Sequence record: OZ035771.1 | Direction: 5' to 3' (one strand) | Source: Phapecoctavirus DIJ07P2 | Length of the DNA: 64,000 bases | In this document: positions 1 to 64,000 of the stretch, piece after piece | Position numbering within the stretch: position 1 is the stretch's first letter | How the letters are laid out: the number at the start of each line of letters is the position of its first letter | Notes under the pieces: model-generated | Seen by the model: only the letters and a program-made list of their open reading frames with translations | Database searches by the model: none | What the model was told of the DNA's origin: nothing | Program-made: the position numbers and the translations under genes

Positions 1-49
1 TATTGCCAATAGTAGTGATCGCCGTATCAAAGAACAGAATAGCCGCAAT

Positions 50-265
50 GTGTTTACTATGAGACAAGTTCAAGTGTGGCAGTTCCCCACTGTGAAGCAG
101 TGTAAAAATTCAGAAAAGTATTGCAAAAAGGTGTTAGACACAGAAGCAGTGAGCAAATATGCTATGCCAGACGGCTACACAGAAACAGTGGAGCTATCTT
201 GTCTGGCATCAATACAAAACATTTATAAACTTTATGGTGGAATATTACAGGAGGAAACATGTTAG
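50..265 (+). CDS. hypothetical protein (weak; start unclear)
   Basis: 71-aa track ORF, no recognisable motif, overlaps next ORF. Confidence 0.3.
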   Translation: MFTMRQVQVWQFPTVKQCKNSEKYCKKVLDTEAVSKYAMPDGYTETVELSCLASIQNIYKLYGGILQEETC

Positions 266-624
266 TTGACGTTCAAATTATGCGCAACGAAAGAATGGAC
301 TTCTTTGAAGCAGTAGAGAAACATCTGATCAGATGGGACTATGAATTTGTTCCTGCTGGATGTGGACCAGTAGAGCATTTAGCGGAAGACGACGATGTAT
401 ACATGATCATTCGTCAAGTGTACCAGACAGACCAGTGTGAAGAAACTCCCGAACTGATTTTGTTTGAGTGTAAAGATCTTGCAAAATATTTTGACTATGG
501 CGGAAAAGAGGGTCATAATCTCTCCAGATACAATAAACGTCTACTTATCTTAGACTACATGCGGAACAATAAACACAAACTCATCGACGCAGACGCAGTT
601 TATGGCTACTGGTGGATGGATTAA
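259..624 (+). CDS. hypothetical protein
   Basis: 121-aa ORF; AGGAGG upstream of ATG. Confidence 0.55.
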   Translation: MLVDVQIMRNERMDFFEAVEKHLIRWDYEFVPAGCGPVEHLAEDDDVYMIIRQVYQTDQCEETPELILFECKDLAKYFDYGGKEGHNLSRYNKRLLILDYMRNNKHKLIDADAVYGYWWMD

Positions 625-637
625 CAAAGGAGAAACT

Positions 638-817
638 ATGGCACGTTTAGCAGACCATGAAATCTTTAAACCTATTCTGAACCACTATGATGAACTTAAA
701 GCAGTGTTGGATTGTTATAGAGAGGATGAAGAACGTTTGGAAGTCAATCTTAAGATAGTTCTGATGAAAGCTTTTCAAGACGGGCAAGCTAAAGTTTTAG
801 AAGGCATGAAAAAATGA
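638..817 (+). CDS. hypothetical small protein (59 aa)
   Basis: track ORF 602..817 trimmed to ATG 638 preceded by AAGGAG; stop overlaps next start. Confidence 0.5.
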   Translation: MARLADHEIFKPILNHYDELKAVLDCYREDEERLEVNLKIVLMKAFQDGQAKVLEGMKK

Positions 818-1356
818 GAATAACTGATGAATATGTATTCTTCTTTTCACATAAAGATGTGTTTAGTAATTGGTATATTGCACCCTTTACAGAAACTGAA
901 CCAGGTTACAATGAGACTTTCTGTTGTGTTGAGCAATATATGATGTGGCGTAAGGCTTTGCTGTTCAAGGATCATGCGATTGCAGCAGCTATCCTTGATC
1001 ACTCAACTATACGTGACAACGAGAGGAAACAAGCATACTACAAACGTATGGGTCGAGCGGTATCTGGTTTTAATAATGATATGTGGGAAGAGAACCGTGA
1101 GCGTATTGTTATGCGAGGTTTATGCTTGAAATATGTACAGAATCCAGATTTGTATGCAGACTTACACCTTTACCAATACAAAACGTTTGTTGAAGCAAGT
1201 CCTTACGATAAGGTTTACGGTATTGGAATGGGAATGTATGAACCAGGGGTGCTAAATCCGGTCAACTGGAAAGGGCAAAATCTTTTAGGTAAATATCATA
1301 ACAAACTGATCGAAATACTTTTCCCAGACAAAATACCGCAAAGACGATATTTGTGA
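814..1356 (+). CDS. NADAR (YbiA-like) domain protein
   Basis: N-terminal FFFSxxDxFSNWY and EQYMMWRKA motifs plus C-terminal YGIGMG...GQNLLGK resemble YbiA/NADAR proteins. Confidence 0.7.
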   Translation: MRITDEYVFFFSHKDVFSNWYIAPFTETEPGYNETFCCVEQYMMWRKALLFKDHAIAAAILDHSTIRDNERKQAYYKRMGRAVSGFNNDMWEENRERIVMRGLCLKYVQNPDLYADLHLYQYKTFVEASPYDKVYGIGMGMYEPGVLNPVNWKGQNLLGKYHNKLIEILFPDKIPQRRYL

Positions 1357-1412
1357 TATTTTAACTTTTTTCATTTTTAGAACAAAGGTGTCACTTTGTA
1401 GCACAGAAATAA

Positions 1413-1447
1413 GGCTCCTACAGCACCGTAGAGAGCCTATTATTTTG
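1413..1447 (+). terminator. rho-independent terminator after NADAR gene
   Basis: nested hairpin GGCTC-CTAC..GTAG-GAGCC followed by T-rich tract. Confidence 0.5.
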
Positions 1448-1598
1448 TCCTATACAAACCCTTGTCTTTTTCAGTTTGCATCACTAGGATTCGATCTGAG
1501 TGGGTTCCTGAAGGTCTGCCAATAAGATTAAAGGTTATCTCAAATTCCCACTACCTATTATCTCAAAAATCCCTCAAATTATTTAAACTTTTTAAGAA

Positions 1599-1784
1599 TT
1601 TACAAAAGTGAAAGTTGAAAACCAAAATTTAAAGTTTAGGAAAATTATCTTAAAATGTCAGATACAAAACAAAACTCAAAAGTCAAGGAAAATTTTAAAA
1701 ATTTTGCGCGCCCACAGTATTTAAAGTTTTTTTGCTTTTACAAAAATGAAAGTACAAAAGCAAAATTTAAAGTTTACAAAAATT
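1599..1784. repeat. two ~47-bp AT-rich direct repeats
   Basis: TTACAAAAGTGAAAGTTGAAAACCAAAATTTAAAGTTTAGGAAAATT (1599-1646) vs TTACAAAAATGAAAGTACAAAAGCAAAATTTAAAGTTTACAAAAATT (1737-1784). Confidence 0.55.
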
Positions 1785-1796
1785 TATGCAGATGGG

Positions 1797-1899
1797 AATG
1801 AGAAGAGTTCTCATATGGAAATGCAAATGATAATGATTCGCATTTAGGTTTATAAATGAGATTGATTCTTATTTGATAAGGTAAATGATAATCATTCTC
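1797..1899. promoter_or_regulatory. Fur-box-like operator cluster (two 19-mers plus a palindrome)
   Basis: GCAAATGATAATGATTCGC (1823-1841) and GTAAATGATAATCATTCTC (1881-1899) match GATAATGATAATCATTATC at 14/19 and 16/19; palindrome ATGAGAAgagTTCTCAT at ~1797-1814. Confidence 0.4.
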
Positions 1900-2161
1900 A
1901 TTTAGAGAATGACGCGCAGGGGCGGTGTTTGTCTCGCGCTCCCGTGTCCCCTCGCCATGTAATAAGAATAACAGATCCAGCCAGGAAAGCAAGCGATTAT
2001 TTTATCTTTACATTTCTTTACAAATATATAGCGCCCAGCCTACCGGCGATCAACCTTCCAACCAGCGCCCTGGTATGTTAGCCCCGCCTTTACGCCGTGG
2101 GGGTGGCGCTTCCTCTTCTGTATGTAAAACAGTATAAGCCCGATCCCTGGGCTTGTCAAGA

Positions 2162-2428
2162 TTATTTTTTGTTTTCTTGCCAGGTTAGGACACCTAGCCA
2201 AAAATGAATATCACCTTTTCCCCAATGTGGTATATTGCTTTCTTTCCCACCTTCACGCGCCCAGGTAAAACCGCCCGTGTAACTTTGTAATTGATAACTA
2301 TCCTCGACCTTATAATCTGATAGGTTGAGAACTGTTTCAACCTTTAAGCCCGTTGCGCTTGCTACCTGGTGCACCGTGCCGCCTTGCCAGCCCAATGAGT
2401 GCATAAGGTGTAATGTAGTATTTGTCAT
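2162..2428 (-). CDS. hypothetical protein in GC-rich island
   Basis: 88-aa minus ORF with AAGGG RBS-like sequence; local GC content visibly higher than surroundings. Confidence 0.35.
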   Translation of the reverse strand: MTNTTLHLMHSLGWQGGTVHQVASATGLKVETVLNLSDYKVEDSYQLQSYTGGFTWAREGGKESNIPHWGKGDIHFWLGVLTWQENKK

Positions 2429-2537
2429 GGTGTCGCCCTTTCTTTGTTGTGCGCCCTGGTTGGCGCGGTAGAAAGATGATAGCCCTTTCCTTTATATATA
2501 GCAAGCAAAAAGAAAATAAAAAAGATTGAAAAAGTGA

Positions 2538-2595
2538 TTGACGTTCGCCAGGTGGCGGCATAATATTTACCACGTAGGGCGGCAATGGTGCCGCT
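2538..2595 (+). promoter_or_regulatory. early promoter / 5' hairpin cassette 1
   Basis: -35 TTGACG 2538, 17-nt spacer, -10 TAATAT 2561, CACGTAGGGCGG box, stem GCGGC/GCCGC 2578-2595. Confidence 0.6.
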
Positions 2596-2615
2596 CATTA
2601 TTTGGAATTAAGATC

Positions 2616-2813
2616 ATGGCAACATTGCACATTGTGGCGAAAGCTGGACAAATCAACGTAGTAGTAAACGGTTTTACTGAGTTCAGTCATCCCCAGGATG
2701 ATCATGAAACGGTTTTATCTTTCATTGATTCACTGTTAGAAATGGGAGTCATTACAGAAGACCAGCACGCTACAAAATGCAAACGCGTTAATCAGATTGC
2801 AGGAATAGAATAA
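2616..2813 (+). CDS. hypothetical small protein (65 aa)
   Basis: track ORF 2538..2813 trimmed to ATG 2616 downstream of the cassette. Confidence 0.55.
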   Translation: MATLHIVAKAGQINVVVNGFTEFSHPQDDHETVLSFIDSLLEMGVITEDQHATKCKRVNQIAGIE

Positions 2814-2819
2814 AAAGTA

Positions 2820-2878
2820 TTGACAACAACCAACAACCTGATAAGATGTATCACATAAGGCGGGAAATGGTTTCCCGC
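2820..2878 (+). promoter_or_regulatory. early promoter / 5' hairpin cassette 2
   Basis: -35 TTGACA 2820, -10 TAAGAT 2842, CACATAAGGCGGG box, stem GCGGGA/TCCCGC 2860-2878. Confidence 0.6.
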
Positions 2879-2902
2879 TCACAACAGAAGAGAGAAATCA
2901 TC

Positions 2903-3175
2903 ATGGCATCATATAGCGCAACAATGATCGTAGCTGGTACCACTGGTAAACCTATGAGCGGTGGCGGATCTTTCGCTAATATTAATATTGATGGGCGTTT
3001 ATCCCTGGACGCAGCGATCACCGTGGCGCGGGAAACATTTAAGAAAGAATGTGATTTCAACAAGCAAGATTATTTAGGTTTTGCTATTGAAAAAACGGCG
3101 CGTTTTGTTGATTATAAAAGTCCGAAAATGGTTGATACTACACTAAAAGCGCAAGATGTAGCCTTTTTGCTTTAA
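2903..3175 (+). CDS. hypothetical small protein (90 aa)
   Basis: ATG 2903 after conserved ACAACAGAAGAGAGAAATCATC leader; track ORF 2846..3175 trimmed. Confidence 0.6.
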   Translation: MASYSATMIVAGTTGKPMSGGGSFANINIDGRLSLDAAITVARETFKKECDFNKQDYLGFAIEKTARFVDYKSPKMVDTTLKAQDVAFLL

Positions 3176-3178
3176 GGC

Positions 3179-3233
3179 TTGACATTAACGAATAATTTGT
3201 TAATATGTTACATAAAGCGGGAACTATTCCCGC
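3179..3233 (+). promoter_or_regulatory. early promoter / 5' hairpin cassette 3
   Basis: -35 TTGACA 3179, -10 TAATAT 3201, stem GCGGGA/TCCCGC 3217-3233. Confidence 0.55.
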
Positions 3234-3251
3234 TATTTGTAAGGTGGTAGA

Positions 3252-3509
3252 ATGTTTTACATCAAATTAAAAGGTCACGTGATCGCGTTCAAGGATAACG
3301 CTTTTTACAGATTAGCAAAATATGCGTTAATACATCCCCATTATGTTTATATAAGGGGGCGTGATGAAATAAATATCTTTGATCAAACAACATGCGAGAA
3401 CATCGAGATCCGCAAGGTTGGCGTACGTGACTATCGTACATCTTTCTACCCTTGCAAGGATTCAGCAAGTCTTTTTAAAGTATGCCAATTGTTGAAAAAA
3501 GGTGGTTAA
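3252..3509 (+). CDS. hypothetical protein (85 aa)
   Basis: track ORF; GGTGG RBS. Confidence 0.6.
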   Translation: MFYIKLKGHVIAFKDNAFYRLAKYALIHPHYVYIRGRDEINIFDQTTCENIEIRKVGVRDYRTSFYPCKDSASLFKVCQLLKKGG

Positions 3510-3510
3510 T

Positions 3511-4068
3511 ATGGGCCGCGAATATGTGATCCAGTCTTGGGTAAAACATGAAGCAGATGATCCGCGCATCATTCCTGATTATCTTGTCGATGAATCCACG
3601 GGCTATAGCGGGGAGCAAATAGGTAACAGATTAGCACGTAGTAACGGCAACGTAAAAGCGCGTTATGTGCGCCCTGGCTGGCTGGCAAATGGTAACGCTG
3701 ATTTATCCAGTGCGGAAGATGCGAGCGACGGCGCGAAAGATAATCCTTTGTACAAAGTTGATCCGGCTTTTCGTGTCCTGGATGAATACCCCAGCAAGAT
3801 AGCGGCGCTCGATCAGGCCCTGGAAAGTAAGCGCATCACCTGGACCGCTTACAACATGGCAAAAAACGTACTTGATGGTAAATTGATTCAAGCTGAAAGA
3901 AAATTAGCCAAAATTGCAGCCATAGCCCAGGAGGAAGACGAGGAGACAACGGAAGAGGAAGAGTACGAAGAGATCCCGCCGTTGTTGTGTGTTGATGCTT
4001 TTCCTGATTATCAGCCGACAGAGGAAGAAAAAAGGATCGCACTAGAAAACTTTGAAAATAGTCTTTGA
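3511..4068 (+). CDS. hypothetical protein with acidic C-terminus (185 aa)
   Basis: track ORF 3502..4068 trimmed to ATG 3511 (AAGGTGG 5 nt upstream); C-terminal EEDEETTEEEEYEE. Confidence 0.55.
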   Translation: MGREYVIQSWVKHEADDPRIIPDYLVDESTGYSGEQIGNRLARSNGNVKARYVRPGWLANGNADLSSAEDASDGAKDNPLYKVDPAFRVLDEYPSKIAALDQALESKRITWTAYNMAKNVLDGKLIQAERKLAKIAAIAQEEDEETTEEEEYEEIPPLLCVDAFPDYQPTEEEKRIALENFENSL

Positions 4069-4122
4069 CATATCGCCGCCACTGGCATAATATTTACCAC
4101 GTAGGGCGGCAATGGTGCCGCT
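4065..4122 (+). promoter_or_regulatory. early promoter / 5' hairpin cassette 4
   Basis: -35 TTGACA 4065 overlapping previous stop, -10 TAATAT 4088, stem GCGGC/GCCGC. Confidence 0.6.
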
Positions 4123-4150
4123 CATAGTGAAATTATGCAAGAGGCTTACA

Positions 4151-4246
4151 ATGATTAATAAAGGAAATAGCTTGACGGTTGGAACGATTAACGCTATCAT
4201 TCTCGCCGTTCCATTTTGGGTTGTAGTAGCGGCTATTATTTTCTAA
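4151..4246 (+). CDS. hydrophobic micro-protein (31 aa, single TM helix)
   Basis: ATG 4151 after AGAGG; MINKGNSLTVGTINAIILAVPFWVVVAAIIF; below 60-aa track cutoff. Confidence 0.45.
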   Translation: MINKGNSLTVGTINAIILAVPFWVVVAAIIF

Positions 4247-4255
4247 AAAATATTC

Positions 4256-4316
4256 TTGACAACGTTTTTTAATCTGATAAGATGTATCACATAGGGCGGC
4301 GGAATACTTCCCCGCC
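4256..4316 (+). promoter_or_regulatory. early promoter / 5' hairpin cassette 5
   Basis: -35 TTGACA 4256, -10 TAAGAT 4278, stem GGCGGCGG/CCCCGCC. Confidence 0.6.
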
Positions 4317-4337
4317 AAAACAAAAAAGGGTAACACA

Positions 4338-4700
4338 ATGAGCAAGCAAATCAATACTATCATGTTTAATCTGGTATCTTTCCGCGATGATATGAAAAAT
4401 TTACCACGTGAAACGGTTGATATTCATGTTTCAGCTTATCGCGCCCTTATTGACATGTTACCGCTAAAACGTGATCAACATGCCGCTAATATGATGCTTA
4501 ATGCTATGCTTAAAAAGATGATTCAAACGGATCTCACCCTGGCATATGAGTATCAAGGGCGCTTATATGCAAATTACAACAGAGCGGTACCTGGTCTGGG
4601 AAGTACTGAAGAGTTGCACGGCTTAAACCTGGATCAAAACACTTGGGATAGTATGCGCCGCGTTATGGTATGGGCCGAAAGCGGTAAAATTTACGAATAA
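4338..4700 (+). CDS. hypothetical protein (120 aa)
   Basis: track ORF directly downstream of cassette 5. Confidence 0.6.
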   Translation: MSKQINTIMFNLVSFRDDMKNLPRETVDIHVSAYRALIDMLPLKRDQHAANMMLNAMLKKMIQTDLTLAYEYQGRLYANYNRAVPGLGSTEELHGLNLDQNTWDSMRRVMVWAESGKIYE

Positions 4701-4706
4701 AAACGG

Positions 4707-4763
4707 TTGACACTGTTTTTTATTCTGGTATAGTTTATCACGTAGGGCGGCAATGGTGCCGCC
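4707..4763 (+). promoter_or_regulatory. early promoter / 5' hairpin cassette 6
   Basis: -35 TTGACA 4707, -10 TATAGT 4729, stem GCGGC/GCCGC. Confidence 0.6.
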
Positions 4764-4783
4764 AACAATAAAAGGTTAACATC

Positions 4784-4963
4784 ATGACCATCATTGCAAA
4801 AACTGAGATTATAGGTTTAGATTCGATCCTCCTGGCTTATGAGGAAACTTTAAAAATGTATGTAGTGACCTATGGTGATTATGTGCGTGAATACGAATAC
4901 ATTGATCTTGCTTTCGAATGTTACATTCGCCAGGTCAATAAAGCCTATAACGATTATCGTTAA
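4784..4963 (+). CDS. hypothetical micro-protein (59 aa)
   Basis: ATG 4784 after AAAGG; 60 codons; below track cutoff. Confidence 0.5.
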   Translation: MTIIAKTEIIGLDSILLAYEETLKMYVVTYGDYVREYEYIDLAFECYIRQVNKAYNDYR

Positions 4964-4982
4964 AAGTTTTAGTCTTATACTA

Positions 4983-5034
4983 TTGACAATGAGTGATAGT
5001 ATAAGCATAATAACTTTTATCGGGAATACTTCCC
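4983..5034 (+). promoter_or_regulatory. early promoter / weak hairpin cassette 7
   Basis: -35 TTGACA 4983; short stem GGGAA/TTCCC 5021-5034. Confidence 0.45.
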
Positions 5035-5059
5035 ACTAACCAAAAAAGAGAGTAATATC

Positions 5060-5425
5060 ATGGCTATTAATATCAATGTTTCCTCTTATGCTACCCTGGC
5101 TGACACGGCTAAAATTGAATTATCCAGCATTGAGGCGGTGCATATTAGCGCCCGTCGTTGGTTTCAACAGTCCTACGGTAACACATATTTTTCTTTAATG
5201 GTTGACGTTGAGATCGGCGGTAAACTGATCGAGGTGGTTAACGTTCCGTTTCAATATGGTTATGGTGATCATTTTGATACCGTCGCCCTGGAAGAATTTA
5301 GCAAGGTTATTAATATGGAAGGTAAAGAGTTTTCACGCGGCGCGTATCTTTCCCGTTTTTGCCGTGATAATGGGATCACTGTATACAGTCATGCGAGCGA
5401 TGTTAAACGTAAAAAAGATTTATAA
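5060..5425 (+). CDS. hypothetical protein (121 aa)
   Basis: track ORF; conserved leader and ATG-GCT start. Confidence 0.6.
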   Translation: MAININVSSYATLADTAKIELSSIEAVHISARRWFQQSYGNTYFSLMVDVEIGGKLIEVVNVPFQYGYGDHFDTVALEEFSKVINMEGKEFSRGAYLSRFCRDNGITVYSHASDVKRKKDL

Positions 5426-5431
5426 AAAGCA

Positions 5432-5490
5432 TTGACAGCACGAATAAAAAGAGTAAACTGTATTACATAGAGAGCGGGAACACTTCCCGC
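5432..5490 (+). promoter_or_regulatory. early promoter / 5' hairpin cassette 8
   Basis: -35 TTGACA 5432, -10 TAAACT ~5455, stem GCGGGAA/TTCCCGC. Confidence 0.55.
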
Positions 5491-5515
5491 CTCACTGAAA
5501 AAAGAGATTAACATC

Positions 5516-5755
5516 ATGGCTAAATCAAAAATGTTCTTAGGTCACAAAAATAAAACTCATTGGAATGTAAGCCTTTGGATTAATAACGATGAATCGTTAT
5601 ATCGGTTGGCGAAAGAATTTATCGCCGCTAATACTAATCGTAATGATGCTGCCCGTGATATGATGTTATTCCTGGAACAAACTGGACAAGATAAAACTCC
5701 AGACGGTTTCAAGTATAGCACTACAGCGATCCGCGCCGCGATGGTTGGAATGTAA
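5516..5755 (+). CDS. hypothetical protein (79 aa)
   Basis: track ORF. Confidence 0.6.
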   Translation: MAKSKMFLGHKNKTHWNVSLWINNDESLYRLAKEFIAANTNRNDAARDMMLFLEQTGQDKTPDGFKYSTTAIRAAMVGM

Positions 5756-5768
5756 AGGAGATATAAAA

Positions 5769-5849
5769 ATGAAACATCGTTCTACCTATCTAACAAAACG
5801 TTTTAGCTTAGATCATAAATTGGGCTATTACGGAAGAAATAGAAAATAA
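5769..5849 (+). CDS. possible micro-ORF (26 aa)
   Basis: ATG 5769 with strong AAGGAG 7 nt upstream. Confidence 0.3.
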   Translation: MKHRSTYLTKRFSLDHKLGYYGRNRK

Positions 5850-5850
5850 T

Positions 5851-5910
5851 TTGACAACGTTTAAAATTAGTGTAAGATGTATCACATAGGGCGGGAAGTG
5901 GTTTCCCGCC
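5851..5910 (+). promoter_or_regulatory. early promoter / 5' hairpin cassette 9
   Basis: -35 TTGACA 5851, -10 TAAGAT 5873, stem GCGGGAA/TTCCCGC. Confidence 0.6.
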
Positions 5911-5932
5911 AACAACAGAGAGATTAAAGATT

Positions 5933-6160
5933 ATGGCTATCAATATTGTTCGCGTATCCGGCACCGTTGGCACTTCCCAAGTTATTGCAGTTGTAACAAA
6001 CAAAAAGATTAATGATGTATGTGAAAGCTTGAATAAGTGGGCTATTGTTAATTTTGGGGAATATGCAAGCGTCGAGTACATCGAATCCTACCAGGTGCCA
6101 ACCATCAGCCTAACCGATCTCAACGTTGATCGCTTGTTGTGCCTGGATGAATTAATCTGA
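5933..6160 (+). CDS. hypothetical protein (75 aa)
   Basis: track ORF. Confidence 0.6.
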   Translation: MAINIVRVSGTVGTSQVIAVVTNKKINDVCESLNKWAIVNFGEYASVEYIESYQVPTISLTDLNVDRLLCLDELI

Positions 6161-6170
6161 AAAAAGATTG

Positions 6171-6227
6171 TTGACACCGGAAAGAAAAAGAGTAGAATAT
6201 ATTACATAGGGCGGCAATGGTGCCGCT
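6171..6227 (+). promoter_or_regulatory. early promoter / 5' hairpin cassette 10
   Basis: -35 TTGACA 6171, -10 TAGAAT 6194, stem GCGGC/GCCGC. Confidence 0.6.
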
Positions 6228-6251
6228 CACAACAGAAGAGAGATTATCACG

Positions 6252-6467
6252 ATGGCTAATATCCGCACTTTACTGAAAAATGCAAGTCAAGTTTTATTTT
6301 CAGATGATGAGTATTTCAATAAAGACATTACAGGCGTGAAAAATTTAAAAGACGTGAAGGATGTTATCGGTATTCGTGGATCTTTACGTAAAGGTGACTA
6401 CTATGGTAACAAGGTGCAATATAAACTGTCAAAGGATTACAATTTTACTTTGACAATTATTTCATAA
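6252..6467 (+). CDS. hypothetical protein (71 aa)
   Basis: track ORF. Confidence 0.6.
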   Translation: MANIRTLLKNASQVLFSDDEYFNKDITGVKNLKDVKDVIGIRGSLRKGDYYGNKVQYKLSKDYNFTLTIIS

Positions 6468-6473
6468 AACCGC

Positions 6474-6536
6474 TTGCAATACTGCAAAAATAAAGTAAAC
6501 TGTATTCATCAAGGCGGTGGAATAGCCAACCGCCTA
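6474..6536 (+). promoter_or_regulatory. early promoter / 5' hairpin cassette 11
   Basis: -35 TTGCAA 6474, -10 TAAACT ~6497, stem AGGCGGT/ACCGCCT. Confidence 0.5.
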
Positions 6537-6558
6537 ACAAAGAGAAGAGGAAAACATC

Positions 6559-6726
6559 ATGATCACTTTCGCTACCCGTGAAGCCGCTCGCAACGTTGCA
6601 CGTAAAGTTAACGCCGCCAACCTGGGCGCTACGCTTAAAGCTCCGGTAAAAGATGAATCAGGCAAATGGATCTTCCCTGGTCTGCGTCATGCTGACAAGT
6701 TAGGTACTTTAAGCCTTAAAAAATAA
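6559..6726 (+). CDS. hypothetical basic micro-protein (55 aa)
   Basis: ATG 6559 after AGAGGAAAAC leader; below track cutoff. Confidence 0.5.
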   Translation: MITFATREAARNVARKVNAANLGATLKAPVKDESGKWIFPGLRHADKLGTLSLKK

Positions 6727-6729
6727 TCG

Positions 6730-6766
6730 TTGACTTTTCGTTATAGCGCCTTACAATGGGCGCTAT
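6730..6766 (+). promoter_or_regulatory. early promoter / hairpin cassette 12 (-10 inside the loop)
   Basis: -35 TTGACT 6730, -10 TACAAT 6752 lying in the loop of stem TAGCGCC/GGCGCTA. Confidence 0.45.
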
Positions 6767-6801
6767 AGAGAAGAGAAACCACTACTAACAAGGAAACCAT
6801 T

Positions 6802-7023
6802 ATGATCACTTTCGCTATTGTCGCCGTTGTTGCTGGTCAAGTTTACGTAAATGAGACATTTACTACAGAAGACAAGGCAGCAGGAGATATAACCGCCGTT
6901 TACAATGAGTGCAAGGCAGTAGAAAGGATGTTAGCGCCTTGTATGCTAATGAGTGAACGCCAGGACGGAATAACAGTATTTACTAACATTGGAACAGGGT
7001 ACCAAATGGTAGTAACAAAATAA
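6802..7023 (+). CDS. hypothetical protein (73 aa)
   Basis: track ORF. Confidence 0.55.
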   Translation: MITFAIVAVVAGQVYVNETFTTEDKAAGDITAVYNECKAVERMLAPCMLMSERQDGITVFTNIGTGYQMVVTK

Positions 7024-7026
7024 AGC

Positions 7027-7083
7027 TTGACACCGATTTAATTTTTAGTAAACTGTTACACGTAGGGCGGGAATAGTTCCCGC
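7027..7083 (+). promoter_or_regulatory. early promoter / 5' hairpin cassette 13
   Basis: -35 TTGACA 7027, -10 TAAACT 7049, stem GCGGGA/TCCCGC 7067-7083. Confidence 0.6.
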
Positions 7084-7102
7084 TCAAAAAGAGAGAAAGA
7101 TC

Positions 7103-7456
7103 ATGAAAGCACAAAATGCAATTAAAGAGTACATCCTTGCCGCTATCGGTTTTAATGATTACGGTATTACAACAGAAAAAGAGAAGATCGCGGAATTGAT
7201 GCGCCGTTTTAATTCCGAGTACTGGTACCCTGATAACCAATCACGTTTTAATTATAGTATTGTTAAAGCACTTGCATCATGGTTACAAGGTTTGCCATCA
7301 GATATTAATATCGCTTTCGAATATTGGGAAGTGGATCGCTTGTTAACATCCTGGGGATACATTAAAGAGAATAGCAGCGATGATAAAATCCAACGAGAAA
7401 GGGAAAATTATTGGCTTTATATTGCAGGCGTGATCCTTGCTTGCTCTTATGAATGA
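7103..7456 (+). CDS. hypothetical protein (117 aa)
   Basis: track ORF. Confidence 0.6.
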   Translation: MKAQNAIKEYILAAIGFNDYGITTEKEKIAELMRRFNSEYWYPDNQSRFNYSIVKALASWLQGLPSDINIAFEYWEVDRLLTSWGYIKENSSDDKIQRERENYWLYIAGVILACSYE

Positions 7457-7462
7457 TAAACC

Positions 7463-7516
7463 TTGACAATTTTACAAAACAGTTTAAATTAACAATATAG
7501 CGGCAATGGTGCCGCT
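7463..7516 (+). promoter_or_regulatory. early promoter / 5' hairpin cassette 14
   Basis: -35 TTGACA 7463; stem AGCGGC/GCCGCT 7499-7516. Confidence 0.5.
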
Positions 7517-7535
7517 CATATAAAGAGGAAACAAA

Positions 7536-7682
7536 ATGAATACATCTAATCGCGCAGAAAAAATTCAATCTTCCAAGATCCGCAAGGCCTGGAACGAGGA
7601 AGTGATCCGCAAAGGCGACAAGCGTAATAAAACAAAGCGCGGGAAGAGTGACAAATATAATTGGATGGATTTAGAGGATTAA
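7536..7682 (+). CDS. basic micro-protein (48 aa)
   Basis: ATG 7536 after AAGAGGAAAC; lysine/arginine-rich; below track cutoff. Confidence 0.5.
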   Translation: MNTSNRAEKIQSSKIRKAWNEEVIRKGDKRNKTKRGKSDKYNWMDLED

Positions 7683-7688
7683 CATAAC

Positions 7689-7716
7689 AAGGGCGCACCA
7701 AGCGCCCTTTCTTTTT
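7689..7716 (+). terminator. rho-independent terminator (conserved hairpin type, copy 1)
   Basis: AAGGGCGCACCAAGCGCCCTT followed by TCTTTTT. Confidence 0.6.
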
Positions 7717-7737
7717 ATATGCAGAGGATAAACAAAG

Positions 7738-7923
7738 ATGACTTTAAACGAGCTTAAAACAGCCTACAACGCAACATTAAAAATAGCCGTGCGTTACCGT
7801 GATGCGTATGGTTTTATCGCGCAGGGCGTGATCCTGGGCTTTTCTGACGATGGTTTGATCTATGTTGATGCACATCACAACAAGGTTAAACCTGAAAACG
7901 TCATTAATATAAAATATCTTTAA
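7738..7923 (+). CDS. hypothetical protein (61 aa)
   Basis: track ORF; AGAGGA RBS. Confidence 0.5.
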   Translation: MTLNELKTAYNATLKIAVRYRDAYGFIAQGVILGFSDDGLIYVDAHHNKVKPENVINIKYL

Positions 7924-7929
7924 AAATGG

Positions 7930-7988
7930 TTGACACCATAACCGGACCTGTTAAACTGTATTACATCAGGCGGGGAATAGTTCCCCAC
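7930..7988 (+). promoter_or_regulatory. early promoter / 5' hairpin cassette 15
   Basis: -35 TTGACA 7930, -10 TAAACT 7952, stem GGGG/CCCC. Confidence 0.5.
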
Positions 7989-8008
7989 CATACAAAAAGG
8001 TAAATATT

Positions 8009-8215
8009 ATGATCACCGCAAAACAAGAAAAAATCATTATCGACGTTGCAGCCGTTGCCGCTATCGCTATTATTGGATCTTATTATGATACCCGTTTCCC
8101 GTCGGCTATGCATGAGGTCGCCGCCGTTGCATCAGTTGGCGTACTGTTTTACGTTGGTAAACGCTATTTATCACCAATGATTAACAAGCTGACACCGTGG
8201 AAAAATAAAGGTTGA
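8009..8215 (+). CDS. small membrane protein (68 aa)
   Basis: track ORF; hydrophobic stretches. Confidence 0.55.
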   Translation: MITAKQEKIIIDVAAVAAIAIIGSYYDTRFPSAMHEVAAVASVGVLFYVGKRYLSPMINKLTPWKNKG

Positions 8216-8266
8216 TCCTGTTTTACATTATGTTATAGTTATCGTGTAGGGCGGCAATGGTGCCGC
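8212..8266 (+). promoter_or_regulatory. early promoter / 5' hairpin cassette 16
   Basis: -35 TTGATC 8212, -10 TATAGT 8234, stem GGCGGC/GCCGC. Confidence 0.5.
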
Positions 8267-8286
8267 GCCCCTTTGAGGATGCAATC

Positions 8287-8571
8287 ATGAGTAAAGCTAA
8301 CACCGTGCTAATGTTTTCCCTGATTAATGATCTCGCTTACTTGTCCAACATGACGCAGGAGGGTAACACATTAACGGCAACATTCACCAATAAGCTTGAC
8401 CGAGTGATCATCGTCTCACTGAAAACAGTTAGTAAAGGCTTTTACTTGTTAGCTTATCATTGTATCACTGATACCGATGAGACAAGCCAGGACTATAGCG
8501 CCCCTTTCCCTGAATCAATGGCACGGGAGATCATCGCCGCCGTTGTAAATGATGGTTTGTTTACTGCATAA
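8287..8571 (+). CDS. hypothetical protein (94 aa)
   Basis: track ORF 8257..8571 trimmed to ATG 8287. Confidence 0.55.
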   Translation: MSKANTVLMFSLINDLAYLSNMTQEGNTLTATFTNKLDRVIIVSLKTVSKGFYLLAYHCITDTDETSQDYSAPFPESMAREIIAAVVNDGLFTA

Positions 8572-8589
8572 AATAATTTAGAAAAAGGC

Positions 8590-8646
8590 TTGCAATCATT
8601 TTGAGATAGTGTATATTTAATTCATAGGGCGGCGGGAATAGTTCCC
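8590..8646 (+). promoter_or_regulatory. early promoter / 5' hairpin cassette 17
   Basis: -35 TTGCAA 8590, -10 TATATT 8612, stem GGGAA/TTCCC. Confidence 0.45.
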
Positions 8647-8669
8647 AAAGCAAACGAGAGGATTACACG

Positions 8670-8789
8670 ATGAGCAAGTACACAGTAGAATACACGGTAG
8701 AGAATCCGGCAGTATCCGAAGGTAAAAAGATGACATTTACCATCAGTATAATCGCTTTCGTTGTCACTATCTTATCAATCATCTTATAA
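8670..8789 (+). CDS. hydrophobic micro-protein (39 aa)
   Basis: ATG 8670 after GAGAGG; C-terminal TM segment; below track cutoff. Confidence 0.45.
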   Translation: MSKYTVEYTVENPAVSEGKKMTFTISIIAFVVTILSIIL

Positions 8790-8799
8790 GGTGCACACC

Positions 8800-8961
8800 A
8801 TGAAAACAACAGATATTATCAAAGAGATCGCCCTTGCCGCTGGCGTTGAGATCGAGGAAGTGATCGCGCTCAATCTTACAGAAAACGATCTGCGCAACTA
8901 TGAAGCGGAAAGCGTGAAAGCAAGTGGCGCGGTCCTGGCATATAATCCGGCTAACAAATAG
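8800..8961 (+). CDS. hypothetical micro-protein (53 aa)
   Basis: track ORF 8761..8961 trimmed to ATG 8800. Confidence 0.45.
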   Translation: MKTTDIIKEIALAAGVEIEEVIALNLTENDLRNYEAESVKASGAVLAYNPANK

Positions 8962-8962
8962 T

Positions 8963-9017
8963 TTGACAAGCTGAATCAACCTGATAAGATGTATCACATA
9001 GGGGCGACAAGCGCCCC
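8963..9017 (+). promoter_or_regulatory. early promoter / 5' hairpin cassette 18
   Basis: -35 TTGACA 8963, -10 TAAGAT 8985, stem GGGGCG/CGCCCC. Confidence 0.6.
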
Positions 9018-9038
9018 GCCTAACAGAGAGATAGAATC

Positions 9039-9317
9039 ATGACCATCGCCAAATTATCCGCCGAAGAAATCGAACAAGTGCTAACTACTAACCTGGAACA
9101 ATGGAAACGTGAGGCAGATATACAATCAGCACAATGGCTTAACGAGAAGTTAACACCGGATGATCTGAGTAAGATTATAGATCCTCAATTCTACGAAGAT
9201 ATTCACGACACCGTTTTAAGCGTCGAGGATGTACTTGATAAGCATTATATTGCTACTGATTTGCAGGTTTACGGGCGTAAAAACTTTATTACTATTCACG
9301 ACATTTACAATAACTAA
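9039..9317 (+). CDS. hypothetical protein (92 aa)
   Basis: track ORF. Confidence 0.6.
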   Translation: MTIAKLSAEEIEQVLTTNLEQWKREADIQSAQWLNEKLTPDDLSKIIDPQFYEDIHDTVLSVEDVLDKHYIATDLQVYGRKNFITIHDIYNN

Positions 9318-9325
9318 GGGATAAC

Positions 9326-9454
9326 ATGAATCCGAAAGATATGCAAGCATGGAAAGGGTACGACGATCTAAGCGCCTTGCGCAATAAGTCAAGCCGTAAC
9401 CTTAGACGGTTAGAAGCAAAGAAAAAGAAAAAACAGTTTGACAAGTCCGCTTAA
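9326..9454 (+). CDS. basic micro-protein (42 aa)
   Basis: ATG 9326 after TAAGGGATAAC; end overlaps next promoter; below track cutoff. Confidence 0.4.
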   Translation: MNPKDMQAWKGYDDLSALRNKSSRNLRRLEAKKKKKQFDKSA

Positions 9455-9494
9455 TCTGGTAAAGTGTATCTCGTAGGGCGGCAATGATGCCGCT
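9438..9494 (+). promoter_or_regulatory. early promoter / 5' hairpin cassette 19
   Basis: -35 TTGACA 9438, -10 TAAAGT 9460, stem GGCGGC/GCCGC (loop AATGAT). Confidence 0.55.
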
Positions 9495-9514
9495 CACAAG
9501 AAGAGAGAAAAATC

Positions 9515-9799
9515 ATGAAGATCACAAAAAGCCTAACTAATTATGCAGCACGTCGCGGATTATGCTTAACCGTTGAAAACTCAGGGAAAGAAGACTTTTT
9601 GTGTTTTTGGGAGCTTGAAAATGATTGCGAGTGGATGTTTTCTTATTCTATCTGCGAAGATCAAAACGGTTGTTTGTTAACCTGGCGCGGTAATATCTAT
9701 TTACCGGAAGAAATTAAAGAAGAGTTACCAGGTACGATCATGACAGAGAGACAGCTTAAGGAAGTGATCAATTTTGTAGGGCAAAACATTAAAAAATAA
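9515..9799 (+). CDS. hypothetical protein (94 aa)
   Basis: track ORF. Confidence 0.6.
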   Translation: MKITKSLTNYAARRGLCLTVENSGKEDFLCFWELENDCEWMFSYSICEDQNGCLLTWRGNIYLPEEIKEELPGTIMTERQLKEVINFVGQNIKK

Positions 9800-9800
9800 T

Positions 9801-9862
9801 TTGACAGCACGCAAACAACGTAGTAAAGTTTACCACATAGGGCGGCGGAATGGTCCACCGCT
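9801..9862 (+). promoter_or_regulatory. early promoter / 5' hairpin cassette 20
   Basis: -35 TTGACA 9801; CACATAGGGCGG box; GC stem ~9841-9862. Confidence 0.55.
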
Positions 9863-9884
9863 CACAACAGAAGAGAAACAAATC

Positions 9885-10055
9885 ATGATCCCGACTATGT
9901 TTTATGTATCGCGCAAAGGTCACAATATTTTTTGGTCTGAAGATTTAAATGAAGCCATGACGTTTGCCCGTGATCGTGTTGCTATCGGTGGCGTTAACAT
10001 CACCGTAACCGATGAAAATGGCATTGAATACTATAACGGCGACGATGAAGAGTAA
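9885..10055 (+). CDS. hypothetical micro-protein (56 aa)
   Basis: track ORF 9801..10055 trimmed to ATG 9885. Confidence 0.5.
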   Translation: MIPTMFYVSRKGHNIFWSEDLNEAMTFARDRVAIGGVNITVTDENGIEYYNGDDEE

Positions 10056-10062
10056 TTAATAA

Positions 10063-10082
10063 GGCGGGGAATACTTCCCGCC
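10063..10082 (+). other. orphan GC hairpin of the cassette type, no promoter
   Basis: GGCGGGGAATACTTCCCGCC directly after a stop codon with no -35/-10 upstream. Confidence 0.5.
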
Positions 10083-10121
10083 ACGCAGTGAATTTTCCGT
10101 TTGGGAAGTAAAAAATAAATC

Positions 10122-10182
10122 TTGACGATAATTTGTTATCTGATAGAATGTATTTCGTAGGGCGGGGCAATAAGGCAAGCCC
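10122..10182 (+). promoter_or_regulatory. early promoter / 5' hairpin cassette 21
   Basis: -35 TTGACG 10122, -10 TAGAAT 10144, TCGTAGGGCGG box. Confidence 0.55.
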
Positions 10183-10199
10183 ACAAAGAGGAAAATAAA

Positions 10200-10568
10200 A
10201 TGAGCAAATCAGCAATTAAAGCACTTGAAAAAGCACAAGAAGTGATCGCAACGTCAACCACTGGCGCAAAGGTTAATCTCGTTTGTTATCTGACAGATGA
10301 AACTATCCGTAAAAATTGGCGTAATGCTGATTTACTGGCTTGCTTATTGATTAATAGTGTCGCTAATGCTTTCCAGTGTGAAACAGCCGAGAGCCTGGAG
10401 GAAAACTTGTTTGATAATATGGATCAAGCCATTGAAACCTATATACAATCAAACCTGGATAGCTGGAACAGTAAAACATGGCCCGACAATTTACGCGATA
10501 CAACTGATCAACTGATCCGCCTTGCCCTGATGGTTGAACGCGATAACGTTTACAACAGCACAAAGTAA
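10200..10568 (+). CDS. hypothetical protein (122 aa)
   Basis: track ORF. Confidence 0.6.
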   Translation: MSKSAIKALEKAQEVIATSTTGAKVNLVCYLTDETIRKNWRNADLLACLLINSVANAFQCETAESLEENLFDNMDQAIETYIQSNLDSWNSKTWPDNLRDTTDQLIRLALMVERDNVYNSTK

Positions 10569-10576
10569 GATTATAC

Positions 10577-10598
10577 AAGGGCGCACTAAGCGCCCTTT
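10577..10598 (+). terminator. terminator-like hairpin (conserved type, copy 2)
   Basis: AAGGGCGCACTAAGCGCCCTT; weak T-tract. Confidence 0.4.
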
Positions 10599-10632
10599 AA
10601 CGTAAAGAAATGTAAATAATGCGCTATCCCTA

Positions 10633-10668
10633 TTGACAGGGGATCGGCGTTATATTATATTTAACTTA
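10633..10668 (+). promoter_or_regulatory. sigma70-like promoter without hairpin
   Basis: TTGACA 10633, 17-nt spacer, TATATT. Confidence 0.45.
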
Positions 10669-10706
10669 CTGGCAGCAAACAACGAAACGAAACAAAGGAC
10701 AACATC

Positions 10707-11126
10707 ATGAACATTAAATCAAATAATCCAGCTTACTCCTTCGATAACGCTTTTTGTCACGGTAGCGCCGCCAAAGGCTTCGAAATCGATGGTAAATTGG
10801 TTATCGTGAACGTTGACGGGGAAGAGGTTGCAGTGTATCCGGTAAACGATGTTAAAAGCCGTTTACAATGCCGCATGGATGTTACCGCATATCAGCTTGA
10901 TCCGGTCCGTGTAGTTGCCCTGGTATTAGAGGAAGAGATCAAAGCAATGCATCACAGTAATAAGTTTATTGGTGACGCGCAGGATAATATGAACGTTTGC
11001 CGCCATAAAGTTAATGAAGCATTGAAAGAATGCGGTTTTAAGGATCTGATGATTAAACGTGATGAAAAATTCCGCTTTCGTAATGACCTGGCAAACCGGA
11101 TCTACTCAATCTATGAAGCTTTATAA
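10707..11126 (+). CDS. hypothetical protein (139 aa)
   Basis: track ORF. Confidence 0.6.
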   Translation: MNIKSNNPAYSFDNAFCHGSAAKGFEIDGKLVIVNVDGEEVAVYPVNDVKSRLQCRMDVTAYQLDPVRVVALVLEEEIKAMHHSNKFIGDAQDNMNVCRHKVNEALKECGFKDLMIKRDEKFRFRNDLANRIYSIYEAL

Positions 11127-11139
11127 TCGACAACAAAAC

Positions 11140-11169
11140 AAGGGGCGCACAAAGCGCCCTTTCTTTTTG
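11140..11169 (+). terminator. rho-independent terminator (conserved type, copy 3)
   Basis: AAGGGGCGCACAAAGCGCCCTT followed by TCTTTTTG. Confidence 0.6.
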
Positions 11170-11199
11170 CCCGAACAATGTTGATAGCTTTCGCCTATG

Positions 11200-11680
11200 A
11201 AAAACCGACACAGAACAAAACTGAATAAATCGCGGTATCGAGCTAATCAACCAGCAAACGAATAACCATACCTCCCAGGGTTACAGGCTGTTAGAGAGCC
11301 ATTTAGAGCGGTTAAAATCGATCAACAACCAACAACAAACCATCAAAAACACCCTTTTACCTCCTTTCTAGTGCAATGATAACCATTATCATCTACCCAT
11401 GATTATCTATGCAATATAAGCGCATAATTATAATGTTGATAATAGTTCGCAACAACTAACCAACAAACAACATAAAACAATAAGCAAACTAATCATAATC
11501 AAAGGAATAATAGCAAGATGATTGATAACGACAAACAATCGAACCATGATGAATACTAAGCAAGATAACGATAACACGACAAAACAACCAACTAACGAAC
11601 AATAACAAACGAAACCATTAAAATAATAACTATTAGCAAAATAGTGCCTGAATGAAATCATTACAAAACGAATCATTCAC
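11200..11680. repeat. A+C-rich, strand-asymmetric low-complexity tract
   Basis: plus strand dominated by CAA/ACA/AAC repeats with very few G; no credible ORF. Confidence 0.5.
11372..11390. promoter_or_regulatory. Fur-box-like 19-mer
   Basis: TGCAATGATAACCATTATC; 3' 15 nt match Fur consensus at 14/15. Confidence 0.35.
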
Positions 11681-11699
11681 AGAGTCATCATTAGCACGC

Positions 11700-12060
11700 T
11701 ATGCCGGACACATAGCGAGCTAATAATAAGCCAACTACACCCCAACAATCATAACCATCGGTGACGGTTATTTCTTGTTACTGCGTAGCTTGCAATAATT
11801 GCAAGCGTAATGACGCTTACACTTATTGCGCTGGCTTATTATTAGCATTATATGTAATTACCAAGATCATAACATTAGCGCAATAACAATAGTCATTGTA
11901 ATAATTACATGAGTTATCACTATCGTTCAGTGTGATCATCATTAGCACAGTGAATAATTGCACGTAGCAACATGAGCGAATAGCGACAGGTTGCATAGTG
12001 TGCACATAGTGTATAAACATACAAGAAAATAAAGGCTAATCTTTTGGGGGCGAATACTAT
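11700..12060. repeat. cluster of palindromes and inverted repeats
   Basis: GCTAATAATAAGCC (11718) / GGCTTATTATTAGC (11838); CTTGCAAT-A-ATTGCAAG; AGCGT-AATG-ACGCT; ACAAT-AGTC-ATTGT; ATAGTGT direct repeat. Confidence 0.5.
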
Positions 12061-12150
12061 CGCGTAGCGATATGTTGAGCACCTTCTCTTAAACGTAAAT
12101 AAAATCAGAAAATTCTTGATTTATTTTAGTTTTTATGTTAATAAACGTTT

Positions 12151-12169
12151 AAATAATAATCATTCTCAT
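12151..12169. promoter_or_regulatory. Fur-box-like 19-mer
   Basis: AAATAATAATCATTCTCAT, 14/19 to Fur consensus. Confidence 0.3.
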
Positions 12170-12328
12170 ATAAATAATAGTCTGCTTGTCATGAGCGGGA
12201 TTAGTTGACAATGTTCCGTCATATGATGAAGTTGCCAAGCCATTGATAAATAAGTGTTTGTGTGATTTATAATCAGGTGGCCCACCTTGTCGCTATGTTG
12301 GCATGAGCCTTGCATAAGTCATTGAATA

Positions 12329-12350
12329 CGAATGATAATTATTCTCATTC
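12329..12350. promoter_or_regulatory. Fur-box-like palindrome
   Basis: CGAATGATAATTATTCTCATTC, near-perfect palindrome, 14/19 to Fur consensus. Confidence 0.35.
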
Positions 12351-12690
12351 GCATGATATTTGGGAATTGTCGCTGCGTGGACCTGACGGCCCGAAAATTC
12401 GCGTTAAGCACTTCTTACGTATACGCCATGATTTTTGCCATATGATATTGATTCTATTAGATATTCTTGCCATTATTGCCATGAAACATGGTGTCCCGAA
12501 ATAATCTCTCCCCGTAGATATTTTGGGTTACTTTTTATACAAGAGTGGGGTGTCAAAAATAATCAGTATATATGGGATAATTGATAGGAATCCCCTATGA
12601 TAATTCGATTGTAATTCCCTAAGATTGATCGTATGATGTTGGTGATTGATGATTGCCATGAAAGATGGCTAACGATGAGAGGAGATTGTC

Positions 12691-13065
12691 ATGCAAGAGA
12701 GTAAAAATGTTCCGTTGAGTAGTGCAACATTGCTTCGCTTCTATAAAGCATGGATTGCCAACTATCCTGCAATGAATCGCACAACGAGTGGCTTATGTGG
12801 TTGTCTGGTAGATTATGTAAATGATTTTGTTGGTGAGACAACTAGAGAAGAAGATAGAAGATGGCGGGATAGTTTGTTGGACCGTTTGAAATATGAAATG
12901 AGGAAACAATTTACATGTGCAGGGCTGGACTATAATCTTCCGTTCAATGCAGATTGCATGGATTACCTTTCAGAGTGTATAAACTTGGCGTGTCATACCA
13001 ACACGTTACGTCTTCAGTGGGTGAAAGACAGAATTGAAGATGCAAATAATGCTTGCATTGAATAA
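12691..13065 (+). CDS. hypothetical protein, paralog family A
   Basis: motifs GLCGCL and LRLQWVKDRIEDA shared with 13796, 16543 and 17800 genes. Confidence 0.55.
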   Translation: MQESKNVPLSSATLLRFYKAWIANYPAMNRTTSGLCGCLVDYVNDFVGETTREEDRRWRDSLLDRLKYEMRKQFTCAGLDYNLPFNADCMDYLSECINLACHTNTLRLQWVKDRIEDANNACIE

Positions 13066-13114
13066 AGATGTTTGTATAATGGATGACATAACAGATAGCC
13101 AATGAGGAGATGAA

Positions 13115-13324
13115 ATGAAGAATTTGAAAACTGTCACAATGTTCTTGACTAATCCTACACGTGTGCAAGCACTGGCTAAAGCCAGCCGTGTAGCTGTAGA
13201 ATTCCAAAACTTTAAGCCGTCCGTTGTGACAGGCAGTGAAACGTGTGTTATCGATTTCATTAACGAATACTTCCGAGGGAATCCGGTTGGTCGTTACTTT
13301 ATTAAGGGTCTGAAGGATGCATAA
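13115..13324 (+). CDS. hypothetical protein (69 aa)
   Basis: track ORF; GAGGAG RBS. Confidence 0.5.
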   Translation: MKNLKTVTMFLTNPTRVQALAKASRVAVEFQNFKPSVVTGSETCVIDFINEYFRGNPVGRYFIKGLKDA

Positions 13325-13547
13325 CATGAAACGCATGAAAATTCGTATTGAGAATGATGGTGGTTATAAAGGATTGGCACATGCAAAATTTCCACTTGTG
13401 TTGGAAGCTACGGTGGAATACAGTGGGCTTGCTCATGTGCGATTCTCGAAGATGATGGAAGTGCAGGAATGGTTTTGGGACGAGATAGATGCACGAGAAG
13501 GAGAAGATTATGTTTTCTTTCCTCACGAATATAACATTGTCTATTAA
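13317..13547 (+). CDS. hypothetical protein (76 aa)
   Basis: track ORF, overlapping start/stop. Confidence 0.5.
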   Translation: MHNMKRMKIRIENDGGYKGLAHAKFPLVLEATVEYSGLAHVRFSKMMEVQEWFWDEIDAREGEDYVFFPHEYNIVY

Positions 13548-13550
13548 AGG

Positions 13551-13799
13551 TTGTGTGCAATGATCACACCACAACAGAATGAAGCAGCAATGGATCTTCT
13601 TGATAGTTTGTATTTCGATAATTGGTACTCTGAATGTGAATGGATGAATATGCAAACTCTGAAAGAGAAGACAAAAGCGTTGATTACAGTAGATCAATTT
13701 CTTGCAGAGACGGAAAGAATGAATTATGATATGGCATCTCGCGCACGACGCGTTTCCATTTTCAATAAAATGTTAGCATTATGGGGAGGTAGAAAATGA
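13551..13799 (+). CDS. hypothetical protein (82 aa)
   Basis: track ORF. Confidence 0.5.
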   Translation: MCAMITPQQNEAAMDLLDSLYFDNWYSECEWMNMQTLKEKTKALITVDQFLAETERMNYDMASRARRVSIFNKMLALWGGRK

Positions 13800-14023
13800 G
13801 ACAATTCACTATACTGGAAGCACATGTGCAATGTGTTGCAGATTATGTCAAAGAACATTCAAGTTTGTTGGATGTAACCTGTGCAGTGCAAAATGATGTA
13901 GGTATTGTCTGTGTGCAACATATCCTATCTGAAACTCGTTACGAAGTATTCCGTGCTACCTTGTTTGGATGTGATCGTGTGAACTGGGTAAAAGAACGTG
14001 TAGCAGAAGAAATAATTGGTTGA
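13796..14023 (+). CDS. hypothetical protein, paralog family A (short form)
   Basis: C-terminal CDRVNWVKERVAEE motif. Confidence 0.5.
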   Translation: MRQFTILEAHVQCVADYVKEHSSLLDVTCAVQNDVGIVCVQHILSETRYEVFRATLFGCDRVNWVKERVAEEIIG

Positions 14024-14077
14024 CAGAAGGATCTGTCTTTGTCATAATCATCTCATCGAAACAGAGAGGAGAAAATC

Positions 14078-14491
14078 ATGAAAAAGTTTATTTGCACCCG
14101 TTCCACTAACAGTGATATCCTTGTAGGTAAGGTTATCAAAGGAGAACTCTTCCATGCAAACGGTAAGAAATATATTCTGCTGAAAGATTCTTTCAACGGG
14201 GAATATCCGCGCTGCACTTTCTTCAATTACAACACTCCATTTGCTTTAGAAGGAGATGCTTGGGAATGGGCTGAACTCAATCCTTGTTGTGAGGAAGAAG
14301 AATCTATGTTCTTAGGTTTAAACGTTTACCGTGTAGATTACACCATGTGCGGAGCGGAACATTCTGTTCGCGTAGAAGCCGAATCCAAACTACAAGCACC
14401 TTTCAAGGCAGGATTGACTTTGGGTCATTGTTTGGCAAACATTGAAGATGTTGTGATCCAAAGAGTTGTTTTAGAGAAAGAGGCTATTTGA
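14078..14491 (+). CDS. hypothetical protein (137 aa)
   Basis: track ORF; GAGAGGAG RBS. Confidence 0.55.
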   Translation: MKKFICTRSTNSDILVGKVIKGELFHANGKKYILLKDSFNGEYPRCTFFNYNTPFALEGDAWEWAELNPCCEEEESMFLGLNVYRVDYTMCGAEHSVRVEAESKLQAPFKAGLTLGHCLANIEDVVIQRVVLEKEAI

Positions 14492-14545
14492 CAGAAGACG
14501 GTACAATATTTAAAATATAAAGATTAACCACAAAAGGAGAGAAAC

Positions 14546-14845
14546 ATGCAAGTTGAAGACCTGATCAAGATTCTGAATAAAGCCAAAGAGAAGGGTGCTA
14601 TCAAAGACTGGAAACGTGAAACAAGTGAAGATTTATCTCATTGTTGTCGAGAATTTTACATTGAAGGTATTGCTAACGATCATTATACTATTGAATGGTA
14701 TATTAACTTAATGACTCTTAAACACGGTTCATTTGAGGTTTGGTTTGATGACATTGATGTAAATGGTTTTCATCCTGGCTATAAAATCGCTATGCAGTTA
14801 TCTTATCGTAGAGAAGTTGTAGCACATTTGGGTTTACATAACTAA
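14546..14845 (+). CDS. hypothetical protein (99 aa)
   Basis: track ORF; AAAGGAGAG RBS. Confidence 0.55.
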   Translation: MQVEDLIKILNKAKEKGAIKDWKRETSEDLSHCCREFYIEGIANDHYTIEWYINLMTLKHGSFEVWFDDIDVNGFHPGYKIAMQLSYRREVVAHLGLHN

Positions 14846-14855
14846 GGAGAAAAGA

Positions 14856-15179
14856 ATGCAAGCAGTTGTTAACGAAGCTATTATGAACTTATCCTTCTTG
14901 TTAGCTGGTTTAGGAGGTGTTCTCATAGGTTTGGCTCTTATCTGGTGTATTCGTCGATTAATCGGGTACCGACAAAAAGGTGTTTCATGTTTTGTATCTT
15001 ACAATTTTACAACTGCTTACAGCAATGAGGTTGGATCTGGTAATGCTCAAGCATTTTTACCAACATATCCTCCTACGGTGGAGGATATTCGAAACTTGGA
15101 AGTAGAACTTATGGGACTAAGTGATAACTATACATCTCTCGTTATTCAAAATATTTTTCGACTAAAACAGGAGGCGTGA
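14856..15179 (+). CDS. membrane protein (107 aa)
   Basis: TM helix LSFLLAGLGGVLIGLALIWCI. Confidence 0.5.
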   Translation: MQAVVNEAIMNLSFLLAGLGGVLIGLALIWCIRRLIGYRQKGVSCFVSYNFTTAYSNEVGSGNAQAFLPTYPPTVEDIRNLEVELMGLSDNYTSLVIQNIFRLKQEA

Positions 15180-15392
15180 ATGAAGGCACATTACCCTCAT
15201 CCCTTTGATCCTAAAAACAAAGCCGTAATTCTTCGTCAGTGGCAACGGGTTTGTCGTACTAAATGTCCAATTAATAGCCAACACAATGTGGACAAGGATT
15301 ATCTTGGGACATTTGTTGAATACACTTACATAGACAAAAACAAGCGTAAACAACATGTCGAGGAATACTGCTTAAAAGTAGAATGGCTGTAA
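15180..15392 (+). CDS. hypothetical protein (70 aa)
   Basis: track ORF, ATGA overlap with previous gene. Confidence 0.45.
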   Translation: MKAHYPHPFDPKNKAVILRQWQRVCRTKCPINSQHNVDKDYLGTFVEYTYIDKNKRKQHVEEYCLKVEWL

Positions 15393-15404
15393 ATAATAAA
15401 TACC

Positions 15405-15433
15405 TTGACAAGTGTTTATTCGTTTTGTAAAGT
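15405..15433 (+). promoter_or_regulatory. sigma70-like promoter upstream of recombinase
   Basis: TTGACA 15405, 17-nt spacer, TAAAGT. Confidence 0.4.
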
Positions 15434-15462
15434 GAGAATACAGCAATGGTTTAGGAGTGGTT

Positions 15463-16134
15463 ATGAAAAAGTTTGTTGTTTACAGTCGTCTTTCTAAACA
15501 GAAAAAAGGTGAGGCACAATATGGTATGGAGAGCCAAGAGAACGATATCCGTTACTTCTTAGACTCTGTGCCTGATGCTGAAGTTATTGGTCAATTTTCT
15601 GAATACTATTCGGGTAAGGGCGATTGGAAGCAACGTAAGGAACTGGTTAAAGCGGTTGAAATGTGTAAAGCTACCGGAGCAACTTTATTGGTAGCTAAAG
15701 TTGACCGCTTGGGTCGTAACAACGCATCCGTAGCAACTCTTCTAGAAATGATTGATGTTAAGATAGCCATCATGCCAGACGCAGATAAAATGGTTATACA
15801 GCTTCTGTCTGTTCTGGCTGAACAAGAAGTTAGAGGTATTGCTGATCGTATTAAAAAGGGTCTTGCTGTAGCAAAAAGCAAAGGTGTTTTATTAGGCAGT
15901 GCTAATCCTAAAACTGCTGCTGCACGTAGAAAAGGAAAAATGGAATACAATTCTGTTAAAGCAGACGCTTTTGCAGAGACATTTCGTGAACGCTTGGAGA
16001 TCCTTAGAGATTTAAATACACCTTACAAAACTATTGCTGAAAAATTCAATAGTAAGAAAATAGCAACAGCACGTGGTGGTAAATGGGATGCTAAAACTGT
16101 TTCTCGTTTGTGTGCCAGACTTAACATTAAATAG
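15463..16134 (+). CDS. serine recombinase (resolvase/invertase family)
   Basis: YSRLSK nucleophile context, VDRLGRN motif, VLAEQEVRGIADRIKKG helix; track ORF 15457 trimmed to ATG 15463 after AGGAG. Confidence 0.65.
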   Translation: MKKFVVYSRLSKQKKGEAQYGMESQENDIRYFLDSVPDAEVIGQFSEYYSGKGDWKQRKELVKAVEMCKATGATLLVAKVDRLGRNNASVATLLEMIDVKIAIMPDADKMVIQLLSVLAEQEVRGIADRIKKGLAVAKSKGVLLGSANPKTAAARRKGKMEYNSVKADAFAETFRERLEILRDLNTPYKTIAEKFNSKKIATARGGKWDAKTVSRLCARLNIK

Positions 16135-16142
16135 GAGAGGAT

Positions 16143-16565
16143 ATGAAACAAGAAAATGAATCTGTAGATCACTTAATCATGCTGTCAGCCCTTTTTGCCG
16201 GATGGGACGTATTTTTTGAAAATTTATTCAATTCTGCTACAGATGGTTCCGATTTTATGCGGCAGTTTAAACGACGAACTGTTGAGGACTATGCTTTCTA
16301 TTCAGGTCGGATTGAAAAAGGTTACGAAGATACAAATACAACACTCACCATTAAAGTTTTAGATGTGATGTTTAGTGTTATAGATGCTATCGACGAAAGT
16401 CTTCCGATCCTAGACAATTGTAATACGAAAGCCTATGTTTACAAAATAGCTCGTGCTTATGTGTCTGCAAACAGTTGTCTTCTTTCCACCCAGATTGCCG
16501 TGAACAATCTTGCCAACTTGTTTGACGAAGGAGAAACTTTTTATGACAATCGATTTGAAGTGTAA
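16143..16565 (+). CDS. hypothetical protein (140 aa)
   Basis: track ORF. Confidence 0.5.
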   Translation: MKQENESVDHLIMLSALFAGWDVFFENLFNSATDGSDFMRQFKRRTVEDYAFYSGRIEKGYEDTNTTLTIKVLDVMFSVIDAIDESLPILDNCNTKAYVYKIARAYVSANSCLLSTQIAVNNLANLFDEGETFYDNRFEV

Positions 16566-16908
16566 GAGGATTCTTTTAGATTTCTATAATAATTGGTTAG
16601 AACACCTCCGTCTCTTTCCAAGAGAAAGTGGTTACGCTGATGTTGGCTTATGCCGAGGTCTGCGTATGTATATAAGTGATGAATTTCGGGCCGAGCATTC
16701 TTTAGCATATTCTGTTTATGGTATGCAATTAGCCAGTTTTGAAAACGCTGGCTTAGATACAACTTTCCCATTTAACACAGCAAAATCTTTTGAGCAAGAG
16801 TGTAAGGAAAAACGTTGCATGTTTAATGAAAAACGTGTACAGTGGGTTAAGGATCGAGTTAAACAACTGGAACAAGAGTTGGATTTCTTTTATGACGAGG
16901 CAGAATAA
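16543..16908 (+). CDS. hypothetical protein, paralog family A
   Basis: GLCRGL and EKRVQWVKDRVKQLEQ motifs; track ORF 16510 trimmed to ATG 16543 (GAAGGAG RBS). Confidence 0.5.
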   Translation: MTIDLKCKRILLDFYNNWLEHLRLFPRESGYADVGLCRGLRMYISDEFRAEHSLAYSVYGMQLASFENAGLDTTFPFNTAKSFEQECKEKRCMFNEKRVQWVKDRVKQLEQELDFFYDEAE

Positions 16909-17180
16909 TGGATAGACAAACCTTAAAAACAATGGCAGATGCTACTAATTCCCCGTACTTTGAAAAAGTAAGTAAATTGGTAGTTCAAGCCGCAGAGGAA
17001 GGATATTATAACATAAACATCCACAACCCAAATCTTATACTAGAAATGCCAAGTGATAAGAAGATACAAGAGAGTATCTGTGAAGGTATTGTTAGTTACT
17101 GGCGCGAGCGTGGGTGTGGTGCAAACATGGCTTTAGACAGTGCAAACATTGTAAGATATATAAATATTTCTTGGGGATGA
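16908..17180 (+). CDS. hypothetical protein (90 aa)
   Basis: track ORF. Confidence 0.5.
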   Translation: MDRQTLKTMADATNSPYFEKVSKLVVQAAEEGYYNINIHNPNLILEMPSDKKIQESICEGIVSYWRERGCGANMALDSANIVRYINISWG

Positions 17181-17184
17181 TTTT

Positions 17185-17796
17185 ATGATTCAATGCACTC
17201 ATATCCAAATTACTTGGAGAGATGAACTTTACCATTTGGGACAATTTACTGTAGGGGAAACATACCTTGTCATTAAACATAATCCTAACATCGCAAACTT
17301 TGACAGGATGGTTCTTGTTGAGGACGATCTAGGTCAAACTTATTCTTTAGATCTAAAATATCCGTTTTCTTACGGCTACGATTGGATCGTTACTTTTGAA
17401 GACGTGGAGGAAAATAAAACAATGAACGAAAAAAATTCTTGGTATTATCGTTGTGAACTGCCGCCAGTAGGTGAAAAGGTTATCTTTGTTCCTGATTTGG
17501 AAAGATATTCTTGGGACAGTTCTTATTCTGTTCCTAAAGAAGGCACCGAAGTTGAAGTTATTGCACATCGCACAACTTCGCATGGTAACGATGTAGCAGT
17601 TGTTTTCTGGGATGATGAAGGCGCTGCTTGTGCAGGTGGCTTTGTTGCAGGTAATTTTGAACCGCTGCCAGATCCTTTGAAGGAGGCAATTTTAGGCGTA
17701 GCTTCTTTTGGACTCTCTTACACATCTGCACAAGAGATCGTAGAAGGTATTTTAAACGGTACCGTTCCAAACGAAATTTTTAAACAGATTAAATAA
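17185..17796 (+). CDS. hypothetical protein (203 aa)
   Basis: track ORF. Confidence 0.55.
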   Translation: MIQCTHIQITWRDELYHLGQFTVGETYLVIKHNPNIANFDRMVLVEDDLGQTYSLDLKYPFSYGYDWIVTFEDVEENKTMNEKNSWYYRCELPPVGEKVIFVPDLERYSWDSSYSVPKEGTEVEVIAHRTTSHGNDVAVVFWDDEGAACAGGFVAGNFEPLPDPLKEAILGVASFGLSYTSAQEIVEGILNGTVPNEIFKQIK

Positions 17797-17799
17797 TAG

Positions 17800-18208
17800 T
17801 TGCACCCCGTTCTGCGGGGTGTTATTGTATACGTAAAGGAGGCGCTAATGTATTACACTGAAGACTACATATTGTATAACTTTTTTAAAGGCTGGTTGAA
17901 ATGGGCTGAACAAGCTCCTGTCGGAGATTGTGTTTTTCCTTGGGATTCTCGTCAAGGTTTGTGTCGTTGTTTGGAAGATTGGCTTATAACCACAAACTAC
18001 AACTCAGAAACTAAGAAATCTACATCACAGAGACTAAAAAATGTTATTTGAAGAAGATGGTTTAGATCCGATTTATCCTTTCGGTGAGGAAAGTTTCCAC
18101 AATGGTCTTTTCCTTGGCACTCAACATTATGATAAAGATCGTGTAGATTGGGTAAAAGAAAAGGTAGCACAGTATGAATGGGGGTTAAGAATTATCACCG
18201 CTGGTTAG
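17800..18208 (+). pseudogene. paralog family A member split by a frameshift in an A6 run (or sequencing indel)
   Basis: GLCRCL motif in ORF 17800..18051, LDPIYPFGEE and DRVDWVKEKV motifs in the next frame (18041..18208); junction at CTAAAAAATG 18034-18043. Confidence 0.45.
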
Positions 18209-18378
18209 AAAGCTATCTTAAGAAATGCGAACTTGGTGTTCCAGGTTATACTTACGACACGGACGAGATTCTTGATGAAATGGAAGTTTGGTTTAAAGAG
18301 CCTCGTGAACTATTGGCAAATATTCTAATGGCTTGGGATGGTACGGCACAAAGCATCGAAGGAGGTAGAAATGAGTAA
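18178..18378 (+). CDS. hypothetical protein (66 aa; weak)
   Basis: track ORF overlapping the end of the frameshifted gene. Confidence 0.3.
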   Translation: MGVKNYHRWLESYLKKCELGVPGYTYDTDEILDEMEVWFKEPRELLANILMAWDGTAQSIEGGRNE

Positions 18379-18504
18379 GAAATTGTTTAATATTCGTGAG
18401 AATCGTGATGGATCGTTCTCTGTAGTCAATGAATTTAACGTTTCGGTTGGGACTTTTATTACTAAACGTCAAGCAGAACAAGTAAGAGATACTTTAAACA
18501 AGTA
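18370..18504 (+). CDS. hypothetical micro-protein (44 aa)
   Basis: ATG after GGAGGTAGAA; below track cutoff. Confidence 0.4.
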
Positions 18505-18522
18505 AGTTTTTAAGGGGGACTT

Positions 18523-18942
18523 ATGTTAGGTAAGATCAAAGCTTTTTTCAAACGTGTTATTGAAGGAAGTCCAACAGAAGGTGCATTAGGAAGATCCCTA
18601 ACAGGAGAACCACTTGCCATAATTTCTATCAGTCGGCATGGTGGATATTCCATTCGACAAACACCTTTAGGTATAAAAGGTAGTATGCTTTCTTGGACAA
18701 TATCTCAAGTTGGTGATAACAGGCTTGCAGCTATAGCATTGCTTCGTGGGGAGTATGACTATTGTTTATCAGCATCTTGTAAAAAGCACCTTATAGAGCA
18801 CATTAGAGACAGAGTAGAAAGAGAAGGCGGATACTTCTTCGAAACTAAGAGAAACCAACAAGGGACTCTTGACTTCACTAAGGTTTACTGGGACAATCAT
18901 ACTCGTCAAACTGTTGAACAAATTCTGGAGGAAAGATGTTAA
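18523..18942 (+). CDS. hypothetical protein (139 aa)
   Basis: track ORF; AAGGGGGA RBS. Confidence 0.55.
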   Translation: MLGKIKAFFKRVIEGSPTEGALGRSLTGEPLAIISISRHGGYSIRQTPLGIKGSMLSWTISQVGDNRLAAIALLRGEYDYCLSASCKKHLIEHIRDRVEREGGYFFETKRNQQGTLDFTKVYWDNHTRQTVEQILEERC

Positions 18943-19145
18943 AAGCTTTTGCTATATACTCTACTGTAGGATTCTTTTATTGGATTATAGTTATTGTTGG
19001 ATGTTGGTTAGGTTCTTGTGTTGTAATGGGAGAATGGTTAACATACAATGTATTTGAATGGGATGTAGTTTGTAGATCATTACTTGTTATATGGACTGTT
19101 ATTGTTTGTTGGATAACTGTTAGTCTAACATTGGATCTATACTGA
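18936..19145 (+). CDS. small membrane protein (69 aa)
   Basis: two hydrophobic helices, Cys/Trp-rich. Confidence 0.45.
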   Translation: MLKAFAIYSTVGFFYWIIVIVGCWLGSCVVMGEWLTYNVFEWDVVCRSLLVIWTVIVCWITVSLTLDLY

Positions 19146-19438
19146 TTAATAGATGGTAGATAGATGATCATAGTTTATCTACCTTCACTTACGTTTCATA
19201 CCTCACTATCGTGAGTAACATGAAACATTATTATATAGAAATCTACTACTCGCTATCGCTCGTAAACATATGTTTAGGGTACCATATTTTTTTGAAAAAG
19301 TCAATGCTGATTCACCTATCAATTATCTGTTTAAGATAAGTCTTACCTATCAATCTAAGTCTTAACTAGTATTGCACCTATAGTAAGACTATTCCTATAG
19401 TTATTAACCCTCTTCTTCTGTAGAATGTAATTAGATCC
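19146..19438. repeat. hairpins and iteron-like short repeats upstream of the 19506 operon
   Basis: GGTAGATA..TATCTACC hairpin; GTTTCAT..CCTCAC-tatc-GTGAG..ATGAAAC nested hairpin; ACCTAT(C)AAT x2, CCTATAG x2, AAGTCTTA/TAAGACT inverted. Confidence 0.45.
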
Positions 19439-19467
19439 TTGACAAACTCACAAAACTTGTGTTACAT
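19439..19467 (+). promoter_or_regulatory. sigma70-like promoter
   Basis: TTGACA 19439, 17-nt spacer, TTACAT. Confidence 0.45.
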
Positions 19468-19505
19468 TGTGTCTCACAGGTGAATAATACCGAACAGGAG
19501 GAAGA

Positions 19506-19721
19506 ATGAGTTCCAATTTTCTATACAAAGCAAAAGATTCACGAGATGGAGAGAACCATTGGTGGTTGATCACAGAAGATGGTGTTATCATCCTACCGTG
19601 GGACGGAGAGACGAAAGTTCAAATATTAGAGAAAGTAAAAGGTGTTAGTTTTAATGTTAGTCATGACATAACAACTTTCAAAGCTTTTGCTATGAATCCT
19701 AGTCTTGTTGCTGAATGGTAA
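19506..19721 (+). CDS. hypothetical protein (71 aa)
   Basis: track ORF; AGGAGGAAGA RBS. Confidence 0.55.
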   Translation: MSSNFLYKAKDSRDGENHWWLITEDGVIILPWDGETKVQILEKVKGVSFNVSHDITTFKAFAMNPSLVAEW

Positions 19722-19953
19722 TCCAGGAGAAAATATGACTAAAATGTATGCAGCCGTTGATAAGCTGGATGGGTCTGATTCTGTTTTTATTTTGAATAAA
19801 ATGGGTGTCTTAGTTTATGCCCGAACTTCTCAAAACATAGAACACCAAGTGGAAGCAGCACAAATTTTAGAGCAAATAACCCCTCCATACCTATACTCAA
19901 ATGTTGAGCGTTTTAACGATGCACTTGGTTTGACGTTAATAGCGGAATGGTAA
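19705..19953 (+). CDS. hypothetical protein (82 aa)
   Basis: track ORF. Confidence 0.5.
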   Translation: MLLNGNPGENMTKMYAAVDKLDGSDSVFILNKMGVLVYARTSQNIEHQVEAAQILEQITPPYLYSNVERFNDALGLTLIAEW

Positions 19954-20153
19954 TAATGGCGAAAATGTTGGAAATTGATAATGTCGTAACAATCACTACG
20001 TCCATACCTTGTCCTCCTATGCCTTGCCCCTATTGTGGTGGTGCAGGATATGTTATGGCGGATGTAGGTCAAATTTACGAGTGTAACCCGTGCAAAACCA
20101 CAGGCTATATCGAAATAGAATCAGAGGAGAAACACTATGAGCCAAAACGCTAA
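19947..20153 (+). CDS. zinc-finger micro-protein (68 aa)
   Basis: CPYCGGAGY...CNPCKTTGY, CxxCxGxG-type repeats. Confidence 0.5.
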   Translation: MVIMAKMLEIDNVVTITTSIPCPPMPCPYCGGAGYVMADVGQIYECNPCKTTGYIEIESEEKHYEPKR

Positions 20154-20586
20154 AGAAAAAGAAGTAATCACGGTAATCCGTCAGATGGAAGGTGCCGAAA
20201 ACAATGCTTTTGTTACTAAGATTCTTCTTAATATCTTTGAAGATATTATTTTAAACAATCCTGGTCATAAAGATTATCAGTATGATGTTATGATGGGTGC
20301 TTTGCTTGAGATTAACAAAAACACTTTTGCTGAATATGAGCAACACATGCTTTTACCAGAGGAAGATCAGGATTATTTGTTATCTGGTGCTTTAAGTGCA
20401 CAAGAAAATTTCTACCACGTTCTTAATATGGCTTATGCAGATGAACTTGCTGTTTCCCTTGAAGAGCGTATTCAAATGGTTCGTGATGTGATGAATGAAC
20501 AAATCCAAGAAGTTGAAGACTTGGTAGCAGAACCTTTAGCAGAAATTCGTGCAGCTATTGAAAAACAAAAAGGAACTCAATCATGA
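20137..20586 (+). CDS. hypothetical protein (149 aa)
   Basis: track ORF. Confidence 0.5.
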   Translation: MSQNAKEKEVITVIRQMEGAENNAFVTKILLNIFEDIILNNPGHKDYQYDVMMGALLEINKNTFAEYEQHMLLPEEDQDYLLSGALSAQENFYHVLNMAYADELAVSLEERIQMVRDVMNEQIQEVEDLVAEPLAEIRAAIEKQKGTQS

Positions 20587-20750
20587 TGCAAGTAGGTGAT
20601 GTGGTTTGCCTTAAAGGTGCAAACAAACAAATGACAGTAATAGAAAGTTATGGTGAATCTTGTAAAGTAACTTGGTTCGATGAAAACGGGGAATTGCAAC
20701 ACGCCATATTCGATCAAAAAGCTTTGAGGAAGGTTGAAGAAAAAGAATGA
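20583..20750 (+). CDS. small conserved-type protein (55 aa)
   Basis: ATGA-overlapped ORF MMQVGDVVCLKGANKQMTV...WFDENGELQ; below track cutoff. Confidence 0.45.
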   Translation: MMQVGDVVCLKGANKQMTVIESYGESCKVTWFDENGELQHAIFDQKALRKVEEKE

Positions 20751-21010
20751 GCCATCCGTCAATATTTTTCTGTTTTGTAGATCTTGAAAACGAGTCTTTA
20801 ATCGTTGATAGTGAGGGTTACTTCACTTATTGGGAATCCGAGCACGAAACTATAAGCGTAGTGAAAGAAATTATGCAAACTAATCCAAACCTACCAGCAC
20901 ATAAGTACGGTATTGCAAAAGTGTTTGTTACTAAAACAGAGTACACAAAAGAGCGAAGCACTTTGTATCATAATATTGAAGTGATTCACTATTTCAAAGA
21001 TGTTATTTAG
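20747..21010 (+). CDS. hypothetical protein (87 aa)
   Basis: track ORF. Confidence 0.5.
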   Translation: MSHPSIFFCFVDLENESLIVDSEGYFTYWESEHETISVVKEIMQTNPNLPAHKYGIAKVFVTKTEYTKERSTLYHNIEVIHYFKDVI

Positions 21011-21018
21011 GAGGTTAT

Positions 21019-21627
21019 ATGGAAGAGAAGATTTGGGATGGTAAAGATCCTTTAGAAGTGGGACATGTAGCACGTGTCAAAAAATCTACTACAGGCCCTG
21101 GTTTTTCTGGTTCGTATCATATACCAGAAGAGGGTCAGCACGTTACAATTTTGGCTCGTGACAAACAAAACGGAGCAACGCCTGTGTGGATTGTTCGTTG
21201 GTATGACAAAGATCTTAACATTTGCTTGTCACCTATTATGGCTCATTTGCTGGAAGCCCCTTGCTCTGAAGAAGCTCTCATTTTTGTTTCGGCTTTTCAG
21301 AAAGCCACAGGTTTAACATTAGATGCAAAAGATGTGCAAAAAGCATTTGACATTATTCAGGAAGACAACGATACTACATCTAACGACGAACTGGTTGAAG
21401 TTACAATCTTATCTTCAGCAGATATTCGAGAGATTGATAATTGTGATTTTCCAATCACATTTAAAATGTCACAGAAAGACGTGCAGTCATCTGGAAGTTG
21501 TTTTGGTATACCTCGTTGGTTTTTTGATTCTATCAAAAATTCTACTACAGAGGGATCAGATTATGATCAAGATGACATGCTTTGGTTCTTAAAAAACCGA
21601 GAGATTGTTCTCTCACCACTTAAGTAA
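21019..21627 (+). CDS. hypothetical protein (202 aa)
   Basis: track ORF; GGAGG RBS. Confidence 0.55.
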   Translation: MEEKIWDGKDPLEVGHVARVKKSTTGPGFSGSYHIPEEGQHVTILARDKQNGATPVWIVRWYDKDLNICLSPIMAHLLEAPCSEEALIFVSAFQKATGLTLDAKDVQKAFDIIQEDNDTTSNDELVEVTILSSADIREIDNCDFPITFKMSQKDVQSSGSCFGIPRWFFDSIKNSTTEGSDYDQDDMLWFLKNREIVLSPLK

Positions 21628-21636
21628 GGAGAAATA

Positions 21637-21738
21637 ATGGTTTCATTTATCGTAGGTGTAGTTGTAGGCTATCTTATTAACAAATATCAAGACGTTATCA
21701 CGGCAAAAGTAAAAGACATTTTAGACTCATCTAAATAA
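21637..21738 (+). CDS. hydrophobic micro-protein (33 aa)
   Basis: ATG 21637 after TAAGGAGAAATA; MVSFIVGVVVGYLINKYQ... Confidence 0.4.
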   Translation: MVSFIVGVVVGYLINKYQDVITAKVKDILDSSK

Positions 21739-21747
21739 TCTATCAAA

Positions 21748-21775
21748 GCTGCATCTTCAATAGGTGCAGCCTTTT
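21748..21775 (+). terminator. terminator-like hairpin
   Basis: GCTGCA..TGCAGC stem followed by CTTTT. Confidence 0.4.
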
Positions 21776-21790
21776 AAAAGGAGATACGGC

Positions 21791-21964
21791 ATGACTAAAC
21801 GCACTGATTTTAAATGTATGCATTGTGGGAAATCTTTTGGGGATCATCAAGCTCGCACATTCAATTGTCCACGTAAAGGTCGCGGAAATTTTAAAGGTTT
21901 TAATACCGCACATGTTTATTCTCCAGATTACGATAAACCAGAAGAAGAAAAATTTGTTATTTAA
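21791..21964 (+). CDS. zinc-ribbon micro-protein (57 aa)
   Basis: track ORF 21764 trimmed to ATG 21791 (AAAGGAG RBS); CMHCGK...FNCPRKG. Confidence 0.5.
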   Translation: MTKRTDFKCMHCGKSFGDHQARTFNCPRKGRGNFKGFNTAHVYSPDYDKPEEEKFVI

Positions 21965-21976
21965 TAAGGAGGTAAT

Positions 21977-22258
21977 ATGGAACTCGTTCAAGAACTGTAT
22001 AATGCTTTAGGAGCAAAAGGAAAAGATTGGCCCGAACATGCGCTTATTGCTATAAGAGACTCCGATGGTGAGATTAAGTTTTCAAGCGTAAGTAAAGAGC
22101 ACATTGTACAAACAAAACTGGGTATTTATATGCGTGGAACTTATTGCTTATTCAACACCAGAATGGTAGAAGCCCCTGTTATCGAGGATGGAACAAAAGG
22201 TTGCCCCACAATCGTAACAAAAGCTGAATATGAGAAGTTTTTCTACGCTAAGGCTTGA
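21977..22258 (+). CDS. hypothetical protein (93 aa)
   Basis: track ORF; AAGGAGG RBS. Confidence 0.55.
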   Translation: MELVQELYNALGAKGKDWPEHALIAIRDSDGEIKFSSVSKEHIVQTKLGIYMRGTYCLFNTRMVEAPVIEDGTKGCPTIVTKAEYEKFFYAKA

Positions 22259-22302
22259 CACAGAAACAATACTATAGGATAGTGATTCTATCGTAGCAAT
22301 AG

Positions 22303-22325
22303 AACCCGCTTCGGCGGGTTTTTTC
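22303..22325 (+). terminator. rho-independent terminator
   Basis: AACCCGC-ttcg-GCGGGTT followed by TTTTT. Confidence 0.7.
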
Positions 22326-22349
22326 ATATCTGTAGCAATAGGAGGTCGT

Positions 22350-22580
22350 GTGTTAAATAAAATCGAAGAAGGTTGTATGGCATTTTTGGTAGATAACCCG
22401 TTTCCGTTTATGGTTAAGATCCACATAGGAGAGTATTTAGGTAATGACGAATGGGATTGTAGTATCAATAGTGAAATGCACCACTACCAACCAACAATCC
22501 TTAAGACGGATCAAATGGCGCGTATTACAGTAGAGGATGAATTGATTATTGAGTTATACGAGAGAGCACTACACAAGTAA
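22350..22580 (+). CDS. hypothetical protein (76 aa; GTG start)
   Basis: track ORF; AGGAGG 4 nt upstream of GTG. Confidence 0.4.
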   Translation: MLNKIEEGCMAFLVDNPFPFMVKIHIGEYLGNDEWDCSINSEMHHYQPTILKTDQMARITVEDELIIELYERALHK

Positions 22581-22623
22581 GCTAGAACCCACCTAAATCA
22601 AACAGAGACGCTCTAAAATAGGA

Positions 22624-22650
22624 AAGGCACCCAAGTGGGTGCCTTTATTT
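22624..22650. terminator. bidirectional terminator between convergent modules
   Basis: AAGGCACCC-aagt-GGGTGCCTT with A-tract upstream and T-tract downstream. Confidence 0.65.
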
Positions 22651-22922
22651 TATTCTTCGTTAGATTGCGTTTCAGACGCGTTAAATTCGGTTTCAGTACA
22701 ACTTGCTAGGTAACTTATGTTTTGCATCACTACAACTACAGGTGTTTTAAGTTTATCTTCTAGCCCAGCAGCCACTTGAGCCAAGGCATTATCAATATTT
22801 GATTTCCTAACACCTGTTCCATGCCCTGTTGCCAAGTAAAGATTACCTTCCCCTTTTTGTGTAGCATTAGCAAAGTAGTAAACGTAATGTGCAAGGTAGT
22901 AATCACGGATTTCTTCAGTCAT
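22650..22922 (-). CDS. hypothetical protein (90 aa)
   Basis: track ORF. Confidence 0.45.
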   Translation of the reverse strand: MTEEIRDYYLAHYVYYFANATQKGEGNLYLATGHGTGVRKSNIDNALAQVAAGLEDKLKTPVVVVMQNISYLASCTETEFNASETQSNEE

Positions 22923-22965
22923 TTTATTCTCCTAATAAGAAAGGGGCCGAAGCCCCTTGAGTGGT

Positions 22966-23766
22966 TTATTTGTTTAAATGGTCTTCAACCATTTTGATAA
23001 AGCCTTCATCACTGAAGACTGTTCCTGCTTTCTCTCGGTAGACAAGCACTCCACGTTCTTCGTAGAGAGTTTGTTCTACAAAATTCAAACCTGGGTTAAC
23101 TACAACCATCTTAACCCCAATATTCAGGGCAGGGAAGAGTTCCCAGTTGAAGTTGATTACTTGGTTAGAGCAGCCTACAACGATAACCATATCTTGTGAT
23201 GTTAGTTGATCCAGTTTGTGATACATGTCTGTGTAGAGCGGTGCATTCTCACCAAAAAACACCACATTAGGCTTCACATATTTGTAATCGTCTACATCAA
23301 TAGCTGCGTAACCCACATCTTTGATAATTTTGTTATCAACAACAACTTCTGGCAAGAAACCATGAACGTGCAATATTTCTTCTCTATCGATTCCAGCGCG
23401 TTCTAATAGATCGTCAACGTTAGTAGTGATGTTAATAATCCTTTCTGCACCGTATTTTTCGAACCATTCTCCAATCTGAAGATGTGCTGGATTCGGGTCA
23501 ACTTTCTCTAATTCCACGCGACGTTTATTGTAGAAGTCGTGAGTTTTACGGTAGAGGTTATATCCTTCCACATCTAAGCCACCCATAGCATCAGGAATAC
23601 CCTGTTCTTGCTGATAACCGGCACGGAAGTTGAAAATGTCACAAACCTCAGAAAGATCATAAGAAGACCATAACGCCTCCCCTGAAGAAGTATCTGTTCT
23701 AAAAGCTGGGATACCGCTATCCACAGATAGTCCTGCGCCAGTTATGAATATGACTCTACGCGGCAT
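22966..23766 (-). CDS. Sir2-family protein (no zinc ribbon)
   Basis: GAGLSVDSGIPAFR, TTNVDDL, HG, VVFFGE motifs; no CxxC...CxxC module. Confidence 0.7.
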   Translation of the reverse strand: MPRRVIFITGAGLSVDSGIPAFRTDTSSGEALWSSYDLSEVCDIFNFRAGYQQEQGIPDAMGGLDVEGYNLYRKTHDFYNKRRVELEKVDPNPAHLQIGEWFEKYGAERIINITTNVDDLLERAGIDREEILHVHGFLPEVVVDNKIIKDVGYAAIDVDDYKYVKPNVVFFGENAPLYTDMYHKLDQLTSQDMVIVVGCSNQVINFNWELFPALNIGVKMVVVNPGLNFVEQTLYEERGVLVYREKAGTVFSDEGFIKMVEDHLNK

Positions 23767-24496
23767 AAATCTCCTCCTTATATTTTTCGCAAATGCTTTT
23801 ATTTGCAGGTTTATATTTTTCTTTCATCACCTTCAATCTTAGCTTCTCCAGAGCTATAGCACATCTCTCTGGATCGTTGAAACCATATTTGCAATACGTG
23901 GTCTTGTCAAACACAAACTTGAAAAAGAATGTTCTCTCTCTTGTTGCCACAAACACACAACTTAATCCTGAAGTGTTATCTATACGCTTCTTTTCTTTTT
24001 TGATATAAGATCCTTTCAAAATTTCTTGTTTTGCTAAAGCTCTAGCTACAATAGCTTCCTCTTTAGTTTTGAAACCTGAAACAGAGAAAGTTTCTTGGTT
24101 GTAGTTTATAACCCAAAGAAAAACACCATCCTTTTCATAAATACCTTCTAACCCATCCACATGTCTATTATTATTATTTAATAAATAGTTACTATCTAAT
24201 AAATTACTTTCCGCATTATTAAGTTTATTGCCGTCGTCATGGTCTATAACATCTGGACAGTAATTATGGTACATTTTAAAACAAACTCTGTGCTCCAAGT
24301 ATACAATACCATCTATTTTGACATGAGAGTAACCAACTTTATCAATAGTCCCTGCAATCTTCCCTGCGTATCTGCTATTCCACCTTTTGTTCTCTTTTGT
24401 TGTAGAAGGTTTAGGTTTCCAAACAAGACGACCATTCTCCACACTAAACCTTGATAACAAGTAATCTCTATCTGGTAAGGGTTTTCGTTCTATCAT
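23756..24496 (-). CDS. HNH homing endonuclease with AP2-like DNA-binding domain
   Basis: YLEHRVCFKMYHNYCPDVIDHDDGNKLNNAESNL HNH motif; GFKTKEEAIVARA AP2-like segment. Confidence 0.75.
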   Translation of the reverse strand: MIERKPLPDRDYLLSRFSVENGRLVWKPKPSTTKENKRWNSRYAGKIAGTIDKVGYSHVKIDGIVYLEHRVCFKMYHNYCPDVIDHDDGNKLNNAESNLLDSNYLLNNNNRHVDGLEGIYEKDGVFLWVINYNQETFSVSGFKTKEEAIVARALAKQEILKGSYIKKEKKRIDNTSGLSCVFVATRERTFFFKFVFDKTTYCKYGFNDPERCAIALEKLRLKVMKEKYKPANKSICEKYKEEIYAA

Positions 24497-24981
24497 TCAC
24501 CCTCGTCCTCCTCAAATGGATCATAAGAATCATATTCGTAAGTATCATCTTCTGAAAATTCTACTTCAAAGTAAATATCAAACTCTGCAAACAAACGTAG
24601 AATGTTGGACATGCTGTAATAGTTATCATAAGCTTCCTCTGCTTCATAGTAGAGGCGTAGCAAACGTTCAGCTTCTTCATCTTCTACCCATTTATGATCG
24701 ACATAGACAGAAGCAGCGTAGGTATTGTAGGCTTGTTCCCGAATATCGACAAGATTTCGGCTCAACAGTTCAGGGAAGTCCTTATAATTTACATTCAGTC
24801 TTCCGCATAACCACAAAGCAATATCATGCCAATCTGCATCCATACCACTAAAGCAACTTGCTTCTTCTCCAAAAGAAGCTTCTCCTAAATCACCACTAAT
24901 ACGAACAACATTAGATGAATTATAGCCACACGTTTCACAATCAGAGTAACTATTATGCACATTGATATTTACTTGAAACAT
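24493..24981 (-). CDS. highly acidic hypothetical protein (162 aa)
   Basis: Asp/Glu-rich throughout, C-terminus DDTYEYDSYDPFEEDEGE. Confidence 0.5.
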   Translation of the reverse strand: MFQVNINVHNSYSDCETCGYNSSNVVRISGDLGEASFGEEASCFSGMDADWHDIALWLCGRLNVNYKDFPELLSRNLVDIREQAYNTYAASVYVDHKWVEDEEAERLLRLYYEAEEAYDNYYSMSNILRLFAEFDIYFEVEFSEDDTYEYDSYDPFEEDEGE

Positions 24982-25039
24982 ATTCCCTCCTATAAAAGAA
25001 AAGCCCCCTGAAACAGGAGGCTTTGTTCAGATGTTGGCA

Positions 25040-25690
25040 CTATACCAGACTTTGTAGGTATTTGTCAAGGGCTTCTTGATCACCTTGGCAAACATAGCAA
25101 CGAAAGTCTTTAACAGATGGTACTTTATTCTCATCCCAGTCCCACATTATATTACCTTTGTAACGTGAACTAGGGAAGTCGAAAAATGCTGTATGGGTGA
25201 TGTGGTGTGGACCGCCCCAAACCTCTGTAAAGGTGAACTGCGGATACGCTACCTTCACCGCCTCCATAAACCAAGCTTTACGAATCAAAGCATTGTTGAT
25301 AAAATGCGCGTGACGTTCCATTTCTTCCCAGTTCTTCCACACACTTTTCTCGTCAAGGGAGAATACAAGATCCTCTTCAATATACAAGCCATCTTCGCAT
25401 TCATCAAAATCTGCCTCAAGACCTCCTACAGGTTCGTCGAGTCTAACACCATCAAAAGCAGAATATACCCACCAACCATCTTCCAGTAAGGCTTTGATAG
25501 GGACGAAGCCTTTATCAGCATATTGATCGAATTGTTTGACACGGTGGCTTGTGCAGTCTTCAAACTCACATTCTAAACGATATGCACCTTTTCGACGAGC
25601 CTCAAGACCGTGTGTACTGAAAATAACAACACTTCCTTCACCATCATTACGATCTACTTGATAAGCAACCACTGGTTTTGAATTTGACAT
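25040..25690 (-). CDS. hypothetical protein (216 aa) abutting MTase-like gene
   Basis: track ORF; start overlaps stop of 25690..26373. Confidence 0.5.
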   Translation of the reverse strand: MSNSKPVVAYQVDRNDGEGSVVIFSTHGLEARRKGAYRLECEFEDCTSHRVKQFDQYADKGFVPIKALLEDGWWVYSAFDGVRLDEPVGGLEADFDECEDGLYIEEDLVFSLDEKSVWKNWEEMERHAHFINNALIRKAWFMEAVKVAYPQFTFTEVWGGPHHITHTAFFDFPSSRYKGNIMWDWDENKVPSVKDFRCYVCQGDQEALDKYLQSLV

Positions 25691-26373
25691 TATTTCTCCT
25701 TATCTAGAAGATTGTTAGACAAAAACACTGCACGAGCAAAACCACGTGCGGTTAGTGATCTAAGTTGTTTTGTTTTTGCACTAGCTCCACCTAAGCTTTT
25801 CCAACCCCAGAAGCAGCCTATATGATCTACTGGTTTCTTCACTGGTTGAACAAAACCATTGCCGTGCCAAATACAAGTTTTCTTTGTATACCCATCACGG
25901 GTAGGCATTTTAGGATGAAAGCTTCCTTCCTCTTCAAACAAATACCCACCATACTCATAAGGATCAAAGTAAAAATCTGGTTTACGCCATAAGGTTGAAA
26001 GTTTACCTACTGGGTTCTCAATCATCCAAGGAACATTATATTTGTTACCCAAAGCTTCCACTACACGAATATTAGCTAAAGCTTCATCTAATTCCTCTGT
26101 GCTACGTTCGTGTTTGCTACCACTACCTGCTAACATAGTGCAAGGTGGAAATCCAAAAATAATATCGGGTTTAGGTATTCCATGATCTTCAGGGTTGAAT
26201 GTAGAATCTATCCAAGCATTCACATAGGTTATGTTTGGGTGCTCCATCCTAACCTCGTATTTACCGTGATCCCCTTCATCAGCGTTTACACAAAAACACT
26301 TGTGACCTGCTTCGGCATAACGTAACACCATGATCCCAGATCCGTCAAACATAGACAAAACTGTTTTACTCAT
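25690..26373 (-). CDS. compact C5-cytosine methyltransferase-like protein
   Basis: motif I-like LSMFDGSG, motif IV-like FGFPPC, motif VI-like ENPVG; track ORF trimmed to ATG 26373. Confidence 0.45.
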   Translation of the reverse strand: MSKTVLSMFDGSGIMVLRYAEAGHKCFCVNADEGDHGKYEVRMEHPNITYVNAWIDSTFNPEDHGIPKPDIIFGFPPCTMLAGSGSKHERSTEELDEALANIRVVEALGNKYNVPWMIENPVGKLSTLWRKPDFYFDPYEYGGYLFEEEGSFHPKMPTRDGYTKKTCIWHGNGFVQPVKKPVDHIGCFWGWKSLGGASAKTKQLRSLTARGFARAVFLSNNLLDKEK

Positions 26374-26764
26374 TACCCCTCCATTCAAGACAAGCCATAA
26401 CTTTACGCCAATCACTTTCTGTTAGGAAGATCTGTTCTGAACTGATCCACAAATCTAAATCTTCTACATCTGGAAGGCGGTAGCGTAACTCCAAGAGATC
26501 ATGTTCTTCAGGAGAAATGTATCCCAAATGTTCTGCCATATCGTGGAACCAAGCCCAACCGTGCATATTTTTAACTACATGCTCTCGTTGCGTCATGACT
26601 TTACGTTTCAGTCCAAACCAAGAAGTGATTACCACTTTACTCTCTCGGAGACGTTTGTCAATAGCCACTGTTTCTTTTTCGATACTCAACAACTTCACTC
26701 TTGCTTTGTTGAGATCCGCATGTGTTACTTTGAAGTAACTTTGTGACTGATCACACCAACCCAT
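26366..26764 (-). CDS. hypothetical protein (132 aa)
   Basis: track ORF. Confidence 0.45.
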   Translation of the reverse strand: MGWCDQSQSYFKVTHADLNKARVKLLSIEKETVAIDKRLRESKVVITSWFGLKRKVMTQREHVVKNMHGWAWFHDMAEHLGYISPEEHDLLELRYRLPDVEDLDLWISSEQIFLTESDWRKVMACLEWRGNE

Positions 26765-26765
26765 A

Positions 26766-27437
26766 TCAATAACCTCCTTCGTAAGGTTTCACCTTAGCCC
26801 TATCATAATATAACATCTCTGCCTCCTTCCGTTTACGAATAGCTTCTTCTTTACTGTTACCATAGTATAAACTAATATGCTCTCCATTGACTCGGATGTA
26901 TGCAATCCATTTGCCCCTATCTTTTCTGTATTTTACCCCACAAATACCGGATAGATTATCTTTCCTTAGTTTTTGATCATAAGATTGCATTGCGAGTGAA
27001 GCCCACTCACAGGTTTCTTTGCTATAAACATCAGCAGAATTAATTCTGTTTAAGGTTGTGTTTTGTGGTCTACTACCCATATCCTCAACGAAATTCAAAA
27101 AACCTAAGTCCCCCTTCTCTAACCATCTACAGCATACAGAAACTCCACTACCTCCATACTTAGGATAATTCGGTGAGTTCTCATTGGTGCACCTGTCTAT
27201 CATGGCATTGTAGGAATTATATGTATATCTATCCTCAATGAACTTGTAATGGTAACGCTCACAACCACAAGATTTAGTTTTACCAGATTTTAATCTTTCG
27301 GCTGTAGTAACAAACTTCTCACCGCAATGACAAATACAATTCCATTTTGTAGATCGTCCAGTCTCCTTAATTGCTACATCAAGAACTGTTATACCATTGA
27401 ATACCATTCCAGACAGGTTTTCTAATTTCCTCCCCAT
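26766..27437 (-). CDS. homing-endonuclease-like protein with AP2 domains
   Basis: Cys cluster WNCICHCG..KSCGC, VSVCCRW segment, GVKYRKDRGKWIAYIRVNGEHISLYYGNSKEEA AP2 module; start trimmed to ATG 27437. Confidence 0.55.
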   Translation of the reverse strand: MGRKLENLSGMVFNGITVLDVAIKETGRSTKWNCICHCGEKFVTTAERLKSGKTKSCGCERYHYKFIEDRYTYNSYNAMIDRCTNENSPNYPKYGGSGVSVCCRWLEKGDLGFLNFVEDMGSRPQNTTLNRINSADVYSKETCEWASLAMQSYDQKLRKDNLSGICGVKYRKDRGKWIAYIRVNGEHISLYYGNSKEEAIRKRKEAEMLYYDRAKVKPYEGGY

Positions 27438-27438
27438 A

Positions 27439-28374
27439 CTATTCCTCAAAAGGTTTAAGTAAGTGTTTATTAGCGTGGAATCTTTTGATGTAATCATCTT
27501 CTCCCATACTTTCATAAAGCTTCATCACGACATGGAAGGATTCATAGGCATATTCACGAAACCAACCACTAGTGATAGATGTGCAAACTTTAGATAAAGC
27601 CATCATAAAACTTTGCTTAGGTGTTGGACCTCCGATCTCTTCACCGAAAGGAATTTGTGAACGTTCCAAAGCCAAAACACACGCTTCTTCATAAACACCT
27701 AACAGGCGCACATGTTTTGGTTGAGCAAAAAACTTTTCTTTGCTGGTCATAACTTCACTTCCATCTTTCATATAAGATTTATATGCTGGAGCATCCATTA
27801 CCGCGATTGCTTCATGGATAGAATCATGATCATAAACATACGGAACCTCATCACCTTTAAAGAAGTCTTTACTTTTTACGTTTAAGTTCGGATGAGAGTA
27901 AGTGTATGTTTCTTTCTCACGCAACTCATAAATACTCTTAAGATTTTCTGGGATCTTTGCGCCCAGTGACCGCATGAAATGAATATCTTTCATAGTTTTA
28001 AAGAAGTGAGGACTATCCTTTTTAAAACGATGACTCATTTTAAGAAGGTAGAGCACATCTAAAGGAGCAACAACATGTCCAGCGTAAGTTCGACGAACAT
28101 CATCAGAATCTTCACAATAACTAATCAAAGCTTCTGTGCTATCTCCTTGAGAAGCAATATCGTATTCCAAATGTGCACCAGCTATCATTTTGACGTGGCC
28201 TTTGTTCCCTTTACGTTCTACAAGTTCAACAAACTCGTCTTGAGAGAACATTTTTGATAATTCTTCCCACTCTTGTTCTGTACAGAGATAATCTAAATCT
28301 ACACAAGGGCGATACAAGTCTTTTCCCATGTCCATAGCATGAATTTGTAATGCACGGCTACCAATTAACACCAT
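27439..28374 (-). CDS. hypothetical protein with possible nucleotidyltransferase-like motif
   Basis: N-terminal LIGSRAL...VDLDY resembles hG[GS]...DxD of Pol-beta-type NTases but spacing is atypical. Confidence 0.4.
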   Translation of the reverse strand: MVLIGSRALQIHAMDMGKDLYRPCVDLDYLCTEQEWEELSKMFSQDEFVELVERKGNKGHVKMIAGAHLEYDIASQGDSTEALISYCEDSDDVRRTYAGHVVAPLDVLYLLKMSHRFKKDSPHFFKTMKDIHFMRSLGAKIPENLKSIYELREKETYTYSHPNLNVKSKDFFKGDEVPYVYDHDSIHEAIAVMDAPAYKSYMKDGSEVMTSKEKFFAQPKHVRLLGVYEEACVLALERSQIPFGEEIGGPTPKQSFMMALSKVCTSITSGWFREYAYESFHVVMKLYESMGEDDYIKRFHANKHLLKPFEE

Positions 28375-28464
28375 AATATTTCTCCTCTATTGGTTGATAG
28401 GTTAAGTTTATCAAGCTTCCAGATTTCTGTCAATAAAAAACCCGCCGAAGCGGGTTATTATTTA

Positions 28465-28737
28465 CTAACACATTGAGGAAGAAGAGATCCAAACACCTCT
28501 TGTGGTTAAACCATTTTCATCCAACTCTACACCATAATCTTCACAAATGAAATCAATATAGTGATCTGCGGCTGGCGTTCCTGTAGGGTAATAAGTTTCT
28601 CCGTTACCGTAGTCACCTATCCAAGCTTGTTCCTGAAACTGTTCACAAAGTTCTTCGATTTCCTTACGAAACTTTCTTTGTGCTTGTTCCATCTCTTTAA
28701 CTTTCTTTTTTATCAGCAGTTCGCCTTCAGACTCCAC
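28465..28737 (-). CDS. small acidic protein, paralog family B
   Basis: C-terminus RGVWISSSSMC. Confidence 0.5.
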   Translation of the reverse strand: MESEGELLIKKKVKEMEQAQRKFRKEIEELCEQFQEQAWIGDYGNGETYYPTGTPAADHYIDFICEDYGVELDENGLTTRGVWISSSSMC

Positions 28738-28746
28738 AATCTCTCC

Positions 28747-29007
28747 TTAACAGCTACTACTGTGCCAAACGCCTTGAGAATTAACGACGAAACCATCATC
28801 ACCTTCACCATAACAAGAAGAGGATTGCCAATCTTCAAAACAGATTGCGTTATCTTCTAAACTAAGACCAAAACCAGCATCTTCAGCTTCTTTTGTAAGT
28901 TCGTCCACTAAAGCCATAATAGCTTGGGCTTTTTCAGTTAATTCTTCAACATTACGATCACTCATTAGTATTTCTCCTCCGGTTGGAAAACTGAACGACA
29001 AGCCCAC
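28747..29007 (-). CDS. small acidic protein, paralog family B (two motif copies)
   Basis: internal EDWQSSSC and C-terminal QGVWHSSSC. Confidence 0.5.
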   Translation of the reverse strand: MGLSFSFPTGGEILMSDRNVEELTEKAQAIMALVDELTKEAEDAGFGLSLEDNAICFEDWQSSSCYGEGDDGFVVNSQGVWHSSSC

Positions 29008-29279
29008 ATACTAGCTTCTTTTAAATGTTTAATAGCACAACGGATTTGATCAATACGCTCGTATGCAACATCTAATTCTTTTTCTGTGCCGTCAAAAGAC
29101 CCATGATATGCTTCACAATACTCTTCCTCTAAAGCTTTGAAGATTAAACCTAAACGCTCTTCTGCATCTTTAATAGCGTTAACCTTGCCAATCTTATCGT
29201 CAGTATGCGCCTTATAACCTTTGATATCTTCGATTCCCACTTTACCTCCTATTAACAACTTAAAGAAGATGGATGCCAA
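28965..29279 (-). CDS. hypothetical protein (104 aa)
   Basis: track ORF. Confidence 0.4.
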   Translation of the reverse strand: MASIFFKLLIGGKVGIEDIKGYKAHTDDKIGKVNAIKDAEERLGLIFKALEEEYCEAYHGSFDGTEKELDVAYERIDQIRCAIKHLKEASMWACRSVFQPEEKY

Positions 29280-29449
29280 TTTGTCCCAGTATTCTCATTT
29301 TCATCTTCTGGATCATAATAACCACCCATCCCATATTCAGGGGAGAAACGGAAACCTTCTCCAGTCTCGTCTGCTAACTGCTCTGCTTCCGCTAAAGCAT
29401 CATAAGCTGCTTTTACGGCTTCTTCTACTGTTTTAAACTTGGTCGTCAT
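29252..29449 (-). CDS. small acidic protein, paralog family B
   Basis: C-terminus TNWHPSSLSC. Confidence 0.5.
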   Translation of the reverse strand: MTTKFKTVEEAVKAAYDALAEAEQLADETGEGFRFSPEYGMGGYYDPEDENENTGTNWHPSSLSC

Positions 29450-29723
29450 AAAATTTCTCCTCTCCTAAAGACATGGTGACATGAAATGCACGATATGTAA
29501 ATTCGTTGTCCGTTGTATTTGAATAAAACTCAAATTGAACAACACCGTCTTGAGAAGACAAATACATGCCAATTTGAACTGTACCTTCTGGTACTAGGTA
29601 AGCATACTCTGGGCGTAGTGTTACATTGTAAAAATAAAGTTCACCAACACCCATTTCATCCCAAGCTTCCCAAGCGGTAACGAAGTTACTTTCAAAACTT
29701 GTTACTGATCCGAACTCTGCCAT
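29433..29723 (-). CDS. hypothetical protein (96 aa)
   Basis: track ORF. Confidence 0.45.
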   Translation of the reverse strand: MAEFGSVTSFESNFVTAWEAWDEMGVGELYFYNVTLRPEYAYLVPEGTVQIGMYLSSQDGVVQFEFYSNTTDNEFTYRAFHVTMSLGEEKFYDDQV

Positions 29724-30214
29724 AAAACCTCCTCAATTTTGTAGTTTGACTCCATCTCCAACACATTTCCACGAACGTCTCTCCGAAGAAAGGCATAAGC
29801 TTTATTAGGTATTGTAGACTCATATTTAACCATATCTGGCACAGCAAAAGATACTACTACTCCTGCTGGGCTTCTGTCAAGAGCCTTATTAATATTTCTA
29901 AGGATATCGTTAGCCAAGATTTCTGCCAATTCTCCAAGAACAGTTTCTGTTATATCTTTATATCCCATTAAGTATTTGTTGATATCTTTCATCTCCGTAT
30001 TGTTCAGAGTATAGTCCAAAGGATAGAAATTCAAAGCGGAGTCACTTTTATGTGTCCACATGAAATGCACCCGATCCGAGCAGAATCGTAACCCTCTTTG
30101 AAGAATATCTTCTACAACAGGCAGAATTTCTTTTGTCACATCATTAACCATGTTGTAATCTAAGATTTCTGCCAAGTTTGTTCTTTGTTCACCACGTTTA
30201 CGTTTAGGAATCAC
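29702..30214 (-). CDS. hypothetical protein (170 aa)
   Basis: track ORF. Confidence 0.5.
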   Translation of the reverse strand: MIPKRKRGEQRTNLAEILDYNMVNDVTKEILPVVEDILQRGLRFCSDRVHFMWTHKSDSALNFYPLDYTLNNTEMKDINKYLMGYKDITETVLGELAEILANDILRNINKALDRSPAGVVVSFAVPDMVKYESTIPNKAYAFLRRDVRGNVLEMESNYKIEEVLWQSSDQ

Positions 30215-30809
30215 TTGTTATTGCCCTCATTACCAAAGGTCGTAGAAAATCGTAAATCTCTTGTTTTGTTTTCCCACGAATGTTTAAACAAGGAACATTA
30301 TTGGCTTTAGCTATCTTCCAAGCCGTAGCTGTTCCACCTTTTGCATCTCCATGTTTATCAGTATTAGCACAAGCCAACAAGAAACATGATGGAGCAGGAT
30401 TCTCCAAATCTCTACCTAACACTTGATGCACATTACGTTGGTGCAATTTTCTAGCACCCTGCTTAAGCTTTTCATAGGCTGGGTGAACATCTTTGATCCA
30501 TTGCACAGAGATAGCATAGTTCATTGTATCTGGTTTTGCAAGAACAATAACATCCCCTGGAATCTGATTACCTTTGAAATTTTCCCAAGGAACATAAATC
30601 TCCTTGTTAGTAGGATTTTCAGACTCTTGGACACCTGTTTCAAAAGCAGAATCACTACCCTCTGCCTTCCCAGACCTTAATTTAAACCCAAGGTTTGAAA
30701 GCCATTTCCCTATGCCTACCATCAAAGCCCACTCTTCTTCGGATATGTCTCTACTTCCAACTCCCGTATAGAACAGTTCTGCCATAATCACCTCAACAAG
30801 TAATTTCAA
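30204..30809 (-). CDS. Rossmann-like (DprA/SLOG-type) nucleotide-binding protein
   Basis: GVGSRDIS ... RSGKAEGSDSAFETG pattern resembling the GxGxR / SGxAxGxD signature. Confidence 0.4.
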   Translation of the reverse strand: MKLLVEVIMAELFYTGVGSRDISEEEWALMVGIGKWLSNLGFKLRSGKAEGSDSAFETGVQESENPTNKEIYVPWENFKGNQIPGDVIVLAKPDTMNYAISVQWIKDVHPAYEKLKQGARKLHQRNVHQVLGRDLENPAPSCFLLACANTDKHGDAKGGTATAWKIAKANNVPCLNIRGKTKQEIYDFLRPLVMRAITSDS

Positions 30810-31101
30810 AAGGTGTATAGGGTTCCGTATTTCTCATGATCCAAGGACTGCTAGGATTGCTCGGATCATAAGGACCAAAAGGTTTTATGGTAGGTTGTGT
30901 TTCTTTCTTCTGAATCTCTTCAAAAATACGACGAAGTTCAGAATATTCTTGATCCACCATAAGATTCGGTGCATCTGATTCTACAGCTTGCAGATTATCT
31001 TCCTTAAAAAGAATCTCACGAACAAGATTAACATCTTCTGTTTCTAAGATAACTTCTTTACGGATATTGCCTACACTTTGAATAATTGTAATCTTATACA
31101 T
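30793..31101 (-). CDS. hypothetical protein (102 aa)
   Basis: track ORF. Confidence 0.45.
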   Translation of the reverse strand: MYKITIIQSVGNIRKEVILETEDVNLVREILFKEDNLQAVESDAPNLMVDQEYSELRRIFEEIQKKETQPTIKPFGPYDPSNPSSPWIMRNTEPYTPFEITC

Positions 31102-31844
31102 TAATCCTCCTCAAGAGTTGAATAAAATTGAAGACCACCGTCCATATCGAAATAAGCAAATGTTAAGTTATTATTGAACACAGATCCAGTATCCATATAA
31201 ACACGATTCGCATTGATAATAGGTGTTTTTACATAAGAGTGTCCATGAAACACATAGTCCACACCCATCACAACAGGAAGTTTCATTCCCTCTTTAGCAC
31301 AGTCCACCATATCTCTGTCCCACATAAGTGCTTCAGCAAAACGGTTTTCCTGTGTTTTTGTCATCTTCAAAGTGTATTCTGGAATATCTGTTACAGGGAG
31401 ATATTCCAAAGAAGATGGATACCCACCATGAATAAACGCAAGTTTCATGCCTCTGTAGTTAACAATGAGAACAACAGGTAAATCTTCTGTCATCATTGCT
31501 AAGGCTGTAGCTCCTTCTTCACCACATTCTTCAAGGACTGTATATCCTCCATTTTGATACCAACACTCGAAGTAGCTACGATCTCCTTCCAGCATAGCTT
31601 TAATCATCATGTCTTCATGATTTCCACGAATAGCATAGCGATTGTGTTTACGAGTAAATTCTAAAACACAACGAAAGTTTTGCTTTCCACGGTCAGTAAG
31701 ATCTCCTAAAGATACAACTACATCTGTATCTCGGATACCTAACTTTGCCTTTCCTTTTTCATACAAATTATAACAACCGTGCAGATCTCCAATTATAAAA
31801 AGATCTTGATCGCTTTTAACAGTAATTTCTCTATGTATGATCAC
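31101..31844 (-). CDS. Ser/Thr protein phosphatase (PPP / lambda-phosphatase family)
   Basis: GDLHG, GDLTDRG, GNHE metallophosphatase motifs. Confidence 0.8.
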   Translation of the reverse strand: MIIHREITVKSDQDLFIIGDLHGCYNLYEKGKAKLGIRDTDVVVSLGDLTDRGKQNFRCVLEFTRKHNRYAIRGNHEDMMIKAMLEGDRSYFECWYQNGGYTVLEECGEEGATALAMMTEDLPVVLIVNYRGMKLAFIHGGYPSSLEYLPVTDIPEYTLKMTKTQENRFAEALMWDRDMVDCAKEGMKLPVVMGVDYVFHGHSYVKTPIINANRVYMDTGSVFNNNLTFAYFDMDGGLQFYSTLEED

Positions 31845-32170
31845 TTATCCTCCTCAAAATCTAAGAAAATAAAAATATTCACCTTTCCTTCAATCTTTTG
31901 TTCTAAAACAAGATCGGCAAATTCTGCATAAGCTTTCTCTTCAACTTTTTCAATATGCTCTGCGGCATCTTTAAAAGGTGTATCCCCATCCACCTTTACT
32001 AATAAGAAAAGAGATCGCATTTCGACGCTTTTACTGTTACGAGGAAGGAAATCTACAGCTTCAACAATTCTCCAACCCAAATAGCCAGGAGTTTTATGAA
32101 TCTCCCCTAAATGCTTTTCTAAGATTTTACGACCCTCGTCGATAAGGGCTTGTTCTGTAGTAATTTCCAT
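31841..32170 (-). CDS. hypothetical protein (109 aa)
   Basis: track ORF. Confidence 0.5.
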   Translation of the reverse strand: MEITTEQALIDEGRKILEKHLGEIHKTPGYLGWRIVEAVDFLPRNSKSVEMRSLFLLVKVDGDTPFKDAAEHIEKVEEKAYAEFADLVLEQKIEGKVNIFIFLDFEEDK

Positions 32171-32180
32171 TCCTTCCTCC

Positions 32181-32771
32181 TCAAATTATTAACGAAACCG
32201 CATGACTAAATTTTGGTTCAGATATAACCTCTGCTACAGTCACATATGTATCGTGCAGCCAAAAAGATTCTACTCTACAAACACAAATACCGTTGATAAT
32301 GAAATCTACACAGGCTTTATTATTTTCGCACACTTGTTGTCTATAAACAACCCCTAAAGAGTCATAAAGTGATCTCACTGTTGCTACCATTTCATCTGTT
32401 TCATCTTCGTGCGAAACAAAGAAAACGAATACAGACAAGTTGTTAGCGAAAGTACTGCTATTCTCTACTTCAACCGACTTACAAGGTAAAAAGGAGTAAT
32501 ATTTACCGTTAGGTATCAATTTCGCCTCAACCTGGTTAAGTATGCTTTGAGATGGTTTTGTTACATAAAAAAGATTTTCTGTTGGGTTTTCAACATTACT
32601 CCTTACTATGCAACGAGTGGGGTTCGAAGGATCAAAAACATGATCGAAATCGACACACACAGGTAAGTTAACAACTTTAAACTTTTTGCTAAGAATGCTT
32701 ACTGCGGTAAAAATCAAACCAGCGTTTATTTTGCCAGTGAAAGTTGAACGCATAACTACTCCTCGGATCAT
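32181..32771 (-). CDS. hypothetical protein (196 aa)
   Basis: track ORF. Confidence 0.45.
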   Translation of the reverse strand: MIRGVVMRSTFTGKINAGLIFTAVSILSKKFKVVNLPVCVDFDHVFDPSNPTRCIVRSNVENPTENLFYVTKPSQSILNQVEAKLIPNGKYYSFLPCKSVEVENSSTFANNLSVFVFFVSHEDETDEMVATVRSLYDSLGVVYRQQVCENNKACVDFIINGICVCRVESFWLHDTYVTVAEVISEPKFSHAVSLII

Positions 32772-32962
32772 TCTACCAAAGAGAATTCCGCCTCTTCCAG
32801 GTAGATTACAGACCTTGTTGCATGATATTTAACGCTCCAGAAATTACCTTCGCGCCGTAAAAGTATCTCATTCACATCAAGATTACTTAGAAAAACCATA
32901 TAACTTAAAGCTTGTTGACGCGTTGAGAATTGTTTCTCTAAAAGTTCTTCTCCGCTCTGCAT
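32768..32962 (-). CDS. hypothetical protein (64 aa)
   Basis: track ORF. Confidence 0.4.
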   Translation of the reverse strand: MQSGEELLEKQFSTRQQALSYMVFLSNLDVNEILLRREGNFWSVKYHATRSVIYLEEAEFSLVE

Positions 32963-33210
32963 AATCCCTCCTTAAAAATACTCCCTCCGAGAAGGGAGTA
33001 TAAGTATATCACGTAGTTGTTATGTTGTCTTCTTGGATACCAGAATCCACTTCTGCAAACATATCTTCTGCACTGTAATTATTTCCAGTCCAGCGTGATA
33101 GAAGGATAGCACCAATCTCTTTTGCATGAGATTCAGACTCCGCATAAACGTTAGTCCCAGTGTCACCTTTTTCTTTTCATGTGCATAAATGCAGTAATAA
33201 TTGTAAGCCA

Positions 33211-33447
33211 TTAGTCTTCCCAGTCATTGTTCTCGGTAGAGTGAACCAAAGCTCGCACGATGCCGCCATAGTCTACTGCTTGGTTTGCAGCATGTTCGGC
33301 ATAAACTTCAATAGCTTTTTTGAAGAAAAGAGCAGTAGCTGCTTCAATATTATCCATTTCACCCTCTACATCAGTAGAAAGTGAAAGGTTGAGGCTTTCA
33401 TCTACTTCATCAAAATCAATAGCCACTGTCATAATTAGTTTACCCAT
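33211..33447 (-). CDS. hypothetical acidic protein (78 aa)
   Basis: track ORF. Confidence 0.4.
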   Translation of the reverse strand: MGKLIMTVAIDFDEVDESLNLSLSTDVEGEMDNIEAATALFFKKAIEVYAEHAANQAVDYGGIVRALVHSTENNDWED

Positions 33448-33459
33448 AGTTCACACTCC

Positions 33460-33969
33460 TTAAACAAAATAAAATGGTTGAGAGAGGCCCAAACGATTCT
33501 TTGGGTCGTATACATACCAAGCGTATGCTGTCTTATCTGTTCCACCTGCAACAAACGAAGGCCGTTCTGAAAGAACTATAAGGTTTGTCGGTGGATTCTT
33601 TTGATGGAACTCTCGTCGTTTCTTTGACTCCAAGAAGCCCAACCGAAGAAGATAAATACAAACATCCGCCTCTTTTAAGCTCTTTTCCAAGAACTCCATT
33701 GCTAACTTAAATGGAGGGTTTGTGATTATAATGTCGGGACGATTTTCCCACTCGTGACTAAAATAATCCTTACCTTCTTCAAGTTCACAATATTCTGAAC
33801 CTTCAGGAAAATGGCGATAAATCGCTTCAGCTTCACCTCTGCAAGGTTCTGCAAAAACCCAACCTTCTTCCTTTAGATTTTTGAAATCTATAACACTAAA
33901 CAAACTATTGATTGCTTTTTGCGGTGTAGGATAATAATCGCTCGTTGGGCGATCATAATCTAATGCCAT
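33460..33969 (-). CDS. small methyltransferase-like protein (NPPF motif)
   Basis: DIIITNPPF catalytic-type tetrapeptide as in N6-adenine / amino-MTases. Confidence 0.5.
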   Translation of the reverse strand: MALDYDRPTSDYYPTPQKAINSLFSVIDFKNLKEEGWVFAEPCRGEAEAIYRHFPEGSEYCELEEGKDYFSHEWENRPDIIITNPPFKLAMEFLEKSLKEADVCIYLLRLGFLESKKRREFHQKNPPTNLIVLSERPSFVAGGTDKTAYAWYVYDPKNRLGLSQPFYFV

Positions 33970-34387
33970 CTAAAATCTCCTCTTTTGTAATATTATCCAA
34001 CTCTTTAAAAGATGAAATCTCGTTTAATAATCCTATTTGATCAGCCTCTAGAGGATAAGTGTTTTTATCTGTTTTTCTAGACAAAATATCCTCAACAAAC
34101 TTATCAATAGCCAAAGAAGAATCATAAAATTTTAAAAGTTGGTAATCCATAGGAGATATTTTGTCATCTCTTAGAAATATTTCTAACATGTTTTCAGGAG
34201 TATCGTGGTTTAGTTTATGTTCACCAAAAATATTAACTTCGTAAACATCTTTGCCAAACCAACGTTTCTTCTTTTCAACAGTATAGGTTTTTGCCACCAG
34301 ACCATCTAAACAGTTTCTTGCCCTCTTACATGTTTGACGGTAAGAGTGGATAGCGCCTTCAACAAACTTAGCAGGAACTTGTAACAT
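33953..34387 (-). CDS. hypothetical protein (144 aa)
   Basis: track ORF. Confidence 0.45.
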   Translation of the reverse strand: MLQVPAKFVEGAIHSYRQTCKRARNCLDGLVAKTYTVEKKKRWFGKDVYEVNIFGEHKLNHDTPENMLEIFLRDDKISPMDYQLLKFYDSSLAIDKFVEDILSRKTDKNTYPLEADQIGLLNEISSFKELDNITKEEILDGIRL

Positions 34388-34432
34388 TATTAATCTCCTA
34401 TGTTTAAGAAATGCCCCCGAAGGGGCAGTTTG

Positions 34433-35125
34433 TTAAATAGCGGTTCCTTCGAAATCCGCCACATTTACGAGATTAATATTTTCAGATTTAGAAGTCAAGT
34501 TGTTTTCTGCAACAGATTTTTCTTCAGTATCCGCCTCGTTACCTGCCACGTTACGAGGTTCTTCTTCACCGTAGGGATTACCGAATTTCAAAAGATTGAT
34601 TAATTCTTCTTTGGAGAAGTTTTCTAAATCATCGTCTGTTAATTCAATAATCTCGTCTTGTTCTTCAATAAATGTTTCACCACCAGAAAAAGCATCTCGC
34701 TTTTTAGCTACTTCCATAGCTTGTTCTGGTGTTGCCCCTGCATCAAGAGCAGCTAAAGCAAAGTCTGACCCACTTCCTACTGCATAATATTCTTCATCAA
34801 TCGGATATGCACGTGTTGGATTGTTACCTTCGTGCAGGAAAATACGTCCGTCTGGATGAACAACAAGCGCAATAAACTCTTCATCTTCTTTATCTGGATC
34901 AGAATGAATCATCAAACCAGGGACAGCATCACGTGCTGCTTCGCACTGTAGGTTTTGTTCAAACCATTGAAAGAAAGAAAGCACGGAGGTCAGACGACCA
35001 GCACCACCTACAAGGTAATCTCCAATTTTTCGGACCTTTTTGAAATTAATAGAATCTACACGTCCGCCAAAAGTTACCTTACCATCACTCAAAATCTTAT
35101 TCTTGGTTGCAATAATTGTCGTCAC
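34433..35125 (-). CDS. HslV-like (proteasome beta-type) peptidase with long acidic C-terminal tail
   Basis: N-terminus MTTIIATKN (Thr right after Met), GGAG and GSGSDFALAA motifs; ~70-aa Glu/Asp-rich extension. Confidence 0.65.
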   Translation of the reverse strand: MTTIIATKNKILSDGKVTFGGRVDSINFKKVRKIGDYLVGGAGRLTSVLSFFQWFEQNLQCEAARDAVPGLMIHSDPDKEDEEFIALVVHPDGRIFLHEGNNPTRAYPIDEEYYAVGSGSDFALAALDAGATPEQAMEVAKKRDAFSGGETFIEEQDEIIELTDDDLENFSKEELINLLKFGNPYGEEEPRNVAGNEADTEEKSVAENNLTSKSENINLVNVADFEGTAI

Positions 35126-35628
35126 TATTCTTCCTCCTCTGTTAATGTTTTAAGAACCGCTTTCCCGCCATTCACATATTTGCAGATGTATTCTATCGCA
35201 CGTAGTGTCTCTTTGTCAACAAAAATTTGATCAGACGTTGCGAGCGGGTTATTAAGAAGATCACTGCAATCACGAACAAGCAGTGCTTTCTTATTAAACA
35301 AATTACTTAAGAACAGTAACTTCGCCTCTTCTTCTGTTATGTGCAGAAGGCTAGGATCGGAGCCAGCTATTCCTATTATACAATCAAACAAGCTTTCTTT
35401 ACTATCAGAAAGTTCTTGAAAATGGTTTAAAAGCCAATCTTCTCCTAGACACCAACATTTAAACATTTCCAGTTTATCTCGGAGGGTCATATTCTCTAAA
35501 GTAAGAGCAATCTCTTTTTCAATATGGTTTACACAAATTTGACGAAATTCGTTAGGTTTTACGAGTCCCGTTTGATAGCACTCATCTATACCACTTCTTC
35601 CGATAGCTATTGTTGCTACACCCATCAA
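35125..35628 (-). CDS. hypothetical protein (167 aa)
   Basis: track ORF. Confidence 0.45.
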   Translation of the reverse strand: MMGVATIAIGRSGIDECYQTGLVKPNEFRQICVNHIEKEIALTLENMTLRDKLEMFKCWCLGEDWLLNHFQELSDSKESLFDCIIGIAGSDPSLLHITEEEAKLLFLSNLFNKKALLVRDCSDLLNNPLATSDQIFVDKETLRAIEYICKYVNGGKAVLKTLTEEEE

Positions 35629-35660
35629 TCCTCCTTATAAATGGCTTCCCTGCCACGTTA

Positions 35661-36470
35661 TTAAATAAACACTTCAGTAATCAGTTTAGACAAACGTCCA
35701 CGTTTATTATCGTCCGTTGTCAGTTCAACATATCCAATAAAATCTACAATTGGCTCACGAACACCTTCTTCATTTTCTGGATATAAAAGTTCCAAAATTT
35801 GATGCAGACCATTGCTACGTTTTTTAATTGCATATGTCTGGCGAACATCGCCTAATACAATAACATGCGTATTAATACCTGCACGTTCAATAAGAAGTTT
35901 AAGTGTTTCTGTTGACATAAGTTGTGCTTCGTCAATAATGACAATTGTATTATCCAGGGTAGCTCCCAACAAATAGTTAGGAATATTCAATTCGATCTTA
36001 CCTGATCCAATATCATTTTCCAATTTATTGGCTGTCATGAATTGCTGGAAAATACGTTTTGTAGATTCGTAGTGTGCTGCTAGTTTATCTGTTTTATCCC
36101 CAGACAAGAAACCAATCTGGTCATCTCCGACTTCAGTAGGGTTCTTGATAAAAAGTAGTTTACGGAAGTCTCCTGAACGAAGCATCTGCAAAGCTTTCCA
36201 TAAAGCAACAGAGGTTTTACCAGTCCCTGCCGGAGCATTTACAACAGTCAGATCATTCCAAATCATGCTTTGAACAATCTTATTTTGGTCCCCTTCAGGC
36301 ATAAATTCATCTAAACGGTAATCGTCATTACCTACCGCTTTTGCTGCATAACGGCTTTCAATCTTTGCTGAATTAGCCAGTTTCTGCCGTTGTGTTTTAG
36401 CTGCGGTTTTATTTCCCATAGTAGCACTCCTTTTAGAAGGGGCCGAAGCCCCTTTATTAGTTGTAAGCAT
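35661..36470 (-). CDS. phoH: PhoH-like ATPase
   Basis: Walker A NAPAGTGKTS, Walker B IIDEAQ. Confidence 0.8.
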   Translation of the reverse strand: MLTTNKGASAPSKRSATMGNKTAAKTQRQKLANSAKIESRYAAKAVGNDDYRLDEFMPEGDQNKIVQSMIWNDLTVVNAPAGTGKTSVALWKALQMLRSGDFRKLLFIKNPTEVGDDQIGFLSGDKTDKLAAHYESTKRIFQQFMTANKLENDIGSGKIELNIPNYLLGATLDNTIVIIDEAQLMSTETLKLLIERAGINTHVIVLGDVRQTYAIKKRSNGLHQILELLYPENEEGVREPIVDFIGYVELTTDDNKRGRLSKLITEVFI

Positions 36471-36957
36471 CTAAAGTTCCAGAAGTCAGAACTTTAATTA
36501 CTCGTTCAGCACGGTTTGGCGTCTGGCTATACCATCGGCTTTTACGCATGTTTTTACCTGCTTGAGTATAATATGCATTGCTGATTAAAGTCAAGCTATT
36601 TTTAAACCCTTCAGCACCTTTTAACCCCAACTGGAAAACCATGTTGATTATTCCCAATTTACGAGTATCACTCACCTTATCATAGATTGGTGATAAGATA
36701 GCACTGTTTTTTATGTCTCTCTTCACTTTTGCAACATCGTCAGCAAAGATTTGACGGGCTTCTTTTTCTGTGATAACTCCATTGGTCTTACGACCAAGGA
36801 GATTATCTAAGATTTGAATAGCCTTTGCTTTATCTTTTATTTTAGTCAGAAGGTGTCCTATGCCGACTGTCCAATAACCAAGATGGTCTTGATAAACAGT
36901 AAGCTTCAGTCCTTCATCGACTCGTAGCATATCAAACTCATCTACTACTTTAGCCAT
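36457..36957 (-). CDS. T4-type lysozyme (endolysin)
   Basis: LRVDEGLKLTVYQDHLGYWTVGIGHLL and KSRWYSQTPNRAERVI closely resemble T4 gene e lysozyme. Confidence 0.85.
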   Translation of the reverse strand: MAKVVDEFDMLRVDEGLKLTVYQDHLGYWTVGIGHLLTKIKDKAKAIQILDNLLGRKTNGVITEKEARQIFADDVAKVKRDIKNSAILSPIYDKVSDTRKLGIINMVFQLGLKGAEGFKNSLTLISNAYYTQAGKNMRKSRWYSQTPNRAERVIKVLTSGTLDAYN

Positions 36958-36964
36958 TTACTTC

Positions 36965-37114
36965 CTATTCGTCATCTCCTACTCCGTGATCCAACTCGTT
37001 AAACAACAGGTGTTCTGGAGAAGTTTCACGTTTTGGTTTCGTTTTCTTTATGTTGGACTTCAGCTCATTTGCCAAAGCACGAGAAAAGATCTTACGTTTC
37101 TGTTTACTTTTCAT
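36965..37114 (-). CDS. basic micro-protein (49 aa)
   Basis: ATG 5 nt after glutaredoxin stop, GGAG RBS; MKSKQKRKIFSRALANELK... Confidence 0.4.
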   Translation of the reverse strand: MKSKQKRKIFSRALANELKSNIKKTKPKRETSPEHLLFNELDHGVGDDE

Positions 37115-37119
37115 AATTG

Positions 37120-37380
37120 TTACTCCGCAATTTGAGCCATGAGATCACGCAGTTCGGTAAAACCGCCTACGTATGTTACCTCCCCGTTCACTTCAGACAG
37201 AATTTGTGGAAATGTGCGTGGAGGAACTCCGGTAAGATCAACAACTGTTTTAGTCATTGATTCTAAATCGTAGTCTTGGTCAAGACTTAAATATTCAAAC
37301 TGTTTATTGCGCATGGTTAATAGTTGTTTTGACATTTCGCAAAATTGACAGTTAGGTTTACCAAAAATTACAAATTCCAT
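37120..37380 (-). CDS. glutaredoxin (NrdH/NrdC-like)
   Basis: CQFC active site in an 86-aa thioredoxin-fold-sized protein next to RNR genes. Confidence 0.7.
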   Translation of the reverse strand: MEFVIFGKPNCQFCEMSKQLLTMRNKQFEYLSLDQDYDLESMTKTVVDLTGVPPRTFPQILSEVNGEVTYVGGFTELRDLMAQIAE

Positions 37381-38222
37381 TACCTCTCCTTATTAAGTAA
37401 TACTGCTAAAGACCGTTCAATACCTTTATTTAAATCTGATTTTGTAAGATAGTGACTGGTTACTAATTGTGACTTCACCGGACGTGCTGCTGGAGCATTA
37501 TAGGTTGAAGCTGATACCGCCGATATCTTAACAGGTTCTGGCATCTGTGTCAAGATCTTTTCCGCAAACTCCGCCCAAGAAATAAGATGGCTTCCTGCAA
37601 AATGGTAAGTCTTTACAGATCTTGACCAACCTGTTTTTAATACTTCAAAAATAGCTTCTGCTAAATCTGGGGCATATGTTGGACAAGAGAACTGATCAGC
37701 AACAATAATAAAATCACGTTGTCCATCATTATAGCGAGACAACATGGTTTTTAGAAAGTTATTTCCAAATTCACTATATACAGACGCTGTTCGAATAATA
37801 TATGCGTTTGGGTTAACTCCTCGCACCATTTTTTCACCGAGTTCTTTCGTATACCCATAATTGTTTATCGGGTTAGGTGTAGTGTCTTCAAAAATAGGAT
37901 GAGAATAATTAAAAATATAGTCTGTAGAAATATGCACAAAATCAATTTTAAGTTTGCTGCACACTGCCGCAATATTTGCAGGGCCATAGGCATTAACAGC
38001 CAAAGCAGTAGCAAAATCCTGTTCTGCTTTATCTACAGCCGTATAAGCAGCGCAATTAATAACACCATCTACATAATCTTCAACAATAGCGTTTCGCACA
38101 GCTTCAAAATTTGTAATATCTACACGTTCTTTAGGATAAATTAAAGACACATTTGAAGGAGCCACTTTACGTAAAGCTTGTCCCAGTTGTCCATTACCAC
38201 CCAATACCAGATATGTTAGCAT
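37380..38222 (-). CDS. rmlD: dTDP-4-dehydrorhamnose reductase-like
   Basis: N-terminal LVLGGNGQLG Rossmann motif, 280 aa, translationally coupled to the RmlC-like gene. Confidence 0.7.
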   Translation of the reverse strand: MLTYLVLGGNGQLGQALRKVAPSNVSLIYPKERVDITNFEAVRNAIVEDYVDGVINCAAYTAVDKAEQDFATALAVNAYGPANIAAVCSKLKIDFVHISTDYIFNYSHPIFEDTTPNPINNYGYTKELGEKMVRGVNPNAYIIRTASVYSEFGNNFLKTMLSRYNDGQRDFIIVADQFSCPTYAPDLAEAIFEVLKTGWSRSVKTYHFAGSHLISWAEFAEKILTQMPEPVKISAVSASTYNAPAARPVKSQLVTSHYLTKSDLNKGIERSLAVLLNKER

Positions 38223-38782
38223 ACACCCTCGCTACGTAGCTGTTGAAAAGACTTAGCCATTGCATCTTTTGTTGATAAGATAGGTTTAAAATCTTCGTCA
38301 AAAATCATATCGAAGCCCCAATCAATCCCTATATCAGGATCATCCCAACGTAAACTTTGTTCGCTGGAAGGGTCGTATGGAGTTGTGCATTTGTATTCGA
38401 AGATAGCATCCATACTCAACACTATAAAACCATGCGCCAAACCAGGTGGAAGCCAGAACTGTGTATGGTGTCGTGCACGAAGAACAACACCGTCCCAAGC
38501 ACCGTAAGTAGGACTATCTTTACGTAGGTCTACAGCGAAATCCAATACTTCCCCACTTACACAACGAACAAGCTTACCTTGCGGATTATTTGTTTGAAAG
38601 TGCATTCCTCGCAAAACACCGAAGTTTGATTTAGACATGTTATCTTGAACGAAAGTTTGTCTACCGATGATATCTTCGTATTTTTGTTCATTATATGTTT
38701 CTAAAAAGAAACCACGATCATCTTTATAAACGTCTGGTTTGATAATTACCGCACCTTCAATTTTTGTTTTTTCTACTTTCAT
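38216..38782 (-). CDS. rmlC: dTDP-4-dehydrorhamnose 3,5-epimerase-like
   Basis: RGFFLETY ... VLRGMHFQ ... GKLVRCVSGEVLDFAVDLR ... WLPPGLAHGF; start trimmed to ATG 38782 (GGAGAG RBS). Confidence 0.8.
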   Translation of the reverse strand: MKVEKTKIEGAVIIKPDVYKDDRGFFLETYNEQKYEDIIGRQTFVQDNMSKSNFGVLRGMHFQTNNPQGKLVRCVSGEVLDFAVDLRKDSPTYGAWDGVVLRARHHTQFWLPPGLAHGFIVLSMDAIFEYKCTTPYDPSSEQSLRWDDPDIGIDWGFDMIFDEDFKPILSTKDAMAKSFQQLRSEGVC

Positions 38783-38926
38783 TTTCTCTCCGCTAATTTG
38801 AGTAGGTATTGCCCGTACTCTGTTTTCTTCAGTGAGTTTCCATGATATACCAAAGTCTCTAAAGAAATCCACCCTTTTTTGAAAGCAATTTCTTCCAGGC
38901 ACGCAATCTTCAACCCTTGACGGTTC

Positions 38927-39847
38927 TCAATAGTTTGCACTCCAACCCAGTTCAGACTCTATCTTAGAAGGATTGATTTCATAACGCAAGTCATGCCCTT
39001 TACGATCTTCAACAAAAGTTATCAAGTTGGAAGAAGGGTAGGTTCCTGCTTCTGGATGTACAGCATCCATGTAGTCACAAACCATATAGATGATCTCCAT
39101 ATTGGTTTTGGGATTACGTGTTCCCACATTATACGTTTTACCTGGTTCTCCACCTGTTGCCACTTGAAGAATAGCTCGCGCATGATCCTCAACAAAAAGC
39201 CAGTCTCGCACCTGATCGCCTTTACCATACACCGGAATCTCTTTATTCGTCAAGATACTTGTGATGATTTTTGGGATCAGCTTTTCTGGATGTTGATAGG
39301 GTCCAAAGTTATTGGAGCAGTTGGTTATCACAACAGGCAAATCGTAGGTACGGTGCCAAGCTTTCACAAGATGGTCAGATGCTGCCTTAGACGCACTGTA
39401 TGGGCTTGAAGGGGCATAAGCTGTCTCTTCGGTAAAGGGAACGCCAGAGTCTGCCATATCGCCGTACACTTCGTCTGTGGAGACGTGTACGAACATCTTC
39501 AGTTTATTCTTTGGGAGGAGCCTTGCAGCTTCCAATAAATTGTATGTACCAATAATATTGGAGTCGATGAAAACTCGTGGATTCTTGATAGAATTATCCA
39601 CATGACTCTCTGCCGCTAAGTGAATGATGAAATCGGGATTGCACTCTACTACTAAACTTTTTACTTGGGCTTCGTTTGCCAAATCTGTCATGCTTAGTTT
39701 AACGTGAGTGATATCGCCTACATTCTCAATATCTGCTGCATAGCTCATCTTATCAACGACAAAAACTTCGTTATTAGGATCTTGACAAAGAGAGCGCACC
39801 ACGGCACTCCCAATAAAACCAAGACCACCTGTTACCAGATAGCGCAT
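38927..39847 (-). CDS. rmlB: dTDP-glucose 4,6-dehydratase
   Basis: MRYLVTGGLGFIGSAVV, HLAAESHVD, YAPSSPYSASKAASDHL, YGKGDQVRDWLFVEDHA match RmlB/RffG-type enzymes. Confidence 0.85.
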   Translation of the reverse strand: MRYLVTGGLGFIGSAVVRSLCQDPNNEVFVVDKMSYAADIENVGDITHVKLSMTDLANEAQVKSLVVECNPDFIIHLAAESHVDNSIKNPRVFIDSNIIGTYNLLEAARLLPKNKLKMFVHVSTDEVYGDMADSGVPFTEETAYAPSSPYSASKAASDHLVKAWHRTYDLPVVITNCSNNFGPYQHPEKLIPKIITSILTNKEIPVYGKGDQVRDWLFVEDHARAILQVATGGEPGKTYNVGTRNPKTNMEIIYMVCDYMDAVHPEAGTYPSSNLITFVEDRKGHDLRYEINPSKIESELGWSANY

Positions 39848-39856
39848 CAGTTCTCC

Positions 39857-40183
39857 TTACCAGACGTTTTGTGATACTAATGTTTCAGTTTCAATATTAT
39901 ACTTATTAAGCAGTTCAAAATAGATCTCATTCGCTTTTTTATTTAAGCTTGTGAGGTCTATGGCACAAGCACCACAGCCGCTACACAGCTTGACACCGAA
40001 GACACAATCTTCAGGATCTGCATCGTACCACGGGGAAATGTTTTCCAAGCCCAAACCTTCGCAGAGAAACCAATTAAAGTCCCCATCGAACTGGTCTTCA
40101 ACTTGTGGGTCGTCTCCAAATATTTCTTTCCATTTATCATATGGTGCACCCTGTAACATACGCCATTCGATATCAATACCCAT
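39857..40183 (-). CDS. hypothetical protein (108 aa)
   Basis: track ORF. Confidence 0.45.
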   Translation of the reverse strand: MGIDIEWRMLQGAPYDKWKEIFGDDPQVEDQFDGDFNWFLCEGLGLENISPWYDADPEDCVFGVKLCSGCGACAIDLTSLNKKANEIYFELLNKYNIETETLVSQNVW

Positions 40184-40337
40184 TATTCATCTCCTCCTCT
40201 TCTTGAGCAGCTTTAATAATTGCTTCATAAATATCGTAAGCAATACCTCCACAACATCTAGCTTCGAAAGCTATTGCTTCTGCAATGTGATCTGTTAATT
40301 CTCGTGGAATGCGGACATACTCTTTTTCACTCTCCAT
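40173..40337 (-). CDS. possible micro-protein (54 aa)
   Basis: ATG overlapping neighbours; acidic C-terminus; below track cutoff. Confidence 0.3.
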   Translation of the reverse strand: MESEKEYVRIPRELTDHIAEAIAFEARCCGGIAYDIYEAIIKAAQEEEEMNNGY

Positions 40338-40479
40338 CTTCTACCTCCAACCCTTCTTTTTCAAAGACTACTACTCGCCCCTCACCATGACAATTCAGGC
40401 AAGGAAATGTTACCATAATTTCCACTTCCATTTGTCCAGTCCCACCACACACAGGACAAAAAATAAGTTTTTCAGCCAT
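40327..40479 (-). CDS. zinc-ribbon micro-protein (50 aa)
   Basis: CPVCGG...CLNCHG; TAATG overlap with upstream stop. Confidence 0.4.
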   Translation of the reverse strand: MAEKLIFCPVCGGTGQMEVEIMVTFPCLNCHGEGRVVVFEKEGLEVEDGE

Positions 40480-40688
40480 TATTCCTCCTTAATTATTTCA
40501 AACTTGGCAACACCATTTACAATAATATGACCACAAGACATAACTCCTAGCCAAGGATCGCCGTTTTTCTTCAGGCGTTTACCGAATACATCACAAAAAC
40601 CATTCTTCATTTCAGAGGCTTCATAAGAAGCCCCTTTATCAAAAACGTCTTTGAATGTGTCGATTATACCAACACATTTCAAAATCAT
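40479..40688 (-). CDS. hypothetical protein (69 aa)
   Basis: track ORF. Confidence 0.45.
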   Translation of the reverse strand: MILKCVGIIDTFKDVFDKGASYEASEMKNGFCDVFGKRLKKNGDPWLGVMSCGHIIVNGVAKFEIIKEE

Positions 40689-41773
40689 TCGAAGTCAAGC
40701 TCCTCATCATCAGAGAGATCTTTGTTAGCTGAATTTAATTTGTAGTTAGTTAACTGAATCTCTTGGGCTGCTGACTGAATCAAATCAGGATTCAACCATT
40801 TTTCCATCCAAGCTAAAGGACTATGTTTAGGTGCTTTAAACTTGGCTTTCATTTTCAATCGACGATAAATAGGAGCAGCATTGAAATAAACCCATTGTTT
40901 AGACAATTCGGCGTTAAGACCTACAATAAAACGCCCTTCACTAAACAGGTAGTCACACCACTGTTCCTCTTGTTCAACAACAGTGTCGAGAATCAAAGTC
41001 AACTCTTCGATATTGTCTTCGTAAATTTTACGCCAAATTGGGTCATGCATCAATGCATCAATTACAGCATAATCCATCTTAACATGCAAGATTTCATCTA
41101 GCATAATTTTCTGGATCAGTTTACAAGCTCCAACAAACAGTTGTTGTTCTGCCATAGCAAAAGTAGCAGAGAAGGAAGATATAAACTGAATACCTTCTAA
41201 CCCAATCAGGGCTACCATCCCTTTAAGAATCAGCAGTCGAAGTTCATCGTTAGCTTCAATCAATCCTAGAGCATACTTATGACCAGCTTCTTCCAACTGA
41301 CCCATGATATCAGCAATGATACCCATACGATTGAAAATTTTATCATTAATCATAATCTGATTGATGACTTCGATTGGATCTGGAGTACATTGACGGATTA
41401 TTTCAGAATACGTTAACGCATGGAGAACTTCCATTTCACTCTGCTTCATCATCATAGCACAGGCTTCATTGTTACTCAAGAATGGAGAGAACAAAGTGAT
41501 GATTGATTTTGCAAGAGAATCATTTTCCCATTGGAACGATAAGTTTTTAATCATAACATCATAGTTGTTTTTAGAACAAGCTACGAAATCTTTACGTGTC
41601 TGATCCAAGTTAACTTCGTTTTCATCCCAATCTTGTGCTTTTTGAAGTTTGTAGAGTTTGTGCATTTCTGGATAAGTCACGTTAACAGAATCAAAGATCC
41701 CTAATTGTTCCCCTAAAAATACTGGATATTTTCCTGTTTTGTAAACTTCATTGTGTAAATTAATTGCTGCCAT
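40685..41773 (-). CDS. nrdB: ribonucleotide reductase small (beta) subunit, class I
   Basis: 362 aa, ferritin-like helices with E/H clusters, ATGA-coupled to next gene. Confidence 0.85.
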   Translation of the reverse strand: MAAINLHNEVYKTGKYPVFLGEQLGIFDSVNVTYPEMHKLYKLQKAQDWDENEVNLDQTRKDFVACSKNNYDVMIKNLSFQWENDSLAKSIITLFSPFLSNNEACAMMMKQSEMEVLHALTYSEIIRQCTPDPIEVINQIMINDKIFNRMGIIADIMGQLEEAGHKYALGLIEANDELRLLILKGMVALIGLEGIQFISSFSATFAMAEQQLFVGACKLIQKIMLDEILHVKMDYAVIDALMHDPIWRKIYEDNIEELTLILDTVVEQEEQWCDYLFSEGRFIVGLNAELSKQWVYFNAAPIYRRLKMKAKFKAPKHSPLAWMEKWLNPDLIQSAAQEIQLTNYKLNSANKDLSDDEELDFE

Positions 41774-41818
41774 TTAAAATTCTCCTCGATAAAAAAGGGG
41801 GCCGAAGCCCCTTTATAT

Positions 41819-42475
41819 TTAGCCTCGAAACACTGTTTTTGTTTCAGCCAGATGCCAATAGAAATCCGCCTTGTTTACAAGAGTGTTGTACACCTCTTGA
41901 TAAAAATGTTCTTCCTCTTTGTAACGATCCGCTGTTTCCCTGATTGACTTAGCTTTATCCTTTAGCCAAGCGAAGTGTGCCTCTTCCTCTGTAGCGAAGT
42001 AACCTAAATGCTTACCTTTGCTCCCAGAAGCTTTGGCATAAATCTTACCATCTTTCCTAACATGTGCTCCTAGTAAGTATTTTCTTTCATACCTCTTAGC
42101 ATAACTTAAGAGTGTATTTATGTAAGGAGGAACAAACCTACAATATTCAGGACAGTAAACAGTATTTCCTTCAAGAACAAGATCTTTATCTAAAACAAAG
42201 CCTTCCACGTTATGTTCTTGATACCAGTTATCAAAGTTTGAAAAGGTGAACCAAGCATCACACACGGTAACATCTTTATAACCTGGTCTAATGTTTTCCA
42301 TACGATATGCGCGATTAAACATGCCTTTCCAAGCTGCATAGGAAGGATCTATGAATGTATTAACCCTTTTTCCATTGATAACACCACCTTCCCACAATCT
42401 ACGTTCAACATCCACAATCAAGGGGATTTCTCCCCTCTCTGTGAGAACGGTAACTTTACGTTTACCCTTCTTCAT
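41819..42475 (-). CDS. homing-endonuclease-like protein between nrdA and nrdB
   Basis: VTVCDAWFTFSNFDNWY and LGYFATEEEAHFAW segments shared with the 26766 protein. Confidence 0.5.
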   Translation of the reverse strand: MKKGKRKVTVLTERGEIPLIVDVERRLWEGGVINGKRVNTFIDPSYAAWKGMFNRAYRMENIRPGYKDVTVCDAWFTFSNFDNWYQEHNVEGFVLDKDLVLEGNTVYCPEYCRFVPPYINTLLSYAKRYERKYLLGAHVRKDGKIYAKASGSKGKHLGYFATEEEAHFAWLKDKAKSIRETADRYKEEEHFYQEVYNTLVNKADFYWHLAETKTVFRG

Positions 42476-42486
42476 CTGTTCTCCTA

Positions 42487-44730
42487 CTACATTTTACAGG
42501 CACTACACCCTTCGTCTTCAGAATCTTCTTGTGCTAAAGAATCTGCTGATTTTGTTCTACTGTTAAGATAATACAACGACTTGCCACCCAATCTAGCAAA
42601 ATTCAGAATAAACTGCATCTCGGCTTTCACTGATAAACGTCCACCTACCAATTTAGAATAATCTAGCCAAGAATCACAAGAAATTCCTTGGTCTGTAAAC
42701 TTGGTAAAGATACCATACATTTCTGCAAGGTCTTTAGCCGGAGTATCCCAGGCGGATTGGTAGAACATTTTCAGTTTTTCGTAGTCTGGAACAATAAATA
42801 ATACACTACCTTTCTGACTTTGTTTATACATAATAGTATCACGAACAGGGTACAGAGAGTTAGTAGTATTGCTTACCAAACTGCTGGACTCATTAGGTGC
42901 AATAGCAGCCAAGACACTATTACGGATACCACCTTGTTCAATGATTTCAGCACGTAAACCTTCCCAGTCCATTTTAAGATCAAAGTTACCGACACTATCT
43001 ACTGCTTTAGCATAGGTGTCAATCGGTAGCCAACCTTGAGGCCATTTGGTCTTATCGATCCATTCTGCATTACCTTTTTCCTTAGCCAGACGCAAAGAGG
43101 CTTTTGCCAACCAAAAGTAATGACGTTCTGCAAGTTCATGCATTAATTTTTTAGCATAATCATCTGAATAATTTACAAAATTACTTGCCAAGTAATGTGC
43201 TAAGTTTGTAATGCCTACACCAATAGATCTACGTGCTTTAGCAGTTATTTCGTTATGTTTAAATGGATAATCCATTGTTTCAATAACGTTGTCAATTGTC
43301 AATACAGTGTAGTATGCAACATCCTCATATTCTTCAGGTAATACACGACCAGCAACAATAGAAGATAAGAAACATAAAGCCAATTCTTGATCTTCTGTAT
43401 TTTCACCAGTAAAGAGATCCGGCATACTGTGAAAAGCTTTAGTTGGTAAGAAGATCTCTTGACACAGGTTTGATTGATACACCGTATCCAAGAAAGGTGT
43501 ATGGTTGTTAACGTTGTCAGCAAAGAACATGTAAATACGTCCTGTTTCTGCACGTTGAACAATAATCTCTGTCAGAAGATCACGAGCCTTAACAAATTTT
43601 TTCTTAATGCGACGTCGGCTTACTTTGTCATAAACTGCATCAAACTCTTCTTCACTTTTATACAAAGCTTCATAAAGTTCAGGAGCATCATCACAACTAA
43701 CTAACATCCAGTCTTCGTTTTTTGCTGCTCGACGCAAGAACGAACGGTTAACAACAATAGAATAATCCAGTTTGTCTACTCGTTTATCTATAGGTGTTGT
43801 TGGATTCTTCAGTCGAATCAGATCGTCGAAGTCTGGTTCAAGTATGGTAAAGGTAACTGTAGCACTACCTCCACGGCTTGCTTGCTTCGAAGCTCCAACA
43901 CTATCTTCCATCCATTTCAGATACGGAAGAAGACCACCGTGAATAATACGATTATTCTTAACACCTTGACCTGTGGCACGAGTTTGAAGATTAACACCAA
44001 TACCTGCGTTATTCAATGTATACTCATGAGCTAAGTAATTAGCAATGGCTAAAGATTCTGCCGTATCGTCTGCACGGAATAAACAACAAGACGCACTTCC
44101 TTTGATTGGAGTTCGTAGAGTCGTCAGATACGGCGATGGCAGATTAATCTTAAGATCGCTAACATAAGTATAAAGTTTTTTAATATCTTCTATACGGCGT
44201 TCTTTTGGTTGGATCTCCATAACCTTCATTGCGATACCAATGAAAAGAAACTGTGGAGACTCATGCACCACATCGTTTACTGCATCTCGAATAAGATATT
44301 TATCTACCATCTGACGTAAAACAGAATAACCATAAGTTAGATTTTTATTATGCTTTACAATCTTACCGATTTCTTTGATCTCTTCGTCAGTATAATCCAT
44401 TTTAGCCCAATGTCCACGTTCTACCATATCATGATAAAAGGTATTCAGTGAAGGGATACTGTGGTATCCCCCATGAGCCTGTTTGTAAATCATACCCAGA
44501 AGAAGTCTTCCTGCCATATCACTGTAAGCTTGTGTTTTCTTGTCAATACACGCTGCAATCATTGCTTTATGCAGATCACGTGTAGACACACCGTCATAAC
44601 ACCGCTTCACAGCTTCTAATTCAATTTCAGACCAGTTTAGTTTACCTGCTGCAAATTCAGACCACTTGCGAAGTTTTTCTGGATTAAACTCCTCTGTCTT
44701 ACCGTTAGATTTAGTTACAAAACGAATCAA
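42487..44730 (-). CDS. nrdA: ribonucleotide reductase large (alpha) subunit, class I
   Basis: 747 aa, NLCQEI catalytic region, C-terminal CSAC pair. Confidence 0.9.
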   Translation of the reverse strand: MIRFVTKSNGKTEEFNPEKLRKWSEFAAGKLNWSEIELEAVKRCYDGVSTRDLHKAMIAACIDKKTQAYSDMAGRLLLGMIYKQAHGGYHSIPSLNTFYHDMVERGHWAKMDYTDEEIKEIGKIVKHNKNLTYGYSVLRQMVDKYLIRDAVNDVVHESPQFLFIGIAMKVMEIQPKERRIEDIKKLYTYVSDLKINLPSPYLTTLRTPIKGSASCCLFRADDTAESLAIANYLAHEYTLNNAGIGVNLQTRATGQGVKNNRIIHGGLLPYLKWMEDSVGASKQASRGGSATVTFTILEPDFDDLIRLKNPTTPIDKRVDKLDYSIVVNRSFLRRAAKNEDWMLVSCDDAPELYEALYKSEEEFDAVYDKVSRRRIKKKFVKARDLLTEIIVQRAETGRIYMFFADNVNNHTPFLDTVYQSNLCQEIFLPTKAFHSMPDLFTGENTEDQELALCFLSSIVAGRVLPEEYEDVAYYTVLTIDNVIETMDYPFKHNEITAKARRSIGVGITNLAHYLASNFVNYSDDYAKKLMHELAERHYFWLAKASLRLAKEKGNAEWIDKTKWPQGWLPIDTYAKAVDSVGNFDLKMDWEGLRAEIIEQGGIRNSVLAAIAPNESSSLVSNTTNSLYPVRDTIMYKQSQKGSVLFIVPDYEKLKMFYQSAWDTPAKDLAEMYGIFTKFTDQGISCDSWLDYSKLVGGRLSVKAEMQFILNFARLGGKSLYYLNSRTKSADSLAQEDSEDEGCSACKM

Positions 44731-44746
44731 CTTCTCCTCCCTATTA

Positions 44747-45001
44747 TTAATGCATATTCAAAACATCTACATCATAACCGAACTTCATTTCATTAAAAAG
44801 TCCATTAGCATATAGAAAACCTTCAAAATGAGTTATGTCATCAAACCCTTTTGCTTTTGCTCGACGGTCTGCTTCTTGTCTTTTAGGAGATAAACGTTTT
44901 GAAGTGTCTAGAATTACAGTTACATTACAACCAACAGTTTCATCAAAATAGACTTCGATTTCACAGCCTTCATATTTATTATCAGTCATTGTCCCTCTCA
45001 T
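44747..45001 (-). CDS. hypothetical protein (84 aa)
   Basis: track ORF. Confidence 0.45.
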   Translation of the reverse strand: MRGTMTDNKYEGCEIEVYFDETVGCNVTVILDTSKRLSPKRQEADRRAKAKGFDDITHFEGFLYANGLFNEMKFGYDVDVLNMH

Positions 45002-45408
45002 TGATTAGCATCATCTGCTTTCGCAGGATCATAAGAGTTACCGAAATCATCCATCTTAATATGTGACGCACCCCAACCTGTAAATTCTTCATCACCAAAA
45101 TGAAAAATATCATTTTCTTGATAGATTCGTTTAAAACCACAATTAGGTGAAACAGGGAAAGTGAAAAGCGTTGTATTTGCAAACACTACTCGCTTATCGT
45201 TATTGCTTCGGATATTCACATTACGCTCAACAGAATAGTGTGAATCTTCAGCCATACCCAGCATTACAAGCGACGCTCTAATAATAGCATTTTGTTTCTC
45301 GTGTGGGATATTGCCATTGTGTTTATTTGATTCTAGTTTCCAGATAGGGGTAGACATTACAGTAGACATGCTTACGGTAGCCCAAGTTGTAGTATTTACT
45401 AATGACAT
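44998..45408 (-). CDS. hypothetical protein (136 aa)
   Basis: track ORF 44998..45441 trimmed to second ATG with AAGGAG RBS. Confidence 0.45.
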   Translation of the reverse strand: MSLVNTTTWATVSMSTVMSTPIWKLESNKHNGNIPHEKQNAIIRASLVMLGMAEDSHYSVERNVNIRSNNDKRVVFANTTLFTFPVSPNCGFKRIYQENDIFHFGDEEFTGWGASHIKMDDFGNSYDPAKADDANQ

Positions 45409-45507
45409 ATTTTCTCCTTCATTTTGAATGGGAGGACTCACCTCCTCCCAGTATTGTGCTATATTATACTAAAACTAATACTAAAGTCAATAACTATTTA
45501 AAACAGA

Positions 45508-46506
45508 TCACCATTTAGTATGATTTGTTAAAAGTTGACGATGTTGAATCCAGCCTTTGAAATTGCCAGACCAAAACTTACCATTACGATCTACATGGGT
45601 AATACCTGGCTCCCAAGAGTTAAAATCCCAGGGAGCATTGATAAACCAATCTTCAAAACAATTCTCTCCGTATTGTTCGCATGTTTCTTGCATTGGGGTG
45701 GCTTGATGTTCAAACGGAGAAGCATGAACCTTGCGCCCAGTCAGCAAACGACCATAGATATCTAAAGCTTTATCTTTAGTTGCATTTAAACGACGATAGC
45801 TAACCTGTGCACAACACGACGCTGAAATAGCTTTAGCTTCTTCCAAAGTAAGCATAACAACTTCTCCAGATTCGTCTTGAACACAGTATCCACCAAAAAC
45901 AAAATGATCATCACCTTCTGTGCCAATATTATCGTAGAAATGATCTACATAAGGTGTATGCCATTGTCCTGGTTCCAGCACTTCTGGTGTAGATTCTTCA
46001 TACTCTTTGTGCATCTCTTTAGCCAAAGCTTCGATAGTAGGATCAGCTTCTTTGTCATCACGTAGCCACCAGAAATTTTCATACTCTGTTGCTGTCAGAA
46101 CTGTTTTAATTCGTTGGAAAGGTTCCAGAAGACGGTTTGCAACTTGTTTGTGGTACCCTGCCAAAGAGAATTCTTCTGCGAAACGTGCTGCACTAAGCGC
46201 GGCAAGATCCCACCACTCTTGAGCAGTATAACCTGCATCAATAAGAGCGTCATGATCAACACCTTTATCCTGCATACCAGGTTGGTTAGCCCCAAAACGA
46301 TAAGGACGAGCAGGTTGATTTCGCACCATTTCAATCAGTGTTTTAACAGGTATAGCACGGCTAGAAGCAGCATTACGACTGAACAGGCGGTGAGTCATCA
46401 ATTCTGAATGAATAATACGTGGATATTCCAGTTCAAAAGTTACAATCTCTTTTCCGTCTTCAGTGATGGAATGCGCAATAATACTAGCCGAAATCTGTTT
46501 TGTCAT
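45508..46506 (-). CDS. thyX: flavin-dependent thymidylate synthase
   Basis: ELMTHRLFSRNAASSRAIP carries the RHRxxxxxS ThyX signature. Confidence 0.75.
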   Translation of the reverse strand: MTKQISASIIAHSITEDGKEIVTFELEYPRIIHSELMTHRLFSRNAASSRAIPVKTLIEMVRNQPARPYRFGANQPGMQDKGVDHDALIDAGYTAQEWWDLAALSAARFAEEFSLAGYHKQVANRLLEPFQRIKTVLTATEYENFWWLRDDKEADPTIEALAKEMHKEYEESTPEVLEPGQWHTPYVDHFYDNIGTEGDDHFVFGGYCVQDESGEVVMLTLEEAKAISASCCAQVSYRRLNATKDKALDIYGRLLTGRKVHASPFEHQATPMQETCEQYGENCFEDWFINAPWDFNSWEPGITHVDRNGKFWSGNFKGWIQHRQLLTNHTKW

Positions 46507-46515
46507 TTTTTCTCC

Positions 46516-47124
46516 TTAGTTTTTAAAATTGTTCAAAGTGTTAAAAACGTCCAAACATGTTAGCCACTGATCTTCTAAACCTGTGATCACAACATTTGGT
46601 TTTTTCTTTAGTTCTTCTAGATGGTTATCTTTATAAGGTGTATTAAAATATATTTTAACCACTTCATCTGGAAAATATAGTAGGTTATCAGCCCTGTCAT
46701 CTATTGCTATATCACAAGGCAATAAATATTTTTCTTTTGTAGCAAAAAAGCCGTTACCAGATCCTTTGCTAAAATCAATCGTATCTAATGTTCTTAAAAC
46801 ATGTTTATGCTTGGAACTCAAGTGACCACCTTTTGTCACACTTGCGATCAAAATATTGCTGCCTTTCCTTGAAACACACTTTAAGAAATCTGGCATACCT
46901 GTAACAAAACCCATTGTATCATAGAGATGAGGATTATCCAGGAATCCGTAAGGATCTATATTGAACTCCTCCCTGAAACCAGGGAAGTAGTTGGTAAGAT
47001 CGTAGTCTGCATTTTTTGTGAATGTGTCTATCTTAACACCAAGTCCACTAATCTTATTCAACCATTCTAACCAAGCAACATCTAATGGAGCCACAACTAA
47101 ATCCCAATCACATACGATCTGCAT
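46516..47124 (-). CDS. HAD-family hydrolase, putative 5'-deoxyribonucleotidase
   Basis: DxDxV motif (CDWDLV) near N-terminus and DD motif (IAIDDRADN). Confidence 0.5.
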   Translation of the reverse strand: MQIVCDWDLVVAPLDVAWLEWLNKISGLGVKIDTFTKNADYDLTNYFPGFREEFNIDPYGFLDNPHLYDTMGFVTGMPDFLKCVSRKGSNILIASVTKGGHLSSKHKHVLRTLDTIDFSKGSGNGFFATKEKYLLPCDIAIDDRADNLLYFPDEVVKIYFNTPYKDNHLEELKKKPNVVITGLEDQWLTCLDVFNTLNNFKN

Positions 47125-47160
47125 AAAACCTCCTCTCTCTTTTAGTATAGTTATCTTATA

Positions 47161-47736
47161 CTAACTTTCAATTTCCTGCAATAGGATTTTGACTATTTGT
47201 TTACGGCGTTTCGCTACTGTGCTTTCAGGTTCTATTTTACGCTTCTTCAACCAAGCTTTATCTTTCTTAGCTCTACACAAAGCTATCGCTTCTTTTTCAG
47301 CTTTCGCTTCTTCAAAAGATATACCTTGTTTGTCTGCATAAGCAAGAATAGAGTTGCACAATTTACAAACCATGCGCAAATCTTCTTCTTTCACATAGAT
47401 TAAACGGAAAACAAAAAGAGGAATATCATCAAAACATTGAAGTTGTTTTGCTGCGTGAATATGATCCACTTGGAAGTCTTTCATTCCTCCTCTATGTCCA
47501 CATATTTCGCACTCACAATTCCAAACTTGTTTTGGTTTTCCAGTTTTCTTGTCTATCATCACATTGCCGTCTTTATCTACTCGATCAACTTTAAAACGCC
47601 TTGCATTGATAACCTTAATTTTATTAGGGTGTCTCATCCATGCTTTTCTAAAACATCCCCTAAGATAAGTATAAAATTCAGCTTGTGTTTTCCAAGGTGT
47701 TCCTTCACCCCACATTATTTTTGGTTCACCTGCCAA
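47161..47736 (-). CDS. HNH endonuclease
   Basis: CECEICGHRGG...QVDHIHA...CKLCN. Confidence 0.7.
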   Translation of the reverse strand: MAGEPKIMWGEGTPWKTQAEFYTYLRGCFRKAWMRHPNKIKVINARRFKVDRVDKDGNVMIDKKTGKPKQVWNCECEICGHRGGMKDFQVDHIHAAKQLQCFDDIPLFVFRLIYVKEEDLRMVCKLCNSILAYADKQGISFEEAKAEKEAIALCRAKKDKAWLKKRKIEPESTVAKRRKQIVKILLQEIES

Positions 47737-47903
47737 TATTGCTCACCTTTTTAGCTGTATATTCCCCTGGTGGGATATTGTGTTTAAAAAACAAAAGGCG
47801 GTCTAACCCCGCCTTGCACATTGTTTCTGGAATAGTCAAAGTTAGTAAAAGTTTATCACCTTTTCGGTTGAATATTTTATAAACTTCTCCTGCTCCATAT
47901 TGT

Positions 47904-48305
47904 TTAGTATTGCTCGCCACTAATACGTTCCTTAAGTTGTTTAATAGCTTCAACTGCATCTACATAAGAAGAGTTATACATGTGTTTCAGTGCCACTCGG
48001 ATTAAAGGATCTTTTGTGAAGAAATCAATAAGAAGCATAGCTTGATCATGTTTAGCTGCATTTGTCATAGATGGATAATTTTCACGAACCATATACGTGC
48101 TATTTTGCATAAGGGTTCTTTCCAGTTCAATACAATGAATAGCTTTATCTAGGTTAATCTGACGTTCACCTTTAATACGTGTTGCGTATTTTGCCAATTT
48201 GCAAAAACAAGGTGTGCCACCAACCAAATAAGCTAGTTCAATAGGTTGCATTGCCATTTTTGTGTAGTGATCACCGTCAACCTGATTATCAAAAGCATTA
48301 GACAT
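47904..48305 (-). CDS. hypothetical protein (133 aa)
   Basis: track ORF. Confidence 0.45.
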   Translation of the reverse strand: MSNAFDNQVDGDHYTKMAMQPIELAYLVGGTPCFCKLAKYATRIKGERQINLDKAIHCIELERTLMQNSTYMVRENYPSMTNAAKHDQAMLLIDFFTKDPLIRVALKHMYNSSYVDAVEAIKQLKERISGEQY

Positions 48306-48570
48306 AATTTTCCTCCTGAATTCCTACTGCACCTTCTTCTGGGTAGTCTGCATAATAAGCTACCCTACCTTGATAGATAATATCACCATCGTCATTATAA
48401 ATTGCTGTATCTTCTTGGATTGTTATTTCAACGTCAAGAAGATCTGGATCTTTATTGATGGTATAGTTCAAACCTAACATTTCAAACAGTTCGAAAATTT
48501 CGTTACCTGTTAATGTAATGCTCATATTTCCTCCTTTTATTGTGGTTAGCAGAGTATACACTAATATCAA
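48298..48570 (-). CDS. hypothetical protein (90 aa)
   Basis: track ORF. Confidence 0.45.
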   Translation of the reverse strand: MILVYTLLTTIKGGNMSITLTGNEIFELFEMLGLNYTINKDPDLLDVEITIQEDTAIYNDDGDIIYQGRVAYYADYPEEGAVGIQEENYV

Positions 48571-48611
48571 ATTTTTGTCAATAAAAAAGGGAGCAAGAAG
48601 CTCCCTTATTA

Positions 48612-49571
48612 TTAGATTCCGATGATAGTTGCTGCTCGTTTATCCTTGGATCTGGTGTTTGCTCTACTACGTGACAAACCTCCGCAAGATTCACAACGAA
48701 TGATATCGAAAGAACTTACCGCAGTGTGGTATTGCTTACCAGTAACAACGTGAACGTGATCACTGCCACAACGAGAACAACGGACCTTCTCATCTGGATA
48801 ATAAGCGGATAAGTTAGGATGTTGTGGAATCCACGGAAGGATTTTCATATACAAATCACGGAGTGAAACAACATCACCATCATTGTAAATCTGCATACGT
48901 TCAAAAGCATCACGATCACCTTCACAACATGCTTTCCATAAAGGGAACCCCTCGTTATCCAGTTTTTCACTTTCTGTTTCGAAATATGCTCCCATTTCTT
49001 TAAGGGAGTTGGAAGGAAGTGCAAATTGTTTCTTAGCTGCCTTCAATGTATCAACAACTACATAGTTAGAAGGAGGAGCCATATCATGATATGCAAATCG
49101 TTGGTTAATATATGCACGGTCAAACTTGTATCCGTTGTGTGCCACAACTACATCTGCCTCATTTAGAAGGTTCCAAAGATCTTGGCAAAGCTCCCAATCA
49201 TCTGTATGATCAATATCAAAAAGAGGATAAGAAGATAAGTTCTTACCTTCCACTTCACCAGTATACAGGTCAGCAGAAGAGTAAGATAACAAATAACCCC
49301 TACGAATTACTTGATCTGGAGAAATGAAGGCTTTGAATCGACGGAAAGTATATGCAATCTCTGGTGCAGTTTCAACATCAATAATTTTAATAACTGGTTG
49401 TTTCTTTTTAACTGGCTCTTGTTTACTTGCTCCGAATCGTGCAAGGAAATCGTTCACTGTGCTTTTTCTTGTTGGACTACCTAAAACAATTGCTGCAATA
49501 TTGCGAGAAGACATACCCTCTGCACTCATACTAAGGATATCTGCTTTCTGCTCTTCTGTTAATCTGCTCAC
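48612..49571 (-). CDS. DnaQ-like 3'-5' exonuclease (DEDDy) with N-terminal HTH and C-terminal zinc ribbon
   Basis: Exo I IIDVETAP, Exo II VAHNGYKFD, Exo III YNDGD; CSRCGSD...CESCGG. Confidence 0.5.
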   Translation of the reverse strand: MSRLTEEQKADILSMSAEGMSSRNIAAIVLGSPTRKSTVNDFLARFGASKQEPVKKKQPVIKIIDVETAPEIAYTFRRFKAFISPDQVIRRGYLLSYSSADLYTGEVEGKNLSSYPLFDIDHTDDWELCQDLWNLLNEADVVVAHNGYKFDRAYINQRFAYHDMAPPSNYVVVDTLKAAKKQFALPSNSLKEMGAYFETESEKLDNEGFPLWKACCEGDRDAFERMQIYNDGDVVSLRDLYMKILPWIPQHPNLSAYYPDEKVRCSRCGSDHVHVVTGKQYHTAVSSFDIIRCESCGGLSRSRANTRSKDKRAATIIGI

Positions 49572-50257
49572 TCTTCCTCCTGTTGCGAGATGTATGACTG
49601 AAGCATACTCTCAAATGTTGTATCGTCATTATCCCAGCGTTTCATGTATACCAACTGGAAAATTGTTTCTATCCATTCGTCTGTTGTCATATGGACTTCT
49701 TCTCCATCCCAAGAAGTAAAATTAACACCATCTGGGAACCATGAGTAGTAAGTATCTTTAACTGTTTGGAAAAGCTCTGCTTGAGTTTTACAAGCTGAAA
49801 GAAGATTAAAACAAGTAATATCTCCAAACTTAATATCAAAATCTTGATAAGGTCGGATACTATCTGTTTTATCTCCCATTAGCATCTGATATGCTAACCA
49901 GTAACTGCCCCAACCTTTAACTTCTTTCTTTTTACCTTTATCTACGATCCATATATCGCCAATAGACTCGTCAATAAGAATTATATCTGGATTTTTAAAT
50001 ACTCCATCCTCTTTGTAGAAATTAAAAAGGATACTAGGAGTATGTAAACTATCTTTATCTATAGACACTACGATATAAGAAAATTTACCCGTCCTTTTAT
50101 AATCTTTATAACCTTGGAAACCATACTTCTCTAACTCATCATCAGCTTCTATTACAGTAACAACATCACCATTGTGGAACTCCACAAGATAATCTTTGGT
50201 TTCTGAAAGCTGAAGTGGTTTGATATCTAATCGTTCAGATTTATATTCTACAGGCAT
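49568..50257 (-). CDS. C-terminal part of an RNase H / 5'-3' exonuclease-like gene
   Basis: in-frame stop-free extension to ~50690 contains TIAAIDYDQIAFQAAS and GVIGVGKTF (H3TH-like); no canonical start in extension. Confidence 0.4.
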   Translation of the reverse strand: MPVEYKSERLDIKPLQLSETKDYLVEFHNGDVVTVIEADDELEKYGFQGYKDYKRTGKFSYIVVSIDKDSLHTPSILFNFYKEDGVFKNPDIILIDESIGDIWIVDKGKKKEVKGWGSYWLAYQMLMGDKTDSIRPYQDFDIKFGDITCFNLLSACKTQAELFQTVKDTYYSWFPDGVNFTSWDGEEVHMTTDEWIETIFQLVYMKRWDNDDTTFESMLQSYISQQEEE

Positions 50258-50698
50258 TTTGAAGGCGTGTCTGAAAGTTTTTCCTACGCCAATAACTCCG
50301 CAATATTTTTCTAAACGTAGATGTTTTAGAATACCTAAGACTTTTGTTTTAGCTGCTTGGAAGGTGTGTCCGATATCTTCTGGCGGGTATTGCTTATCAA
50401 TGATTTCGAACTCTTCCTTTGTGAAGGGACGTTTGTTTTTGGAGGCTCTTTCTGCATTTGTATCTCCTAGCCAACCTCCAATTTTAGTCTTGCTTTTACC
50501 CCAAAACTCTGTCTTATTTTTAAATTCCTTTTGAGCACCTGAAGGGATGTGCTTCGCAATGATTGTTCTTTTCTCTAATGCAGATGCTGCTTGGAAAGCG
50601 ATCTGATCATAATCAATTGCAGCTATTGTTTCTTCGTTGACATATAAATGAAGATCTTCAGGTTTAATTAAAATATAACCGCTAATATTTCCCCCTAA

Positions 50699-50908
50699 TT
50701 ATTCATCGTCATCCTCTGTTGAGAATGTTTTAGTATACGGACATTGACGACTTTTCGGGATTGCTATAACTTCATCTTGGTTAGCGTTAGAATAGTAGCA
50801 ATATTTTGTGTTGCCATTAACTTCAGAATCAGACAAGATTAAAGTAATTTGACCTGCTGCTACTGTGAAACTAAAAGCTAAAAGAACGACTGTCAGAATC
50901 TTTTTCAT
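50699..50908 (-). CDS. small secreted protein (signal peptide, two Cys)
   Basis: MKKILTVVLLAFSFTVAAGQ signal-peptide-like N-terminus; acidic C-terminus. Confidence 0.5.
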   Translation of the reverse strand: MKKILTVVLLAFSFTVAAGQITLILSDSEVNGNTKYCYYSNANQDEVIAIPKSRQCPYTKTFSTEDDDE

Positions 50909-50980
50909 AACGCCTCCTAAAAAGCCTACCTCATTAAGTAGGTAGGCATAATATCATAACTAATCCCGCAAGTCAAGAAC

Positions 50981-51859
50981 TTATTTAAGGATTGTTGCTT
51001 TGGTTAAATCTTCCATCAGACCTCGAATCTCATTGAAGCACAGAAGGACTGAAGCTTCAATACTACCTTCTTCGTCTGCAAAATATTTCGGAAAACGTAG
51101 TTTAGAAAGTTTAAACTCTTTATCCACTACAAAATCTACAACACCGTCATATTCAAGACCGATTGCAACAACATCTTTACCATCTTCTTTTAGTTCGACA
51201 GCTTTAGACTCGTATAGGGATTCTTTACTCCAAACAACAACGCCCTCGCTATCCTCCATTTTGATATAATTTCCGAGAGTAATACGATCTGCTTCGTGAT
51301 TCTCCAGCAATTCACCAAAACCTTTTACAATAGCTTCTTCGTGCACACTAAAACCTACCGAAGGGAAAGTCCCCAGAACGGAACGGAGGAAAGAAGTAAT
51401 CTCTTCTGCAACCTTTTTACTTCCATTAAGAACATAAAGAAGATTCGTAGTTTTATCCAAGACAACATAGTTAAAGAAATCTTCAGGTTCTGTTTCAGGC
51501 AATAGTGCAAATTCAATATCTTCCTTCATTGCTTTGACTACTTCTTTATCGACATAAAACTCTTTACCTTCGCTCTCCATGTCCTGACGCATTTCTTCTA
51601 GCCGTTCATTCAGAATACGTTTAACTTTCTTTTTATCTACCTTCTTCACAGATTGACCTACATTAAGCAGTTCAAGATCTGAGAACTCTTTTACAAATTT
51701 AGAGTCATCTTCGAAACGAACAAGACCGATAGTGTGTGACTGGGAGCCTTCTGCTGTTACAAATTCCAGAGGAATATCTGTAATGCTGTTAAGGGATGCT
51801 ACAGAAGCATTGTCACCAACAACCATAGGCAGAGCGGATTTAAAAGATTTTACAAACAT
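50981..51859 (-). CDS. hypothetical protein (292 aa)
   Basis: track ORF. Confidence 0.5.
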   Translation of the reverse strand: MFVKSFKSALPMVVGDNASVASLNSITDIPLEFVTAEGSQSHTIGLVRFEDDSKFVKEFSDLELLNVGQSVKKVDKKKVKRILNERLEEMRQDMESEGKEFYVDKEVVKAMKEDIEFALLPETEPEDFFNYVVLDKTTNLLYVLNGSKKVAEEITSFLRSVLGTFPSVGFSVHEEAIVKGFGELLENHEADRITLGNYIKMEDSEGVVVWSKESLYESKAVELKEDGKDVVAIGLEYDGVVDFVVDKEFKLSKLRFPKYFADEEGSIEASVLLCFNEIRGLMEDLTKATILK

Positions 51860-51915
51860 GTTTCCTCCTATTTAATACATCTCACATTACCGCCCGTAAA
51901 GGGCGGCTTACAACA

Positions 51916-52641
51916 TTACTTGTTAATAATACCTGCAATATTAGGTTTGACAAAGGTCGATGGTTTCATAATCTTACCTTTATCATCAAAGAACACATAC
52001 ACTTTCTGTTTTTCATTATAAACAGCATGAACACCAGTGTATGCCCCTTCTGGACGATTGGCATTTCGTTCTTCAATTGCAGCGCATTCTTGTGCAATGG
52101 CTGAATTGATATCCGAAGTTTTCCAAGTTTTCAGCAACTGTTGTTTAGTTGGATACTTGGAATCATTACTTTTCAATACCTCTTTAATAACTTTCTTTTC
52201 TGGATATTTTGAACGGATTAGAGTGTCACGAGACATACGCATAATACCAGCAGCCATTAGTGCCATTTGAACTGGCTCTGTAAATGTTTGTTCCAAAGCA
52301 TCGAAATCGGTATACACAGTTGGAGTAAAAACATCGCCTACAGCATAGTCCAAGAAATTCATCGTATGTTCTTCACCAAAGAACATGTAAGTCAGATAAC
52401 TGGATACTACAAAAATATCCGCTGCTGCATCCAAGAGTTCTACATGATCGTTTACTTTCGCGGCTGTTTCATACTCTTTAAGCTCTTCACGAACGAACCC
52501 GATTTGGGACATAAATAGCTCTTGAGTGAATTCAGGTTGTTCACCACCTCGTGCTTTGGCATTCCAATCAATTACGTGCTTTGCTGCATTTTTGAAAAAT
52601 TCAGTATCGAATTTAATATCTTTAAAAAAATTCTCGATCAT
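51916..52641 (-). CDS. hypothetical protein, possibly MazG-like NTP pyrophosphohydrolase
   Basis: REELKEYETAAKVNDHVELLDAAADI loosely resembles MazG acidic helix motifs. Confidence 0.35.
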   Translation of the reverse strand: MIENFFKDIKFDTEFFKNAAKHVIDWNAKARGGEQPEFTQELFMSQIGFVREELKEYETAAKVNDHVELLDAAADIFVVSSYLTYMFFGEEHTMNFLDYAVGDVFTPTVYTDFDALEQTFTEPVQMALMAAGIMRMSRDTLIRSKYPEKKVIKEVLKSNDSKYPTKQQLLKTWKTSDINSAIAQECAAIEERNANRPEGAYTGVHAVYNEKQKVYVFFDDKGKIMKPSTFVKPNIAGIINK

Positions 52642-52650
52642 TATAACTCC

Positions 52651-52911
52651 TTATTTAAAATAGCTTTCTAGAAAGTTGCTAATATTTACTACAGTCTCAC
52701 CCATGTAAATTCCTGCGAAACCGAAAACAAGCATACGTGGAATATTGAAATACCATTTATCCGCCGGAAAATATGCCAGAATTACAATAGCAATTGCTAT
52801 CAACATCATAAGAATTGTTGCTAAAATTATCATAAAAATGCCTCCAGGTATTTTGCACAATGATAAGCTAAGAAACAAGAAACTACCGCATACCCAACTC
52901 CAGACATACAT
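52651..52911 (-). CDS. small membrane protein (86 aa)
   Basis: three hydrophobic segments. Confidence 0.45.
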   Translation of the reverse strand: MYVWSWVCGSFLFLSLSLCKIPGGIFMIILATILMMLIAIAIVILAYFPADKWYFNIPRMLVFGFAGIYMGETVVNISNFLESYFK

Positions 52912-53033
52912 GAATCAATCGCAACACATATGGTTCTTTTCTTTGAATTCTTAGGAAAGTTTTCAGAAGCATTCATACAATAAAAAGAAAGCACACTGAA
53001 AACGATTAAAATGGCTAAGAACATTTTTCCTCC

Positions 53034-54161
53034 TTATTCTGCTGGTTCCCAAGTGCCTGGGATCATTTCTCGAATACGAACACCAACAGGTTTTGTTGGA
53101 ATACCTTCATCTGAAAATTCTTCATACTCTATTTCAACGAACTGATTAATCAAGGTAGAAGCATTCTCTGCTTTACGATAATTGATAGTCTCATGAGCAT
53201 CTTTACGCATTAAGAATTCGACTACTTTACCATTTTCCATCTCACCTGTCAACACTCCATCACCATTTTTATCACTTTTTGAATTTGTTACTTTAACTTC
53301 AAGGGTGTGGCGAGGCTTACGTTTAATAACGTCATAAGAACGTTTATCAAATTCGTAAACTCCGTGAGCATTACGATATACTACACCTTCAGCTTTCTCA
53401 AGTAAAGCTTTTTCATAGAAAGCATCAAACTGTTCTTGGTTTTCAATATACTCTGTATGAACTACGCAAATAAGCTCGTCAAGACCATAATCTTCAACTA
53501 CTGCCTTAAGAGCAGCAAGAACATCAACACGTTTTTCAAACGGTAGATCTGGAACTGGAATATCATATACGTAATAATTCAGCAAAGGTGTATTTGCATT
53601 ATGCTTCTTCCAGGCACTGTTAATTTGTTGCAGACTAAGGACACCTAACCCAGCAAACACTTCACCATCAAGAGGATGACCAACAACTTCACTAATAAAG
53701 TTTGGAATACCTTTCCAATGAGGTGGCAGGTTATACACTTCCCCAGCTTTTGATAAACACTCCCCTTTCATGTTAATCATAGAACGTAACCCGTTCAGTT
53801 TGTATTGTGCATAACCAGGGAACACAACCCTTTCAGGATAATCTTTATAATCCTGGCATTTCATTGGTGTAGAAGGAACATGGTTTTCAGCTTCTTCTTT
53901 TGTTTTATAATAGCCATTCTTTAACTGTTTTGTCCATTTGGCAAAAGCTTCAAGTTCAGCTTGTTCTTCTGGTGTTGTTTCATTGGAACGACCGATGTTT
54001 TTTGCTTCTGCTGTATAAGATTTTTCTGTGATTTTTCCACCTACCCTTCCATGAGCTACAGTAACAACTGCACCATCTGTATACACTGTCCACTGTTTAA
54101 GTTTTCCTTTTGAATCTTTACCATACAGTGTTTGATTTGTTTGTTGCATTAGTCCTCCCAT
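53034..54161 (-). CDS. ATP-dependent DNA ligase
   Basis: motif I KLNGLR, motif III DGEVFA, motif IV EGVVYR, motif V VIKRK. Confidence 0.7.
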   Translation of the reverse strand: MGGLMQQTNQTLYGKDSKGKLKQWTVYTDGAVVTVAHGRVGGKITEKSYTAEAKNIGRSNETTPEEQAELEAFAKWTKQLKNGYYKTKEEAENHVPSTPMKCQDYKDYPERVVFPGYAQYKLNGLRSMINMKGECLSKAGEVYNLPPHWKGIPNFISEVVGHPLDGEVFAGLGVLSLQQINSAWKKHNANTPLLNYYVYDIPVPDLPFEKRVDVLAALKAVVEDYGLDELICVVHTEYIENQEQFDAFYEKALLEKAEGVVYRNAHGVYEFDKRSYDVIKRKPRHTLEVKVTNSKSDKNGDGVLTGEMENGKVVEFLMRKDAHETINYRKAENASTLINQFVEIEYEEFSDEGIPTKPVGVRIREMIPGTWEPAE

Positions 54162-54370
54162 TTAAAAACTGAAATTTTCAATCTGTTACACACTTCATCC
54201 AAATCTGCGTCGAGTAACGTTGTAGATGTTGCCAACATATAATCAATGCTTGTGAAACCTTGCCCTTTGGCATAGTCAAGCATATCTTCATACATATCTT
54301 CAAGATCACCGTCATCAAAAGTAGCTAGAAAATCCTCGTCCCCGCTACGAACATAAAATGCAGTACTCAT
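54149..54370 (-). CDS. hypothetical acidic protein (73 aa)
   Basis: track ORF. Confidence 0.4.
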   Translation of the reverse strand: MSTAFYVRSGDEDFLATFDDGDLEDMYEDMLDYAKGQGFTSIDYMLATSTTLLDADLDEVCNRLKISVFKWED

Positions 54371-54558
54371 TCATCTTCATCCCAAGATTCAAAAGCACAA
54401 CAATCATCGGTTTCTATAATACCGACACGTCCACAGGTATTGCAAGTGATTTTATCCCCGTAGAATAAATAATTTTTATCACCCTCTGTGTTTACAGTTA
54501 TGTCATTACTACCACAAGGGCAAGTCAGCCAACCAACAACAACGATATCTTTTTTCAT
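54367..54558 (-). CDS. zinc-ribbon protein (63 aa)
   Basis: CPCGSND...CNTCGRVG. Confidence 0.45.
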   Translation of the reverse strand: MKKDIVVVGWLTCPCGSNDITVNTEGDKNYLFYGDKITCNTCGRVGIIETDDCCAFESWDEDE

Positions 54559-54567
54559 AATCCCTCC

Positions 54568-54894
54568 TTAAGCATTCAGTTCGTTGTTGAGTTCGTAAAT
54601 CTCTTCTTGAAGAGAATCGATCTCTTCCTCCAAACGGGAGATCTCTTCTTTTAGATATACCATTTCAGATTCTTTCTCTTCTAACTCATTTTCAAATTTT
54701 ACTTTATTCGCCTCATTTTCATAATGGAGTTCAGCGTAATCATCGCGCATTTGTTCAATAAGATGAATCAGAGACAAGATGTAATTATCTCCCGTTTCAT
54801 CACGCCACTCTTCACCGTGGCGGAGAACGGTAATTCGTCCAGTATCTTCATCTAAAATTGTCTCATATTTACGATCATCTGTATAAATCTGCAT
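54568..54894 (-). CDS. coiled-coil protein (108 aa)
   Basis: heptad-like EELEEKESEMVYLKEEISRLEEEIDSLQEEIYEL. Confidence 0.45.
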   Translation of the reverse strand: MQIYTDDRKYETILDEDTGRITVLRHGEEWRDETGDNYILSLIHLIEQMRDDYAELHYENEANKVKFENELEEKESEMVYLKEEISRLEEEIDSLQEEIYELNNELNA

Positions 54895-54903
54895 TATTAC
54901 TCC

Positions 54904-55308
54904 TTATTGAAGTTTAAGTGAACCACGAAGACGTTTCTCTTGCTGATCACGAATATATTGTGGAACCTCGTGAATTGAATCATTACCGTGCCTATTTTCA
55001 ACAACTAAAGAGATAACTTGATAACCAAACTCTTCAGCAAGAGTTAGATAAGGTTTAAGTTCTTTCTCTGTGGTTGAAGTGTTAGAAACAATAATCTTGT
55101 TAAGATTAGATGCCATAGCATCACGAACAATATTCTGACACCATGCGTGTGCTTTACCTACATTTTCTGGCTTCCAATCGTAAACACCACTTTCTGTGTA
55201 ATGATATTGATCTGCCTCACAGATAGGCCAATAACCTTCAGAAATAATTTCTGCTACCGTAGATTTACCAGCACCTGAAACGCCACGTAAAATGATAAGT
55301 TGTTTCAT
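54904..55308 (-). CDS. P-loop kinase (polynucleotide-kinase-like)
   Basis: Walker A GVSGAGKST at N-terminus, 134 aa, adjacent to ligase and phosphoesterase. Confidence 0.55.
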   Translation of the reverse strand: MKQLIILRGVSGAGKSTVAEIISEGYWPICEADQYHYTESGVYDWKPENVGKAHAWCQNIVRDAMASNLNKIIVSNTSTTEKELKPYLTLAEEFGYQVISLVVENRHGNDSIHEVPQYIRDQQEKRLRGSLKLQ

Positions 55309-56241
55309 TTATCCTCCAAAGAAGTTTTCGATTTTTTCACGTCGCTCCTGCTGATTTAAAGCAGCCCATTGAGTCTTCGTAAAATTATTTCGAATCCATT
55401 CTAACAAAGCGTAATATTCTTCGTCAACAATTTGTTTGGCATTTTTTGGATTATCCCAAATCAGATCCCACTTTTTATCTCCACCACGCATAAGAAACTT
55501 CTTAGTAAGATAGTGTGGTGATTTAATTTTTAAAAGTAAGTTGAACGGATAGTTTGTTTCACGAACTACAAACCCTTCGTGTTTACAATGTTTAGACATT
55601 TCAACAACATCTGAAAACTTAACCATTGGATGAACTTCAGGACGCTTAAATTTGGTGACAGAAGCAATTCCATCAAGAGCACCTTCAGGTAACATAAAAC
55701 TTGTCCCATCAGGATTTTGAATTCTGGCACCAATTAAGTATGCACCTGGTTCTTCTTCGACAATATGCGGATCAGAAGGATCACAGATTTCAAACAGGAA
55801 AGTTGCTTTTGCACTCTCTGCCCATTTGATGAAATGTTCTATGTCATCGCACTCTGAAACAATATGATTCTTTGCAATACTTGCAAAATCTGATTCAAGG
55901 CTTCCTGTTGTCGATACAATAAGTTGACCTTTATATACACCTACAGAGGCCATAAAACCATTTACTTTACGAACCACATCTACAAGTTCATCCGCTGGTA
56001 GATCTGTGCCATTCTCAAAACGATTAAAAATCTTAGTGAAAGGCCAAATAACAACATTGTCATCAGCATCAACAACGATTCCGCGACATTCTAGAAGACG
56101 AGAATCAATGTTCCATAGGTTATCCCAGAAAACTTTGTTCTTATACTTAAGAACAGATAGACCAGAATACTCTCCTTCTTTATATGTTTTCTTATGAACT
56201 AAACCTTTTTCAACCAAATCGTCGCAATTAAATTTAGTCAC
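55309..56241 (-). CDS. RNA-ligase-like nucleotidyltransferase
   Basis: motif I KVNG, motif IV EGFVVR, motif V LKIK; second ligase in region, beside kinase and phosphoesterase. Confidence 0.55.
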   Translation of the reverse strand: MTKFNCDDLVEKGLVHKKTYKEGEYSGLSVLKYKNKVFWDNLWNIDSRLLECRGIVVDADDNVVIWPFTKIFNRFENGTDLPADELVDVVRKVNGFMASVGVYKGQLIVSTTGSLESDFASIAKNHIVSECDDIEHFIKWAESAKATFLFEICDPSDPHIVEEEPGAYLIGARIQNPDGTSFMLPEGALDGIASVTKFKRPEVHPMVKFSDVVEMSKHCKHEGFVVRETNYPFNLLLKIKSPHYLTKKFLMRGGDKKWDLIWDNPKNAKQIVDEEYYALLEWIRNNFTKTQWAALNQQERREKIENFFGG

Positions 56242-56242
56242 A

Positions 56243-56794
56243 TTACTCTCCTTTGATTATTTTGTGATGGTCTACAGTTACGATATCTCGTTTACTCATC
56301 ATAGAAATTATCTCATCAAAATGTAAGATTTTTCCGTGTGCATCCCAACCCACATCTAACATTTTACCATAAGCTTCATCAGGGAAAGATCCGTGGGAAT
56401 GCCCGTGTAGCATGATTGATCCACGACCTTGTTTATTCCAGGAGGCTATAGGGTAATGGCTTAAGACGAAGAACAGCTTCTGATATTTCACTTCGTCATA
56501 ATACACCACTTCTCCATACTCTGCAAGCACTTCTCGGTGTTTGCTGTAATCATGGTTCCCAACACAATAAGTGATATCCCCTTGGAGGCGGGAAGCAATC
56601 TTACGGGTATCTTCTTCAGTCCCGAAACAGAAGTCACCCAAATGCCACATCTTGACACCTGGACTCGTAGCGCATTTATTCCATGCTTCGATCAGTGCTT
56701 CTGTCATGTGGTCCATATCTTCCCACGGTCGATATTCAGGAGCAAACTCTCGTATACGTTTGTGCATAAAATGCAAATCACTTGTAATAAACAT
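56243..56794 (-). CDS. calcineurin-like metallophosphoesterase
   Basis: DLHFMH, GDFCFG, GNHD, GHSHG motifs. Confidence 0.75.
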   Translation of the reverse strand: MFITSDLHFMHKRIREFAPEYRPWEDMDHMTEALIEAWNKCATSPGVKMWHLGDFCFGTEEDTRKIASRLQGDITYCVGNHDYSKHREVLAEYGEVVYYDEVKYQKLFFVLSHYPIASWNKQGRGSIMLHGHSHGSFPDEAYGKMLDVGWDAHGKILHFDEIISMMSKRDIVTVDHHKIIKGE

Positions 56795-57150
56795 TAGTAT
56801 AATCCCTCGCTAAATAGGTCACGATCATGACCATTACGTTCGTAGTCAATCTGGTCTGCGTGTTTTGCAATAATGTATGCATCTTCACGACTCCACCAAT
56901 TGTAGTATTGATCAATAAAACCTTGATTGTTTGGAAGACAATGCACTTTATCAAGTACACCTGCTTCTTTCAATACATTCAATTGTGCAGATAATACAGG
57001 ATTTGCATGTCGAACACAAGGAATAATTAACTCTTCACCATTATTCAAAATATACTTATTTGCAGCACAGACGATAACACGTTGCGCATAATGACCCTCA
57101 CCCATCCAGGTAAGAGGTTGGTAACAAATGTTGTTTTCAATACCACTCAT
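56794..57150 (-). CDS. hypothetical protein (118 aa)
   Basis: track ORF. Confidence 0.45.
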   Translation of the reverse strand: MSGIENNICYQPLTWMGEGHYAQRVIVCAANKYILNNGEELIIPCVRHANPVLSAQLNVLKEAGVLDKVHCLPNNQGFIDQYYNWWSREDAYIIAKHADQIDYERNGHDRDLFSEGLY

Positions 57151-57309
57151 TGTTTCCTAATCCTCCTCTCTTAAGTTATCCTCGAAAAAACTAGTATCTG
57201 GAAGTAAAAGATCATTACTTGTGTCGGGCCAATCCTCTTCTTCTCGGTAGATAAAGTAACCTTCGTCCTCTTCTTGTTCCGACCAAACCGAATGATGCAT
57301 GTTCTCTCC

Positions 57310-57666
57310 TTAATAGTGCACACGAATCATTTTAATACCATAACGCAGCATGGATTCTTTTGCAAGCATGAATTTATCCCCAGCGGCGGGATTAGAAGTA
57401 TGCACGAAAATGGTAGGTGAACCAAAGCAAGGTTTACCAAATGCCAGAAGTTCTTCCAGGCACAGGAAAACATCATACCCATCTTGGTCAGAATCTTCAC
57501 CCAAATCGTTGTCAAAATGCCACTCGTCTACAAAACGATAACCCTTCTGCACCTCATTCATGTAGCGAGAGGCAAGAAGTTCCTGTGATGTTTTAAACCA
57601 GATTGCATCTGGACAACCATAATCTTTTGGATCACGTAAATCATCAAGCCAAATAATAGTACCCAT
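57310..57666 (-). CDS. hypothetical protein (118 aa)
   Basis: track ORF. Confidence 0.45.
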   Translation of the reverse strand: MGTIIWLDDLRDPKDYGCPDAIWFKTSQELLASRYMNEVQKGYRFVDEWHFDNDLGEDSDQDGYDVFLCLEELLAFGKPCFGSPTIFVHTSNPAAGDKFMLAKESMLRYGIKMIRVHY

Positions 57667-57676
57667 ATAACCTCCT

Positions 57677-58147
57677 CTAAGCTGGCATGATTAAAAAAGA
57701 ACTCTCCACTTCAAAATGCCAATCATCTACAAGCCCTGATTCCCAATCCTTCTCTTCATGGAAAGAGCAAATCCAACGGTACATACCTGGCGGTGTATTC
57801 TCAACATCTTCTGGCAACCCGTAGTCCAAAGCTGTCAAACCGTTCTCTGTAAAACTAGGATGGAGATTAGGAGCTTTCAATACAGAAACCCTGCCTCCAA
57901 CATCTACAGCCACAATCCACTCTGTCATGTATGGGCTGTCATATTGAGGTTCATCAGAACCTACCTCAACAGCCTCTGTGCGTAAGATGATAATAGCCTG
58001 CTCTGTGATTGGGGCTTTGACAATATACCCGTGATCCTCAAAAAGATCGATAACCTCGAACTCATCGCCGTTTTCGACACCATAACTCTTATTCAAAGAG
58101 ATAAACTTCGGGTTATCATCGTAAGCTTTAGTTACTTTAATTCTCAT
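57677..58147 (-). CDS. hypothetical protein (156 aa)
   Basis: track ORF. Confidence 0.5.
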   Translation of the reverse strand: MRIKVTKAYDDNPKFISLNKSYGVENGDEFEVIDLFEDHGYIVKAPITEQAIIILRTEAVEVGSDEPQYDSPYMTEWIVAVDVGGRVSVLKAPNLHPSFTENGLTALDYGLPEDVENTPPGMYRWICSFHEEKDWESGLVDDWHFEVESSFLIMPA

Positions 58148-58368
58148 TTTTCCTCCTTCACTTTAACCTCAAATTCTACAGGCTTACCCTCAATGTAAAA
58201 ACAATGATACTCTGCCTTATCATCCTCATCACGAGGCCAAGTTACCAAGGAGTTATAGCAATCTTCTGGTGCTTTGAAGATGGTTTTAGTCTCCACAGTA
58301 ACATTCCCATTAAGTGTTGCCAATACCACCCACCCAGCTACAGGGATCATAGTGCCTCCACTTTCCAC
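58144..58368 (-). CDS. hypothetical protein (74 aa)
   Basis: track ORF. Confidence 0.45.
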   Translation of the reverse strand: MESGGTMIPVAGWVVLATLNGNVTVETKTIFKAPEDCYNSLVTWPRDEDDKAEYHCFYIEGKPVEFEVKVKEEK

Positions 58369-58529
58369 GTTTTACCCTTATCAACCAAGGTCTTTGCTAC
58401 AGCATACTCCTTCCCATTAACAAGGAAATAATAAACGATAAAAGATTTCCCGATTGTTACTGTCTTAGTAACCTCTACACGTTTAACACCTTGCATGTAT
58501 TTTGCCTTACCGGAATAGAGTAAAATCAT
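58347..58529 (-). CDS. hypothetical protein (60 aa)
   Basis: track ORF. Confidence 0.4.
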   Translation of the reverse strand: MILLYSGKAKYMQGVKRVEVTKTVTIGKSFIVYYFLVNGKEYAVAKTLVDKGKTWKVEAL

Positions 58530-58807
58530 TTTGCATTCCTCTTGTTGTTGATAACATCCATAGTAGTATATGGTTTATTAGTGCCATGATACTCCAGAAT
58601 CATTGGAGATCCTTCTTGCACTACTTCAAAGATACCATAAACAGAACTTTCAGCAAATACCATTTGCTTCGTACCTTCATCGTTTACAACGAGAGAAAAC
58701 TTCTTGCCTGTTCCGTTGAGGATCTCATATTTCTTTCCAACAGTAAATAATCCAGAGTACCACTCACTATCTGTTGCTTTTACACACTTCAGGAAAGTCT
58801 TGATCAT
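58526..58807 (-). CDS. hypothetical protein (93 aa)
   Basis: track ORF. Confidence 0.45.
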   Translation of the reverse strand: MIKTFLKCVKATDSEWYSGLFTVGKKYEILNGTGKKFSLVVNDEGTKQMVFAESSVYGIFEVVQEGSPMILEYHGTNKPYTTMDVINNKRNAK

Positions 58808-59157
58808 TTCTTTTTGCTCCTCTTTTTAGATTTCTCATACAAACCTAACACAGCAGCTTCTTTTGCACAAGTAGGAACTGAAGTCATTCCTCTTCGTTTT
58901 GCTTCTGGTAGTTGCAAAGTCCATATTCCCCACCAATAAATTTGGTCTGCCGTGAGTGGTTCAGCCATTGGATCTGCCTCCTGCTCCTCAAGACGTTGCA
59001 ACGCTTCTTCAATCTTCTCGATTGGTGTGTCAAAGACGAATGCCTCCGTATCAAATTTATCTTTCTTAGGAACTGATTTGGCTACTTTGAGAACCTCGTT
59101 TTTCGGTTTCTTAGTAACGTTCTTTGGCTTTGATAACTTCTTCGGTGTTTTCGCCAC
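58804..59157 (-). CDS. lysine-rich protein, possibly nucleic-acid-binding
   Basis: N- and C-terminal KK-rich tails (MAKTPKKLSKPKNVTKKPK ... KSKKRSKKK). Confidence 0.45.
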   Translation of the reverse strand: MAKTPKKLSKPKNVTKKPKNEVLKVAKSVPKKDKFDTEAFVFDTPIEKIEEALQRLEEQEADPMAEPLTADQIYWWGIWTLQLPEAKRRGMTSVPTCAKEAAVLGLYEKSKKRSKKK

Positions 59158-59350
59158 TTACTACCTCCATACGATCTAAAAAGTCATTCACAAATCTCCA
59201 GTAACGTTGACCTGTTCTAAGATCTTCATAGATAACCACAGGATCAAACACTTTAGATATTCCGGCAGGTTTTGGAAATTCCACTACCGTATATAAACCA
59301 CCTTTTGCTACACAAGAATAGGTTACGCCTGTAATTGGATAGTTGCTCAT
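59111..59350 (-). CDS. hypothetical protein (79 aa)
   Basis: track ORF. Confidence 0.4.
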   Translation of the reverse strand: MSNYPITGVTYSCVAKGGLYTVVEFPKPAGISKVFDPVVIYEDLRTGQRYWRFVNDFLDRMEVVSGENTEEVIKAKERY

Positions 59351-59541
59351 TTCTTTACGTACTCCATGATTGGGGTATGGTCGCCAGTAAGCGTAACACG
59401 GCTGTAGGACACATCTTGTGTCTTCAATGTATCAATCCACTCTAAGAAGTGTTCTTTCGCTTCTGTGTAGTTCTGTGTGCCTTTAACAACGTGTATACCA
59501 TCTAGCGTTACACGGAATACCATTTGAATAACGTCTTTCAT
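59347..59541 (-). CDS. hypothetical protein (64 aa)
   Basis: track ORF. Confidence 0.45.
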   Translation of the reverse strand: MKDVIQMVFRVTLDGIHVVKGTQNYTEAKEHFLEWIDTLKTQDVSYSRVTLTGDHTPIMEYVKK

Positions 59542-59637
59542 TTCTTACCTCCTTTGTTGTCAAAGTAGCTTACCAGAACATCGTGAACCACACACATGGC
59601 AAAAATCAGAACAATTGTTGCCAGGATTGGGTTCTCA

Positions 59638-59961
59638 CTAATTAGTGCTATCATCTTTAACCACCTCCAATTGCCTTTCGAGTTTAACTTTGTTTGAGAA
59701 CTGATAATGACACAACTTACATTGCATGTCAACAATCTGATCGTGATTTAACCCTACAATTTTAACTTCCTTTGCACCATCCCACTCCAAATACTCAAAA
59801 CCATCCAAATGATTACTCTTGTCCAACAGGAATGCTATCTGCTGCCATTCAATCTGAATATCATTTAAATGATATGCTGCACAGAAGATATCCTCGTAGT
59901 AAAAGACGATCATTGTCATTGCTTCGTCCAGCACAACTACCTCTTGTCTTGTAAATCTCAT
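59638..59961 (-). CDS. hypothetical protein (107 aa), first gene of minus-strand module
   Basis: AGGAGG RBS upstream of ATG 59961. Confidence 0.55.
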   Translation of the reverse strand: MRFTRQEVVVLDEAMTMIVFYYEDIFCAAYHLNDIQIEWQQIAFLLDKSNHLDGFEYLEWDGAKEVKIVGLNHDQIVDMQCKLCHYQFSNKVKLERQLEVVKDDSTN

Positions 59962-60215
59962 TCTAGCCTCCTAAACGCGTCTCTGACGCACTTTTTATAT
60001 ATAAGATGATAAATCACCTTACCTAGTAAGTGAACTTGCTCTACGAGCCTCTTATGAAGCTTATGTTATAGGCTATACTATTGCTACCTATTTAAGCAAG
60101 GTTTTTTGCACAAAGAAAATAATTTTTAATAAAACTCTTGACTTTTGTGTTCGAAGTATGCTACCCTAGAAATCTATTAACGAGCGCAGCGAGTTAAGGT
60201 TTTAGGTTGTTGATG

Positions 60216-60250
60216 TAGTACTCTGTACTCAAGTACTGTACTCCGTACTA
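60216..60250. repeat. GTACT iteron array (5 copies in 35 bp)
   Basis: tAGTACTctGTACTcaAGTACTGTACTccGTACTag. Confidence 0.6.
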
Positions 60251-60297
60251 GATTAATAATTATTAAATATTAATAATAAATAATTATTAGATCTAAC
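60249..60297. repeat. AT-only near-palindrome (~48 bp)
   Basis: TAGATTAATAATTATTAAATATTAATAATAAATAATTATTAGATCTA. Confidence 0.55.
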
Positions 60298-60443
60298 AAA
60301 CAGGTACAGTGTATCAGAACTGGTACGTACAGATCAACTTCTATCAATTAAAAATAAAATAATAAATTATTATAAATAATACTTGATCTATAGATTAGTA
60401 TGAAGTACAGTACGGAACATCTTAACAAGAATGGAGGTGTGCA

Positions 60444-60629
60444 ATGATTAGTGAGAATCCGTGCAAATGGCATCATGTGCCTATTAAAGATTGTATGTCT
60501 TGTAATCCACGTTCTATTTATAACATTGCATCTTATGATGATGACAATGTGTTAGACGATGATGAAGGCTGGGAGGATTTAGATTGGACTGGTTATGAAA
60601 CCAAAAAGGATAAAATTATTCCTAGTTGA
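60444..60629 (+). CDS. hypothetical protein (61 aa)
   Basis: track ORF; GGAGG RBS. Confidence 0.5.
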   Translation: MISENPCKWHHVPIKDCMSCNPRSIYNIASYDDDNVLDDDEGWEDLDWTGYETKKDKIIPS

Positions 60630-60658
60630 CTTAAGATATCCTTCGTGCTAAACTAGAA

Positions 60659-60919
60659 GTGAGGAGATGCCGATCACTCCCCATTTGGGGGTTCGAAGGA
60701 TATATGCAAAATAGCTTTTATTTTAGGTGCCGTGCTTGTAATAGGCATTTGACAAACCACTCCAGACGTGATAAAAATGGAGTCATCAAGGAATCAGACC
60801 TCTGTTCTATTTGCACAGGTTTGGCTTTTGATGATAGTCCCGAAAGGGTTTATCAGCATCAATATATAACAGACGTTCTCGTATCAAACTTGGTAGAGGA
60901 CGAACAACTAACAGATTAG
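60659..60919 (+). CDS. hypothetical Cys-rich protein (86 aa)
   Basis: track ORF; CRACNRH...CSICTG. Confidence 0.45.
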   Translation: MRRCRSLPIWGFEGYMQNSFYFRCRACNRHLTNHSRRDKNGVIKESDLCSICTGLAFDDSPERVYQHQYITDVLVSNLVEDEQLTD

Positions 60920-60927
60920 GAGGAACA

Positions 60928-61176
60928 ATGTCTCTATTAGAAAAACACGTGTTTGAAGATGGTAACGGCAATGCAGTTTTTCTTTTCCATCCAGAAAAAT
61001 ACACATCTGAAAACAATGGTACAACTTCTATTGTAATCACTAAAGATGTTAAAGTTATTGATTTCTTGGCTCTGATGCGAGAGATGGATCTTGAAATTAA
61101 TACTTTTAACGCAGAAGCTTTGGTTGTTGCTCTTCTGGAAAAGAAAGATAGTGAAGAAGTAGCAGAATACGCTTAA
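60928..61176 (+). CDS. hypothetical protein (82 aa)
   Basis: track ORF; AGGAGGAACA RBS. Confidence 0.55.
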   Translation: MSLLEKHVFEDGNGNAVFLFHPEKYTSENNGTTSIVITKDVKVIDFLALMREMDLEINTFNAEALVVALLEKKDSEEVAEYA

Positions 61177-61183
61177 ATAACTA

Positions 61184-61220
61184 TTGACAAACGTATCCTT
61201 CATATGTTAGGATACGTTCA
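61184..61220 (+). promoter_or_regulatory. promoter overlapped by a 9-bp inverted-repeat operator
   Basis: TTGACA 61184 followed by ACGTATCCT-tcatatgtt-AGGATACGT. Confidence 0.45.
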
Positions 61221-61226
61221 TCAAGT

Positions 61227-61417
61227 GTGGTAACAGGGTCGTTGACTTTTGTTAAGAGGGGCTTGCACTGCGGATAGTGTTAGAGACTACTTCTTCAGAG
61301 GTTAGCTACCAAAGAGGAAAAGGAATAGTCTCGGCTCAAGAACTTTTACGCTGAAAGTTGGGCTTGGTCTTAGAGAATGTAGCGGTTCTCTACAATCGTC
61401 AGCGTCTCTGTTACCAC
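61227..61417 (+). ncRNA. candidate structured leader / ncRNA upstream of first tRNA
   Basis: perfect 10-bp terminal inverted repeat GTGGTAACAG (61227) / CTGTTACCAC (61408) enclosing ~170 nt with internal inverted repeats; no ORF. Confidence 0.3.
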
Positions 61418-61423
61418 ATTTAT

Positions 61424-61498
61424 GGCCCTGTAGCTCAATGGGAGAGCTGTCGGCTCATAACCGATAGGTAGCTGGATCGAAACCAGCCAGGGCCACCA
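61424..61498 (+). tRNA. tRNA-Met (CAT) or Ile2
   Basis: acceptor GGCCCTG/CAGGGCC, anticodon loop CTCATAA, T-arm GCTGG-ATCGAAA-CCAGC, A73, CCA encoded. Confidence 0.75.
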
Positions 61499-61500
61499 AC

Positions 61501-61575
61501 GTCTTTATGGTGTAATGGATAGCACAGGAGTCTTCTAAACTCTTAGTCAAGGTTCGATTCCTTGTAAAGACACCA
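61501..61575 (+). tRNA. tRNA-Arg (TCT)
   Basis: acceptor GTCTTTA/TAAAGAC, anticodon loop CTTCTAA, T-loop TTCGATT. Confidence 0.75.
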
Positions 61576-61771
61576 GAACATTTTAACATGAATTAGCTCA
61601 AGTGATTTGAACCCACTACTGATCATGGTGGCAGAGAATGAGGCAAGTATGTCAGACATTATAAACAAAGGCCACGGTTATATTAGAAGACATAAATGCT
61701 CGAAGAGCACTGTTCGTGGAGAACGGGGGTTGGTGGAGTCACCATTCATGGTAAAATGTTTTAAAAAACTA

Positions 61772-61800
61772 TTGACAACAAGCATTATTTTATGTTAGAT
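61772..61800 (+). promoter_or_regulatory. sigma70-like promoter for downstream tRNAs
   Basis: TTGACA 61772, 17-nt spacer, TTAGAT. Confidence 0.45.
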
Positions 61801-61809
61801 TATAAGTAT

Positions 61810-61900
61810 GGAAGGGCAAATCGACGTGGCGACGAAAACGGTCTTGAAAACCGCCGAGCTTGAAAGAGCCTTGGGAGTTCGACTCTCCCTCCTTCCGCCA
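61810..61900 (+). tRNA. tRNA-Ser (TGA)
   Basis: anticodon arm CGGTCTTGAAAACCG identical to enterobacterial tRNA-Ser(UGA); long variable arm; T-arm GGGAG-TTCGACT-CTCCC. Confidence 0.75.
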
Positions 61901-61905
61901 GATTA

Positions 61906-61991
61906 GGTAGATTGGTGAAATGGTAGCCACGACAGTTTGCTAAACTGTAGTCGGAAACGGCGTGTAGGTTCGAGTCCTACATCTACCGCCA
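61906..61991 (+). tRNA. tRNA-Ser (GCT)
   Basis: acceptor GGTAGAT/ATCTACC, anticodon loop TTGCTAA, long variable arm. Confidence 0.7.
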
Positions 61992-62121
61992 AGTTCTTTT
62001 TAATGTAGCTTACTTTAGCAGAGTAAATCTTCGGCAAGTGGCGGTAACCACTTTACCGATAACTCATAGTTAGTGGTGTGAACACTGGCTATTTTAAAAA
62101 GAATTTAAATATTAGTATTTA

Positions 62122-62209
62122 GGTGAGTTAATTCCGTAGGGGTAGCGGGGCAGACTGTAAATCTGTTATCATTGCGATTCGGGTGGTTCGACTCCATCAC
62201 TCACCACCA
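62122..62209 (+). tRNA. tRNA-Tyr (GTA)
   Basis: acceptor GGTGAGT/ACTCACC, anticodon arm GCAGA-CTGTAAA-TCTGT, long variable arm, A73. Confidence 0.7.
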
Positions 62210-62215
62210 AATTAA

Positions 62216-62301
62216 GATGAGTTGGCTGAATGGTTTAAGCGGCGGACTGTTAATCCGTGTTCGAAAGAACAATATAGGTTCGAATCCTATACTCATCGCC
62301 A
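62216..62301 (+). tRNA. type-II tRNA with Asn anticodon GTT
   Basis: acceptor GATGAGT/ACTCATC, anticodon arm GCGGA-CTGTTAA-TCCGT, 15-nt variable region, G73. Confidence 0.55.
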
Positions 62302-62308
62302 GAATTAT

Positions 62309-62385
62309 GGACTTGTAGAGTTAAGGTAAACCCCCAGTCGCCAATAGGCTTCTGGAATTGCAGGTATCGAATCCTGCCGAGTCCC
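62309..62385 (+). ncRNA. tRNA-like element without canonical anticodon arm
   Basis: acceptor-like GGACTTG/CGAGTCC and T-arm GCAGG-TATCGAAT-CCTGC, but no 5-7-5 anticodon stem-loop and no encoded CCA. Confidence 0.3.
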
Positions 62386-62391
62386 AGCATT

Positions 62392-62466
62392 GCTCCTATA
62401 GTATAATGGCTATTACAACGGTTTTGTAATCCGTGGATCTCTGTTCGATTCAGTGTGGGAGCACCA
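62392..62466 (+). tRNA. tRNA-Thr (TGT)
   Basis: acceptor GCTCCTA/TGGGAGC, anticodon loop TTTGTAA, T-loop TTCGATT, A73. Confidence 0.7.
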
Positions 62467-62741
62467 ACACAACATTAAGAGCACTGTGATTGATCGTCGT
62501 ATCCTGTGCACAAGGTCTGCTCGAAAGACAGTGTTCTTAGTATTGTGTTGATCACAAAAAGAGTCACCCGAAACTTGACCGGAGTAGGGTTGGATGGGGC
62601 AAAATGAGAAGCGGCTCTCCCATCGACAGCAACGAAGAATAATATTTGACTTTGGTTTTGTATTATTTTAAGTTAGCTTACCGAACGTAGGGCTAGTCAC
62701 CCAAAGGGATACTCGTCACTGTCCCACCTATTAAATAACTA

Positions 62742-62771
62742 TTGACATTCGATAGTAAAATGTAGTATAGT
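62742..62771 (+). promoter_or_regulatory. sigma70-like promoter for downstream tRNAs
   Basis: TTGACA 62742, 18-nt spacer, TATAGT. Confidence 0.45.
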
Positions 62772-62788
62772 AAATATATATATACAAA

Positions 62789-62865
62789 GCGTTATTAGTG
62801 TTAGCGGTTCAGCATCCCGTCCTTCCAAGTCGGTGGCATCGGTTCGAATCCGATATAACGCTCCA
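62789..62865 (+). tRNA. tRNA-Gly (TCC)
   Basis: acceptor GCGTTAT/ATAACGC, anticodon loop CTTCCAA, T-arm ATCGG-TTCGAAT-CCGAT, U73. Confidence 0.7.
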
Positions 62866-62963
62866 AATTATTTAATAAAGGGTTGCCAGAAAACTTTCTC
62901 TTTTACTAATGGTTTTCTCTTTCTCTCACACCTCTTCTGGTTGCCCTTCATTAAATGATTTAT

Positions 62964-63039
62964 TGGTTTGTAGTGTAGTCCGGTAGCACACGACACTTTG
63001 ACTGTCGTAGGTTTGGTTCAAATCCAGACAGACCAGCCA
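62964..63039 (+). tRNA. tRNA-Gln (TTG)
   Basis: anticodon arm CGACA-CTTTGAC-TGTCG, T-loop TTCAAAT, G73. Confidence 0.7.
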
Positions 63040-63083
63040 TATAACAAAGGTGAGTCACTACCTTAAGTGCGAAGTTAAAATAT

Positions 63084-63160
63084 ACAGCCTTTAGCTCAAC
63101 CTGGTAGAGTGCATCGTTTGGGGCGATGAAGTTAAAAGTTCGAATCTTTTAAGGCTGACC
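63084..63160 (+). tRNA. tRNA-Pro (TGG)
   Basis: C1:G72 acceptor CAGCCTT/AAGGCTG, anticodon arm CATCG-TTTGGGG-CGATG, T-loop TTCGAAT, A73. Confidence 0.75.
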
Positions 63161-63235
63161 AAATTACAATTCCATGCGTCTGACAAAAGGTTAGTCGGTA
63201 TAAGACGTGGGATTTAATACTTATAAGGAGGACTT

Positions 63236-63577
63236 ATGTATAAATGTAGCCATTGTGGTGAAGAAGATCCGCAAAAGTTCTACGGTCATAAGAAATCTAT
63301 TTGTGGTTATTGTCATAATAAGTATACAATAGACTTAGGACAACAGAAAAAGAAGTATGCTCGTGATAAGTTAGGTGGTAAGTGTGTTTCCTGCGGTTAC
63401 GATAAATATCAGGAAGCTTTAGATATACACCATCTTGATCCGACAATAAAAGACCGGAGTTTCGCATCCATGCGTGGGTGGTCGCTTAAGAGGATTGATA
63501 AAGAGATAGAGAACTGCATCTTACTATGTAAGAACTGTCATTCAGCTTTCCATTCTGGTCATGATATTACTTGGTAG
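63236..63577 (+). CDS. HNH endonuclease within tRNA cluster
   Basis: CSHCG...CGYCH...DIHHLDP...CKNCH; AAGGAGG RBS. Confidence 0.75.
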   Translation: MYKCSHCGEEDPQKFYGHKKSICGYCHNKYTIDLGQQKKKYARDKLGGKCVSCGYDKYQEALDIHHLDPTIKDRSFASMRGWSLKRIDKEIENCILLCKNCHSAFHSGHDITW

Positions 63578-63591
63578 TAATACTAATTAAA

Positions 63592-63665
63592 TGTTTCGTA
63601 GTTCAATGGTAGAACCCACGACTGATAATCGTGAGACACAAGTTCGATTCTTGTCGAAACAACCA
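63592..63665 (+). tRNA. tRNA-Ile (GAT)
   Basis: acceptor TGTTTCG/CGAAACA, anticodon arm CACGA-CTGATAA-TCGTG, T-loop TTCGATT, A73. Confidence 0.7.
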
Positions 63666-63667
63666 GT

Positions 63668-63737
63668 TTCCCGTTAGACTTACAGGATAAGAGATCCACA
63701 ATTTATTGTGACGCTGGTTCGAATCCAGCACGGGATA
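63668..63737 (+). ncRNA. tRNA-like element with degenerate anticodon arm
   Basis: T-arm GCTGG-TTCGAAT-CCAGC and acceptor-like TTCCCGT/ACGGGAT (1-72 mismatch), middle forms CACAA-ttta-TTGTG instead of an anticodon arm. Confidence 0.3.
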
Positions 63738-63742
63738 CATAA

Positions 63743-63821
63743 TAGCGGGATAGAGGAGTCTGGTCGTCCTCGCCAGTTTCATATGCTGGAGATCATTGGT
63801 TCAAATCCAATTCCCGCCTCC
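63743..63821 (+). tRNA. tRNA with CAT anticodon (second Met/Ile2-type)
   Basis: anticodon arm CCAGT-TTCATAT-GCTGG, T-arm ATTGG-TTCAAAT-CCAAT, A1-C72 mismatch, U73. Confidence 0.6.
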
Positions 63822-63936
63822 AAATATCGCTTGCCAGCGGTATCTTTGAAGACCTTGCCTGGTTCCTTCTAAGATGGAGGGGTGCGACTCCTTAACGCAC
63901 AATCATAATAAAACATTTCAAATTAACAGTATTTAT

Positions 63937-63960
63937 TGGCCTCCTTATTGGAGGCTTTTT
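63937..63960 (+). terminator. rho-independent terminator
   Basis: GGCCTCC-ttatt-GGAGGC followed by TTTTT. Confidence 0.7.
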
Positions 63961-64000
63961 GCTATCTATTGAATAAAACTTGACTTATTATTTTTTATAT

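What the first reader, a model, noticed from the sequence alone, without database searches (positions are those of the whole stretch)
62309..63737. Two tRNA-like elements with intact T-arm and acceptor pairing but no canonical anticodon arm
At 62309-62385 and 63668-63737 the sequence has a recognisable T-arm (GCAGG-TATCGAAT-CCTGC; GCTGG-TTCGAAT-CCAGC) and complementary 5'/3' acceptor strands, but the middle cannot form a 5-7-5 anticodon stem-loop, and neither encodes CCA. They are packed directly between bona fide tRNAs. They may be decayed tRNA genes, processing or punctuation signals, or tRNA mimics that divert tRNA-targeting nucleases or modification enzymes.
Basis: seen in the sequence. 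Interest (0 to 1): 0.45.

Follow-up and report, generated by a model that had tools for sequence, protein, structure and literature searches.

The report
Conserved anticodon-less tRNA-like phage RNAs
The two odd elements are real and are not decaying tRNA genes: they belong to conserved families of tRNA-shaped RNA genes without a usable anticodon, found in the tRNA clusters of several groups of enterobacterial phages (one is the counterpart of phage T5 'RNA3'), and their function is still unknown.

Summary
The window is a phAPEC8-like E. coli myovirus (Phapecoctavirus). 62309-62385 (E1) and 63668-63737 (E2) have paired acceptor strands and the quoted T arms, no 5-7-5 anticodon arm and no encoded CCA, and they sit 2-7 nt from true tRNAs.

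Neither is a tRNA by Rfam (E2 24.3 bits, threshold 29; E1 no hit). They are not decaying genes either. E1 is the homologue of T5 'rna3/RNA3, putative tRNA-like RNA' (GenBank AY543070). It occurs in about 350 T5-like genomes and in Stephanstirmvirinae. E2 has homologues in Vequintavirinae, N4-like Schitoviridae and other phages, where they are left unannotated or called tRNA-OTHER, Leu, Thr or Gln.

In both families the stems are kept by compensatory changes (E2: 96% of cells paired, 13 of 21 pairs changed on both sides; E1: 94% paired). The 'anticodon' arm is always a closed hairpin with a 3-9 nt loop whose sequence differs between clades.

Best reading: these are non-decoding tRNA-shaped small RNAs, co-transcribed with the tRNAs and cut out like them. 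They most plausibly act as tRNA-body mimics; this function is inferred and untested. They are a new member of a known but unexplained kind.

The parts
62309..62385 (+). E1: a tRNA-like RNA gene of the T5 RNA3 family. Acceptor 62309-62315 pairs with 62378-62384. D region without a stem, 62318-62333 (GAGTTAAGGTAAACCC). Closed hairpin 62334-62355 (CCAGTCGCC-AATA-GGCTTCTGG, with a 2x2 internal loop). Linker AATT 62356-62359. T stem 62360-62364 pairs with 62373-62377. 8-nt T loop TATCGAAT 62365-62372. Discriminator C at 62385. No CCA.
   Evidence: Sequence. Fold z-score -3.7. ARAGORN only at the relaxed threshold. No Rfam hit. 87 Stephanstirmvirinae records at >=95% identity. Homologues in Justusliebigvirus and T5-like phages, annotated RNA3 in T5. 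Covariation. Own covariance model scores 66-97 bits on family members.
63668..63737 (+). E2: a tRNA-like RNA gene of a second, related family. Acceptor 63669-63674 pairs with 63730-63735 (U.U at 63668/63736). Bulged D arm: G63677-C63696, A63678-U63695, C63679-G63691, U63680-A63690, loop 63681-63689 containing GG, bulge AGA 63692-63694. Closed hairpin CACAA-TTTA-TTGTG 63697-63710. 2-nt linker 63711-63712. T arm 63713-63729 (GCTGG-TTCGAAT-CCAGC). Discriminator A at 63737. No CCA.
   Evidence: Sequence. Fold z-score -3.0. RF00005 24.3 bits, below the 29-bit threshold. 75 phage records. Homologues in Vequintavirinae, Schitoviridae, Klebsiella 05F01 and SABI/SonariX. Covariation. Own model scores 61-90 bits on family members and at most 52 bits on true tRNAs.
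61772..61801 (+). Sigma-70-type promoter (TTGACA-18-TAGATT, with TG) heading the transcription unit Ser-Ser-Tyr-Asn-E1-Thr.
   Evidence: Consensus scan, 10 of 12 matches. No other promoter or terminator was predicted between it and E1.
62742..62771 (+). Sigma-70-type promoter (TTGACA-18-TATAGT) heading the unit Gly-Gln-Pro-(HNH)-Ile-E2-Met.
   Evidence: Consensus scan, 11 of 12 matches.
63938..63956 (+). Intrinsic terminator that closes the tRNA cluster.
   Evidence: Terminator scan: 7-bp stem with 5 G-C pairs, followed by a T run. Annotated as a terminator in the relative ASO2A.
62216..62301 (+). tRNA-Asn(GTT), 86 nt with a long variable arm. It ends 7 nt before E1. The same Asn-then-RNA3 order is found in T5-like phages.
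   Evidence: ARAGORN and Rfam. Synteny.
62392..62466 (+). tRNA-Thr(TGT). It starts 6 nt after E1, so its RNase P site would set the 3' trailer of E1.
   Evidence: ARAGORN and Rfam.
63592..63665 (+). tRNA-Ile(GAT). It ends 2 nt before E2.
   Evidence: ARAGORN and Rfam, 72 bits.
63744..63822 (+). tRNA-Met(CAT). It starts 6 nt after the discriminator of E2.
   Evidence: ARAGORN and Rfam.

Best explanation
E1 and E2 are genes for small, non-decoding, tRNA-shaped RNAs. They belong to two related, conserved phage families. E1 is the T5 RNA3 family. E2 is an unnamed family that is annotated here and there as 'tRNA-OTHER'.

Shown: they lie inside sigma-70-driven tRNA operons, 2-7 nt from true tRNAs. 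They fold into a tRNA-like body with an acceptor stem, a T arm and, in E2, a GG-containing D loop. Selection keeps these helices in phages as distant as T5-like, phi92/phAPEC8-like, rV5-like and N4-like viruses. The anticodon arm has been replaced by a closed hairpin with a 3-9 nt loop that carries no conserved anticodon.

Inferred: they are transcribed with the tRNAs. RNase P releases the 5' end. The RNase P cut of the next tRNA, followed by exonuclease trimming, shapes the 3' end. Where CCA is not encoded, as in this window, the host CCA-adding enzyme supplies it, as is known for the CCA-less tRNAs of phage T4.

Inferred, least certain: the mature RNA cannot decode. It works by shape, occupying a protein that recognises the tRNA body. 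That protein could be a host tRNA-targeting defence or toxin nuclease, a 3'-end-modifying toxin, or a processing or modification enzyme. Because the RNA has no anticodon loop to cut or read, it would be an uncleavable competitor.
For: Position and transcription context.

Stable folds: z-scores -3.7 and -3.0.

E2 family, 18 distinct sequences from at least 5 phage groups: 95.8% of cells paired; 13 of 21 pairs changed on both sides; 0 of 500 shuffles reach the observed values for percentage paired, pairs and cells changed on both sides, and covariation score (5 of 500 for further pair types); slid controls give 32-48% paired. A11-U28 in Phapecoctavirus replaces G-C elsewhere.

E1 family, 12 sequences from 3 clades: 94.2% paired; 35 cells changed on both sides against 13.8 expected; slid controls 23-44%. 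The hairpin shows compensatory changes (GGTAGC/GCTATC against AGCAGC/GCTGTT).

Near-invariant non-stem motifs in E1: TAGAGTTAAG(G)TAAACC and the 8-nt T loop YAUCRAAY.

E1 is the homologue of T5 'rna3, putative tRNA-like RNA', and about 350 T5-like records carry it.

E1 is kept where the upstream tRNA-Asn is replaced by an ORF (phiWec188 and an IMG/VR phage) and where an ORF follows it (T5).

Most E2 relatives encode (A/G)CCA.

Within Phapecoctavirus, E1 is 98% and E2 95% identical, against 87-97% for the spacers.

The family models separate members (61-97 bits) from true tRNAs (at most 52 bits).

No E2-like element was found by pattern in 185,579 bacterial and archaeal species genomes.

The phage carries a kinase / Rnl1 ligase / phosphoesterase cassette, which suggests it meets tRNA-cleaving defences.
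Against: There is no direct evidence that an RNA product accumulates. Even the T5 annotation calls RNA3 'putative'.

No binding partner is known, and the paper searches found nothing on function.

The loop and hairpin sequences differ between clades, so a decoy for a nuclease that reads a specific anticodon loop is unlikely.

In this window neither element encodes CCA, so any function that needs a CCA end depends on host repair.

One T5-like phage (PMBT26) has a broken E1 acceptor stem, so the element can be lost.

The covariation rests on few independent clades. For E1, the two measures that count pairs and pair types were not better than shuffles.
Confidence: 0.55

Rival explanations
1. They are processing punctuation. 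The tRNA-like fold exists only to give RNase P and the 3' trimming enzymes a handle, so that neighbouring tRNAs or spacer RNAs are released correctly from the polycistronic precursor. The excised piece has no function of its own.
For: Both lie 2-7 nt from true tRNAs in a densely packed operon. E1 follows tRNA-Asn in both T5-like phages and Stephanstirmvirinae. The parts RNase P needs, the acceptor and T stems, are the best conserved helices.
Against: RNase P does not need the hairpin, the bulged D arm or the invariant D-region motif, yet these are conserved and covary. E1 persists when tRNA-Asn is replaced by an ORF, and in T5 an ORF follows it. Many E2 relatives encode a complete (A/G)CCA end, which a mere spacer would not need.
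Confidence: 0.2
2. They are tRNA pseudogenes: former tRNA genes in the course of decay, carried along by linkage.
For: Sub-threshold or no tRNA model score. No CCA in the window. The anticodon arm is damaged. The E2 family spans a range of RF00005 scores from 48.9 bits to undetectable, which could be read as stages of decay. PMBT26 has a broken copy.
Against: The stems are kept by substitutions on both sides across phage families that share little else. The same non-canonical features recur in all clades: a closed hairpin, a 2-3 nt linker, a bulged D arm, and an 8-nt T loop in E1. About 350 T5-like and about 90 Stephanstirmvirinae genomes keep E1.
Confidence: 0.05
3. They are working tRNAs of an unusual kind, with non-7-nt anticodon loops that decode after editing or modification, read quadruplet or doublet codons, or suppress.
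For: ARAGORN reports relatives as tRNA-??? with 2- or 4-base 'anticodons' (nithesis, EspYZU15, KP8) and one IMG/VR relative as tRNA-Val(aac). Most relatives encode CCA. Some pass the Rfam tRNA threshold.
Against: Loop length ranges from 3 to 9 nt within one family, and the loop sequence is not conserved even among close relatives (TTTA, CTTA, CTA within Phapecoctavirus). The window copies have 4-nt loops, which cannot present an anticodon. U33 is absent.
Confidence: 0.05
4. They are tRNA-like RNAs used outside translation in some other way: charged by a synthetase that ignores the anticodon and used as an amino-acid donor, or used as a primer or cofactor by a phage enzyme.
For: The conserved acceptor stem with a purine discriminator and CCA in most relatives points to an important 3' end. 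A weak or mismatched 1:72 pair is frequent.
Against: No G3.U70 (3:70 is A-U in E1 and C-G in E2), no long variable arm, and the discriminator varies between A and G, so no known anticodon-independent identity set fits. This comparison with E. coli identity rules rests on established knowledge and was not tested here. No candidate partner enzyme is shared by T5-like, N4-like and phAPEC8-like phages as far as the annotations seen show.
Confidence: 0.1

Closest known systems
Phage T5 RNA3 (gene rna3, misc_RNA 'putative tRNA-like RNA', GenBank AY543070 33877-33949; also in AY734508 and DT57C)
   Same: E1 is its homologue. Both sit directly 3' of tRNA-Asn in the tRNA cluster. They share the same D-region motif (TAGAGTTAAG-TAAACC), the same 8-nt T loop (YATCGAAT) and the same three-helix layout with a closed hairpin in place of the anticodon arm. 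The stems differ by compensatory changes.
   Different: T5 RNA3 is 69 nt up to position 72, has a U.U at 1:72 and encodes ACCA. E1 is 76 nt, has G1-C72, a longer hairpin with an internal loop and a 4-nt cap, and no CCA. Function is unknown for both.
Unnamed 'tRNA-OTHER' elements of N4-like phages (Gamaleyavirus nithesis, IME11, ST4; Kaypoctavirus KP8), Vequintavirinae (A7_1, UPEC06, NDO71, EspYZU15), Klebsiella phage 05F01 and Enterobacter phages SABI and SonariX
   Same: E2 belongs to this family: 79.9 bits on the family model, while true tRNAs score at most 52. The members share a 7-bp acceptor that usually starts with U1-A72, a bulged D arm (10-29, 11-28, 12-24, 13-23), a 2-3 nt linker before the T arm, a canonical T arm and a closed hairpin.
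   Different: Most relatives encode (A/G)CCA and have 6-9 nt loops. The Phapecoctavirus copies have a 3-4 nt loop, a U.U or U.C at 1:72, and only ACA or ACC after the stem. Annotators have called the relatives tRNA-OTHER, Leu, Thr or Gln, or nothing at all.
Canonical tRNA (Rfam RF00005)
   Same: Acceptor stem, T stem and, in E2, the T loop GGTTCGAATCC and the D-loop GG. Location among tRNA genes.
   Different: No 5-bp/7-nt anticodon arm and no U33. E1 has an 8-nt T loop and no D stem. Scores are below the gathering threshold. No CCA is encoded in the window.
Phage T4 species 1 and species 2 RNAs (rnaC, rnaD) and T5 RNA1 and RNA2 ('tRNA-like stable RNA with unknown functions')
   Same: The same kind of thing: stable or putatively stable small RNAs of unknown function, encoded inside a phage tRNA cluster and partly tRNA-like. 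The T4 case is from general knowledge and was not checked here.
   Different: No sequence similarity between the window cluster and T5 RNA1, RNA2, RNAI, RNAIII, RNAIV or RNA2H. Those RNAs are longer, 103-172 nt.
Other tRNA mimics: mascRNA (RF01684), plant-virus 3' tRNA-like structures, the tRNA-like domain of tmRNA, bacterial pseudo-tRNAs such as Bacillus cereus tRNA-Other
   Same: A tRNA-like body recognised by tRNA enzymes, without normal decoding.
   Different: No homology. ARAGORN finds no tmRNA. The mascRNA model hits only a true tRNA, at 20 bits. There is no mRNA-like part and no G3.U70. These are analogies from general knowledge only.

Membership tests
Canonical tRNA (RF00005) | 7-bp acceptor stem and 5-bp T stem | tested here: met
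   E1 has 7 pairs (one G-U). E2 has 6 pairs plus a U.U. Both T stems have 5 Watson-Crick pairs. The stems are kept by covariation.
Canonical tRNA (RF00005) | Anticodon arm: 5-bp stem and 7-nt loop with U33 and an anticodon conserved among orthologues | tested here: not met
   E1 has a 9-position stem with a 2x2 internal loop and a 4-nt cap. The alternative loop GCCAAUA has C33. E2 has a 5-bp stem and a 4-nt loop. Loops in relatives are 3-9 nt and are not conserved.
Canonical tRNA (RF00005) | 7-nt T loop and a D arm with a 3-4 bp stem | tested here: not met
   E1 has an 8-nt T loop, conserved in all clades, and no D stem. E2 has a canonical T loop, but its D stem is interrupted by a 3-nt bulge and there is no position-26 spacer.
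Canonical tRNA (RF00005) | Score at or above the Rfam gathering threshold (29 bits) | tested here: not met
   E2 scores 24.3 bits. E1 has no hit at E<=10. The 11 RF00005 matches at or above threshold score 39-72 bits; Ser(TGA) matches only tRNA-Sec, at 37.4 bits.
Canonical tRNA (RF00005) | 3' CCA end and aminoacylation | not testable with these tools
   CCA is not encoded in the window but is encoded in most relatives. Addition by the host enzyme and charging both need experiments.
T5 RNA3-type tRNA-like RNA | Sequence and structure homology to T5 rna3 | tested here: met
   This applies to E1. BLAST joins tRNA-Asn plus E1 to T5-like phages at about 75% identity. Motifs are shared. A common covariance model scores T5 rna3 at 79.9 bits and E1 at 97 bits. 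E2 is only distantly related: the E1 model scores N4-like E2 copies at 31-34 bits and the Phapecoctavirus E2 copies of ZCKP1 and ESCO13 at 23 bits; the window's own E2 is not listed at E<=1.
T5 RNA3-type tRNA-like RNA | Location inside the phage tRNA cluster, directly 3' of tRNA-Asn | tested here: met
   In the window, Asn ends at 62301 and E1 starts at 62309. The order is the same in T5, Lindwurm, EH3, PD06 and alia. This is not universal: phiWec188 and IMG/VR locus L005 keep E1 without Asn.
T5 RNA3-type tRNA-like RNA | A discrete, stable RNA product | not testable with these tools
   The T5 record itself says 'putative'. No expression data were available.
E2-type tRNA-like RNA (family delimited here) | Bulged D arm (10-29, 11-28, 12-24, 13-23), closed hairpin directly after it, 2-3 nt linker, canonical T arm | tested here: met
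   95.8% of cells paired over 18 sequences. The D-arm pairs are 100% paired, with A-U in Phapecoctavirus against G-C elsewhere. The window copy scores 79.9 bits on the family model.
tmRNA | tRNA-Ala-like domain (G3.U70) plus an mRNA-like tag reading frame | tested here: not met
   ARAGORN finds no tmRNA in the window. The 3:70 pair is A-U in E1 and C-G in E2. The elements are only 70-77 nt long.

The most novel reading that the evidence does not exclude
E1 and E2 are two branches of one superfamily of anticodon-less tRNA mimics that spreads horizontally between unrelated enterobacterial phages (T5-like, phi92/phAPEC8-like, rV5-like, N4-like). Its members act as RNA anti-defence factors: uncleavable tRNA look-alikes that bind and block host immune effectors or toxins that recognise the tRNA body or its CCA end. 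This would be an RNA-based counter-defence distinct from the known strategy of supplying replacement tRNAs.
Probability: 0.2. Interest if true: 0.8.

Novelty: new member of a known kind. Interest (0 to 1): 0.5.

Why it matters
Small tRNA-like and 'stable' RNAs have been annotated in the T5 tRNA region (GenBank AY543070), and from general knowledge in that of T4, with no assigned function. This window shows that one of them, T5 RNA3, has relatives under clear structural selection in several unrelated groups of coliphages, some of them used for phage therapy. A second, related family is equally widespread and is currently unannotated or mis-annotated as various tRNAs.

Three things follow. First, it gives well-defined, deletable targets and two covariance models for asking what these RNAs do. 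Second, it offers a concrete hypothesis to test: tRNA-body mimicry against tRNA-targeting immunity, in phages that also carry tRNA repair enzymes. Third, it corrects tRNA counts and isotype calls in phage genome annotation.

Tried and rejected
- Rfam at E<=10 gave no family other than a sub-threshold tRNA hit for E2 and nothing for E1.
- ARAGORN with intron mode added nothing.
- The other T5 stable RNAs (RNA1, RNA2, RNAI, RNAIII, RNAIV, RNA2H) show no similarity to the window cluster beyond T-loop words.
- IMG/VR pattern scans gave few new members and several false positives: L014, L016-L018 and L020 for E1, and ordinary tRNAs for E2.
- A pattern scan of 185,579 species genomes gave 64 loci. 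None reaches the family score; the best is 43.8 bits. The pattern is narrow, so this is only weak evidence that the family is phage-specific.
- BLAST of an E2 relative against all complete E. coli genomes found nothing, so descent from a particular host tRNA could not be tested. The resemblance of some E2 acceptor stems to tRNA-Asn or tRNA-Gln is from memory only. The best true-tRNA hits of the E2 model are Asn and Glu, which is not decisive.
- Seven literature searches found no paper on RNA3 or on these elements. The older T5 literature is probably outside the searchable library.
- The whole-cluster MAFFT alignment used for per-feature identity is rough, because tRNAs are swapped between genomes, so the figures are only indicative.
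- The canonical D stem (10-25, 11-24) was rejected for E2 in favour of the bulged version: 75% against 100% paired.
Full report
**What the window is.** The last 2.8 kb of the window match Phapecoctavirus genomes (phAPEC8-like E. coli myoviruses, Stephanstirmvirinae) at 97-98% identity; ESCO5 and vB_EcoM_REC are the closest. The region 61424-63822 is a plus-strand tRNA cluster. Default ARAGORN finds 10 tRNAs. Rfam adds tRNA-Tyr(GTA) at 62122-62206, and a Ser(TGA)-like tRNA at 61810-61896 appears below threshold. Three strong sigma-70-type promoters (61184, 61772, 62742) and one terminator (63938-63956) divide the cluster into operons. E1 lies in the second operon and E2 in the third.

**Checking the observation.** The coordinates, the quoted T arms, the complementary acceptor strands and the lack of CCA are all correct.

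- E1 is 77 nt: a 7-bp acceptor, no D stem, a long hairpin (CCAGTCGCC-AATA-GGCTTCTGG), a 5-bp T stem and an 8-nt T loop.
- E2 is 70 nt: 6 acceptor pairs plus a U.U, a D arm, a CACAA-TTTA-TTGTG hairpin and a canonical T arm.

Rfam gives E2 24.3 bits on the tRNA model (threshold 29) and gives E1 nothing at E<=10. ARAGORN calls both only at an 80% threshold, with defective anticodon arms. Both fold much better than shuffled controls, with z-scores of -3.7 and -3.0. No real ORF covers them. No GenBank relative inspected annotates them.

**E1 is the counterpart of T5 RNA3.** On its own, E1 finds only 87 Stephanstirmvirinae records at 95% identity or more. Searching tRNA-Asn + E1 + tRNA-Thr together showed two further groups:

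- Justusliebigvirus carries a divergent copy (phage alia: acceptor TGCTTG/CAAGCA, T stem GTAGG/CCTAC, hairpin CTAGA-ATTT-TCTAG).
- T5-like phages (Tequintavirus, Epseptimavirus) carry a copy directly after their tRNA-Asn.

That T5-like copy occurs in 356 records. In T5 itself (AY543070, AY734508) and in DT57C it is annotated 'rna3: RNA3, putative tRNA-like RNA'.

Across the three clades the D-region motif TAGAGTTAAG(G)TAAACC, the linker ATT and the 8-nt T loop YATCRAAY are nearly invariant, while the stems differ by compensatory changes. On 12 sequences, 94.2% of cells pair and 35 cells are changed on both sides against 13.8 in shuffles (0 of 500). Sliding the partners gives 23-44% pairing. 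The two measures that count pairs or pair types are not significant, because there are only three clades.

E1 is kept where tRNA-Asn has been replaced by a small ORF (phiWec188 and an IMG/VR phage). In T5 an ORF follows it rather than a tRNA. One Salmonella phage (PMBT26) has a broken acceptor stem.

**E2 belongs to a second, widespread family.** E2 finds 75 records. These include Vequintavirinae (A7_1, UPEC06), where it follows tRNA-Tyr, ends in ACCA, and differs by C-G to U-A in the acceptor and G-C to A-U in the T stem. Iterated searches reached the following:

- Klebsiella Mydovirus NDO71
- Cronobacter Seunavirus EspYZU15
- Klebsiella phage 05F01
- Enterobacter phages SABI and SonariX
- N4-like Schitoviridae (Gamaleyavirus nithesis, IME11, ST4; Kaypoctavirus KP8)
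- IMG/VR contigs

In those genomes the element is unannotated or is called tRNA-OTHER, tRNA-Leu, tRNA-Thr or tRNA-Gln. ARAGORN reports some copies as 'tRNA-???' with 2- or 4-base anticodons. RF00005 scores run from 48.9 bits (EspYZU15) through 40.7, 33.3, 27.9 and 24.3 to undetectable.

On 18 distinct sequences a cloverleaf-like structure is 91% paired. 13 of 21 pairs are changed on both sides; for percentage paired, both both-sides-changed counts and the covariation score 0 of 500 shuffles reach the observed values (5 of 500 for further pair types), and slid controls give 30-45%. Replacing the canonical D stem with G10-C29, R11-Y28, a 3-nt bulge, C12-G24 and U13-A23 raises pairing to 95.8%. 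It also reveals A11-U28 in Phapecoctavirus against G-C elsewhere.

The family therefore has its own conserved architecture: a bulged D arm stacked directly on a hairpin, a 2-3 nt linker, a canonical T arm, and usually U1-A72 with a purine discriminator and CCA. The hairpin loop is 3, 4, 6, 8 or 9 nt. Its sequence is conserved only within clades, and it varies even inside Phapecoctavirus (TTTA, CTTA, CTA).

**Relation between the two families, and to tRNAs.** The E2 model (R1) scores family members at 61-90 bits and true tRNAs at no more than 52 bits. The E1 model (R2) scores members at 66-97 bits. Its next-best hits are N4-like E2 copies (31-34 bits), above every true tRNA (at most 20 bits). 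The alignment shows shared GUAG..UUA.G..AAA.CCCCA.UAG.AAaccA..CU. E1 and E2 are therefore probably two diverged branches of one tRNA-derived superfamily. A narrow pattern scan of 185,579 species genomes found no member.

**How it most likely works.** Three things are shown: the operon position, the stable tRNA-like fold, and selection on that fold together with loss of any conserved anticodon.

Maturation is inferred from established tRNA biology. RNase P would cut at the 5' end. The RNase P cut of the downstream tRNA, 6 nt away, and exonucleases would define the 3' end. The host CCA-adding enzyme would complete it where CCA is not encoded, as is known for CCA-less T4 tRNAs.

The RNA cannot decode. 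The conserved non-stem motifs and the hairpin exceed what RNase P needs. E1 also survives replacement of its neighbours. For these reasons I favour a function of the excised RNA itself: a tRNA-body mimic that occupies a tRNA-recognising protein without offering a loop to read or cut.

One piece of context fits, though it is no proof. The window encodes a P-loop kinase-like protein (54904-55308), a T4 Rnl1-type RNA ligase (55309-56241) and a metallophosphoesterase (56243-56794). Together these form a tRNA healing-and-sealing cassette, which suggests the phage meets tRNA-cleaving defences.

The rivals are pure processing punctuation, pseudogenes (disfavoured by the covariation), unusual decoding tRNAs (disfavoured by the loop variability), and a non-ribosomal use of a charged 3' end.

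**Novelty and verdict.** The kind of feature is known: small tRNA-like or stable RNAs of unknown function in phage tRNA clusters. T5 RNA1-3 are annotated in GenBank, and T4 species 1 and 2 are known from general knowledge. E1 is a new member of the RNA3 family. E2 belongs to an unnamed relative family.

As far as I could find, the following have not been described: the breadth of conservation, the covariation support, the distinctive E2 architecture, and the link between the two families. The searchable literature held nothing on them, although the older T5 papers are not in that library. Function remains untested. Interest is moderate (0.5).

Noticed in passing
window 62216-62301: The tRNA with anticodon GTT (Asn) is 86 nt long and has a long variable arm. 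That class II shape is normally limited to Leu, Ser and Tyr in bacteria. It carries a G discriminator and CCA. The same odd tRNA is conserved in T5-like phages, Stephanstirmvirinae, Proteus phage PM135 and Serratia phage CHI14.
   Followed up: partly
window 61223-61421, 61993-62104, 62467-62548, 62866-62960: The spacers between tRNAs fold into strongly structured RNAs closed by long terminal stems (z-scores -6.0, -3.7 and -5.4 for three of them). The layout is the same as that of the T5 'stable RNAs with unknown functions' (RNAI, RNAIII, RNAIV, RNA2H), but there is no sequence similarity to them.
   Followed up: partly
window 61810-61899 and 62122-62209: Two true tRNAs are missed by default ARAGORN. 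tRNA-Ser(TGA) matches only the Rfam tRNA-Sec model, at 37 bits. tRNA-Tyr(GTA) scores 39 bits on RF00005. Relatives annotate both.
   Followed up: yes
window 63236-63577 (+): A 113-aa HNH endonuclease ORF (Pfam HNH and HNH_2) is inserted between tRNA-Pro and tRNA-Ile. It is absent from most relatives, which cover only about 82% of the query. T5 also has HNH homing endonucleases scattered through its tRNA region.
   Followed up: partly
window 54904-56794 (-): Three adjacent ORFs: a P-loop kinase-like protein (AAA_33), a T4 Rnl1-type RNA ligase (PF09511, 56.6 bits) and a metallophosphoesterase. Together they look like a split tRNA healing-and-sealing (Pnkp/Rnl1-like) system, about 5 kb upstream of the tRNA cluster.
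   Followed up: partly
L035 (Klebsiella phage KP8) 1250-1324 and 2114-2180; L039 1289-1356; L037 1106-1172; L036 866-931: Further tRNA-like elements with closed or odd anticodon arms occur in N4-like phages and in Klebsiella phage 05F01. Examples are CACGAC-ACAG-GTCGTG and forms of 66-68 nt with poor D arms. Non-decoding tRNA look-alikes therefore seem common in phage tRNA clusters.
   Followed up: no
L035 1654-1756 and L036 425-512: Sub-threshold matches to the Rfam permuted-tmRNA model (33 and 29 bits; threshold 47) lie next to the tRNA genes of N4-like phages.
   Followed up: no
L042 (phiWec188) 1104-1232 and L005 (IMG/VR), upstream of E1: In some Phapecoctavirus genomes tRNA-Asn is replaced by a small ORF (42 codons), while E1 is retained unchanged. 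tRNA-Thr and tRNA-Pro are also swapped for different alleles between close relatives. The cluster is therefore a mosaic that evolves by cassette exchange.
   Followed up: partly
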